A stretch of DNA of 63,706 nucleotides, counting the filler, from Octopus bimaculoides (Eukaryota): assembly GCF_001194135.2 (NCBI RefSeq). It is 7 parts of 7 records of this genome, joined end to end, with 100 filler letters (N's around TTAATTAATTAA, not from the genome) between each part and the next. Parts side by side here need not be neighbours in the genome. Positions count along the whole stretch, not along the records: positions 1 to 13,218 come from NC_068987.1; 6 more parts are not named here. One strand, given 5' to 3'. The position numbers and the translations under genes are program-made. Under the pieces are notes generated by a model. The model saw nothing but the letters and a program-made list of their open reading frames with translations, did not search any database and had not been told where the DNA came from. Positions 1 to 63,706 of this stretch are shown here, in pieces. Every line of letters begins with the position of its first letter. Positions within the stretch are counted from its first letter, which is position 1.

Positions 1-60
1 AGCAAATAATACAATGTGCCTGTAGGTTATAACACCTGGGCAATGCTGGGAGGTATTGCT

Positions 61-118
<58 letters not shown>

Positions 119-180
119 TTAGCAATGCCTCCCAGCATTGCCCAGGTGTTATAACCTACAGGCACATTGTATTATTTGCT
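1..180. repeat. Near-perfect foldback inverted repeat (61-bp arms, self-complementary microsatellite centre)
   Basis: 1-61 is the reverse complement of 120-180 with one mismatch (position 54). The spacer is a (GT)n(AT)n(CA)n run that is itself palindromic. Confidence 0.95.
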
Positions 181-1579
181 CCTTTCTTATGAGCAGCATC
201 AGCACCACTGATATATAGTTAATGGCATAATGGAAGATATTGTTTCCTGAAAAGTGAAGGGGAGGGTACAATTTGCATGGGTTTGCATGAAAGTGCTTTC
301 TGTTCTTAAGAAGGATCACAATCTATGTATTCTTTCATCGTATAAAGCGGGGTTAATACGATTTTGTCCAGAAATTACGTTTTCAAAATTTTAATTTCTC
401 CACCATCCTCACCACAATTTTTTAATTTGTAACTTTTTTAAAACTTTTTTTTTTGTTATCTATGTAGGAAAATAGAGATTACGAATCTGGGAAATATATG
501 TATATCTTTAGTTTTTGTTAAAGAAACACTCAATGACCCTTCCCCCACCTTGCTCACCCATCACCTACTCGCTTTCACTTTTGTCTGATGTTTCCCACAT
601 GCATAGAATTCTACTGAAATAGCAAACTTAAAAAATACCAGACCAGCACCAGAAAATCTGACATGCTAGAAACAACAGGTAAACAACATTATTTCTGAAG
701 AAACTTCCCAGCTTTCTAAAAGGCTGAAAGTGAAACATTGGAAGTGTGTAGCTTTTTGAAAGTGTTGAGGTGATGGGTAAAATTCTTAAAGATTCATACT
801 CTCTGTTTTTGTCAATGTATTACCAAGAAAAAGTATTTGAAAAAAGTAGAAAATTAATTTGGTGTGGAGAGGGAGAAAATTAAAATATTAAGAACGTGTT
901 TTGTGGCTGAAATCCTAATGTCTTGTATCGCAATCATAGGAATTTGAAGATATTTCTCTATATGTTATGATGAAATACAGTCACTCTCTCTCTCTCACAC
1001 ACAAAAACGATGTATGCATATGTATTTGTGGGCGAAGGTAAAGAATATGCACACCCGGTGTTTAGGATTAGGGTTATGCCCAAAACGGGTGGTGTATGTA
1101 TTCTTTGCCTCCACCTATTTATGTATATGTATATGAAAGATATGTGTGTGTGAGAGAAAGAGAGAGTGAATGACACACATACATGCAAAAAATTCATATC
1201 ACAACACACACCTTCACTCACTCACTCATTCTCTCTCTCTCTCACACACACACATGTCCATTTCACATATACGTACATTTTTCACTTTATCCTCTCTTTC
1301 AATTTCTGCTCTCTTCAAAGCATAAAGAAATTAAACTAATTTTACAGAAATTAATGAACAATCTTATGATCCCATATATGTCAAGTTGACAACTTTGCTT
1401 CTTCCAACGAAAAAATGCCATAAAATAACTTCCTTTGATACCCACACATACACACTTTAGGTAAAACTGCTGTGCGAATTATGTTATTTCTTTGCAGTGT
1501 GCATGAGCAAATTTAAAGCTCAAATCCAATTGAAATGAGCTTTTTCTATTTTGCAATTTGTGTTTGTGATGAGCATATT

Positions 1580-2330
1580 TAAAAACCTGATCTATGTTGC
1601 CAACATAGGTAAGAGCTCCTTGAATTTTCTCCCTCCTTTTCTTATTTCAGCAACAATACTTTCTGAACATCTTCCTCCACTTAGGTAACAGAAGTTATCA
1701 ACTGCCTCTAGGGAACCTCCCAGGCATTCGAGATAATCTATTTCCTATGTATTTTTACACCTTTGCTACGTATCAAGTAAGGCCATTCACATGAAGGGAG
1801 TAGACTCTTGTTTGTTTTCCAAGTTACTATAACTTTGATCTTTGCTAAGTTAACTTTAAGGCCTTTGATTCCAGGTTTTGCTTCCTCACCTGGAATTTCT
1901 TTTCTAATTCTCTTACAGATTCTTCTATGAGAATGATGTCATCAGTATATAGTAGCTATAGCAGTTCCAAAGGGAAGCCAGTCTTAAATTCCGCTGTTAT
2001 GGCTTAGATGACAATGGTAAATAGAAGGGTACCGAGAACTGAGCCTTGGAGAATTCTCACCTGTACTCTAAATTCATTGCTGTACTCATAGCTCACTTGC
2101 ACCTTACTGGTAGTATCCCAATACATGGCTTGTACAGCTTTCACAAGCCATTCATCTATCTCTAGCTAGATACGTTGTTAAAGGTTTTCTCCAGGTCAAC
2201 AAATGCCAACTACAATGGCATATTCTTAGCTAAATATTTCTGCAGTTTCTTGACTATGAAAAAGGCATAACTGATGGTAACATTCTAGGTGATAATATAT
2301 ATTGTGTGTGCATGAGAGAGAGAGAGAGAG
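1580..2330 (-). mobile_element. Decayed RTE-clade LINE reverse-transcriptase fragment
   Basis: Minus-strand translation around 1925-2060 gives ILQGSVLGTLLFTIV...FKTGFPLELL...YTDDIILIEES, resembling the RT QGSVLSP and YADD motifs, with stops and frameshifts. Confidence 0.6.
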
Positions 2331-3108
2331 ATTTTCATAATCTTTCTCTATATTTTGGTGTACAAGAAACCTTGGTGAAGAGAAATAGATGTCACACATG
2401 ACATCAGAAACATGTATTGTAATAAATTGGCATTTAAGGCCCCACATCTATTTAATTATCTTCCAAAAAGGCTATGAGAGTCCACGCGAGTAAAATAGGA
2501 ATCAAAAGGGTCCATAGGTAAAAAATGGTTGAAAGCCACTGTTATAGACCATGTTATGCTATATTGAAGTCTATCTTCTTTTAGACCAGGTTGGAAGAAC
2601 TTGTTTAAAAAGCCACCTGATGCAAGATAATTAACTGCACATCTCACCTATGAGCTACAGGTGTGAGAATGACTCAAGAAAACTGTAGTGGTTTTGAATA
2701 AAGAATCATTTTATGTCTTTAATCTATTTGATATGATAAAACTTCATCATATCTAATCATTCATATAATTCACTGAGCTTTCAGTCATATATGACTTAAG
2801 AAATCCATCGAACATTTGAACTTGTATTACTGACTATAATGTGAAACTTATTGAATAATGGAATTTGCATGAACATTTTATCTTGAACATTCAATCTCTC
2901 CTAAACTTTTTTTGTTTTTATTTACCTGTGAAAAACCAAAAAAAATTGCCAAGATCTGTTACAAAATTTTAAAGCAACCACACATTCTAAGACTCAAATG
3001 CATTTTCAACCCCCAAAACAAACCCAAATACAAACACACACACACACATATATATATACACACACACACATATATATATATACATACACACACACACATA
3101 TATATGTG

Positions 3109-3149
<41 letters not shown>

Positions 3150-3177
3150 GTGTGTGTGTGTGTATAAATATATATAT

Positions 3178-3320
3178 CATCATCATTTAACATCTGCCTT
3201 CCATACTGGGATGGCTTGGATGGTTTGACAGGAGCCAGCCAGGTAGAAGACTACACAAGTCTTCTGTCTGTTTTGGCATGGGTTTTACAGCTAGATGCCC
3301 TTTCTAACACCAACCACCCA
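3178..3320 (-). mobile_element. 3' end remnant of an RTE-related LINE/SINE
   Basis: CATCATCATTTAACATCTGCCTTCCAT...GATGCCC matches the element end seen at 8855 and, more diverged, at about 6030. Confidence 0.6.
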
Positions 3321-4199
3321 GCAGATTTTACATATCAGTATCTATCTATCTTTCCATGTATAAATATATACATACACATTGCACACTCTCTTAGCCCCAT
3401 ACACTACACAGCTACAAAGGAGATTCTAAGTGGCCAGTGGGTCTGCTAAAAGTAGCAGCTAAGTTGCTTTTGAATCAAACCCTACAGAATTAAACAATTA
3501 AAATAACATATGAGATAATGTAGTCCTTCATACCTTTAAAAAGATGGATATGTATTTGAACATTTGATCCCTTGATCATTATGTGTGTTTGAAGTAACTT
3601 TGCTTTCTTTGTCTTCCAATTTTCATCAGAAATAGTTTTTTCTATTTACAGCACAATCATAACTTTTCTTACACAGAGTGTTTAGGGTCACATTAGGGTC
3701 CAATATATCGCTTCTGATTAAACTTAATATTTCAATTTCTTTCAAAATTTAAAATATATTATGAGTTTTATTTAAGTTTTTCTTTTAAGTCGCTTCATGT
3801 CCAAACACCATAAAGCATTTTCATAACTTCTTTTCTTTTCAATATGGCTATTCTATGGTTCAGTCTCCCTTACTCTGAACTACTTTGAGTTTATGTGTAC
3901 ACACACTAGTTATAAGTTCAAACCAGCCAGATCTGTCCTCTCACACCTACCCTAGAATGTTATTCTAAAAATAAACAATCACATAAAAATCTCAACCAAT
4001 TCAAAATAATGTAAGCAAATAAGCATTACATTTGACAGAGTTATCTATATGTTACGACGAGTTACGAGAATATAAAGGCTTTGTTTGTGCTGTTCATCAG
4101 TAATAATGATTCCATATTATATCACGTATTTTTATCCAAAATTATAGGGAAGATAACTTAGCAAAGTTAAGAGTACATAATAGCCATGAGCAGACATTG

Positions 4200-4620
4200 A
4201 AGATTGTAGGGAATCTAATAGTTTTGTGCTGTTCAGGAGTATTGCTGATTCAGTATTGTTGTTCAGACTGAGTACCTGCAATATAGTATTGCTAAGCAAG
4301 ATTATGATTTCAAGTCATTAGAAGCATAGGATGATTTAAGATTTCTAACCATGGAATATAAGCTAATCTGTGGGCAAGAGGTGAAGTAATATCTAGATAA
4401 GTTAGATGAAGAAAGTTAGGGTAGAGTGTAAGGTGATGACATCTCAGGGTGTAATTAGAAGTTAAATTAGGAAGAAATGAGGATACTATAGGAGAGATAA
4501 TTGAGCCTTGAAGTACATCCCAGTTTTTTGAGTGAAGAACAGCCTAACAGGCACATTTCAATCCAGGTGAGATAAAGAAGTTCAGATATCTCCCACACAG
4601 ATAAAGGCTTTACTAAAGAG
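4200..4620 (-). mobile_element. Highly decayed LINE RT remnant (CR1/L2/Jockey-like)
   Basis: Minus strand near 4480-4535 reads DVLQGSIISPI, resembling RT GVPQGSIISP. No open frame remains. Confidence 0.4.
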
Positions 4621-4703
4621 TAGCTGTACTTCTACTGGAAACTAACTATGCTTCTATACTGAGTTAGAATTAAAAGTTAATTTATAAATAAAAATATAAC
4701 AAC

Positions 4704-4709
4704 TTTATT
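4704..4709 (-). terminator. Candidate polyadenylation signal AATAAA directly after the stop codon of the transposase-derived gene
   Basis: Minus strand reads GTT TAA AATAAA GTTG (stop 4712-4710, AATAAA 4709-4704). Confidence 0.45.
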
Positions 4710-4996
4710 TTAAACTTTATACAAATGTTTGATACAGTAAATTAGAGCGGCAAATTTATCATTATTTGTAAAGTGAGACCTCCACATAAATTCTGTTAAA
4801 AATGATTGAAATAAGAATGTCTTATGCTTTCTTTGAAAATGTTTTTTTACTCTCTGCCACATTCTGTCTATATTTCTGGTGTGGATTTCTGTATCTTCTG
4901 GATCATTGTAATCTACATATTCATGAGTATATATACCTTGTTGGATCTGGTCAATTTGAAGAGGTTCAGTCCAAATATCAGACACAATATGGGTAC
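4710..4996 (-). CDS. Coding exon 2 (C-terminal 95 aa) of a Merlin/IS1595 (ISXO2-like) transposase-derived protein
   Basis: Acceptor TTCTTTTTCTTATAG|GTACCCAT (AG at 4998-4997). Reads (G)THIVSDIWTE...YTHEYV...IHTRNIDRMW...FLTEFMWR...ALIYCIKHLYKV*, matching the ISXO2-type SDxW, HTxNIExxW and YLxEFxWR motifs. Confidence 0.88.
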
Positions 4997-6899
4997 CTAT
5001 AAGAAAAAGAACTGCAATGTATCTTTATAATCATAGATTATAAGGTTACAATAATGAGACTGTGATCTATTTTCTTAGAGCACAAAAATGACAAACTGAT
5101 GATGAAGATTCAAATCTTGGTCATGAATTCTGCTTGTTAAACACTAACCACTTCACAAAAAATGGGTAAAAAAATATTAAAATATGTATGACTAAAATGA
5201 AGTGTTTATAAATGTGAGTATAGCAAACTGGTTCAATATTTTAAAAAGGGTGTTGTATAGCCAATCAGACTTCATTTTAACCATTTCTCTTAAACTGGCT
5301 GTCATTCATTCTATTTGTTGTCTCTTCAAGACCTCAATTAGAATAGTTAAATTTAGGGCATTCTATACAAGGAATTAGATGTCTATTTTTAATTTATAAG
5401 TACTAATGCTTAGACAATGCTGTGATATGATTGCATAAGAGTGATATTTGACTCTGTAAAAGTTTGTTGTATTATGTCATGTTCAATATTTAATAAAATG
5501 TTGTTTCATGAATCTATTCTCAAAAGTGTTCCAGATGTGACCATCATGTTCTTTTGTAAATCAGTGTACTATGGATTATTTTTTAAACAGTGAGTTGTGA
5601 TATGATAGACATTAGGTTGTTATTTCTTGCAGGTCAAATGACCATATAGGAATTCTCTCTTTGTCACATCTTATAAACTAGTTCAAATGCAGGTGAAAAA
5701 AAAAAAATGGGATTATCAGAGCTGGAATACCATTAATTACATGTCTGCTTCAACAGATGTAACCGGGAGCTAAACAACAACCTGACTTTGCATTTACTGC
5801 ATTTGTTGTTGCCATTCATTTTCAACTAACAATTCTTTCAGAATGATTGAAGTCATGTTATTATGAGATGATAATATAATATTAACATCTTGTTAATAAT
5901 AAGACATAAATCCCTTACTTGAAAACAGGTAAGTGTTAGCTGCAGAAAGGGCATCCCACAATAAAACATTCAATACGTAACTGTCAACCCAAGCTAGCAT
6001 GGAAAAATGGGTGTAAAATGATTGAACCATCATCATCATTTAATGTCCATTTTCCATGCTGCCAATGGTTTGGACAATTTAACAGAATCCAATGAGCTGC
6101 AGGGCTGCATCAAGCTCCAATGTCAGTTCTAGTATGATTTCTATAGCTTGATGCCCTTCTTAATGCCAATGACTTTACAAAGTGTACTAGGTGCTTTTTC
6201 CATGGTGCTGGCACTAATGAGGTCACCAAGTAACTTACAAGACAAAGAAAAAAGAAAGAGATGCCTCAAATGAGTGAGAATGTATTTGAGAGAGAAGGAG
6301 GTGGCTTTATGCCAAGTATTGAAAGGCTAAAATATCATAGAGGGACAAGCACAGGTGTCTCACTAGAGATGGGGGTAAAGATGGTGGTGATGAGGTGCCA
6401 GAGCATATTTTCAAGCCACAAGAAGGTGAGAACAGGAGAGAATACAGATTAAAGTATACTACAAAAATGAATTCTTCAAAAAGGAATAACTGAATAATGG
6501 TAGGCTCTGTTCTAAAACACATACACATGTACAAACAACATAAAGCAAAAACAAATTTCATTACTAGGTATCTGAAAATATAATTTTTCTGATAAGATTA
6601 TCTAAAGATAACTTCAGGTTGAGAGCCATTCTTGTGAGTAGGTAGACTGATTCTGTCACATGGTTTAACACAAACACCCAGTCCATAGGTACCGTTAGTA
6701 GATTCCACCATTTTGGACATTTGGGCCAGGACATCAGATTGAGGATGGTGAAAGGAACTTATTCCATTCCTCTTACCAAACTCAAACAGTCTATAAAAAG
6801 TTTAAGGCACAACTCTTACTCCTGTGACTAAGCCATAAAAGAATAAAATGAATAAACATACCTAACAATTAATCTACTGTTGCATGCAAGTTGTATATG

Positions 6900-7365
6900 T
6901 ATGATATGAATGTGTGATTAAGAAGTTCAGTTCCCAACTGTACAGTTTCAACCTCAGACCCACTGTGTGACACCTTGAGCAAGTGTCTTCTACCATCGTC
7001 CCAGGCTGATCAAAGCTTGGGACCGTAGAAGACGAAAACTGAAAGAAGGCCTTCACATATATGTATTTGAGTATGTGTGTGTGTTTGAGTTGGTTATGTC
7101 GCCCTGTTTTTAAAATCATGCAATAGTTGTAAATGAGTATATCTGTCATACAAGTGATGCTGTTCATTTCCAGTCTTCTGTAAAAAGAAAACAAAAAATA
7201 AAACATGCCTGGCCATGGGAAATATCACCTTCCTTGGAAACATCTGAGGGTTGGCAACGAGTAAGGCATCCAGCTGTAGAAAAAAAAAAATTACCTCAAC
7301 AAATTCCAGGCAAATATGGAAGAGTAGATGTCAATATGAAAACACAAATGATGAACTCCATCGAG
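6900..7365 (+). mobile_element. Diverged SINE, family A-related head with an RTE-like tail
   Basis: Contains the CACCTTGAGCAAGTGTCTTCTAC core shared with other copies and ends with GGCATCCAGCTGTAGAAA...ATGATGA. Confidence 0.6.
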
Positions 7366-7839
7366 CTGAGATATATAGTCTTAAAAATCATATTAACAAA
7401 CCTCTCAGATGTTAAGACATTTGATTAGCTGTAGCTGTCTGGTGCTCATTGGAAACAATTTTGGTTAGCAAAACAACCTTTGTTTTAAAAGCACTATTTC
7501 AAAAACATCTGGGTAATAATTTACCTTTTATTCTAAACAATCTGGTTTCAGAAATGTCTGCTTTCTTTTTCTTGCAGACATGTCACAAAAATGTGTATTC
7601 CAGATGAAACTGTATTTTTTGACATCTAATTAGAATAACTTATAAATGAAGTAAAGACTACATTACTTTAGCTAATGTTATTTTAATGCTTTTAACAGGT
7701 AAGGAACAGAGGGTGTTTCTGTTTCATTGGACCTCCCCAGTGAAGCATAGACATGTCTTTATACATTTATTAATGACCGATGACAATATTAAAAAAACAG
7801 AAACATATATGATTCACAAAAAAATTTTTCTAAATATAA

Positions 7840-7995
7840 ATACATGGCTGTATGGAAAGAAGTTTGCAACCCAATCACATGGTTCCATTTTCAGTTTCAC
7901 TGCATAGCACCTTGGGTAACTGTCATCTACTATAGCGTTGGGCCTACCAAAGACTTGTGAGTGGATTTGGCAAACGGAAACTGAAAAAAGCCCAT
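7840..7995 (+). mobile_element. SINE family A 5' fragment
   Basis: CATGGCTGTATGG...CACCTTGGGTAACTGTC...GTGAGTGGATTTGG...GGAAACTGAAA matches the copies at 26558 and 28335. Confidence 0.7.
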
Positions 7996-8854
7996 GTATC
8001 CAGGGATATCTATTTCCTCATTCTACGACTGCCTGCCAAGATGGTATGTTAATTTCTTTGCTCGTAGCCCAATTTCTGTTGTGCTTGTTATTTTTCCAGT
8101 GATTAGTGGTTTTCTTAGAGGATTTTATGACTCTGATTTTCATAACATTGCAGGCACCGAATATGCCCTATTATAATTATATAATTTTGGATTTGCCATT
8201 TATTAGCTTTTGCTTGTTGGCCACCTATGTTATTGTTGTTATTCATTTTACCAATGATAATAATTAATACTAATATCTATATAAATATTTTTGAATGTTT
8301 ATTCATTATATATATATATATATATACATATATATATAATCTGAGGCAACTCCAGGTCATTAGTGTCACTCAGGCTCATCACAGATTTCACATAAAACGC
8401 CTGTATAAAAGAAGGTAAGAGACACAATGCACACCACATACTTCTAAGTGCACTGATAATTTAACAATAAGACAGAAATGTAGTTGAAAACATTGAATTT
8501 GAATTATTTTTAATTTTTACGATCATAGATAACAACTCAGGCTGTAACATCTGAGCCCAAGTCAGGAGCGTGTGAACGATGTCAAGAGAATGTCTGCTAT
8601 GAATGATATCTTTTGACACAGGACACCTCTAAGACGACCACCAGACACCGAATGAAAATAAATGAAACACAACCAGGCTCAATAAAAGGAACCCGAGTTA
8701 TTGGCTGTAATTACATACTTGGAGTCAGTGTTGGCAGAAATTAAATCAGCTTGCAAATACACGTTCACTTTACAAAATTTATACTTGGGCTAAACCTGAA
8801 CAGCTTGAGTGCCAGAGTCGCTACTGATATATATATACACACACACACACACAC

Positions 8855-9246
8855 ATCATCATCATCGTTTAACGTCCGCTTTCCATGTTTGCATCGGTTG
8901 GACGATTTGACTGAGGACTGGTGAAACCAGATGGCTACACCAGGCTCCAATCTGATTTGGCAGAGTTTCTACGGCTGGATGCCCTTCCTAACGCCAACCA
9001 CTCAGAGAGTGTAGTGGGTGCTTTTACGTGTCACCCGCACGAAGGCCAGTCAGGCGGTACTGGCAACGGCCACGCTCAAGATGGTGTATTTTATGTGCCA
9101 CCTGCACAAGAGCCAGTCTAGGGGCACTGGCAACGATCTCGCTCAAAAATCCTACGAAGGCCAGTCAGGTGGTACTGGCAACGGCCACGCTCAAAATGGT
9201 GTATTTTATGTGCCACCCGCACAAGAGCCAGTCCAGGGACACTGGC
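8855..9246 (-). mobile_element. 3' UTR of an RTE-clade LINE with an internal ~115-bp tandem duplication
   Basis: Begins CATCATCATCGTTTAACGTCCG. It is similar, in reverse complement, to the 3' UTR following the RTE ORF near 40140-40212. Direct repeat 9039-9131 / 9154-9246. Confidence 0.7.
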
Positions 9247-9251
9247 CAGTC

Positions 9252-9286
<35 letters not shown>

Positions 9287-9288
<2 letters not shown>

Positions 9289-10119
9289 GCAGGCTGTTGT
9301 GAATGGATTGTCATCTAAATTACGCAAAAATGAAAATAACACTGACATCTCATTTGTTTACCAAAATTATATAGAGATATTTTTAAATACTAAAGAGTAA
9401 ATTTATTCAGTAAAATTGCTTCCAGGCAACCTCTGAATCTCCAGCAACTCTTCTGAACAGTCTCCTTGTTTAAGTTGTTGAATGCTGGCATAGTCCTTGC
9501 TGCCTTTAGTTCATCTTTGGTGCTACAAGGAGTTTTGTTGATCTCTTGCTCAACACACATAATAATCAAGGGGGCTGCAGTATGGGGAGTTAGGTGAGCA
9601 GAGGTTACAGGTGATGTGGTCGCAGAAATTGCCTGACAGCCATGACTGGATTCTCCTGCTTGTGTGGCATAGTGCAGAGTCCTGTTGCTAGACAAAGGGT
9701 CCTCCAGCAGCCACCCTCTTGACCCATGGCGGCACTACCTCCTCCAGACACTTGATGTAGGCCTCTATGTTGAATCTGAAGTCATGTGGGAAGATGGAGT
9801 CATAACGTCACCACCACTAGCGATCACTCCAAACACCATGATGTTGACTGGACGTTTGATTTTTATCACTTTCATTACATGTCCTCAGATTGACACCCAA
9901 ACACTCTGAAATGTTCATATTGGAGCTTCTGGTGCGAATGCCAAATAGTACAGTATGTCGTTTCCAAGTTTCTAGCAGAGTGAATTGTGTCATGGTGCTG
10001 TTTTTCTCACAGACGGTGCCCAACTGACCCTACTATATACTGTGTAGTCGCCAAAATCAAAAACAATGCACGAAATTAAAAATACAAAAATGGCAACAAT
10101 TTGCACATCCCACCCTGTA
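9287..10119 (-). mobile_element. Internally deleted Tc1/mariner-superfamily DNA transposon
   Basis: Left end TA|CAGGGTGGGATGTGCAAATTG at 10119. The ORF remnant ...VEQEINKTPCSTKDELKA...LNKETVQKSCWRFRGCLEA resembles a Tc1/mariner C-terminus after a degenerate WPPxSPDxNP motif. Confidence 0.65.
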
Positions 10120-10372
10120 TATGTGTGTGTGTGTGTGTCCCACCACCGTTTGATAACCAGTGTTGATGTGTTTATGTTTCTGTAACTTAGAGGTTCGACA
10201 AAAGATATCGACAGAATAAGTATAAGGCTTTAAAAAAAAAAGTTCTGGAGTCGATTCATTCGACAAAACATTCTTCAAGGCAGTGTTCCAGTAACTATTG
10301 ATAGAAGGTTAATTTCTTCAATTTCTTTGAAATGTGATTTTGCTATTTTGGATTCCTCACAAGACATAAGTG

Positions 10373-10750
10373 CAGGCATGGCTGTGTGGCTAAGAAACTC
10401 ATTGCAATCACATGGTTTCGAGTTCAGTATCACTGCACAGTACTTTGGACAAACATTTTCAATTATAGCCTTGGACAGACCACTGCCCTGTGAGTGAATC
10501 TGGTGGACAAAAACTGTATGTAAGCTAGTCATATATGTGTGTTTGTTTCTCCACCAAGCCGCTTGACAACTGTGTTGGTTTATTTACGTCCTCTTAACTT
10601 AACTGGTCGGCGAAAAGAGACCTATAGAATCAGTACTAGATTATAAAAAAAAAAAACGATGTACTGGGTCGATTTGTTCGACTAAACTCTTCAAAGAAGT
10701 GCCCCAGTACGGCCGCAGTCCAATGAATGAAACAAGTAAAAGATAAAAAA
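10373..10750 (+). mobile_element. SINE family A, diverged full-length copy
   Basis: Head GCAGGCATGGCTGTGTGG and tail GGCCGCAGTCCAATGAATGAAACAAGTAAAAGATAAAA, collinear with the 26558 copy. Confidence 0.75.
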
Positions 10751-11344
10751 ACTGACACTTCAAGTTGAAATGTCCGGTTAATTTCCTCTGTTATGGAGCT
10801 GCTATCGACCGAAGCTAAGAGTATATTTCTTTCTTTATTAGCTAACATATCGCTGGTAGAAAGATCCTCCACAAGTGCTTATTATTGTTTCGACTACAGT
10901 AAATATAATTTAAAATTTGGTAATAAACGAAACATTCAGTCGCAACTCTGTCAGTGATTTCTGACAACTGAGAGCGAGGGGCATATTAAGAAATGTCACT
11001 AAAAGCCAAAATGGAATAAATAAATAAATAAACAAGTGAGAAAATAGGTTGTCTCAAGTCCCCTGGTGGGCGGGGCTGTGAGGATGGAAAAGCGTGTGAA
11101 CAAATCGTCATGTTTAATACAATTATGTTATTTCTACTGTACGTTTAGCGTTTTGAATCTGCCCAACAACAGAGCGAAGTAAATAAATTTTATTGTTTCA
11201 AACACTATTCTGTCTTAGTTAATTAATAGAAAATGGGGGGGGGGGTGATTTCACAGATATTTTGAAGGAGTCTGGTAAGCACCTGTTGAAATATCATGAA
11301 GGCAGCAAAGATAAAAGAAAACCGCAGATTATATCTATCCATAC

Positions 11345-12041
11345 CTGGTAAAATCCATCGGATAATTGCAGCTTCGAAAGCGTCTTTATTTTGATGCTCA
11401 ATAGGCACCAGAAAACATTTGTCAGTTCCACGTTCAATTCCACCAAAAACACAGAATCTTTTCATATGCTTCTTTTCATTGGGTGTAGGTTTGAAATGTG
11501 TGGTCACATCTATTTCAACAACTTTTGGTTCACCTGACTGTAAATCGAACCCGCCAATCTCGGGTGGGTAGGCACCTAATTCAGTCGGGTGGTCTTCCAG
11601 GAACCGTTCTAGTAGTTCTCGGATGAGACAAAACAGATCAATTGTTGATTTCTTACTTACGGTAGTCTCATGGGCTATCTCAGAATGGAAATATTCCCTT
11701 GACCACATGTACATAAGCCATATGAATGTTGTCAGCGACAGGCGGCTATTCTCGAAAAACGATCCTTTGCGGATTGATCTACAGTAGTTATGCTTTGGGC
11801 ATCTCCATCGTTTTCCATCTATACCCTTCTGGTAACCGTTAACTGTACACGGGTTCCCGCAAGTGGGACACACAACAGAATTGCTTATAAGTTCATATTT
11901 CGCCAGCCATGTAATTGCTTTTTCATTCGTAGAAGTTTGTTGAAAGAGATCACAAAATGTCCAGGTCTCTTGCTTAATTTTTTCGTCATCAATAATGTCT
12001 GTGCATATTATTTTGGGGCTTGGTTGTCTTCTCCGTGGCAT
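11345..12041 (-). CDS. Coding exon 1 (aa 1-233) of a Merlin/IS1595 (ISXO2-like) transposase-derived protein
   Basis: Intact ORF from ATG 12041. Zinc-ribbon-like CPTC...DGKRWRCPKH, then SIRKGSFFENSRL, VVEID, VFGGIERGTDKCFLVPI and IRWILPG, all typical of the DDE_Tnp_IS1595 family. Homology stops exactly at the GT donor. Confidence 0.9.
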
Positions 12042-12098
12042 TATGCTAGTAATTAACCGATGAAAATAATATAAACAAAAAGAAAAAGAAACAAAAGC

Positions 12099-12142
12099 TT
12101 TATACGAAACTAATACTCTGAAAAGTGTTAGTTTCGTATAAA
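12099..12142. repeat. 18-bp-arm hairpin upstream of the transposase-derived ATG
   Basis: TTTATACGAAACTAATAC (12099-12116) pairs with GTGTTAGTTTCGTATAAA (12125-12142), with one mismatch. Confidence 0.85.
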
Positions 12143-12659
12143 TTGTTTTCTGTTTAGAAGGAAATATTTTTTTCCTTTACAGTGCGGATATACCCCTTTC
12201 AATTGCAATCCATTTCTTATATTTTTACGTTTTACATGTTGAAAATAACTATTACAAGTTTCCTTTCTATAAATACAGAATGTATCTTTTCAATATATAA
12301 AAATAGAAAATAAATTTTTTCAAACTTTATTACTTTCCTATTTCTTCTTCAAAGTATGGAATATCACTTGTCTGTTTTGCAAGTATTAATATTCTGTTAT
12401 TAAGTTTTTAAGCAATCAAAATTTAAAATGTTACCCCAGCAATTCAAAAGTTACATTTGACTATGTAAAAATAAAGATGTTATTCTGTGATTCTCCAATT
12501 AATATAACGTAAATTTTCACTTTGAGGTGTATAGGATTCAAATTAAAGAATATATACAGTTTCCATGATTCGACTGGACTATGCTAGGGCATCATCTTCA
12601 CTGCTTTTTCTCCGTTTTATAAATCCCTAGACTCTATTTGACACGAATTAGCTCAGTAT

Positions 12660-12930
12660 AGCTTTTAGTACAAAGTTACGTCCCTTTAAATTACACACTG
12701 TAAAAGAACATAATTTCCAGGTAGAGATGCACATGCACTGCGACAAGTTCGTACACGGTTTTCGTCGGTGAGATTTGACAAGCAGAGCATAGGTCTGTCC
12801 GAGGTACACAAGAAGATGCTTGCTCACGAGAGCTCGTAGAACGATCAAAGCTAGAAGTATGTCGGTGCGATGTGAATTTCTGGCACTATCACGCTATTAG
12901 ATGTCAGAAGTGAAAGTAGTCGCTGTCTGT
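12660..12930. promoter_or_regulatory. CpG-enriched segment, candidate promoter or 5' non-coding exon of the transposase-derived gene
   Basis: Locally CpG-rich unique sequence 0.6-0.9 kb upstream of an acceptor-like TAG|CATA-ATG (AG at 12047-12046). No transcript evidence is available. Confidence 0.3.
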
Positions 12931-13544
12931 CTGCCTGTCTGCCTGCATGCCTGTTGCTGGTCTGTCAGCCTGCTTGCCTGTCTGCCTGCATGCCTGCTGC
13001 TGGCCTGTCTGCCTGCTTGCCTGCTGAGCTATCTGTCTGTCTGTCTGCTGGTTTGAGTTGATACTTTGGCTTACTTACTTACTGATATCTATCTACTATG
13101 TATCTATCTATCAATTATTAGAAAACACAAATTTAATATAAAAACATTTTCCTGAAATTGCAAATTATTTAAAATATAAAAATATAATTTTCAACAGAGA
13201 GAATTTATCAAAATAGAANNNNNNNNNNNNNNNNNNNNNNNNNNNNNNNNNNNNNNNNNNNNTTAATTAATTAANNNNNNNNNNNNNNNNNNNNNNNNNN
13301 NNNNNNNNNNNNNNNNNNTATATATATATAAATATATATATATGCATATATGTATATATGTATATGTACATATGTATATGTATATATGCATCTGTATATA
13401 TGTATGTGTATATATGTATATATGTATATGTATATGTATATATGTACATATGTATATATATGTGTGTATATGTATATCTATTTATGTATATATAGATGTG
13501 TAGATATATATATATATATAGATGTATTAAAAAATATGTACACT

Positions 13545-13735
13545 GTCAAACACGATTCCCAGGGACAGAAAAATCCTCATGAGACGTAGGTCAAAGATCT
13601 CAGAGCAGCTGAATAGGCAACTGACGGATAGAGAGCAGTCTGTCTTAACACGGACGCTCCTAGAAATTGAAAGCAAGATCAAACTCTCTCATGAAAGGGA
13701 AAGAAAAGAGAGAACAGAGAGAGAGAGAGAGAGAA

Positions 13736-13781
<46 letters not shown>

Positions 13782-15530
13782 TGTGGAAAGCATAAAAACA
13801 AATCCCAAAGCTTTCTATAAATTCGCAAAGGAAACAGCTACAACACAATATAAAATAGGATCATTGTTCCAAGGGAATGACTCATTGACAGCAGACCCAG
13901 GAAGAATAAGTGGGATACTCAGTGGACACATGCAGATAAAAAATCCAGCTGAATTCTTTGATATTGCAGCACTGAAAAAGGAGGCGCCAGCCATCGATTA
14001 CATCAAAATTGAGGAAACAGATGTAACAGATGAAATGAAATCATGCTCCGTCACTGGTCCTGATGGATTTCCAGCTATTCTCCTAAAGTCATGTAAGCAG
14101 GATTTAGCAAAACCCCTTCAGATACTTTTCCAAAGTTTCCTTGCAAGTGGTATACTTCCTAAAAAGCTGAAAGAAAGTATTATATGCCCTATTCACAAAG
14201 GTTGAAGCAGAACAGAGGCCAAAAACTACAGGCCAATATCTCTGACTTCGCATATCAGTAAAGTCATGGAGTGAATCATTAGAAAGAAGTTGATAATGTT
14301 CCTAAAAGAAAATGATCTACTGAACAATACTCAGCATGGCTTCCGCCCAGGAAGAAGCTGCATCACACAGCTCCTTCAGCACTATGACTGGGTTTTGAAA
14401 CAGCTGCTTGACCATTCAGATGTCAGTGTGATATACCTTGACTTTGCAAAGGCATTTCATAAGGTAGATCATGGCATGATAAGTTATTAGCTACAAGACC
14501 TTGGCATTGCTGGTAAACTGGGAGAGTGGCTGCATGACTTCCTTAAAAACAGAAGCCAGGCAGTTGCAGCCAATGGCGCCCTCTCCGAGGAAACTGAAAT
14601 CGTCAGTGGTGTCTCCCAAGGAACTGTTCTGGGGCCATTACTGTTCATAATAGCCCTCTTAAATATGCCCACAGTCACTCGGACAGCCACTGTCACTAGC
14701 TATGGCGATGACACAAAATTATCACTGGCAGTAAAACATCAAGAGGCTATTACAAGCTTACAGCGGACCGAAATAAAGAGCATGCAGTTTAATGCTGGAA
14801 AATTTCAAGCATTGCAATATAAACTCAGTACAAATACGGTACAATCTATATTTACAGGAGCCGAAGGCACTACAATCCCAGAGTCACAGGCAGTGAAAGA
14901 CTTGGGGATCAGCAGATGCAATGACGCATCATTTCATATGCACATGAGCAAGATGACAGCAAAATGCAGACAACAAGCAGGATGGATACTGAGATCCTTC
15001 AAGACAAGAGACCAAGAAAGTATGTTGACCCTGTGGAGAACGTTTGTTCCTGGCCGCCTGGATTATTGTTCCCAGTTATGGTCACCACATAGTGCCAAAT
15101 TAACAGCGGAGCTTGAAGGAGTCCAACGCCATTACACTAAAAGACTGAAACAGTGCAGTGGATGAGCTATAGGGATAGGCTGAGAAAACTACAGTTTTAC
15201 TCCTTGGAGCGAAGGCGTGACAGATACGCAATAATATACATATGGAAAATCCTAGAAGTGCTGCCATTGAGTGTACTGGCCACTATTGCATTGTACCAAA
15301 GGTACCGTCCACTCCGTCTAAATTCAGGACCAGGTTTTGCAATAGTCTAGGGTTCAAAGGCCCACATCTTTTCAATGCCCTGCCACCAAAAATTTAGAAA
15401 TTTGCATAAGGTGGAAATAGATGTCTTCAAAAAGGAATTAGACATTCTTCTCTCCACAATACCGGATGAACCAACAGCCCGACATGAGGTACAGACGAGG
15501 GCTGCGGAATCAAATGTGCCAACAGCTGGG
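13545..15530 (+). mobile_element. 5'-truncated CR1-like LINE ORF2 pseudogene (RT and C-terminal region)
   Basis: KTNPKAFYK, GPDGFPAILLK, NYRPISLTS, QHGFRPGRSC, YLDFAKAF, GVSQGTVLGPLLF, SYGDDTKL, RLDYCSQLWSP and SLERRR motifs, broken by stops, frameshifts and a (GA)n insertion. Confidence 0.9.
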
Positions 15531-16374
15531 AAAAAGGTACATACAGGAGTGTTGATGTGAAGCACTAAGACTGAGGAATTCAGAAAGACCATGGTGGGGC
15601 TCCAGCATGACCACAGCCGCATGGCTGAAACGAGAAAGAGAGTGAAAGAGTAAAAAAAGAGTATATATGTATACATATGTATATATATATGTATATACGG
15701 AAAAGCGTATTCAACAAATGACAACCACACCTGNNNNNNNNNNNNNNNNNNNNNNNNNNNNNNNNNNNNNNNNNNNNNNNNNNNNNNNNNNNNNNNNNNN
15801 NNNNNNNNNNNNNNNNNNNNNNNNNNNNNNNNNNNNNNNNNNNNNNNNNNNNNNNNNNNNNNNNNNNNNNNNNNNNNNNNNNNNNNNNNNNNNNNNNNNN
15901 NNNNNNNNNNNNNNNNNNNNNNNNNNNNNNNNNNNNNNNNNNNNNNNNNNNNNNNNNNNNNNNNNNNNNNNNNNNNNNNNNNNNNNNNNNNNNNNNNNNN
16001 NNNNNNNNNNNNNNNNNNNNNNNNNNNNNNNNNNNNNNNNNNNNNNNNNNNNNNNNNNNNNNNNNNNNNNNNNNNNNNNNNNNNNNNNNNNNNNNNNNNN
16101 NNNNNNNNNNNNNNNNNNNNNNNNNNNNNNNNNNNNNNNNNNNNNNNNNNNNNNNNNNNNNNNNNNNNNNNNNNNNNNNNNNNNNNNNNNNNNNNNNNNN
16201 NNNNNNNNNNNNNNNNNNNNNNNNNNATATATATATATATGTATATATGTATATATATGTATATATGTATATATACATATACATGTATATATGTATATAT
16301 ATATGTATATACGGAAAAGCGTATTCAACAAATGACAACCACACCTGCTCACCGTTACGGTATCGCTGGAGATG

Positions 16375-18065
16375 TCGCTGAAGATGTCCCTAGAAAGGCC
16401 TTCAGGCGTCTGAAGAACTCTGGCTGCCCCGTTCCAGTCGGTGCGTACACTGCGACCAGTCTAAAAGCACTGCCTTCGTTACCATTCACATCCTGGACCA
16501 CCGACTTACCTTCCGGGTCCAGGAAGATCGACCGTATCTCGAAATTCAACATTGCCACCCCACTCCCATTCCAGGTCGACTAAGAGATGCGAAAATCTCA
16601 AAGTCATCGAAAATGGGAGCCAAGGCCCATGTGTCCACTTTTCTGGTCTCACTGATGGCCATTATATCCAGACTTAGCCACGTTGCGCAAGCGTTCTCGA
16701 TTCCACTATGACCCCAGGCCACGTACATTTATATAACCCACTTCAAGAACCGCCATGCCGGCCAGGAAGTAAGGGAAGGAAAAAGGGAGTTGTCACTTAC
16801 CCTCCTGGTGCTGCTTGTGATTGAATGGTTCTCCCACCCTGTCTATTTAGTGGGTTCCTCTGGAAACCCACTTAAAAGCCATCTGCTGCTTGTTACACTG
16901 GAATTTCCAGTGTCATACGGGTAGCTCCGCTTAATGCTCGTATAAGTCTCTAATATCATTTGCACCATCATTAAGCTCTCCGGTACTCAAAAAGTATTGG
17001 GACTGCAGATCATACCGTCTCTTTCAATGTTCTCATTTTGTGCTATGAGAGCCATCAGTGTTTCATTTGCCCTCCTCCCTAACACGAAATTCCGCTGCTG
17101 CTCGAATGGTTGTTGTTGTTGTTGTTGTACTGACATCTTCCTTTTTAAAGTTTCGTGTGTTTTTGATTCTGCTGTGGGTGTTTGTGATGGTGTTGGTGCT
17201 TGTAGTGTTGGTGTTTCATCAGTGTGTCTGTCTGTGCCGTTTCTTGGATTTCTCCCTTTTCTCTGTGTCTCTTTCTTGATTTCTTTTTGCCTTTTCGACT
17301 TCTCCTTCATCATCATTTGGATGCATGGAGAAGTCCGTGTCTTGTGTGTTGTCTTCTGTTGTCGTTTGTTCTGGATCTCTTGTAGTTGTTGTTGTTGCTC
17401 CTGCTAGAGTAGCTTCCGCCACTCCTGCTGGTGCTACTCCCACTACCACCTACTGTAACACCTGTTTGTTTTGTCTCCTTATGTTCAATTTCTGTTTCTA
17501 TTCCCTTGTCTTTCTGTTGTTGTTCTTGTTGTTTTTGTCGATGATGTTTTGTGGTGCTTTCGTTTGGACATTTCTTTCTGTCCTTCTGTTCTAGTTCTGT
17601 GGGCAGAAAAACCGTAATTCGCCCGTTGAACCACAATCGTGGCACCTCGGCCTTCTGCCCTCCACGTTCACCCTTACTTCTACTCCATTCGAAAGGGAAA
17701 TCGGATCTAGGACTTTCTATAACTTCTCTGGCTTCATGTGGAGAAGAACCTCCAAGGTAGTCCCAATACAATTCTCCCTCCTCAATCTTTTAATATCCAG
17801 AAGATTCTCTCCCCCGTCTGTACAAATACAGGCGAGAATCTACCATAAATTCAGGCCTGGTGGGAAACCCGCAATGTGGTGGATATCCTGCCACATGTCT
17901 TTCAGAGCTTTTTCCACCTGTTCATGTTTAGCATTTTCGAGTTTCCTCGTCTTTGTGCTCATGCACCTGTAGACAACTGTCCGTTTGGCTGTTGCTTCAA
18001 GCACGTCGCTTGGAGGCGTCAGTTCTTCTATCCTTCCATTCATTTTCATATATTTTGCTGCCTTG
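16375..18065 (-). mobile_element. Fragment of an L1/Tx1-clade LINE (ORF1 remnant plus endonuclease N-terminus)
   Basis: APE-type motifs LDIMAISETR and DPEGKSVV...FRLVAVYAPT at 16380-16730. Upstream low-complexity T/Q/K-rich ORF1 pieces. Similar to the plus-strand copy at 21050. Confidence 0.7.
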
Positions 18066-19060
18066 TGGCGAATAAGGCGGATGGGGAACAAGTTCGTATC
18101 CACAATCACGAACTGTTGCCATGGCAACCACTGAGGTGTGGACTGGAGCATTGTGATGGAAAAGGACTCTTCTGGTGAGCATTCCCGGCTTTTTTTCTTT
18201 GATTGCTTCTCGGAGGCGTTTCAGTAGCTGAGAATGATATAGCCCTGTCACGGTGTGACCCTTTTCAAGGTAATCGATCATCAAGACACCTTGAGAATAA
18301 AAAAAAAAACGGACGCCATGACATTGCCAGTTGAAAGAATGACCCTGACCTTCTTTGGGATAGGAGAAGATGTGTGCTTCCACTGCTTTGATTGTTCTTT
18401 GGTTTCAGGCTGGTAGTGATGAACCCATCTTTCGTCCATAGTAATGAAACAAGCGAGAAAATTCTCTTCATCGGCTTCAAACAGTTCCAGATTGCTCGTG
18501 GACAAAGTGCACCTGGTGCACTCAGGAATCAAAAGGCGAGAGACCCACCTTGCGGAAACCTTTGAGAACCCAAGTTCTTTTGTAACAATGTTGTCTGCTC
18601 TTTCAATTGAGATGCCCAGTCTCTTGGCTATCTGACGACATGATATTCGGCGATCTTGCAGTATCATACCAAGAGCAAGGTCAAGGTTGTCCTTGGTGGT
18701 TGCAGTTGGAGGTCTCCCTGGTCTGGGATCATCTTCCACACTTTCCTTGCCACTCTTGAATTCATTTACCCAGCGTTTGACTGTTGCATATGAAGGAGAA
18801 TTGTCTTTTAAGATTCTCACCATATCTTCATGGATTTCTGAAGGTACTTTATGACAGCACGATACTCAGTTTTCTCCATTTCCTTGTAAATTCGAAGCTT
18901 GTTTATTCAAAAATCTGCAACAAAGGAAAAAAATACCAGAATCATGAAAATGAGCAAGAATACTCTGAAAAGACTGTACTTACCAGAAAAAATTGTTTCA
19001 GCTATCTAGCAGCCCCGTTTCTTGGTTAGGCACAAGGCTTTTCATACACCCATCGTGGTA
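18066..19060 (-). mobile_element. Mariner transposon (irritans/Himar-like) pseudogene, 3'-truncated
   Basis: ATG 18879 MEKTEYRAVIKYLQK..., PSYATVKRWVNEFKSG...DDPRPGRP, ARWVSRLL, ITMDERWVHHY, HNAPVH, HPPYSP. TIR-like left end near 19025-19060. Frameshifted. Confidence 0.9.
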
Positions 19061-21049
19061 TACATCATGATTTGATAATCTCTGCCTCTCTTTCATTTAA
19101 CTTCTGTGTTCACATGTTTTCTCCTGCAGATTCACTCGAATCCTTCGGTACTCATACATAATCTTCCCACAACCTTGTGTAATTCTCTTTGACTTTCACC
19201 TATCTTCACCGACAATAACAACATAGTCTTAGTTAAGTCAAGTGAAATACCTTTAACTCAAAACCTTCAACTTTGCGAATAGCTCACGGCTAGAATTACG
19301 ATATTCCTTAGAAATTCTAGATTCTGTTGACCCTAGGGTACTCTCACCGATGAACTTTAGTGCGAAAGCAAATATTTCATACATCTAAGGATGCATAAAA
19401 TTCATATATCTAAGGATTCATTCAAACTGAACTGTTGTTGAATTTATATCTGACACTATAATGCAGTAGTGATCATACATTTAAAACGTTGCTTTCACTA
19501 TGTATTCATTATAAGTAGCATCAATTCCATCTAGTTATTCTAAAACATATTAACTTAATTCTTGCAATATTCGCGAGTAATAGGTGAGTTCATTACGTCG
19601 GTTGTTTAGCCGTAGGTCAACCCGGATAGAGCCAAACTATGATCACATGTATTCTAGCCACGACAATCCTAACTTTTGTATGACACGGTTTTCAGAGTAT
19701 CCTTTTTATTTAAGGATATTATGATGTCGTTTGAAGGAGATTTTGCTGCTATTTTAGCAAGTCGAGCGACGAACCGAAAGCTCTCTCATTAGCTTCTAAT
19801 GTGAGGTTAGTTAAGTTGGTTGTTTTCGCGTCTGCCAGTGTTGTTGTTATATCGTTTCTGTTCATTTCTGATGTTGTCGTTATGTTGTTATTCCAAATGT
19901 ATTCAGTAAGAACATAAGTATTTCGCATATTCACTCTTTTGATGTTTGTATATTGATCGGCGATTTAAAAGAATGTTACACACACAAACTCGCACACACA
20001 TTCATATTATCATATTATGCATATTTGTTTATTTGTCTATGCGAATATGACTATGAAGTAAACAGATGTATATGCATTATTTAGGAGATAGATAGAGGGA
20101 TAGATAGATAATGTAAATAGGATGCTAAATATACGTGACTTAATTCAAATGAAAAAGGCACTGAAGATAAATAATTAGCACACGTGTTGTTCTGGAAACA
20201 AACTGACGTCGGATTAACACTAACTATGAATAAGTATCGTTCCGGATATACAAAAGGTTTTATCGAACAAGCTAAAGATGTTCAACCCACCACCTTTGTT
20301 TAAGATATTCAAATAGTAAAATTGTTTCTTGTTCTCTAGTACTATACAGTAAATTTCTAATGTTGATATGCTTACCAAAATAATTGCAGGAAATTCATAA
20401 TATTAGTGAAGATATATTGCTTAATCTCATGCTGAAGAGTTTATTTTCACATAATAATTCAAGAAAGATTACATTTGAATGGAACCTCCCTCCAGAGTAA
20501 TCTTTCTTGAGCCTTGAACTACAGATAACTAGTTAAACATCAGTTATACAGTTATACGGTGAGTGTTCAAGTTTGAATACTGTTAAATATGGACTTACTA
20601 ACTAAGACATAAATTCCCATTTGAGTTTAAGTATCTATAAAAACTTTTAAATATACGCGATACCAGTCACCTGGATAAAGAATGTCGGTTTCGTACTATA
20701 TCATTGTGGCTTACCTTCATAAAGTATTCATTCCCCTAGCTCTATACTTAGTAACACATAGTAACAAATGAGAAAAAACAAGGATCGGAAAATGCTGTGC
20801 AGTCTGATTCCATTATCTGTCTACAGAGTTGACAAATAATGAAACAAGAAAAAGGAAAAATAATAATACGATCGTATCTTCGTAGATGGTTTCTTAGTAG
20901 GGCAATGGAGATAAATTATACGGAGTCAGCAGAAAGCTGGACTAAAGTATTTGCTCCATTATCACTCACTATGGGGATTTAAACTAGAGTATAAAACAAT
21001 ACTGTTATTATATCGAATAGACTCAATGTACTACACTATTCTTTGGTGC

Positions 21050-24000
21050 ATTCATCTCAACACTAGTCGGAGTACCACCACCAGCAAGAGTACCACTACT
21101 AGTCAGAGTACCACCAACACCAGCCGAAGCACCACCAACACCAGTCGGAGTACAACCAACACCAGTCGGAGTACAACCACCATCACCACAAACAACTAAT
21201 ACCCCCCCCCCCACAAAAAAAAGAACAGCCAGAGAATATCCCCCTTCCTGACTAAAACAACTCGGACTGTTCGAGTATTGAGGTCAAGAAGGCGGAGTGG
21301 CAAACAGTTCCTCCTAAAATAAGGGGACAAAAAGACAGTAGGAGAAAAGAGGGGGAGGCGCAAACAGAAGGAAATTCTCAACAGCACCAGCACGCACACA
21401 CAGCAATCAACAACAACACCACCACCAGCACTACCACCTCAAACACCGACACAAACAGACTGCACAAACGCCACCAACCTCACAGCTATCGTTATCGACA
21501 ACACAGACCTCGTTAAATACATCAGACAACACACAGACACCACAATGAAAAACTTTGTCTTTCCAACACACAATGCATACAAATTTTGGAATTGAAGCAT
21601 GACACCTACAGCACATTAAAAATTAGCTTTCCTAATGCTGTTGGGTCTTTTCAGAAAACTTTTCCGAAAAGACTATGCAAAAAACCTCGTGCAAACGCCC
21701 ACAACAAAGACCAGGGGGACAACAATGCCAGACAACCACGGTAAGTAGAGCTCTTCTCTGAATTTATTTTATAATGATGATGCTCAGAATAGGTTGTGTA
21801 AATGTCAGAGGCCTCGGGTCGCCTTGGAAACAAGGTCACTTTTAAATGACATAAGGTCCCTTAGTATAGATGTTGCAGCCATTAGTGAATGCAGACTATC
21901 TGATCCACGGAACCTCATCACCTCTTTCGGTGGATACGAGATCTATCTATTTCCGTGTCGGCCGGAAGAGGGAAAGTGGTGGTACTGTGACGCTTTTCCG
22001 GAAGAGTCTGGATTTGAAAATAAAAGCAGTCTTCCTGGATCCAGAAGGTAAGTTGGTGATCCTAAATATGAACAGCAGTGACGGCGGTGCATTCAGATTG
22101 GTGGCTGCCTATGATCCAACAAGGGCAGGGCGGTCTGATTACTTCAAGCATCAGGAGGTTTTCCTGGGAACGTCTCGGACTTTAGTATTAGTAGGGGATT
22201 GAAACGCTGTCTTAGATGGACGTTTCGATTGCGTGGGAGTATCTGATAGTAGAGTGGGGTGCAAAGGCCTCAAAAACCTGCTCACACATTTTCAATTGAG
22301 TGACAGGTACCGACTAGATTACCCAGATGTGCCAATGTGGACTTGAACGAATCGCATCGGGTCAGCTAGATCTTATCTAGATAGGGTATTTTGTAGGCCA
22401 GCAGATAAGGATAGCATAGGGTGTCCACAATTTCACATGGTCGGCTACACAGACCACAAATATGTGATCTGTACAGTCGATTTAGATAGGCTTCAGAGAC
22501 AGGGTCCTAGTTACTGGAAGCTGAACACGTCGTTACTGGCGTGTCAAACTTATAGAGACCGGATTAGCGAATTAATTAAGCAGGCGTTGACGGGTGCAAT
22601 CGTCAACAACACTGGTGGTTTGCTCTTAAAAGGGCTATTAGAGTAGTTTCGATTAGGTTTAGCAAGGCATTAGCGATAGAAAGAAATAGAATAGAGGGAG
22701 ATTTATTTAGAAAGTTAGATGAAGCGCCTAGGACAAGCATCACAACTGACGTGTTGGCGGCGAGGTTGGCTCTCGTCCAATTTTTCAACGCCAAACATGA
22801 AGGATGCGTTTTCAGAGCTAAGGCACGTTCACTGAGTGAGGAGGGAACGAAAGCGTCACGATGGGCCCACGTGGCGGAGGTGAAAAGTGGTAATAAAGTC
22901 ACCATTCGGTCTTTGGTAGATCAGAGTGGAGTCGTGGTGTTCGAGCCAAAACAGATGTGTGCAGCTTCTCAGCGGTACTTTGCTCGACTAATCGGGACGA
23001 ATAGTAGGACGGATTACAGGGCAGACTTCGGTGTCATCCTGTCACGACTCTCGGCGAGCGAGGCGGAGTGCTGCGAAAGGCTAATAAGAGCCGCGGAAAT
23101 ACAGGAAGCGATGAAGAGTTGTACGAGAAGTAGATCACCGGGTTTGGACGGTCTGCCCTTCGAGCTTTATACTTCGTTGCCAGACTTGTTTGAGGGCCTC
23201 TCAGAAAACGTCTACTGCAACTGGCAGCAGAATGGGAGAATTCCCTCTTTTGTCTATAGGGGGGCGGTAACACTGCTGAGAAAGGACCCAAACAAGGGTG
23301 ACGTTATAGGGAATTTCAGGCCCATAACTCTGCTCAATGCAGAGTTGAAGATTTTGTCCAAGGTGTTAGCCAAGTGGTTGGCGCTTGTTGTGGACATGCG
23401 CCATCTCAACCAGGAGTATTCACGATAACCTCTATCTTATGCGCTACATCGTAGAGATGGTCGACCATCAATACTTGGCATTTGTCCTCGGGGCAGCCGG
23501 TTCCGGTCCAGTTTTCGGCAGTTGGATCGCTGCTTTGTACAGCAACATCTGCTCGGTTGTTTGGGTGAATGGTCACCTGTTGGAGCCATTCAGCATCTTG
23601 CATTCGGTCCGTCAAGGGTAGGGTGCCCTCTCTCCCCCCTTCTGTATGCACTGACTCCTGAGCTATTACTGCGGAAGCTGGAGGCTTTGAGGGGTGTCCC
23701 GCGTGATCTAGGATGTAGGAGAAGTGTGTCTGCTTACGCTGATGATGTCACCGTCATAGTGTCAAGCCACAGGTATATATACCTGATTGGTAAAACACTA
23801 CAGGAATATGAAGCGGTGACAGGAGCAAAAATTAACGTGGAAAAATCAGTGGGCTCACAATTCGGAAACTGGAGAGGCAAGTACATGCCGTCCAACAGCG
23901 TGGTGGGGTGCTGGACAGACGGTCCCGTTAAGTTGCTCGGAGTTTGGTTTGGTCCGGACTTCCAGATGGAGAAAAGCTGGGACGAGGTGATGAGCAGGGT

Positions 24001-24330
24001 AGCCAATCTCACCCAGAAATGGGCTGAGATGAAGCTGTCCCCGAAATGTTGAGCGGTGGTGGCAAATGCGTACATCGCTTGACTGCCGTCCCTTGCACTG
24101 TTTGTTGGTTGACCAAGCTGGTGCGCTTACTCTTCCACTTTCTGTGGAAGGGGCGCGTTCCACTGGTCGGGCGCTCCATCTACCGACAACAGCATGCCGT
24201 GGTTGCTGATGCGCAGACATGCGCTGAGGTTGCCGCATCTCCAGCGTTTCCTTGACGGTGAGCAGGTATGGTCACGGTTTGTAAGAGACACTTTCCCACA
24301 GCTCGTCTCTTTTACTCCGCCAGGCGGGCA
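21050..24330 (+). mobile_element. L1/Tx1-clade LINE pseudogene (ORF1 remnant, endonuclease, RT), running into a gap
   Basis: EWQTVPPK ORF1-like motif, DVAAISEC, DPEGKLV, YTDHKYV, GPSYWKLNTSLL, SPGLDGLPFELY, NFRPITLLN, GCPLSPLLY, AYADDVTV. Multiple frameshifts and stops. Confidence 0.9.
21058..21182 (+). repeat. Degenerate 21-bp tandem repeat (ACCAACACCAGTCGGAGTACA) in the LINE ORF1 remnant
   Basis: About six units encoding TSRSTTN-like repeats. Confidence 0.8.
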
Positions 24331-24712
24331 NNNNNNNNNNNNNNNNNNNNNNNNNNNNNNNNNNNNNNNNNNNNTTAATTAATTAANNNNNNNNNNNNNN
24401 NNNNNNNNNNNNNNNNNNNNNNNNNNNNNNTATTTTAACGAGCAATATTTATTTATCACCCGACGAGATACATCTCCACCGCCGGGTGCTCCTGAACCAG
24501 ATGTTGAGTGTCCCACCCATGAGGAATCGACGCTAGATGTGTTGAAACAATTGTCGTGATTAATAATAAATTCTTGTACATTCCATCTTTCGTCTTTCAT
24601 TTGCCATATATAGAGATATATATCTGTGTGGGTGTGTGACTCACTGCGCTACTTGGTTACGAAGCAGTGGTGAGATCACGTACTTTCTAATTGTTTTAAT
24701 ATACCGGAATCT

Positions 24713-25613
24713 ATACATCTCAAAAGATTTCAGAACTAGTTTTGTTTAATAAAAAGCAACTTATTTACCTAAGCTTTTAAACGTCAGTCCCTTCGAAATA
24801 GTCGCATTGTGCAGCAATACACCAGTCCCAGCGTTCCTGTCCCTTTTGGAATCCGGTTAGGAGGTCGTTTTCCGTAAGCGAGTCGAGGATCTTCAGCGAT
24901 TCGCATTGGATCTCGACAACGGCGACCTTTGAGCTTTATTTTCTTCTTGGAGAAGAGATAGAGTGCTAAGTTTGCTGAATAGAGCGGGTGTGGAAGTGAT
25001 ATTAAGTTGCTTTTGGCAAGAAACTCATGAATGAGGAGAGTTCGGTGACAGTGTTCATTGTCATTGTGAAGAATCCAGTTCTTTCTACTCCACCGATCCG
25101 GTCGCTTTCACCGAATGTCCTGCATCAAACGGTTCAAAACTTCGCAGTAGAGCTCTCGATTAACGGCCTGGCCCTGGGGGACGAATTTTTGATGCACGAT
25201 ATCACATTTCTGAGAGTGAAACTCATAGCAGATCTTACAGATCGCTCATCGTCTTCCAAGAATGTTCTTCTGTTTTGAAGCACTCATGCCACCTGAAACA
25301 TTCCGAAAAACACATTACCTTGTCGCCGAAGCTTACCCAAGTATGTTCAATGTCTTTGTAGCAGATTTCCAAAGTTTAACACAAAACTTCACGTTGGTCC
25401 TTTTCCAACTTCATGTCCATGACAAAAACCACAGGCCACAGCACGCATGTGATCACAAAAAACACAAATTTCACAACTTACGAAGTAAAAACAAGGATGT
25501 CACTCGGTACACTGCCTCGTGATGGTAATTGCTAGCTCTCACTGCGCATGCAATCGTGTGTTGCCATCTGTTGGCACGCTACAGAACTAGTCCAGGAACT
25601 TTTTGAAACCACT

Positions 25614-25618
<5 letters not shown>
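24713..25618 (-). mobile_element. Internally deleted mariner element (different family from the 18066 copy)
   Basis: Left TIR TACGAAGTGGTTTCAAAAAGTTCCTGGACTAGTT with a degenerate counterpart near 24713-24742. Decayed N-terminal FRWH...F and C-terminal HEFLAK...YFEG remnants. Confidence 0.7.
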
Positions 25619-25655
<37 letters not shown>

Positions 25656-26408
25656 ACACACACACAGGCATTCAAACATTCACATTTATAAACATGTGTA
25701 GGCTTGTATGTATGTGTAGATGTGTGTGTGTTTCTTGGTGTGTCTCAGTGTGTGAGGGTGTGTGTGCATATATGTATGCGTGCGCACTTTTCAGATGTGA
25801 TTTCCATGTATAAGGAACAATAGAAAATCAGCCATGCTTGAGAGATATAAAACATTTATTTCTATACAAGACAACAGAGTGCTAGGTGGTGGTGATATTG
25901 GTGATGAAGTAAACAGAGAGGGAGAGAGAGAGAGGAAGAGAGGGGAAGAGAGAGAAAGAGAGAGGAGGAACGTGTGTGTGAGAGAGAGAAAGCAATTGAA
26001 TAGGGCGGGGAAGAGATTGAATAGGGTGGGAAACAGATGCATATGCAGTCTGTATGAGACTAGTCGACGTCAATATTCATAAAATTTTCATCGTATGTTT
26101 TAAACAGAACAGCAACAGTTGTGCAAGCTGCACTATTTAGGATATTCTGGACAGAAAGACATCAGGTTGAAATTTATACCCAATTTTTTAACTCTGGTAA
26201 ATATTGCTGCAATAATTATTTTAATTAACAATTTACTAATACATTTACATCAGTAAACATTCAATAGAACCATTTCAGATATAAATATACTGTTGTATGG
26301 AAATTTGCTTTATTTTCAGTTTAGATACTGTCAAATCATTTTATAGCGTTACATTACATGTAGAACATTTCATCCACAAATTTTGTGTCTTGGGAGGGTC
26401 ATTCCACC

Positions 26409-26460
<52 letters not shown>

Positions 26461-26461
26461 T
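26409..26461. repeat. (AAT)n microsatellite
   Basis: Directly visible. Confidence 0.95.
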
Positions 26462-26557
26462 ACACACTGGTTCAATATCAACAGAATATAATATAAAGTA
26501 AAGTTTGGTTATGACTATGGAAAAACTATCTGAAGGAAACTAAAGGAATGAACATAT

Positions 26558-26945
26558 TCATGGCTGCGTGGTAAGAATCTCGCTTCCCAACCATATGGTT
26601 TCGTGTTCAGTCTCACTGTGTGGCACCTTGGGTAAGTGTCTTCTACTATAGCCTCGGCCCGACCAAAGCCTCGTGAGTGGATTTGGTAGAAAGAAGCACG
26701 TCTTATTTATATATGTATACATATGTGTGCGTGTGTGTATGTGTTAGTGTTTGTTCCCACCCAACGCCATCGCTTGACAACCGATGTTCGTGTGTTTGCG
26801 TCCCCGAAACTTCGTGGTTCGGCAAAAGATACTTATAGAATAAATACTAGACCTACAAAGAATAAGTCCTGGGGTCGGTTTGCTCGACTAAAAGCAGTGT
26901 TCCAGCATGGCTGCAGTCAAAATTACTGAAATAAGTAAAGGAATA
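26558..26945 (+). mobile_element. SINE family A (tRNA-like head, CORE-like CACCTTGGG(C/T)AAGTG motif, central (TA)/(TG) tract)
   Basis: Collinear with the copies at 10373, 28335 and 49868. Confidence 0.85.
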
Positions 26946-27777
26946 AACGAATAATAATACAGTATTTTTGGTGGTTTGCAGTGAATTTCTAAATCTCAAG
27001 AAAAATTTAATATTTGCAAATTAATTTTACGGCTGTAAAATTGTTTTGTTATACTTCGTTACATTATATGCTTAAAGAGAGAGGGAAGGGCCCTGCCTAT
27101 GGCCCTTTGTTTTTCCAGGATGTCTATGACTGTTGGGTATGAGGAATATATGCTCTACTATGAATGCATACAACAGAGAAATTTTCTGTTAAGAAGAGCT
27201 CAAGAACTAGGTGATAATATTAAAATAAACGATAAATAAGCCGATCGTGGCTAAAGTAGGCTAAAGTGGGACTTGAACTAAGATTATAAAGACACAGAAT
27301 GAACATCGCAACGCATATTTTCCAATGTCTTATGATAACATAAGAGACTGACGCCTTGTACTGGTATTTTATTTATCGACCCCTAAAGGATAAAAAGTCG
27401 ACCTCATAGGGATTTGAACCAAGAGGGGACAAATAAGACAAGTTACACTCTGCGATATTCTACGACTCTACTCTTCTTTCAATTAATGAACTTTTTAAAA
27501 CAGATTTTTATTTTAATACTAAAAATTGAATATAAATGTAATTATTTTGGTAATTTATATATATATCTTGCAACAGAAAGAAATGTTTAAATATGAAACG
27601 ATTTGGAGACAACACGCACACACACACACACATACACTTATATTTGTGTTTATTTTCTCATATTCTATAAACTATAAAACATATCCATAATTTCCATTAC
27701 TTTTATAGGAAACTAGAAATGTTATATGTTTTTAAGCTATGAATAAATTATTTGATTAATTTCAAGGAATAACTGTA

Positions 27778-27814
<37 letters not shown>

Positions 27815-28219
27815 CGTGTGTGTGCGTGTGTGTGTGTGTGTATATATATATATATTGATACATATTTTGGGAATTTGAAATTTCGATGAAAATTCAAAAT
27901 TTGTAAGTCAATTTTACAAATATGAACTTTGTTTTCTTTATATACTTATAATTTCTACAACAAACCCCTACCTTTAGCTAAACAATCAAATACTTTAAAT
28001 CAATGTTTATGTTTATTATTCAACATTGATTTGATTATTTTGGTAATTAAGTTGGTATATTTCATGAAGTAAACGAGGAGGATTGTTTAAATTTCAGATA
28101 CACCAATGAGCATACACCCGTGATTTAATTGCTAATACTTGGCCAACGTAAGACCTGCCTATGTTTCTCTAATGACACTCTCTCAAACAATAATATATTC
28201 ATAGAAATCAAACAGTAAT

Positions 28220-28306
28220 GCCCGAACGAGCTTCAGTGGTCTGGCGTGAAGGCTTCAAACCTGTAGCTGACTGACGGCAGAGTGGTTCAATTCCACCTTT
28301 CGGGCG
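28220..28306 (+). tRNA. tRNA-Sec: Selenocysteine tRNA (anticodon TCA), functionality uncertain
   Basis: 87 nt, GCCCGAACGA...GGCTTCAAACCTGTAGCTG...GTGGTTCAATTCCACCTTTCGGGCG. By-eye alignment to my recalled human tRNA-Sec gives 77/87 identity. 9-bp acceptor and 4-bp T stem, long variable arm, TCA at 28255-28257. AT-rich TATA-like element near -30 and TTTT at 28326-28329. Confidence 0.92.
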
Positions 28307-28334
28307 AAGGACCTCGCAGGTCATATTTTGTTAG

Positions 28335-28504
28335 GCGCAGGAGTGGCTGTGTGGTAAGTAGCTTGCCTACCAACCACGTGGTTCCGGGTTCATTCCCACT
28401 GCGTGGCACCTTGGCCAAGTGTCTTCTACTACAGCCTCGGGCCGACTAAAGCCTTGTGAGTGGATATGGTGGACGGAAACTGAAAGAAGCCCGTCGTATA
28501 TATG

Positions 28505-28559
<55 letters not shown>

Positions 28560-28890
28560 NNNNNNNNNNNNNNNNNNNNNNNNNNNNNNNNNNNNNNNNN
28601 NNNNNNNNNNNNNNNNNNNNNNNNNNNNNNNNNNNNNNNNNNNNNNNNNNNNNNNNNNNNNNNNNNNNNNNNNNNNNNNNNNNNNNNNNNNNNNNNNNNN
28701 NNNNNNNNNNNNNNNNNNNNNNNNNNNNNNNNNNNNNNNNNNNNNNNNNNNNNNNNNNNNNNNNNNNNNNNNNNNNNNNNNNNNNNNNNNNNNNNNNNNN
28801 NNNNNNNNGTCGATTTGCTCGACTAAAGGCGGTGCTCCAGCATGGCCTCAGTCAAATGACTGAAACAAGTAAAAGAGTAAAGAATAAAAC
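28335..28890 (+). mobile_element. SINE family A, young copy spanning an assembly gap
   Basis: Head GCAGGAGTGGCTGTGTGGTAAGTAGC...GGTTCCGGGTTCATTCCC; the tail resumes at 28809. Confidence 0.85.
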
Positions 28891-28944
28891 AAGTGAAAAA
28901 TTAATATACAAACAGTAATACAAGTAAAAGTTTAAAAATACAGC

Positions 28945-29078
28945 AGGGCCCCTACCTGAACCCTGTGGAACTTTTGGTGTTTTCGCTCAATAAACACTCA
29001 CAACGCCCGGTTTGGGAATTGAAACCGCGATCCTATGTCCGCGAGTCTGCTGCCCTAAACACTGGGCCGTTGCGCTTC
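28945..29078 (-). mobile_element. SINE family B 5' fragment
   Basis: Reverse complement of the head at 40808 and 56087. Confidence 0.75.
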
Positions 29079-29774
29079 CACCAATGGACACTAAAAAACC
29101 TAGTCAAGTACTGAAGTAGATTTGTCATGATGGTTGTGTTCATCTTGTTCTTCTTCGTCCTCTACCACTTCTCCCTTTCTGTCGAAGACATTGGCAGGGG
29201 CTACACATATAGAGAGAATGACTCCTCTAGAATTTAAAATGTTTTAAACACACTAATATAATTACAACGCCATTAATACACACACATAACTATCAACATG
29301 ATCACTTTTAATGAACTCTTTTCCATGCTTCCATGGGTCATCGGAATAGTTATTCTGCCTGTTTCTCTCTCACTCTTCGCCTTATCTTCTTTTCCTCTCT
29401 CCTTTTTTCCTTTCTGCTCCCTTTCCCTTTAACTAATTACGTGAAAACGTTATAATTACATTCTCTCTACCTCATGTCAAGGACGCTTCTCTCACTCCCT
29501 GTTTTTCTCCTTCCCTGTTTTTTTCACTCCTAACTTTTCTTTCTCCTTCTTCCTCTATAATCGCGTGAAAGCGTTACCGACGGGCTAAGTAACGCAAGGA
29601 CAAGCAGAACTATTATAAGATGTATGCAGGAAAAATGAAACATATGGTGATGAGGGGTTTACACAGAGACAGTGAATGTGTGTATATATGAGAGAGAAAG
29701 AGAAAGAGATGAGAACAAAGGTGATATGAAGGATGTAAAACAGGAGTGGTAGAGTTGTTATTGCTGTTGGTATT

Positions 29775-29912
29775 GGTGAGCTAACAGAATCGTAGCATGC
29801 AGGGCAGAATGCTTAGCGGCATTTCGTCCGTCGTTACGTTCTGAGTTTATATTCCGTCAATGCCGACGTTGCCTCTCATCGTTTCGATGTTGATAGATTA
29901 AGTACCAAGTTA
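29775..29912 (+). mobile_element. SINE family C fragment, diverged
   Basis: GGTGAGCTAACAGAATCGTAGCATGC...ACGTTCTGAGTT matches the 44955 and 60955 copies. Confidence 0.6.
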
Positions 29913-29924
29913 GCATTGCGCTTA

Positions 29925-29952
29925 AACTACTACTACTCTTCTTCTCCTCCTT

Positions 29953-29985
<33 letters not shown>

Positions 29986-30013
29986 CTTCTTCTTCTTCTT
30001 CTTCTTCTTCTTC
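29925..30013. repeat. (TAC)n/(TTC)n microsatellite adjoining a gap
   Basis: Directly visible. Confidence 0.95.
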
Positions 30014-30923
30014 NNNNNNNNNNNNNNNNNNNNNNNNNNNNNNNNNNNNNNNNNNNNNNNNNNNNNNNNNNNNNNNNNNNNNNNNNNNNNNNNNNNNNNN
30101 NNNNNNNNNNNNNNNNNNNNNNNNNNNNNNNNNNNNNNNNNNNNNNNNNNNNNNNNNNNNNNNNNNNNNNNNNNNNNNNNNNNNNNNNNNNNNNNNNNNN
30201 NNNNNNNNNNNNNNNNNNNNNNNNNNNNNNNNNNNNNNNNNNNNNNNNNNNNNNNNNNNNNNNNNNNNNNNNNNNNNNNNNNNNNNNNNNNNNNNNNNNN
30301 NNNNNNNNNNNNNNNNNNNNNNNNNNNNNNNNNNNNNNNNNNNNNNNNNNNNNNNNNNNNNNNNNNNNNNNNNNNNNNNNNNNNNNNNNNNNNNNNNNNN
30401 NNNNNNNNNNNNNNNNNNNNNNNNNNNNNNNNNNNNNNNNNNNNNNNNNNNNNNNNNNNNNNNNNNNNNNNNNNNNNNNNNNNNNNNNNNNNNNNNNNNN
30501 NNNNNNNNNNNNNNNNNNNNNNNNNNNNNNNNNNNNNNNNNNNNNNNNNNNNNNNNNNNNNNNNNNNNNNNNNNNNNNNNNNNNNNNNNNNNNNNNNNNN
30601 NNNNNNNNNNNNNNNNNNNNNNNNNNNNNNNNNNNNNNNNNNNNNNNNNNNNNNNNNNNNNNNNNNNNNNNNNNNNNNNNNNNNNNNNNNNNNNNNNNNN
30701 NNNNNNNNNNNNNNNNNNNNNNNNNNNNNNNNNNNNNNNNNNNNNNNNNNNNNNNNNNNNNNNNNNNNNNNNNNNNNNNNNNNNNNNNNNNNNNNNNNNN
30801 NNNNNNNNNNNNNNNNNNNNNNNNNNNNNNNNNNNNNNNNNNNNNNNNNNNNNNNNNNNNNNNNNNNNNNNNNNNNNNNNNNNNNNNNNNNNNNNNNNNN
30901 NNNNNNNNNNNNNNNNNNNNNNA

Positions 30924-31345
30924 TATAGGTTCCAACTCTGGCATGTCTGTGAATATATTCCTTCTTAGCCAGGACTGGGCAACCAGAGACAATATGATTT
31001 ATTGTTACTTCTCCATCACCATATATTTTGAAGTTTTCAGCAATTTTTCTTTTGTGCTTTTGGAAATTTCCTGAGCTTCTTGACCATTGTTGGAATTTTG
31101 GCTTCGTCTATTTACCTTCAGTTTAGCTTAAACTAATATTTGCTTTGTAAAGGCTTTTCTTTTCATCGCTCTATCACGATACCTAGTTGTTCCGGTCTTA
31201 GTTTGGATTTCAGTTGTTTTACAACTTTTGTTGTTTCTTCTTTTTCGTCGTAGATGTCAGGTTTTATGACTTCTTTCTTGTATTTTTCAGCTTCCTTAAA
31301 GACAGGAAACAGTTCCTTGTTTTGCTCGTGTTTTGATGCGAAACC
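30924..31345 (-). mobile_element. Decayed R4/Dong-like (RLE-type) non-LTR fragment
   Basis: Minus-strand pieces EKPLQSKY and LSLVAQSWLRR, resembling (frameshifted) the post-RT WxxKPLHG and HIxSGCxxLA motifs. Confidence 0.45.
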
Positions 31346-32404
31346 TACTATCTGTATGTCAGCGTGTCACGCTTTTACCACTCCTCTCGCACTATTCGTT
31401 GACACTTCTACTATTGCTCATGTTGGGGTGAGAGGAATAGTAGGCATAGAGATGGTGATGAGGACGGTGGCGAAGACAGAGAGAGAGAGAGTGAGAAAGA
31501 AAAGCAGAGGGAGAGAAAGAGAGTCAAAGAAATTTATGGAGAGTTGATGATATTTTATTAAAAGCAGTAGTGTTCATGGTGGCAGTGGGAGTAATAATAA
31601 GAGGGAGAGAGAAAATGAGTAGGTATGTGAGAGAACGAGGGACTGATCCAACATATTGAACTAACATACAGAACGAACACAGACATTAAGACTTTTTGTG
31701 GTGGTAATGTGGTTATAGTAATAGTATGAAATGTAGTTGTGACAGAGGCGGAGGCGACGATGATGATGATGGTGGTAGTGGTGGTAGTCGAGGTGATCAG
31801 GAATGCCGGTGAGAATAAGCGATGTGAAAGACAGTGGTGATGGTGGCGGAGAGGAAGGCGGCGAAGTCAAACTTATTGATGGTGATGGCATCAGAAGTCT
31901 GAATGGTGTGTGTATGGCAGATATGGTAGCGATGGTGGTGGTGGTACTGTTGTTTATCATGTAGCTTTGCAATAAGTTCCAAATCGACAAATTATATCAT
32001 GGATTTGATGAAAATTGTTCATTGCTTAAAAAAATATTGTTCACGTTCAATTAAATTCAATACGTACTCAATGCATAAATTGTAATTGTTGGGCCCAAGG
32101 CCTAATGAAGATCCCTCCATAGGAGCTAGCTTAGGGTGGCTTTTAAATTTGTTCTATAATAGTTTTCTATAGTTGTATAAGGCCTCTATCACCTTCAGTT
32201 CGTTGTGTATATAAAATTTGGCAGATTTTGGGTGGTGCATCCTAAATTCTGTCATTATTTTTCATGTTTTCATGTCTAGTTTGATTAATTCATTTAGAGT
32301 CCAGNNNNNNNNNNNNNNNNNNNNNNNNNNNNNNNNNNNNNNNNNNNNTTAATTAATTAANNNNNNNNNNNNNNNNNNNNNNNNNNNNNNNNNNNNNNNN
32401 NNNN

Positions 32405-32465
32405 GTGTGTCTCACCTTGCTAACTATCAGCCATTTTGTCTGATAGTTAGCAAGGTGAGACACAC
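32405..32465. repeat. Perfect 26-bp-arm hairpin with a 9-nt loop
   Basis: GTGTGTCTCACCTTGCTAACTATCAG (32405-32430) is the exact reverse complement of 32440-32465. Confidence 0.95.
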
Positions 32466-32485
32466 ATAAGAAAGAAGGAAACAAA

Positions 32486-32530
32486 GGACCACTGATGAGG
32501 TCACAGAAGTGTGACGAAAGAACTCTGGCC
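32486..32530 (+). ncRNA. Minimal type-I hammerhead ribozyme-like motif (Penelope-associated type)
   Basis: GGACCA-CTGATGA-G-[GTCACA gaag TGTGAC]-GAAA-GAAC-TC-TGGCC: core CUGAUGA/GAAA/UH, 6-bp stem II, tiny stem III, imperfect stem I. Confidence 0.55.
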
Positions 32531-32652
32531 GAAATAAGATTAAGATTAAGATTAATGTAATATAAAGCTGAAAAAAAAAAAAAAAAATTAACACCAAATA
32601 TACAGTGCGTGTGTTTTTATTGGCTAAACTGGCAATATGACCATCCCCAAGT

Positions 32653-32686
<34 letters not shown>

Positions 32687-33037
32687 GCACGCACGCACAC
32701 ACATATATACATATATGTTGTGTGTGTGTATGTCTGTATGTTCTCATCTGTATTAATCATTAACAATTTTCTTCTGAGGTAGGAGCTAGTTTCAAACAAA
32801 GATACAAAGTTCCATTATTGGAATGTAGGTAACAAAAAGAATATTACATTTTAAACTTGAGAAAAATCTTGCATGTTTTACTGTTCCACTAACAGATTGT
32901 ATTTGTAATATGCAAGTTAGTTGATTTCTTTTCCTGAAAATCCTGGATTCTCCAGATTGTCACACACAAAACCAAGTGCACCAATTTATAAATTTATAAA
33001 TTGCATTTGGAAGTTGGGGGTTTCAAAGCAGTTGTCC

Positions 33038-33068
<31 letters not shown>

Positions 33069-33099
33069 TGTATGTATGTATGTATGTATGTACATATGA

Positions 33100-35287
33100 A
33101 TAGCATTATTCAGTTTTATTTCAAGATTTCTTGCCAATAGAGAAAAGGCCGGTTTCTAACCTAGATCCAAGGCCTACATTGGAATTTCAACATCAACAAC
33201 AGGATATTTTTATATATATGTACGTATACGTGCAGATTTGTATGCTTTGTTTTATGTATGTCTTCTCATGTATATAGTTACATATCTTGACATGCTCATT
33301 CATATATACTTAAATGATAGACTTCTAGAAAGTTTTACAGATTTTTGCAGTTCCAGTGATGGATTGGATTTGTAGTCTTCCAATCAGCTTTTTCCCTTCT
33401 GGTTTTGAGGAACCCAATTGCTCAAGATTGGTATTTAGGCAGCGTGTTACATATCCTAGTGCACCAATAATTATAAGTATAAACCTGAACTTGTAATCTG
33501 GATAGAGTAACTGCAGATTTCTCAATAGTTCAGTGTAGGTATTCTTTTTCACTGATCTTCAGCTTTATGTTCACATCCACTGTGCAGCTGATTTCCACAA
33601 CTGTACAGTTTCTCTTCTCTATCACAAATCCTTATATCAGGTCTATTGTGTTTACAGTTTATTGAGGTCCTCATTGTGACATTCCACCAGTACTCCTTAT
33701 TATGAATGGTTATGGTTTCCACCATACCATGGGTTCTTATTTCTTTATCCTCAGGGTTATCTTTTTGACGGATCTTGTTACACAATGTCCTAGCTACAAC
33801 ATTATGTATCAGTAAATAATACCATGATGTGGGTGATATCTTCAGTATTAACTCCACAAAGTCTGCATTGATTGCCACAATTTGCTACTTTTCCAGCATC
33901 TCTGTCCCTCTTGTGCATCAGGTATTTGGCTGATATTTCCTGTTCCTGGATTGCAAATGCATATCCTTCAAAGTGTGAAATAGTAATCTGGTTGTTGGTC
34001 CATGATAGACTGCTTTGTCTACTATCATCTCAGAGCTTTCTACTAAGATATCTATGCATGGTCTTTTGCTCATATACACTCATCCTTTCATCTGATGATA
34101 TGTTGCAGTAGAGTCATGCAACTTCTTTGCTCAAAGAAATAACATGACGTTATCAGCCTCATGTATGCAAACTAGGTCAAAGGATGTGCTTTGACACTTG
34201 GTGGTTAAAAGATTTTGCCAAAGGGATATGATACTACATTGGAAGGCAGTTTGGATCGATGCTAAGCCTTTACCGCCTTGTTTTCATTTTAGGTAGAGGT
34301 GGTCTACATCACTGTTGATGTGGAAATCATGTGTGCTTGTTAGTATCTTCTGGGTTTTCACATCAAGCGTCCAGTCAAGCAGCCCAAATGTTGATATGAG
34401 TACTAGCACTGCAAATACATTGTGGACCACAGTTTTATTGAATGCAGAGAGTTCAGAGGTTGAAACTTTCTTTATTCAGCAATAATATTCTTTAGTGACA
34501 TGTGTTTTGTTACTGGTGCTAAATTAAGATATATTTTCATCCACCCCTAGATACCTGTAATATTCCTCATCAGATATAGGGAAAATAGTTAAGTCATTGA
34601 TGGAGATGCTGCTCGTTTGGTTCACAGTTTTCCTTCTTTTCACAATCATATAGCAATTATCCTGAACAAACTCCATCCTTTCAGAATGTTGTAACTAGAT
34701 CAAGGCTCTTTTTCATCTCGTGCATATTCTTTGCATATAGTTTCAAGTCATCCACAAAGAAACAGTAATTTTGGTATTTCTGTTTCCTTATGAACCAGTG
34801 AGATAACCTTCAGACTTCCTTAACATGAATGATAAGGGGTTTACAGAAATTATAAACAACATCACAGAGAATATGCCTCTCCTTGGAATATGCCTCTGCA
34901 ATACTGTATTCTATCATTGATAATACAGTCACTCTCTGTGATTAATTTCAAGCTGGTGGCCCATGATGTAGTCAGGTCAGCTATGGCTTTGACTATTCTC
35001 ACTGGAACTTTAGCAAGTTGAAGGCCTCTTAGCATCTATGAGTGGGGGACAGAGTCAAAGGCATTCTTGTAGTCTAACCACATTGAAACTAGGTTCCTTC
35101 TATGCTCTTTCACCTCTGACATTCCAGTTTTGTTTATTAACAATTGCTCAGTACATCCCCAGATTCCCTTCTTCCTAGCTCCTTGTTCTGCTATGATGAT
35201 GTTATTGCTTTCATAATGGTCTTGGAGGAAGAGGTTTAAACATGCTGTATATATCGTATACATTAAGCTCTGGCATGCAATTGGCAT
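33100..35287 (-). mobile_element. R4/Dong-clade non-LTR retrotransposon, 5'-truncated copy 1 (RT plus restriction-like endonuclease)
   Basis: WLDYKNAFDSVPHS (RT), HNVVAR...KHNRPDI and IIIGALG (RLE). Flanked by (TATG)n. Confidence 0.85.
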
Positions 35288-35315
35288 ACATATATATGTG
35301 TGTATGTATGTATGT

Positions 35316-48762: not shown

Positions 48763-49867
48763 AGAGGTATTGTGAGTGGCAGGGAGAATAAGTAGTAGAT
48801 AATAAAGGAGTGAGAAAGAGAATGAAAAAAAGTGGTGAAAGATACATTCCAAGGGTAATAATAACAACAACAAAAAAATAAATGGCGTGGGGAAATATAT
48901 CTGTCACCCTACCAACAAAAGCGTCCATTTTAATATGAAATAAAAATAATAGACAAAAACCTCTCTTTGTTCCTTTTAAAAGCAACTCTATGCCAAAACT
49001 AAATTAAAAATTGTACTATAGCTTATCATTGTGATATTACTGTGCTTGTTGTTATATCTATTTTCGTTATTGTAATTTTTGTAGCGGTTTATTTTGTTGT
49101 TGTTTCTGTTATTGTTCTGGTGTTTGTTACTGTAATTTTATTAACAGTTTTCGCTGTATTATTGGTAACAGCTAGGTTTTTATCGTCGTTTCTGTTAGAA
49201 ACAGCTTTTCCTGTTGGTTTGGTTTAAATAACAGTTTTTTCCTCTATTTCCCTGTTGTAGCAGTGTTTTTAACTATATTGTTGTTATATTACTAACTGTT
49301 GATCTTGCAACTTATTATCTATTTTTATTGCTGTTGCAATTTTAAAAGCTGAATTTTAGTGTAACTTTGAGAACTGTGCCTGTTGTAAATTTTCGTAGCA
49401 ATTTACGTAGCAGTTTTCTTATAATTTTTGTAGCTGTTTTTGTCGTAACTTTAATAGCGGCTTCTAATTTAATTTTAATTTCTCTTTTTGTAATAATGTT
49501 AGTAACTTTTTTTATTGTATCATGATTAACTATCTTTGTTGTAACTTTGGTACCAGATATGTGATTTAACTGTAATTTTCGAGTAATATCAATATCAGCT
49601 TTTTGTTTTTTATTCACACAACTGTTTTTGTTGTAATTTCGGTAGTTGTTTTATTGTAACTGCTATTAATTGCTTTTCTGCTGTAGTCATAGATATTATT
49701 TACAAAATTAATGGCAGTTTTTTCCCTTTAACTTCTAGTACTTTAACGACCTGGTTATTGTAATCCAGCAGTTGCTTTTGTCGTAATTCAAATAACAGTT
49801 TTTGATGTTTCAACTTTACTAAAAGTTCTTACAATTTTGCTAAAAATTTCTATCGTATTCTTTTTTC

Positions 49868-50242
49868 TTTTATTCTTTTACTTGTTTCAGTCATTTGACT
49901 GCGGCCATGCTGGAGCACCGCCTTTAGTCGAACAGATCGACCGCAGAACATTCTTTGTAAGCCTAGTACTTATCCTATCGGCTTCTTTAGCTGAACCGCT
50001 AAGTTACGGAGACGTAAACACACCAACATCAATTGTCAAACGATGGTGGACACACACACACACACACATATATATACGATGAGCTTCTTTCTGTTTCTGT
50101 CAATCAAATCTACTCACAACGCTTTGGTCAGCCCGAGGCTTTAGTAGAAGACACTTGCCCAAGGTGCCACCATGCAGTGGGACTGAACCCGGAGCCATGT
50201 GGTTGGTAAGCAAGCTACTTATCACACAGCCACTCCTGCGCC
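49868..50242 (-). mobile_element. SINE family A, full length
   Basis: Reverse complement of the 26558 and 28335 copies. Confidence 0.85.
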
Positions 50243-50514
50243 AATTATTAATTATTTTGGGCAGTTTTCCTTATTTTTGAAGTCGTTCATTTATTTGTAG
50301 TTCCTGTTTTTTTTGTTTTTTTTTTGCTTTTATCATAGTAATGTTAGCAACAGTTTTTTGCTGTTCTAAAATTAGATGCCGTTTTTGCGTTTTTGCAATT
50401 TTGGACGCAGTATTTTCATAGTAGTTTTCATTGCTGTTTTTGTTGTGAGATTACTTTCTCTTTTTCTTGCAAAGCATCTTTTCCTTTTGATGGGCAACTC
50501 TTTAATTTTCTTTA

Positions 50515-50770
50515 ACTAAAGACTTTGAAACTTCGGACACTGGTAGAATGTGTCATATAGAACAGCTTTTACTCTTAGCGTTGTTGAGAAAAGTTTCTAT
50601 TATCGAAGTTATTTCGTGTTAAAATTGTCGTATTTAGGTAATTTCAACCAATCAATGACGTGTATTCAGCTGAATAAAATTACTGTTGCTGTTTGTCAGC
50701 AACAACTTCCGGTGGTGTATATTTCGTTTGTCACTGTTATTTATGACATATTTCATCTCAGTTAAGTTCG
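50515..50770. repeat. Unclassified dispersed repeat, copy 1 (second copy at 61975-62230)
   Basis: CTTTGAAACTT.GGACACTGGTAGAATGTGTCATATA...AATTTCAACCAATCA.TGACGT.TATTCAGCTGAATA is shared by both copies. Confidence 0.75.
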
Positions 50771-51046
50771 TATGAATAAACGAGTGTATCTGAAGCACAT
50801 TTGCTTCATGGCACCACCACAATCGTTCGTGCATTTCTACTGCTTTTAGTTTTTTTTTTCCTGTTTTTCAGCTACTATTTTCGGAGACTCCCCCGCCATT
50901 TTCTCGCAAATTATTGTTTCTTTTAAATTTTTTATTTGCCAAAAACCCAGCTTTTCGGATACGGAGATTCCGGAAAATTGCCAAAAATCGGTATTTTGAA
51001 ATTTTTGTCCCCCTCTCCCTCCAATTTCTTCATTTTTCATTTTTTC

Positions 51047-51288
51047 CGTAACCCAAACCCTAAAACCTCAACTGTAACCCTAACCGTAACCGTAAAAACC
51101 TAACCCTAAAACACTAACTCTAAAACCTAGCCTTAAAACCCTAACCCTAAAACCCTAACCCTAAACCTAAAACCCTAACCCTAAAACCCTAACCTTAAAA
51201 CCCTAACCCTAAAGCCCTAACCCTAAACCTAAAACCCTAACTCTAAAACTCTAACATTAAAACCGTAGCCCTAAAACCGTAACCCTCA
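51047..51288. repeat. Interstitial telomere-like array of CCCTAA and CCCTAAAA units
   Basis: Alternating 6- and 8-nt units with degenerate flanks. CCCTAA is the complement of TTAGGG. Confidence 0.85.
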
Positions 51289-51319
51289 AAATTTGAAACC
51301 AATATTACAACAAACCTAA

Positions 51320-51545
51320 AGGCGGCGACCTAGCAGAATCGTTGGCATGCAGGGCAAAAAATTTGGCGGCATTTCAAACCGTCTTTACGTTCCGAGTTCA
51401 AATTCCACCGAGGTTGACTTTACCTTTCATCCATTCGAATTCGCTAAAATAAGTACCAGTTGAGAGCTGGGATTGATGTTGCCGTCTTATCTATTACCAC
51501 CACTACTCCGAAATTTCTGGCCTTGTGTCAAAATTTGAAACCAAT
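51320..51545 (+). mobile_element. SINE family C, diverged
   Basis: GGCGGCGACCTAGCAGAATCGTT...GAGTTCAAATTCCACCGAGG. Confidence 0.75.
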
Positions 51546-51626
51546 ATTATTTAATATCAAGGCGGCGAGCTCGCAGAATCTTTAGCACGACAGGCAACAT
51601 GCTTAGCGGCATTTCGTCCCGAGATT

Positions 51627-52014
51627 TATTGTTGTTGGCACTCCGTCGCTTACGATGACGAGGGTTCCAGTTGATCCGATCAACGGAACAGCCTGCTCGT
51701 GAAATTAACGTGCAAGTGGCTGAGCACTCCACAGACACGTGTAACCTTAACGTAGTTCTCGGGGAATATTCAGCGTGACACGGTGTGACAAGGCTGACCC
51801 TTTGAATTACAGGCACAACAGAAACAAGGAATAAGAGTGAGAGAAAGTTGTGGTGAAAGAGTACAGCAGGGTTCGCCACCATCCCCTGCCGGAGCCTCGT
51901 GGAGCTTTCGGTGTTTTCGCTCAATAAACACTCACAACGCCCGGTCTGGGAATCGAAACCGCGATCCTATGACCGCGAGTCCGCTGCCCTAACCACTGGG
52001 CCATTGCGCCTCCA
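51627..52014 (-). mobile_element. SINE family B, full length
   Basis: Reverse complement of 40808-41193. Confidence 0.9.
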
Positions 52015-53849
52015 CCGTCCCGAGATTATAGTAGAGAAAACTCGCCAAAGATGCCACGCAGTGGGACTGAACCCGGGATCATGTGGTTGGAAAGCAAGCT
52101 TCTTATGACACAGCCACGGCTGTCCCTATACTTTTTTGTTTTTAATTTTCTTTCTTATCAAGCTGGAAAGGAGGAAAGTTTGATGTTCCCCTTGGTGGGA
52201 TTTGAACAAAAGTTTAAAGGTCCGAAAGAAAAGACCGAACGCCATTTCCACTGCCGCTCTAACGATTCTGCCGGTTCACAAACGCCCCCACAAATGACTG
52301 TCTTAGAAGCGCATGCGTAGGGTAATATACTCCCCCACCCCGTCACTTTCACAAAAGAAAACTAAAAAAAACAAAAAAACAACAGAGGCGAGAATGGAAT
52401 ACTGTTGAACGTAGATTTGCTCGGACGGAGCTGACCTGAGGTTAAACAGCAGTAACAGCGACAACAGCAACAAGAACAACAATAACCCAATAACCACAGC
52501 AATATGAACAACGACGACGGCGGTGTCGCAGGAACCCCTTACCCCGTTGAGTCGTCTGTGTGGTAGTGTAACGTTATCCTGTACGGAGTAAGGCGATGAA
52601 GACGACACGAAAGTCCGCTGGGCCGGGCTGAACAGGAGGTACGTTGGACGATCAGCGTATACCACCTGAGTTGGTGGAAAAGGGAAGGTGGAAAGGGAGG
52701 CGAAGATGGCGGAGCAGGAAGAGAGACGTGGCCATTATAAAAGGCGACGATTTGAAAGGTGAAAATAGATACGCATTGTATGATCTCGTTTCATTTCATC
52801 GCCTGTGATAACTAAACGAGATAGGATTTGTGTGTCTTAGTGTGGCAGCAAAACACGCACACAAACGCACACTTACACACACAAAACCTATATACACAGA
52901 CGCACACACACATACACATAGGCATATATGCATTCACGAGCACAAACTAGAGTATGTACGAATATATATGTATGTGTGTGTATATGTATAAAAAATTGTA
53001 TATTTATATATTGTGTATTTATGTACGTACATACAAATACACACACACATATGTAGTATGTATGTAGATGTTTGTGTTTATATGTATATATGTCCATGTA
53101 AGCATTTAAGTATATATATATGTATATATGTGTGTATATGTTTGTTTGTGTGTGTGTGAGTGTGCGTATATGTATATATATATATGTATATATATNNNNN
53201 NNNNNNNNNNNNNNNNNNNNNNNNNNNNNNNNNNNNNNNNNNNNNNNNNNNNNNNNNNNNNNNNNNNNNNNNNNNNNNNNNNNNNNNNNNNNNNNNNNNN
53301 NNNNNNNNNNNNNNNNNNNNNNNNNNNNNNNNNNNNNNNNNNNNNNNNNNNNNNNNNNNNNNNNNNNNNNNNNNNNNNNNNNNNNNNNNNNNNNNNNNNN
53401 NNNNNNNNNNNNNNNNNNNNNNNNNNNNNNNNNNNNNNNNNNNNNNNNNNNNNNNNNNNNNNNNNNNNNNNNNNNNNNNNNNNNNNNNNNNNNNNNNNNN
53501 NNNNNNNNNNNNNNNNNNNNNNNNNNNNNNNNNNNNNNNNNNNNNNGCAACGTAAAATAAAGTGTCTTGCTCAAGAACACAACACGCAGCCCGGTCGGAG
53601 ATTCGAACTCCTAACCTCACGGTCGTAAGTTCGACGCTCTAATCACTGCGCCATCCGCCTTTAATATGAAGCAAATAATTCACGACAAAAAAACAATTCA
53701 AGAAAAAATAATTTGCGAAGATACTATTGACTCTGTTATTATCCATTGTAATAATTTAAAAATTGATAATAACGGAATCAATAATATAGGAGATTGCAGG
53801 TTCCAAAAATGCATTAAATAGCTGAAGAATTAAAATTAATTAAAGGACA

Positions 53850-54640
53850 CAGGAATTATGTCTACCTGTTTATTTAAATCGCCAAACTACATTGATAATA
53901 ACTGCAGAAATGAACCGTCCGCAGGCAAACGGGCTAAAACAATCTCCCAACGTACATTTAAGTATTTGGACTCACATGGACCGGTTTTTTCACTGGCAAA
54001 AAAGTCTAAGTTTTCTCAGCACGCGTTACCATGATAGAGACTCCCAACTCGTCGTATTGAAGTCTGCGCTGCAACTGATTTGCTGTGCGCCGGAATCATG
54101 GCGTGAATTATTTCCTCCATATTGAAATTATTTTTACACTGGTGGCTGCCATGGTTTCGGCACAAAGCGAATCAGTTGCAGCGCAGACTTCAACACGAAG
54201 GTTTGGGAGTCTCTATCAGGGTAAGGATTGCTGAGGAAGCTGAGGCTATTTTTGGCAGTGCAGAAGCCGGTCTACGCGAGTCGAAATATCTAAATGTACG
54301 TTGGGAGATTGTGTTAGCCCGTTTGCCTTGGAACGGTTGATTTCTGTGGTTATTATCAGAGTATTTTGGCCATTTAAATAAGAGTTTTGACATTTATTTC
54401 CAGCAGGTAGACATACTTTGTATGTCCATTGATTAATACGTTTTATGAAAGCTGCAAAAGCATCACAAAAAACTGTTCCTCGGAGTTTCACGTTTCCGCT
54501 GTCCGACGAACGGGATCGTGAAATTCTAAGTAACAATCCTGTGATAATTTTGCAACTTTGCAGCTCTATTAAAAAGTATATTACTCTACCTTTGGTATTG
54601 GAGTACTAATTTTCCACCTTGTTTTTCACTTATGTACTCA
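53850..54640. mobile_element. Penelope-like element 3' end (GIY-YIG C-terminal remnant plus pseudo-LTR) with inverted duplications
   Basis: Plus-strand YLNVRWEIV resembles the Penelope LNxRxEI motif. Inverted arms at about 53850-54002 / 54249-54420. Degenerate hammerhead motif at 54500-54535. Confidence 0.6.
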
Positions 54641-55855
54641 CCTGTGTGTGAGTATATGTGTGTGTGTGGAGGGGGTGCCTGTGTGTCTGCTTGTTTCTGG
54701 AAAATACCAATTTTGTTTTCCAGATCATAAGGCAAAAAAATTCAATTTAAATGATATTTATTAAAAACAGGTTCAACTGCGTTTTACAACACACAAATCT
54801 GATAGATGTGAAAATACAATTAAAAAAAAAAGTATTGATCTATCGGAAAAACAAAGTATTTTTTTAATTAGATTTTAAACTTCCACTTCAAGAATCATAA
54901 CGAAGTAATTCAATATTTATTTTGAAAGATATTTAAATAAAACATAATATACTGAGTGAAAAAGATGTGAAATTCCAACTGCAGTGAAGGGGAAATATTA
55001 AAAGAGTTGGGTCAACCACATGTATACGCGTGGTTGAGCACTAAGAAGTTTGCTTTCCAACTACACGATCCCGGGTTCAGTCCCACTGCGTGGCATCTTT
55101 GGCGAGTTTTTTCTACTATAATCTCGGGACGAAATGCCGCTAAGCAAGTTGCCCGTCGTGCTAACGATTCTGCCAGCTCACCGCCCTGATATTAAATAAT
55201 GGTTCCGGGTTCAATCCCACTGCGTGGTATCTTGAAAGTGTCTTCTGCTCGGACCGACCAAAGCCTTGCAAGTGGATTTGGTAGACTGAAAGAAACCTGC
55301 CGTGTGTATATATCTAATATATATATATATATATATCTAATATATAGGCACAAAGACACGTACTGGTTAGTTTCGTTATTTTTTCTTGTTTTGCCTTTGT
55401 GAGTTACAAGTATTGCTATCTGTTGGAGACTTATTTTAGTAGTAGAATTAGCACTTTAACTGCTATTTCTAAATNNNNNNNNNNGTTGGAGACTTATTTT
55501 AGTAGTAGAATTAGCACTTTAACTGCTATTTCTAAATTTCGGTATGTGGTGAAGCAACTGTTGCTGATGCCTTAATTATGTTTATAATTTTAAAAGAGCA
55601 TTTTTATATAAGTTCTTTACCGATAATGGTTTTTTTACATACCGAACTACTTGGTAAAAATTATTAATTATTAATTTATTAATAAATTAATAATCCTTTA
55701 CACTATATCTATAATGTATATATATATTTATACCCACACACACACGACAGCCTTCTTACAGTTTCTGTCTGACGAGTCCACACACAATGCTTTGGTCGGC
55801 CCGTGGCAAAACCAGAAGACACGACACATGTGTGTGTATGTATGTGCGTGTGTGG

Positions 55856-55902
<47 letters not shown>

Positions 55903-56086
55903 TATGTATGTGTGTGTTTGTGTGTGTACTAGATGCTCCGGTATTATGTGTCCTCTACTCCATTTCATCTTCAGAACTATCTCTCTTCTATGGGTGGCTT
56001 CTTTTACCAGTTAATTTGTTTAAGGTTTCAATCTTCAGTCTGGGATCACTGGTGTTGATGGTAGTCATCCAAATGCTAATTAAGAG

Positions 56087-56470
56087 TGGAGGCGCAATGG
56101 CTCAGTGGTTAGGGCAGCGGACTCGCGGTCATAGGATCACGGTTTCGATTCCCAGACCGGACGTTGTGAGTGTTTATTGAGCGAAAACACCTAAAACTCC
56201 ACGAAGCTCCGGCAGGGGATGGTGGCGAACCCTGCTGTACTCTTTCACCACAACTTTCTCTCACTCTTACTACCTGTTTCTGTTGTGTCTGTAATCCAAA
56301 GGTTCAGCCTTGTCACCCTCTGTGTCACGCTGAATATCCCTGAGAACTACGTTAAGGGTACACGTGTCTGTGGAGTGCTCAGCCACTTGCACGTTAATTT
56401 CACGAGCAGGCTGTTCCGTTGATCGGATCAACTGGAACCCTCGATGTCGTAAACGACGGAGTGCCAACAA
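56087..56470 (+). mobile_element. SINE family B, full length
   Basis: Collinear with 40808-41193. Confidence 0.9.
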
Positions 56471-56519
56471 AACAAAAATTACACACCCACACACATATGT
56501 ATGGTTATATCTATGTATT

Positions 56520-56958
56520 CTTTTATTCTTTTACTTGTTTCACTCATTTGACTGCGGCCATGCTGGAGCAGCGCCTTTAGTCGAACAAATGGACTGAAGG
56601 ACCTTGTTTTTGTAAGCCTAGTACTTATTCTATCAGGCCCTTTTACCGAACTACTAGANNNNNNNNNNNNNNNNNNNNNNNNNNNNNNNNNNNNNNNNNN
56701 NNNNNNNNNNNNNNNNNNNNNNNNNNNNNNNNNNNNNNNNNNNNNNNNNNNNNNNNNNNNNNNNNNNNNNNNNNNNNNNNNNNNNNNNNNNNNNNNNNNN
56801 NNNNNNNNNNNNNNNNNNNNNNCTGTCTACCAAATCTACCCAGAAGGCGATGATCGGCCCTAGTAGAAGACACTTGCTCAAGGTGCCACGCAGTGGGACT
56901 GAATCCGGCACCATTTGGTTAGGAAGCAAGCTTCTTACCACACAGCCACTCCTGCGCC
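56520..56958 (-). mobile_element. SINE family A spanning a gap
   Basis: Tail at 56520-56658 and head at 56823-56958, both reverse complement. Confidence 0.8.
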
Positions 56959-57659
56959 TGTATGTATGTATGTATGTATTATGTACGTACGTGTGTATGT
57001 ACGTAAGTTCGTGTGTATGTATTTATGTATGTATGTATGAATGTATGTATGTATGTATGTATGTGTGTATGTATGTATGTATGTATGTTTGTGTAGATAA
57101 ATAGACAGATAGATAATGATAATGATTATTTTGAAAACGATGAGTAAGGTGTTCTATCAATCTGCTGCTCCAAAATAGTACTTCATTGACGATCCCCGAA
57201 GAACAAAAGACGATGAATTGTCCTCGGCGAAATTTGAACACGGAACTAAAGTTACAAAGTGTTATATCGAAACTTTCTCATGGCTCTACCATATTTGTCC
57301 CCTTTGACATTATAATTAATGAATCAAGACGTTAATGTTTTTATAGTTATTGTTTACAGCATAAAGTCGATCAGGTATCGACCGAAGTCTATTACGTTGC
57401 TCCGTTACAAGAATTTATTTTTACAGTTTAAACTTGCACGGGTTTGACTTAGTCTTTTAATGGTTCGAACAGGGTCGATGCTGGACTAATATTTGAAATG
57501 GCCCACGTGCCATATGTAAATACGCAGAGAAGGTAGTATGCATTAACAAAGTAAATTTGTCAACAAATGCTCTTTGACACACAGTAAGTAAAAGTAGGTT
57601 ACACGCGTAGCTATTTCCATAGCATCTCATATTATTCTTGCTTCATATACACGCACATA

Positions 57660-58080
57660 TGCATAGAAACGTGTTTGTGTGTATGTATTGTGTGTATGAA
57701 TGTATATAGTATGTATGTATATACGTATATATGTAATTGTATAGACATGAAAGCATATGAACATACATACGTTATACGTACATTCATCAGTATATATAAA
57801 TATATGGACATATATATACGTTTGTATATGTTTATATATATATATGTATGTATTTATGTCTATCTATCTATCTATATATCTATATATCTATCTATATATA
57901 TATATATATATCTATATATCTATATATATATCTATATATCTATATATATATATATATATATCTATATATATATCTATATATCTATATATATATCTATATA
58001 TCTATATATATATATATATACATACATACATATACATACATACATACATACATATACATATACATATATGTGTGTGTGTC
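57660..58080. repeat. Compound (TATG)n/(TATC)n/(TA)n/(TACA)n microsatellite region
   Basis: Directly visible. Confidence 0.9.
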
Positions 58081-58423
58081 TTCTGCAAAGAGCAACGCGA
58101 TGAATTTTCGTGCAGCACTTCGGAGCAGTCGATAATTTGGGATCCGAATTAGGGCGAATTTAATGTAAACAATGAAAGCAAAAACAAAACAATCACGAGG
58201 AGAGAAAACGTATTAAAACAAATAATAATATTAAACAGGCCTTTGTTTTGTTTTGTCTTTTTATTATACATTTATTTTGTTATTCGTTTCTTAGTAATCA
58301 TCAGCAGAGAAATGGAAAATCTATATCACGTGATGTTATTAATTTTACGCCTTCACGAGACTGCACTGTGGATATCGCAAAAGAATAATGCCCCACATAC
58401 GTACATATATATGTATTCATTAA

Positions 58424-58459
<36 letters not shown>

Positions 58460-59589
58460 AATAATAAATGAGTATATGCATATATATATGCAGTATATAT
58501 GCAGTATAGAGTTTCATTGCTACTATGGGAAACTTTTGCTCTGCTTTACGAGTAATCTCAGCGAACAGATTAACTCGTATATCGAAGCAATCGCCATCTG
58601 TGTATCATATAGATATCTACATACACAGAAGACATGAATCTGGAGTTTTGTAAGATAATATTTCTTCATAGAATTGTGTTGAAAGCAATATGTATCGGAG
58701 CAGATGTAGCCTGCGTTTGAAGCGCGTGGTACACCTGCCAATGAAAGCATAGCTTGGACCCTAACAGGGGCTAGTATTCGGGGTCAGAGTAGGCATCGGA
58801 ACAGTAATCGTTAAGGTTCTACAGTTCACCACCGGATGCATTTTAGAGTCTTACCCAGGTGGCTTGGTCAGCAAACCTTTTGCGACGGTCAATAATCGAC
58901 GGCCAGACGAGCAGATGTCCACACTATCCCAAAGTGAGCTTGCATGCGATCGGTGGCCACGTTTGAACTTGTATTGCCACTGGAACACCGAACACGCACT
59001 AAACGCTTCAACAACGAATAACGACTACGGCTATGACGTCCGCGCTATCTGACGCTCTTGCTTTCCCAGTGGGGAGTTTGTTGAGTTTGCAAGCCGGATT
59101 TTGAGGCCGTAGGCAGAAATATTACCTTGTCCGCTGGAACGTTAGTACTGACCGTCAGATGGAGTGAACTCGTTGGTCGGAGCCAACTCAAGCCAACCCA
59201 GGTGAACGTCAACGCAAGTACACGTAGACGCAGTAATATGTACCAGAACGACACAAGCATCGTCGTTGCTGTGACTCACNNNNNNNNNNNNNNNNNNNNN
59301 NNNNNNNNNNNNNNNNNNNNNNNTTAATTAATTAANNNNNNNNNNNNNNNNNNNNNNNNNNNNNNNNNNNNNNNNNNNNTATATGTTTCAGCAATTGATC
59401 GTAGTAGAGAGTGAGAGACGTCGCCGTTTTTTCACGTCCGTACCGGAAGTTGACATTGAGAAACCTTTTTAAAGAAGTGAATCTTAAATATAAAGCAATA
59501 TTATTTATTTTTAATTAGAGATAAAAAAAAATCAAATGAAGAGCCTAAGATTTATCCGAGGTCAAATTATTTATGTATCACAAGTATGG

Positions 59590-59662
59590 AAGTAAATAGT
59601 GAAGCCGTTTTCACGTGAAAAGCGATTACACACACACCTCTGTTTTATATATAGTATAGATA
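59590..59662 (+). mobile_element. Possible end of a Helitron/Helentron-like non-autonomous element
   Basis: 14-bp palindrome TTTTCACGTGAAAA (59608-59621) shortly before TTTTATATATAGTATAGAT. Pattern recognition only. Confidence 0.3.
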
Positions 59663-60062
59663 TAGATAATAAGAATGAAATGCTGTGGTGCTTGTACCTT
59701 TCTCCAAAGCTTTAGTGGTACATCTAAACGCGAAATCGACGTTGCTGTTCGGCTTCATCTGTATTTAATTCCACTAGTGCAATCATAGTGGAGGCACATG
59801 ACCTAGTGATTAGGGCAGTTTCTTTCTGACTTTCCTTCCGCCAGGTTCTGACTCCTTGAAAATCTTATGTACCTCGACCTTCCTTCAACTAAACAGTGAA
59901 AAGGGTATGATTCTGAGTTTGATTGTTGGCTGCTATCATTTTATCTACGCAGACAAAGGCTTTATAGGAAAACAGGAAATTACCACTCCTACTTTCTGCT
60001 CTCAAATATATATGGAGAATCTTGGCTGGTCAAAGGAAACCACTATACTGCTATGAGGGTAT

Positions 60063-60380
60063 ACTACAGCACTGACACTCCGTCAGTTACGACGCGGGTC
60101 CTAGTTGAGCCAATCAACGGTACATTCTGCTCGTGAAATTAACGTGCAAGTGGCTGAGTATTCCACAGACAGGCGGACCCTTAATTTAATTCTCAGGGAG
60201 ATTCAGTGTGACAAGATTGGCCCCTTTTGAATTACAGGTACAACTCATTTTTGCCAGCTGAGTGGACTGGAGTAATGTGAAATAAAGTGTCTTGCTCAAG
60301 GATACAACGCACTGCCGGATATCGAACTCACGACCTTGTGATCGTGAGCTGAATGCCCTAACCACTAAGCCCCGCACCTT
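60063..60380 (-). mobile_element. SINE family B-related diverged copy
   Basis: Shares GCTCGTGAAATTAACGTGCAAGTGGCTGAG and the GGCACTCCGTC end with 51627-52014. Confidence 0.75.
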
Positions 60381-60954
60381 CACGTATATTATACAGGGAG
60401 CATTTAATTAGTTTTGAGTTCTAAATTTGAGGAGGCGAATGGTCCTTGAGGAATGAAAGTTCTTCTTTGGAGTGATTTGAACACAGAACTGAAACTGGCG
60501 TAATTTGATGATTGAAAACTCATTTTGGCCAGTAAGCTTCTTTTTTTTTTTAGCCATCCACTATCATCCTAAGAAGAAGTCAAAAGTACTGACAATATGC
60601 TTTCGATAACGGTCTTCGGTTCCCGTTTATTGCAAACAGACAGAGATAGACACTCTCTCTCTCTCGATCACCTTGACCAATTGAAACAGTCAGGATGTGA
60701 CTTCTGGAGTGAAAGAGTGTTGCACTAGTCCTAGGCTGGCGTCTATATTTATCGATCACTGAAAGGGTGATAGGGTAAAAGGTTAAGTTGATTTGTACAG
60801 CGTTTGAACACAGAGTACTGAGTCAGTTATCGTCGCACCGATAACCAGCTACCGGTAGATCCGCCTGGGGTTAAACTAGTAGTAACATGAAAAAGCCGCT
60901 TTGATGTGGCAATTGACTTTACTTGTTTTCTTCTGTAATATTTGACTACTAATG

Positions 60955-61595
60955 AGGCGGCGTGCTGGCAGAAGCGTTCGCACACCGGGCGAAATACTTA
61001 ACAGTTTTTCGTCTGTCTTTACGTTCTGAGTTCAAATTCCGCCGATGTCGACTTTGCCTTTCATCCTTTCGCTGTCGATAACTTAAGTACCAGTTGCCTA
61101 CTGGGCTTAATCTAATCGATTGGTCCCTCCCCCAAAACTTCGGGCATTGTGCCTAGAGTAGAAAACAATATTTTTAAGAAAGTGGTGAGCTGGCAGAAAC
61201 GTTAGCACGCTGGGCTACGTTCTGAGTTCAAATTCCACCGAGATCGACTTTGCCTTTCATCCTTACGAGGTTGATAAATTAAATACCAACATGTTGCGTA
61301 CTTGGATCGATCTAATCGACTGTCACCCTCCCCAAAAATTTCGGGCCTTGTGCCTAGAATAGAAAGGAATATTCATATATGGACAAGGCGGCGAGCTGGC
61401 AGAATCGTAAGCACGCCGGGCGAAATGCTTAGCGGTATTTCGTCTCTCTTTACGTTCAAATTCCGTCGAGATCGACTTTGCCTTTCATCCTTTCGAGGTC
61501 GATAAATCAAGTAGCAACCAGTTGCGTACTGGGGTTCTATCTAATCGACTGTCCCCTTCCCCAAAAATCTCAGGCCTTGGGCCTAGAGTACAAAA
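60955..61595 (+). mobile_element. Three tandem SINE family C copies
   Basis: Units start at about 60955, 61183 and 61387, each ending ...GGGC(C/A)TT(GT/GG)GCCTAGA.TA.AAA. Confidence 0.85.
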
Positions 61596-61974
61596 GAATA
61601 CTCATAATATTTTCACTGAAAATATCTCTTCGTCTTGTTTGATTTCCTGTTTTCTTTTTGTAAAATGTGGTGCATTTGCCTTTTCTTTTGTTATTTTTTT
61701 TTACGAACGATATTTTCGCTGTTAATGACTATTCTGAACTCATTTCCTGATTTACCAGTATTTCCAACGCTACTAGTATCTTGTCATTGCAAAATACTTT
61801 CTATTGTGGCTAAGCTGCTTTCATTTCCTCTGGTAAATTACTGCAATATATTATTATTAAATAGATTTTTTTTTCCTACTGCACTTGATCAAGTTTCTTT
61901 TTACTCAGCTAAACTGTAACTACATATTTCGGATCTAGTTTAAAACGGGGGCACCAGTATTTTCTTAACGAAAC

Positions 61975-62230
61975 ACTAACGAAACACTTTGAAACTTGGG
62001 ACACTGGTAGAATGTGTCATATAAAACATCTTTTACTCTTAGTCTTCTTAACAAAAAAAAAAAAGGAATTCGCAAGTTATTCCATGTTAAAGTTGTCGTA
62101 TTTCTGTAATTTCAACCAATCACTGACGTCTATTCAGCTGAATAGAGTTACTGCTGGGCGGTCATAAAAATGTTATTCCCTGTGACATATTTCATCCGGT
62201 TTAATCGTAATTTATACGCATATATTGTTT
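61975..62230. repeat. Unclassified dispersed repeat, copy 2
   Basis: Collinear with 50515-50770. Confidence 0.75.
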
Positions 62231-62673
62231 ATATAATAAATTACGCTGTGCGTATCTATGTGTGTAACAATTTTAGAGTTCGGNNNNNNNNNNNNNNNNN
62301 NNNNNNNNNNNNNNNNNNNNNNNNNNNTTAATTAATTAANNNNNNNNNNNNNNNNNNNNNNNNNNNNNNNNNNNNNNNNNNNNTGTATATATATATATAT
62401 ATATGTTCTTAGAACCTTCAGCCAACAGTGCATGTTGGAGTCGTTGCAATACCAATTGAGATTGAGGCATGCTCTCTCATTAGACAATAACTCAGTGTAA
62501 CAGGTAGAAATATGCCATCTTTACCGACGGCCTTTCATTAGCTTTTCTGCCTCATCCACTATAAAAATACACTTTTCATGGATAATGTACCTTGATGTTA
62601 TTTTCTGCACCATTCTCTGAATACTTCTCATTGGGCAGTATTAATTTGGAAAGCGCTAATATGCATATATTCA

Positions 62674-62674
<1 letters not shown>

Positions 62675-62752
<78 letters not shown>
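62675..62752. repeat. (TATC)n microsatellite
   Basis: Directly visible. Confidence 0.95.
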
Positions 62753-62754
<2 letters not shown>

Positions 62755-63706
62755 GGCTACCTAGCTGACATGTATATGTGTGTACGTGCACATCTGTTAG
62801 TATGTTTATGTATGTATGTGACTATTTGTATGTATATTTAAAGGCGCCTATTTTGTAAGTGTTAATTTTGTTAGCAACAAAATTTGAAACGTTTTTAAAG
62901 CAAGTAAAAATATCATCTAAGTTTGTCATCCTCGAAGCATGACTTGCATAGAAAAGCAAATTAAATTTAATTATAAATAAATTCACACTCAATTGGAAGT
63001 ATATATCGTTTTTGCTATCTAAGTTATGTAAGTGCAATATAATAAGAAATGCACCATTTGTGAATTGGTGACATCTCATAGCAATTATATTTTCATCAAT
63101 ATCCCATAGCCTATACTTTTATTATCCTTTATTTTATAGTTCAATACGCAGTGCGATCATTAAAATCGCATAGGAAGGACAATGTGTCATTGAAGTTTAA
63201 ATTGTTTCAAATAAAATATATTCAAAATGAAATATTATAAAGATGTTTTATGCAAATCTATTTCTTTGCAACTTTGATATTGATACATATGACTGTAAAT
63301 GCTGTATTTTCAACGGTATTAAAATGAATATATATTAAACGCTCTTCCTTCAACCAGTATATGCAAAACAATTGAAAAACTAGGCTGGCATCTGTGGCGT
63401 AATGTTTTTGACAGTATAATCAATCATATACGAAATACTTCATATTCTTTCAATTGGAATTTCCTAGTCTATAAATATGACTATGAATCGGATCAGGTAG
63501 TGAAAGAAAAAAGCAGCAGAAAAAGCATGTTACGATAAAATCAATATTTCTTTGTTTACTTCAAATTCATTAGAGGTAATCAAATTACACACACACACAC
63601 ATACGCATACACACACACACGGGTGTGCACACACGCACAAACAGGCATATATATATACATATATATGTATATGCGTTTGTATATATATATATATATATAT
63701 ATATAT

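What the first reader, a model, noticed from the sequence alone, without database searches (positions are those of the whole stretch)
4710..12041. Candidate domesticated Merlin/IS1595 transposase: an intact spliced gene split by a 6.3-kb intron
The ORF track shows two apparently unrelated minus-strand ORFs. Seen: exon 12041-11345 ends ...WILP-G|GTATGG and exon 4996-4710 begins TTCTTTTTCTTATAG|GT-ACC-CAT-ATT-GTG-TCT-GAT. Splicing gives 984 nt (327 aa plus stop) and rebuilds the motif IRWILPGTHIVSDIW exactly. Established: these motifs define the ISXO2-like DDE_Tnp_IS1595 domain carried by eukaryotic Merlin transposons. Inference: every other transposon ORF here is broken while this one is intact, has a host-sized intron and no visible TIRs. 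That pattern points to a host gene exapted from a Merlin transposase, and I know of no named cephalopod gene of this kind.
Basis: partly seen in the sequence, partly recalled or inferred. Interest (0 to 1): 0.92.

Follow-up and report, generated by a model that had tools for sequence, protein, structure and literature searches.

The report
Octopus gene derived from Merlin transposase
The two minus-strand ORFs are the two exons of a real, already annotated but uncharacterised Octopus bimaculoides gene (LOC106879047) that descends from a Merlin/IS1595 "jumping gene" enzyme; the host has kept it at a fixed place under purifying selection, as one of an eight-gene octopus family.

Summary
Exon 1 (12041-11345) and exon 2 (4996-4710) on the minus strand join across a 6,348-nt GT..AG phase-1 intron into a 327-aa ORF. 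That ORF is 100% identical to RefSeq XP_014783955.1 (O. bimaculoides LOC106879047, "uncharacterized").

The protein matches Pfam DDE_Tnp_IS1595 above its cut-off.

The domestication reading passes every test I could run:
- The O. sinensis orthologue lies in the same gene order, with the same splice sites and an alignable intron.
- dN/dS between the two species is 0.14 (p = 1e-5).
- No terminal inverted repeats flank the gene.

It is not a single-copy gene. O. bimaculoides has at least 8 paralogues (63-79% identical), in two tandem triplets plus two singles, and all share the intron site. The catalytic E is D throughout the family. Three paralogue lineages have lost a catalytic residue; the two I tested still evolve at dN/dS 0.11-0.22. 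The selected function is therefore probably not transposition.

Not shown:
- any biochemical function;
- presence outside the genus Octopus.

I found no paper on these genes. Verdict: a new member of a known kind (domesticated transposase), of moderate interest.

The parts
11345..12041 (-). Exon 1 (CDS, 697 nt, aa 1-232 plus the first base of Gly233). Encodes the N-terminal helices, a CxxC...CxxH zinc ribbon, a helical region, and the first half of the RNase H-like domain including D178.
   Evidence: The AF2 model gives pLDDT of about 90 for aa 10-150.
4997..11344 (-). Intron: 6,348 nt, GT..AG, phase 1. It holds dispersed-repeat fragments and microsatellites and no Pfam-recognisable ORF.
   Evidence: Collinear with the 9,336-nt O. 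sinensis intron at 86-94% identity. The intron site is shared by all paralogues.
4710..4996 (-). Exon 2 (CDS, 287 nt, aa 233-327 plus stop TAA at 4712-4710). Encodes the second half of the RNase H-like domain and the invariant C-terminal tail.
11781..11870 (-). Zinc-ribbon coding segment (aa 58-87: C58, C61, C81, H84).
   Evidence: C58, C61 and C81 are invariant in alignments A1 and A2. Three short strands lie at 66-69, 77-80 and 87-89 in the model. PF13408 gives only a faint zinc-ribbon hit.
11508..11510 (-). Codon GAT = D178, the first catalytic Asp ('VEIDVT'; canonical relatives have 'VEIDES').
   Evidence: It lies on strand 174-182 of the model.
4977..4979 (-). Codon GAT = D239, the second catalytic Asp ('VSDIW'; canonical 'SDGW').
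   Evidence: It follows strand 235-238 of the model.
4866..4868 (-). Codon GAC = D276, at the position of the catalytic Glu of canonical Merlin ('NIENxW' becomes 'NIDRMW').
   Evidence: It lies on helix 272-289 of the model.
4704..4709 (-). AATAAA polyadenylation-signal hexamer directly after the stop codon.
   Evidence: The hexamer is conserved next to the stop in all six aligned orthologues and paralogues. Its use is inferred.
12099..12142 (-). Perfect 15-nt inverted repeat with a 14-nt spacer (TTTATACGAAACTAA...TTAGTTTCGTATAAA), 58-101 nt upstream of the ATG. It is either a candidate 5'-UTR hairpin or a palindromic protein-binding site.
   Evidence: The RNA fold is -23.3 kcal/mol with z = -7.35. 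O. sinensis keeps it with one mismatch; it is degenerate upstream of paralogue LOC106879049. Function unknown.

Best explanation
The window is Octopus bimaculoides chromosome CM046607.1, about 56,329,217-56,342,434. The two ORFs are the two coding exons of LOC106879047, a host gene descended from a Merlin/IS1595 DDE transposase. It sits at a fixed locus: head-to-head with paralogue LOC106879048, and head-to-tail with paralogue LOC106879049 followed by a DHHC gene. It has no transposon ends and carries a large intron that pre-dates the expansion of the family. [quoted passage not shown] All of this is shown.

The following is inferred. The 327-aa protein acts through its well-conserved N-terminal zinc-ribbon and helical region as a DNA-binding protein. 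The RNase H-like domain serves as a structural or interaction module rather than to move DNA. The likely role is sequence-specific binding that regulates host genes, or restrains the Merlin elements that are abundant in octopus genomes. The main basis is that sister paralogues which lost a catalytic Asp are just as constrained. This particular copy keeps D178, D239 and D276 (D in place of E), so residual nuclease activity is not excluded.
For: - Identity and locus: window 1-8071 equals L001 8071-1 at 100%. The spliced product is 100% identical to XP_014783955.1.
- Homology: PF12762 matches at 40.2 bits. The model has an RNase H-like strand and helix order, and Foldseek best matches are retroviral integrase catalytic cores, TM up to 0.66 over about 140 residues.
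- Orthology and synteny: O. sinensis has the same order (48 divergent, then 47, 49, DHHC), identical splice-site sequences and a collinear, alignable intron.
- Selection on this gene: dN 0.010, dS 0.074, dN/dS 0.14, binomial p = 1.1e-5. Intron mismatch divergence is about 4-8%.
- Selection on paralogues with a lost catalytic residue: LOC106879048 (D1 to G) has dN/dS 0.11, p = 1.6e-8. LOC106879382 (D2 to G) has 13 synonymous and 12 non-synonymous differences, dN/dS about 0.22, counted by hand.
- No TIRs flank the gene. Homology between paralogues fades gradually in both flanks.
- Copy number: each 90% cluster holds 1-2 contigs per species.
- Distinctness: among 1.84 billion representatives the family collapses to one entry, and the next hit is 38% identical. 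All 40-48% partial hits are canonical DDE Merlin.
Against: - No transcript evidence was obtainable.
- No spliced Logan-derived fragment appears in the protein clusters; all Logan members read through into the intron, so they look genomic.
- Only three closely related Octopus species could be compared, and the selection test for this gene rests on 22 substitutions.
- The paralogue LOC106879049 is disrupted in O. sinensis, so individual members are dispensable.
- D-D-D triads are active in other transposase superfamilies (my own knowledge), so 'non-catalytic' is not proven for this copy.
- No DNA target, partner or phenotype is known.
Confidence: 0.75

Rival explanations
1. Domesticated, but still an enzyme. 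LOC106879047 keeps a D-D-D triad and works as a nuclease or recombinase on host DNA or on Merlin elements, possibly with the catalytically dead paralogues as partners.
For: D178, D239 and D276 are all acidic and sit on the expected strand, loop and helix of the model. Five of the eight paralogue lineages keep all three acidic residues. The whole RNase H-like domain is strongly conserved within the family.
Against: The residue after D1 changes from E to V. The near-invariant Tyr of 'W.AY' is Pro in this gene. Four residues are deleted between D2 and the third acidic residue. Paralogues lacking D1 or D2 are equally constrained. No TIR-bearing substrate of this family was seen.
Confidence: 0.2
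2. Not domesticated: a low-copy, intron-bearing autonomous Merlin transposon family that is still mobile or was until recently.
For: O. bimaculoides carries many Merlin-like annotated proteins (191 per PMC8101967). Merlin insertions classed as recent are reported in O. vulgaris (PMC13282606). dN/dS of about 0.2 between paralogues would also fit an active transposon lineage.
Against: Orthologous position, neighbours and intron are conserved between species. dN/dS is 0.11-0.22 at orthologous loci, where a resident transposon copy should drift neutrally. No TIRs were found. Introns of 3-9 kb with species-specific lengths are unlike a mobile unit. Catalytic residues are lost in conserved copies.
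Confidence: 0.04
3. A decaying relic whose open frame has survived by chance and that gene predictors merely pick up.
For: No transcript evidence was obtained here. The neighbour LOC106879049 has decayed in O. sinensis.
Against: The 327-codon frame is intact in three species. There is a significant deficit of non-synonymous change. Pooling four family genes by hand gives 76 synonymous against 51 non-synonymous differences, where about 101 non-synonymous are expected if neutral.
Confidence: 0.02

Closest known systems
Canonical eukaryotic Merlin transposases (IS1595-related DDE transposases), e.g. the intronless 314-332-aa proteins P0011-P0016 and P0044-P0053
   Same: The PF12762 domain, an overall length of about 320-330 aa, an N-terminal CxxC...CxxC/H zinc ribbon, the RNase H-like order of secondary structure, and the first two catalytic Asp.
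   Different: At most 39% identity over the full length. The octopus family has 'DVT' for 'DES', 'SDIW' for 'SDGW', D for the catalytic E, a 4-aa deletion before 'DP', and a 6-7-aa insertion ('ELGAYPP'). It also has a phase-1 intron after 'WILP', no TIRs, and fixed syntenic loci. P0011's gene is a single uninterrupted ORF.
Merlin-derived ORFs proposed as domesticated in Stentor and Perkinsela (PMC8101967)
   Same: Conserved Merlin-type ORFs without TIRs or TSDs; for Stentor, conserved neighbouring genes between species.
   Different: Those are protists, and the passages I read argue from ORF preservation; I did not check whether selection was measured. Here it is an animal multigene family with a shared intron, measured dN/dS, and catalytic-residue loss in some members. 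That paper lists O. bimaculoides only as rich in Merlin-like proteins.
Other domesticated DDE transposase genes and families (my own knowledge, not tested here): pogo-derived CENP-B, PGBD genes, SETMAR, and PiggyMac with its catalytically dead PgmL paralogues
   Same: A transposase-derived host gene at a fixed locus, without transposon ends, under purifying selection. As in the PiggyMac family, paralogues with and without intact catalytic residues coexist.
   Different: A different superfamily (Merlin/IS1595). No function, partner or DNA target is known, and the family was seen only in the genus Octopus.

Membership tests
Merlin/IS1595 transposase protein superfamily (homology) | DDE_Tnp_IS1595 domain (PF12762) above Pfam's gathering score | tested here: met
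   40.2 bits against a cut-off of 27, E = 4.5e-10, aa 191-306.
Merlin/IS1595 transposase protein superfamily (homology) | RNase H-like catalytic fold | tested here: met
   The AF2 model (pLDDT 76) shows the order b1-b2-b3-a-b4-b5-a. Foldseek best matches are integrase catalytic cores (E about 1e-3 to 1e-2, TM up to 0.66 on the target) and IstA. Confidence is moderate.
Merlin/IS1595 transposase protein superfamily (homology) | Canonical D-D-E catalytic triad | tested here: not met
   D178 and D239 are present. The third position is D276, not E, in this gene and in most of the family. It is N or S in the LOC106868237 lineage. D1 is G in LOC106879048 and D2 is G in LOC106879382.
   No match at E <= 1. 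A zinc ribbon is nevertheless evident from invariant Cys residues and from the model. PMC8101967 states that described Merlin elements lack this Pfam domain.
Merlin transposon (mobile element) | Terminal inverted repeats (5'-GG...) flanking the transposase gene | tested here: not met
   No inverted-repeat pair has one arm upstream of 12041 and the other downstream of 4710. The upstream palindrome at 12099-12142 has no partner at the 3' end.
Merlin transposon (mobile element) | 8-9-bp target-site duplications | not testable with these tools
   With no TIRs there are no element ends to inspect.
Merlin transposon (mobile element) | Several dispersed, near-identical copies | tested here: not met
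   At the protein level only: each 90% cluster holds 1-2 contigs per species, and the closest paralogue is 79% identical and adjacent. No whole-genome nucleotide search was possible.
Domesticated (exapted) transposase gene | Orthologues at the syntenic position in diverged species | tested here: met
   O. bimaculoides and O. sinensis have the same neighbours (LOC106879048 orthologue divergent; LOC106879049 orthologue and a DHHC gene downstream) and a collinear intron.
Domesticated (exapted) transposase gene | Intact reading frame and dN/dS well below 1 between orthologues | tested here: met
   The frame is 327 codons in three species. dN/dS is 0.14, p = 1.1e-5.
Domesticated (exapted) transposase gene | Transcription and correct splicing | not testable with these tools
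The only evidence is RefSeq models, including isoforms that use the same donor.
Domesticated (exapted) transposase gene | A demonstrated host function | not testable with these tools
   No paper mentions these loci.

The most novel reading that the evidence does not exclude
The eight-gene octopus family works as one trans-acting DNA-processing system. Members with an intact acidic triad, such as LOC106879047, would cut DNA, and the catalytically dead paralogues (LOC106879048, LOC106879382, LOC106868237) would act as obligatory partners. This is analogous to PiggyMac and its PgmL partners in ciliates. The system would carry out programmed cleavage or rearrangement, or targeted silencing of Merlin elements, in octopus cells.
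Probability: 0.06. Interest if true: 0.85.

Novelty: new member of a known kind. Interest (0 to 1): 0.5.

Why it matters
Domesticated transposases are a recurring source of new regulators and DNA-processing enzymes. To my knowledge, and in the literature searched here, no Merlin-derived host gene has been characterised in an animal. Here the candidate is a whole lineage-restricted family with conserved synteny, a shared intron and measurable constraint. Some of its members have lost catalytic residues naturally. That gives a ready comparison for asking what a Merlin transposase fold is retained for. It also adds a transposon-derived gene family to the list of octopus-specific genomic novelties. 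The practical point for annotation is that these 'ISXO2-like transposase' models should not be masked as repeats.

Tried and rejected
- Exact look-ups of P0001, P0002 and P0006 found no contig, so the O. vulgaris orthologous locus of this gene was not read. Only its LOC106879048 neighbour was.
- A sequence search of the PDB with the family profile gave only chance-level hits.
- Rfam and tRNA scans of the window found nothing.
- A TIR search around the nearest canonical relative (L009) found nothing convincing, so the ancestral element's ends are unknown.
- The script machine was lost. As a result, dN/dS for LOC106879382 was counted by hand, its flanks were not compared between species, and no phylogeny or codon-model test was run.
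- Literature searches for the locus names, for 'ISXO2-like' with octopus, and for the Logan run id returned nothing.
- I considered the upstream palindrome as a relic TIR and rejected it: both arms lie on the same side of the gene and there is no 3' partner.
Full report
**1. What is in the sequence**

On the minus strand an ATG at 12041 opens a frame that runs to ...ATT TTA CCA G, followed by GTATGG at 11344. After TTCTTTTTCTTATAG, the bases from 4996 continue GT ACC CAT ATT GTG TCT GAT... to a TAA at 4712-4710. Joining 12041-11345 (697 nt) to 4996-4710 (287 nt) gives 984 nt, that is 327 codons plus stop with no internal stop. The intron is 6,348 nt, GT..AG, phase 1.

**2. Where it comes from and what it is called**

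- Window 1-8071 is 100% identical to the reverse of locus L001, from Octopus bimaculoides chromosome CM046607.1. This places the window at about 56,329,217-56,342,434 of that record.
- The spliced protein is 327/327 identical to RefSeq XP_014783955.1, 'uncharacterized protein LOC106879047 isoform X1'. UniProt A0A0L8G6I6 names it 'ISXO2-like transposase domain-containing protein'.
- The gene model is therefore already public. What is not public, as far as six literature searches show, is any analysis of it.

**3. Homology**

- Pfam DDE_Tnp_IS1595 (PF12762) matches aa 191-306 at 40.2 bits against a cut-off of 27. PF12760 does not match.
- A family-profile search of PDB sequences finds nothing.
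- An AlphaFold2 model built on 17 sequences has mean pLDDT 76 and about 90 for aa 10-150. It shows an N-terminal helical region, a three-stranded zinc ribbon and further helices. These are followed by the strand and helix order of an RNase H-like domain.
- Foldseek's best PDB matches are retroviral integrase catalytic cores and the IstA transposase, at modest scores.
- The acidic residues fall where expected: D178 on the first strand, D239 after the fourth, D276 on the following helix.

**4. It is one of a family**

Homology search and cluster look-up show eight O. bimaculoides genes:

| Genes | Location |
|---|---|
| LOC106879047, LOC106879048, LOC106879049 | this locus |
| LOC106868236, LOC106868237, LOC106868238 | three same-strand tandem genes on CM046614.1 |
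| LOC106877799 | elsewhere (locus not fetched) |
| LOC106879382 | elsewhere (CM046617.1) |

- Seven of the eight have orthologues more than 90% identical in O. vulgaris and/or O. sinensis. LOC106879049 has no intact orthologue there; its O. sinensis counterpart is disrupted (section 8).
- Paralogues are 63-79% identical to the window protein.
- LOC106879048 lies head-to-head with the window gene, 8.5 kb from its ATG. LOC106879049 lies 6.6 kb downstream on the same strand, followed by a convergent DHHC gene.
- An exhaustive HMMER scan of 1.84 billion representatives collapses the family into one entry. The next hit is only 38% identical. The partial hits at 40-48% are all canonical Merlin.

**5. 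Family signature**

Relative to canonical, intronless Merlin proteins (P0011-P0016, P0044-P0053), the octopus proteins differ as follows:

| Feature | Canonical Merlin | Octopus family |
|---|---|---|
| After the first Asp | VEIDES | VEIDVT |
| Second Asp motif | SDGW | SDIW |
| Third catalytic residue | NIENxW | NIDRMW (Glu becomes Asp) |
| Before 'DP' | present | four residues missing |
| Before 'EIGG' | absent | six or seven residues inserted |

- Three lineages have gone further. LOC106879048 has G for the first Asp, LOC106879382 has G for the second, and LOC106868237 has N or S at the third position.
- The window gene also replaces the near-invariant Tyr of 'W.AY' with Pro, in all three species.

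**6. Intron**

- The donor motif W-(I/V)-L-P-G|GTATG is present at all 14 family gene copies in the fetched loci, and in a Logan contig from a further sample.
- Exact exon models confirm the same phase-1 site in LOC106879047, 48, 49 and 382, with intron lengths from 3.3 to 9.3 kb.
- P0011, one of the nearest canonical relatives, is encoded by a single uninterrupted ORF. The other near relatives (P0012-P0016) are full-length proteins from metagenome assemblies and are probably intronless too.
- The intron therefore pre-dates the family's expansion and is not a feature of its closest known transposon relatives.

**7. Orthology and selection**

In O. sinensis (L002) the orthologue has identical splice-site sequences, a 9,336-nt intron collinear with the window's at 86-94% identity, and the same downstream neighbours. 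The LOC106879048 orthologue is again divergent upstream. The two lineages split about 34 My ago (PMC10700109).

| Gene, O. bimaculoides vs O. sinensis | Syn. | Non-syn. | dS | dN | dN/dS | p |
|---|---|---|---|---|---|---|
| LOC106879047 (this gene) | 14 | 8 | 0.074 | 0.010 | 0.14 | 1.1e-5 |
| LOC106879048 (first Asp lost) | 21 | 10 | 0.111 | 0.013 | 0.11 | 1.6e-8 |
| LOC106879382 (second Asp lost), counted by hand | 13 | 12 | about 0.07 | about 0.015 | about 0.22 | about 1e-4 (approx.) |

- Intron mismatch divergence for this gene is about 4-8%.
- A transposon copy sitting at an orthologous site should drift neutrally; these genes do not.
- Between paralogues, dS is 0.5 (47 vs 49) and about 1.2 (47 vs 48), with dN/dS about 0.2. 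The duplications are therefore much older than the species split.

**8. Not a mobile element**

- No inverted repeats bracket the gene.
- Homology between paralogues extends about 100 nt upstream and about 240 nt downstream and then fades without a sharp edge.
- Protein clusters hold one or two contigs per species.
- One member shows birth-and-death. The O. sinensis counterpart of LOC106879049 has a 1-bp deletion and two CGA-to-TGA stops.

**9. What it most likely does**

Shown: a Merlin-derived gene, fixed in place, intron-bearing, without transposon ends and under selection.

Inferred: the selected activity does not need the catalytic triad, because members that lost it are equally constrained. 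The best-modelled part of the protein is the N-terminal zinc-ribbon and helical region, which is also well conserved. I therefore favour a sequence-specific DNA-binding role, with the RNase H-like domain kept as a structural or interaction module. Plausible targets are host regulatory sites or the ends of the Merlin elements that are numerous in octopus (191 annotated proteins, PMC8101967; recent insertions, PMC13282606). Because this copy keeps three acidic residues, a residual nuclease role remains a live rival.

**10. Limits**

- No RNA reads could be examined.
- All Logan-derived cluster members read through the donor into the intron, so they look genomic. Transcription and splicing therefore rest on RefSeq models and on conservation.
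- Only one genus is represented.
- The script machine failed, which prevented a phylogeny, codon-model tests and further synteny checks.

Noticed in passing
L002 24816-25523 and 30171-30457 (O. sinensis CM016865.1): The O. sinensis counterpart of LOC106879049 is disrupted by a 1-bp deletion near codon 14 and two CGA-to-TGA stops, while the O. bimaculoides gene is intact. dN/dS across the pair is still 0.17, so the decay looks recent, or some of it is assembly error.
   Followed up: partly
L002 10001-30457; proteins P0002 and P0006: RefSeq merges the O. sinensis 47 and 49 loci into one 30-kb gene (LOC115214512). Isoform X4 joins exon 1 of the 47 orthologue to exon 2 of the disrupted 49 copy and ends at its premature stop. 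Isoform X3 uses the same donor with unrelated downstream exons.
   Followed up: partly
window 12099-12142: A perfect 15-nt inverted repeat with a 14-nt spacer lies 58-101 nt upstream of the ATG. It folds at -23.3 kcal/mol (z = -7.35) if transcribed. O. sinensis keeps it with one mismatch, it is degenerate upstream of LOC106879049, and it is absent upstream of LOC106879048.
   Followed up: partly
window 8853-9147 (tandem 115-nt unit at 9039-9246) and 7845-7993: Two short dispersed repeats lie inside the intron. The 8.85-9.15-kb element has copies at L001 17875-18049 and at three places in L002. The roughly 150-nt element at 7845-7993 matches at least six places in L002, on both strands. They look like SINE-type repeats but were not classified.
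   Followed up: no
window 12923-13047; 3034-3149; 8307-8338: There is a CTGC/CTGCCTGT-rich microsatellite about 0.9 kb upstream of the gene, and (CA)n(TA)n microsatellites in the intergenic region and the intron.
   Followed up: no
protein P0024 (O. vulgaris CAI9735743.1, 386 aa): An O. vulgaris model fuses the first ~276 residues of the LOC106877799-type paralogue to a run of C2H2 zinc fingers. It is either an annotation read-through into a neighbouring ZNF gene or a real host-transposase fusion isoform.
   Followed up: no
L007 (O. sinensis CM016865.1, 89.7 Mb) and L008 (O. bimaculoides CM046617.1, 19.0 Mb): The LOC106879382 orthologue lies on the same O. sinensis chromosome record as the 47/48 cluster. 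In O. bimaculoides it lies on a different chromosome record from that cluster. This is either a rearrangement or a scaffolding difference.
   Followed up: no
L006 (Logan SRR11869391 contig, 1,040 nt); proteins P0010, P0027, P0028, P0043: Short assembled contigs from other sequencing runs carry exon 1 of family members that differ from all three annotated species (P0010 is only about 65% identical to any of them). They read through the same donor site, which points to further octopod species or paralogues. The organisms could not be identified.
   Followed up: partly
window 9390-9695 (minus strand): A 101-aa ORF inside the intron has a tail that looks to me like the end of a mariner-type transposase. 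Pfam gives no match at E <= 0.1, so this stays an impression.
   Followed up: partly
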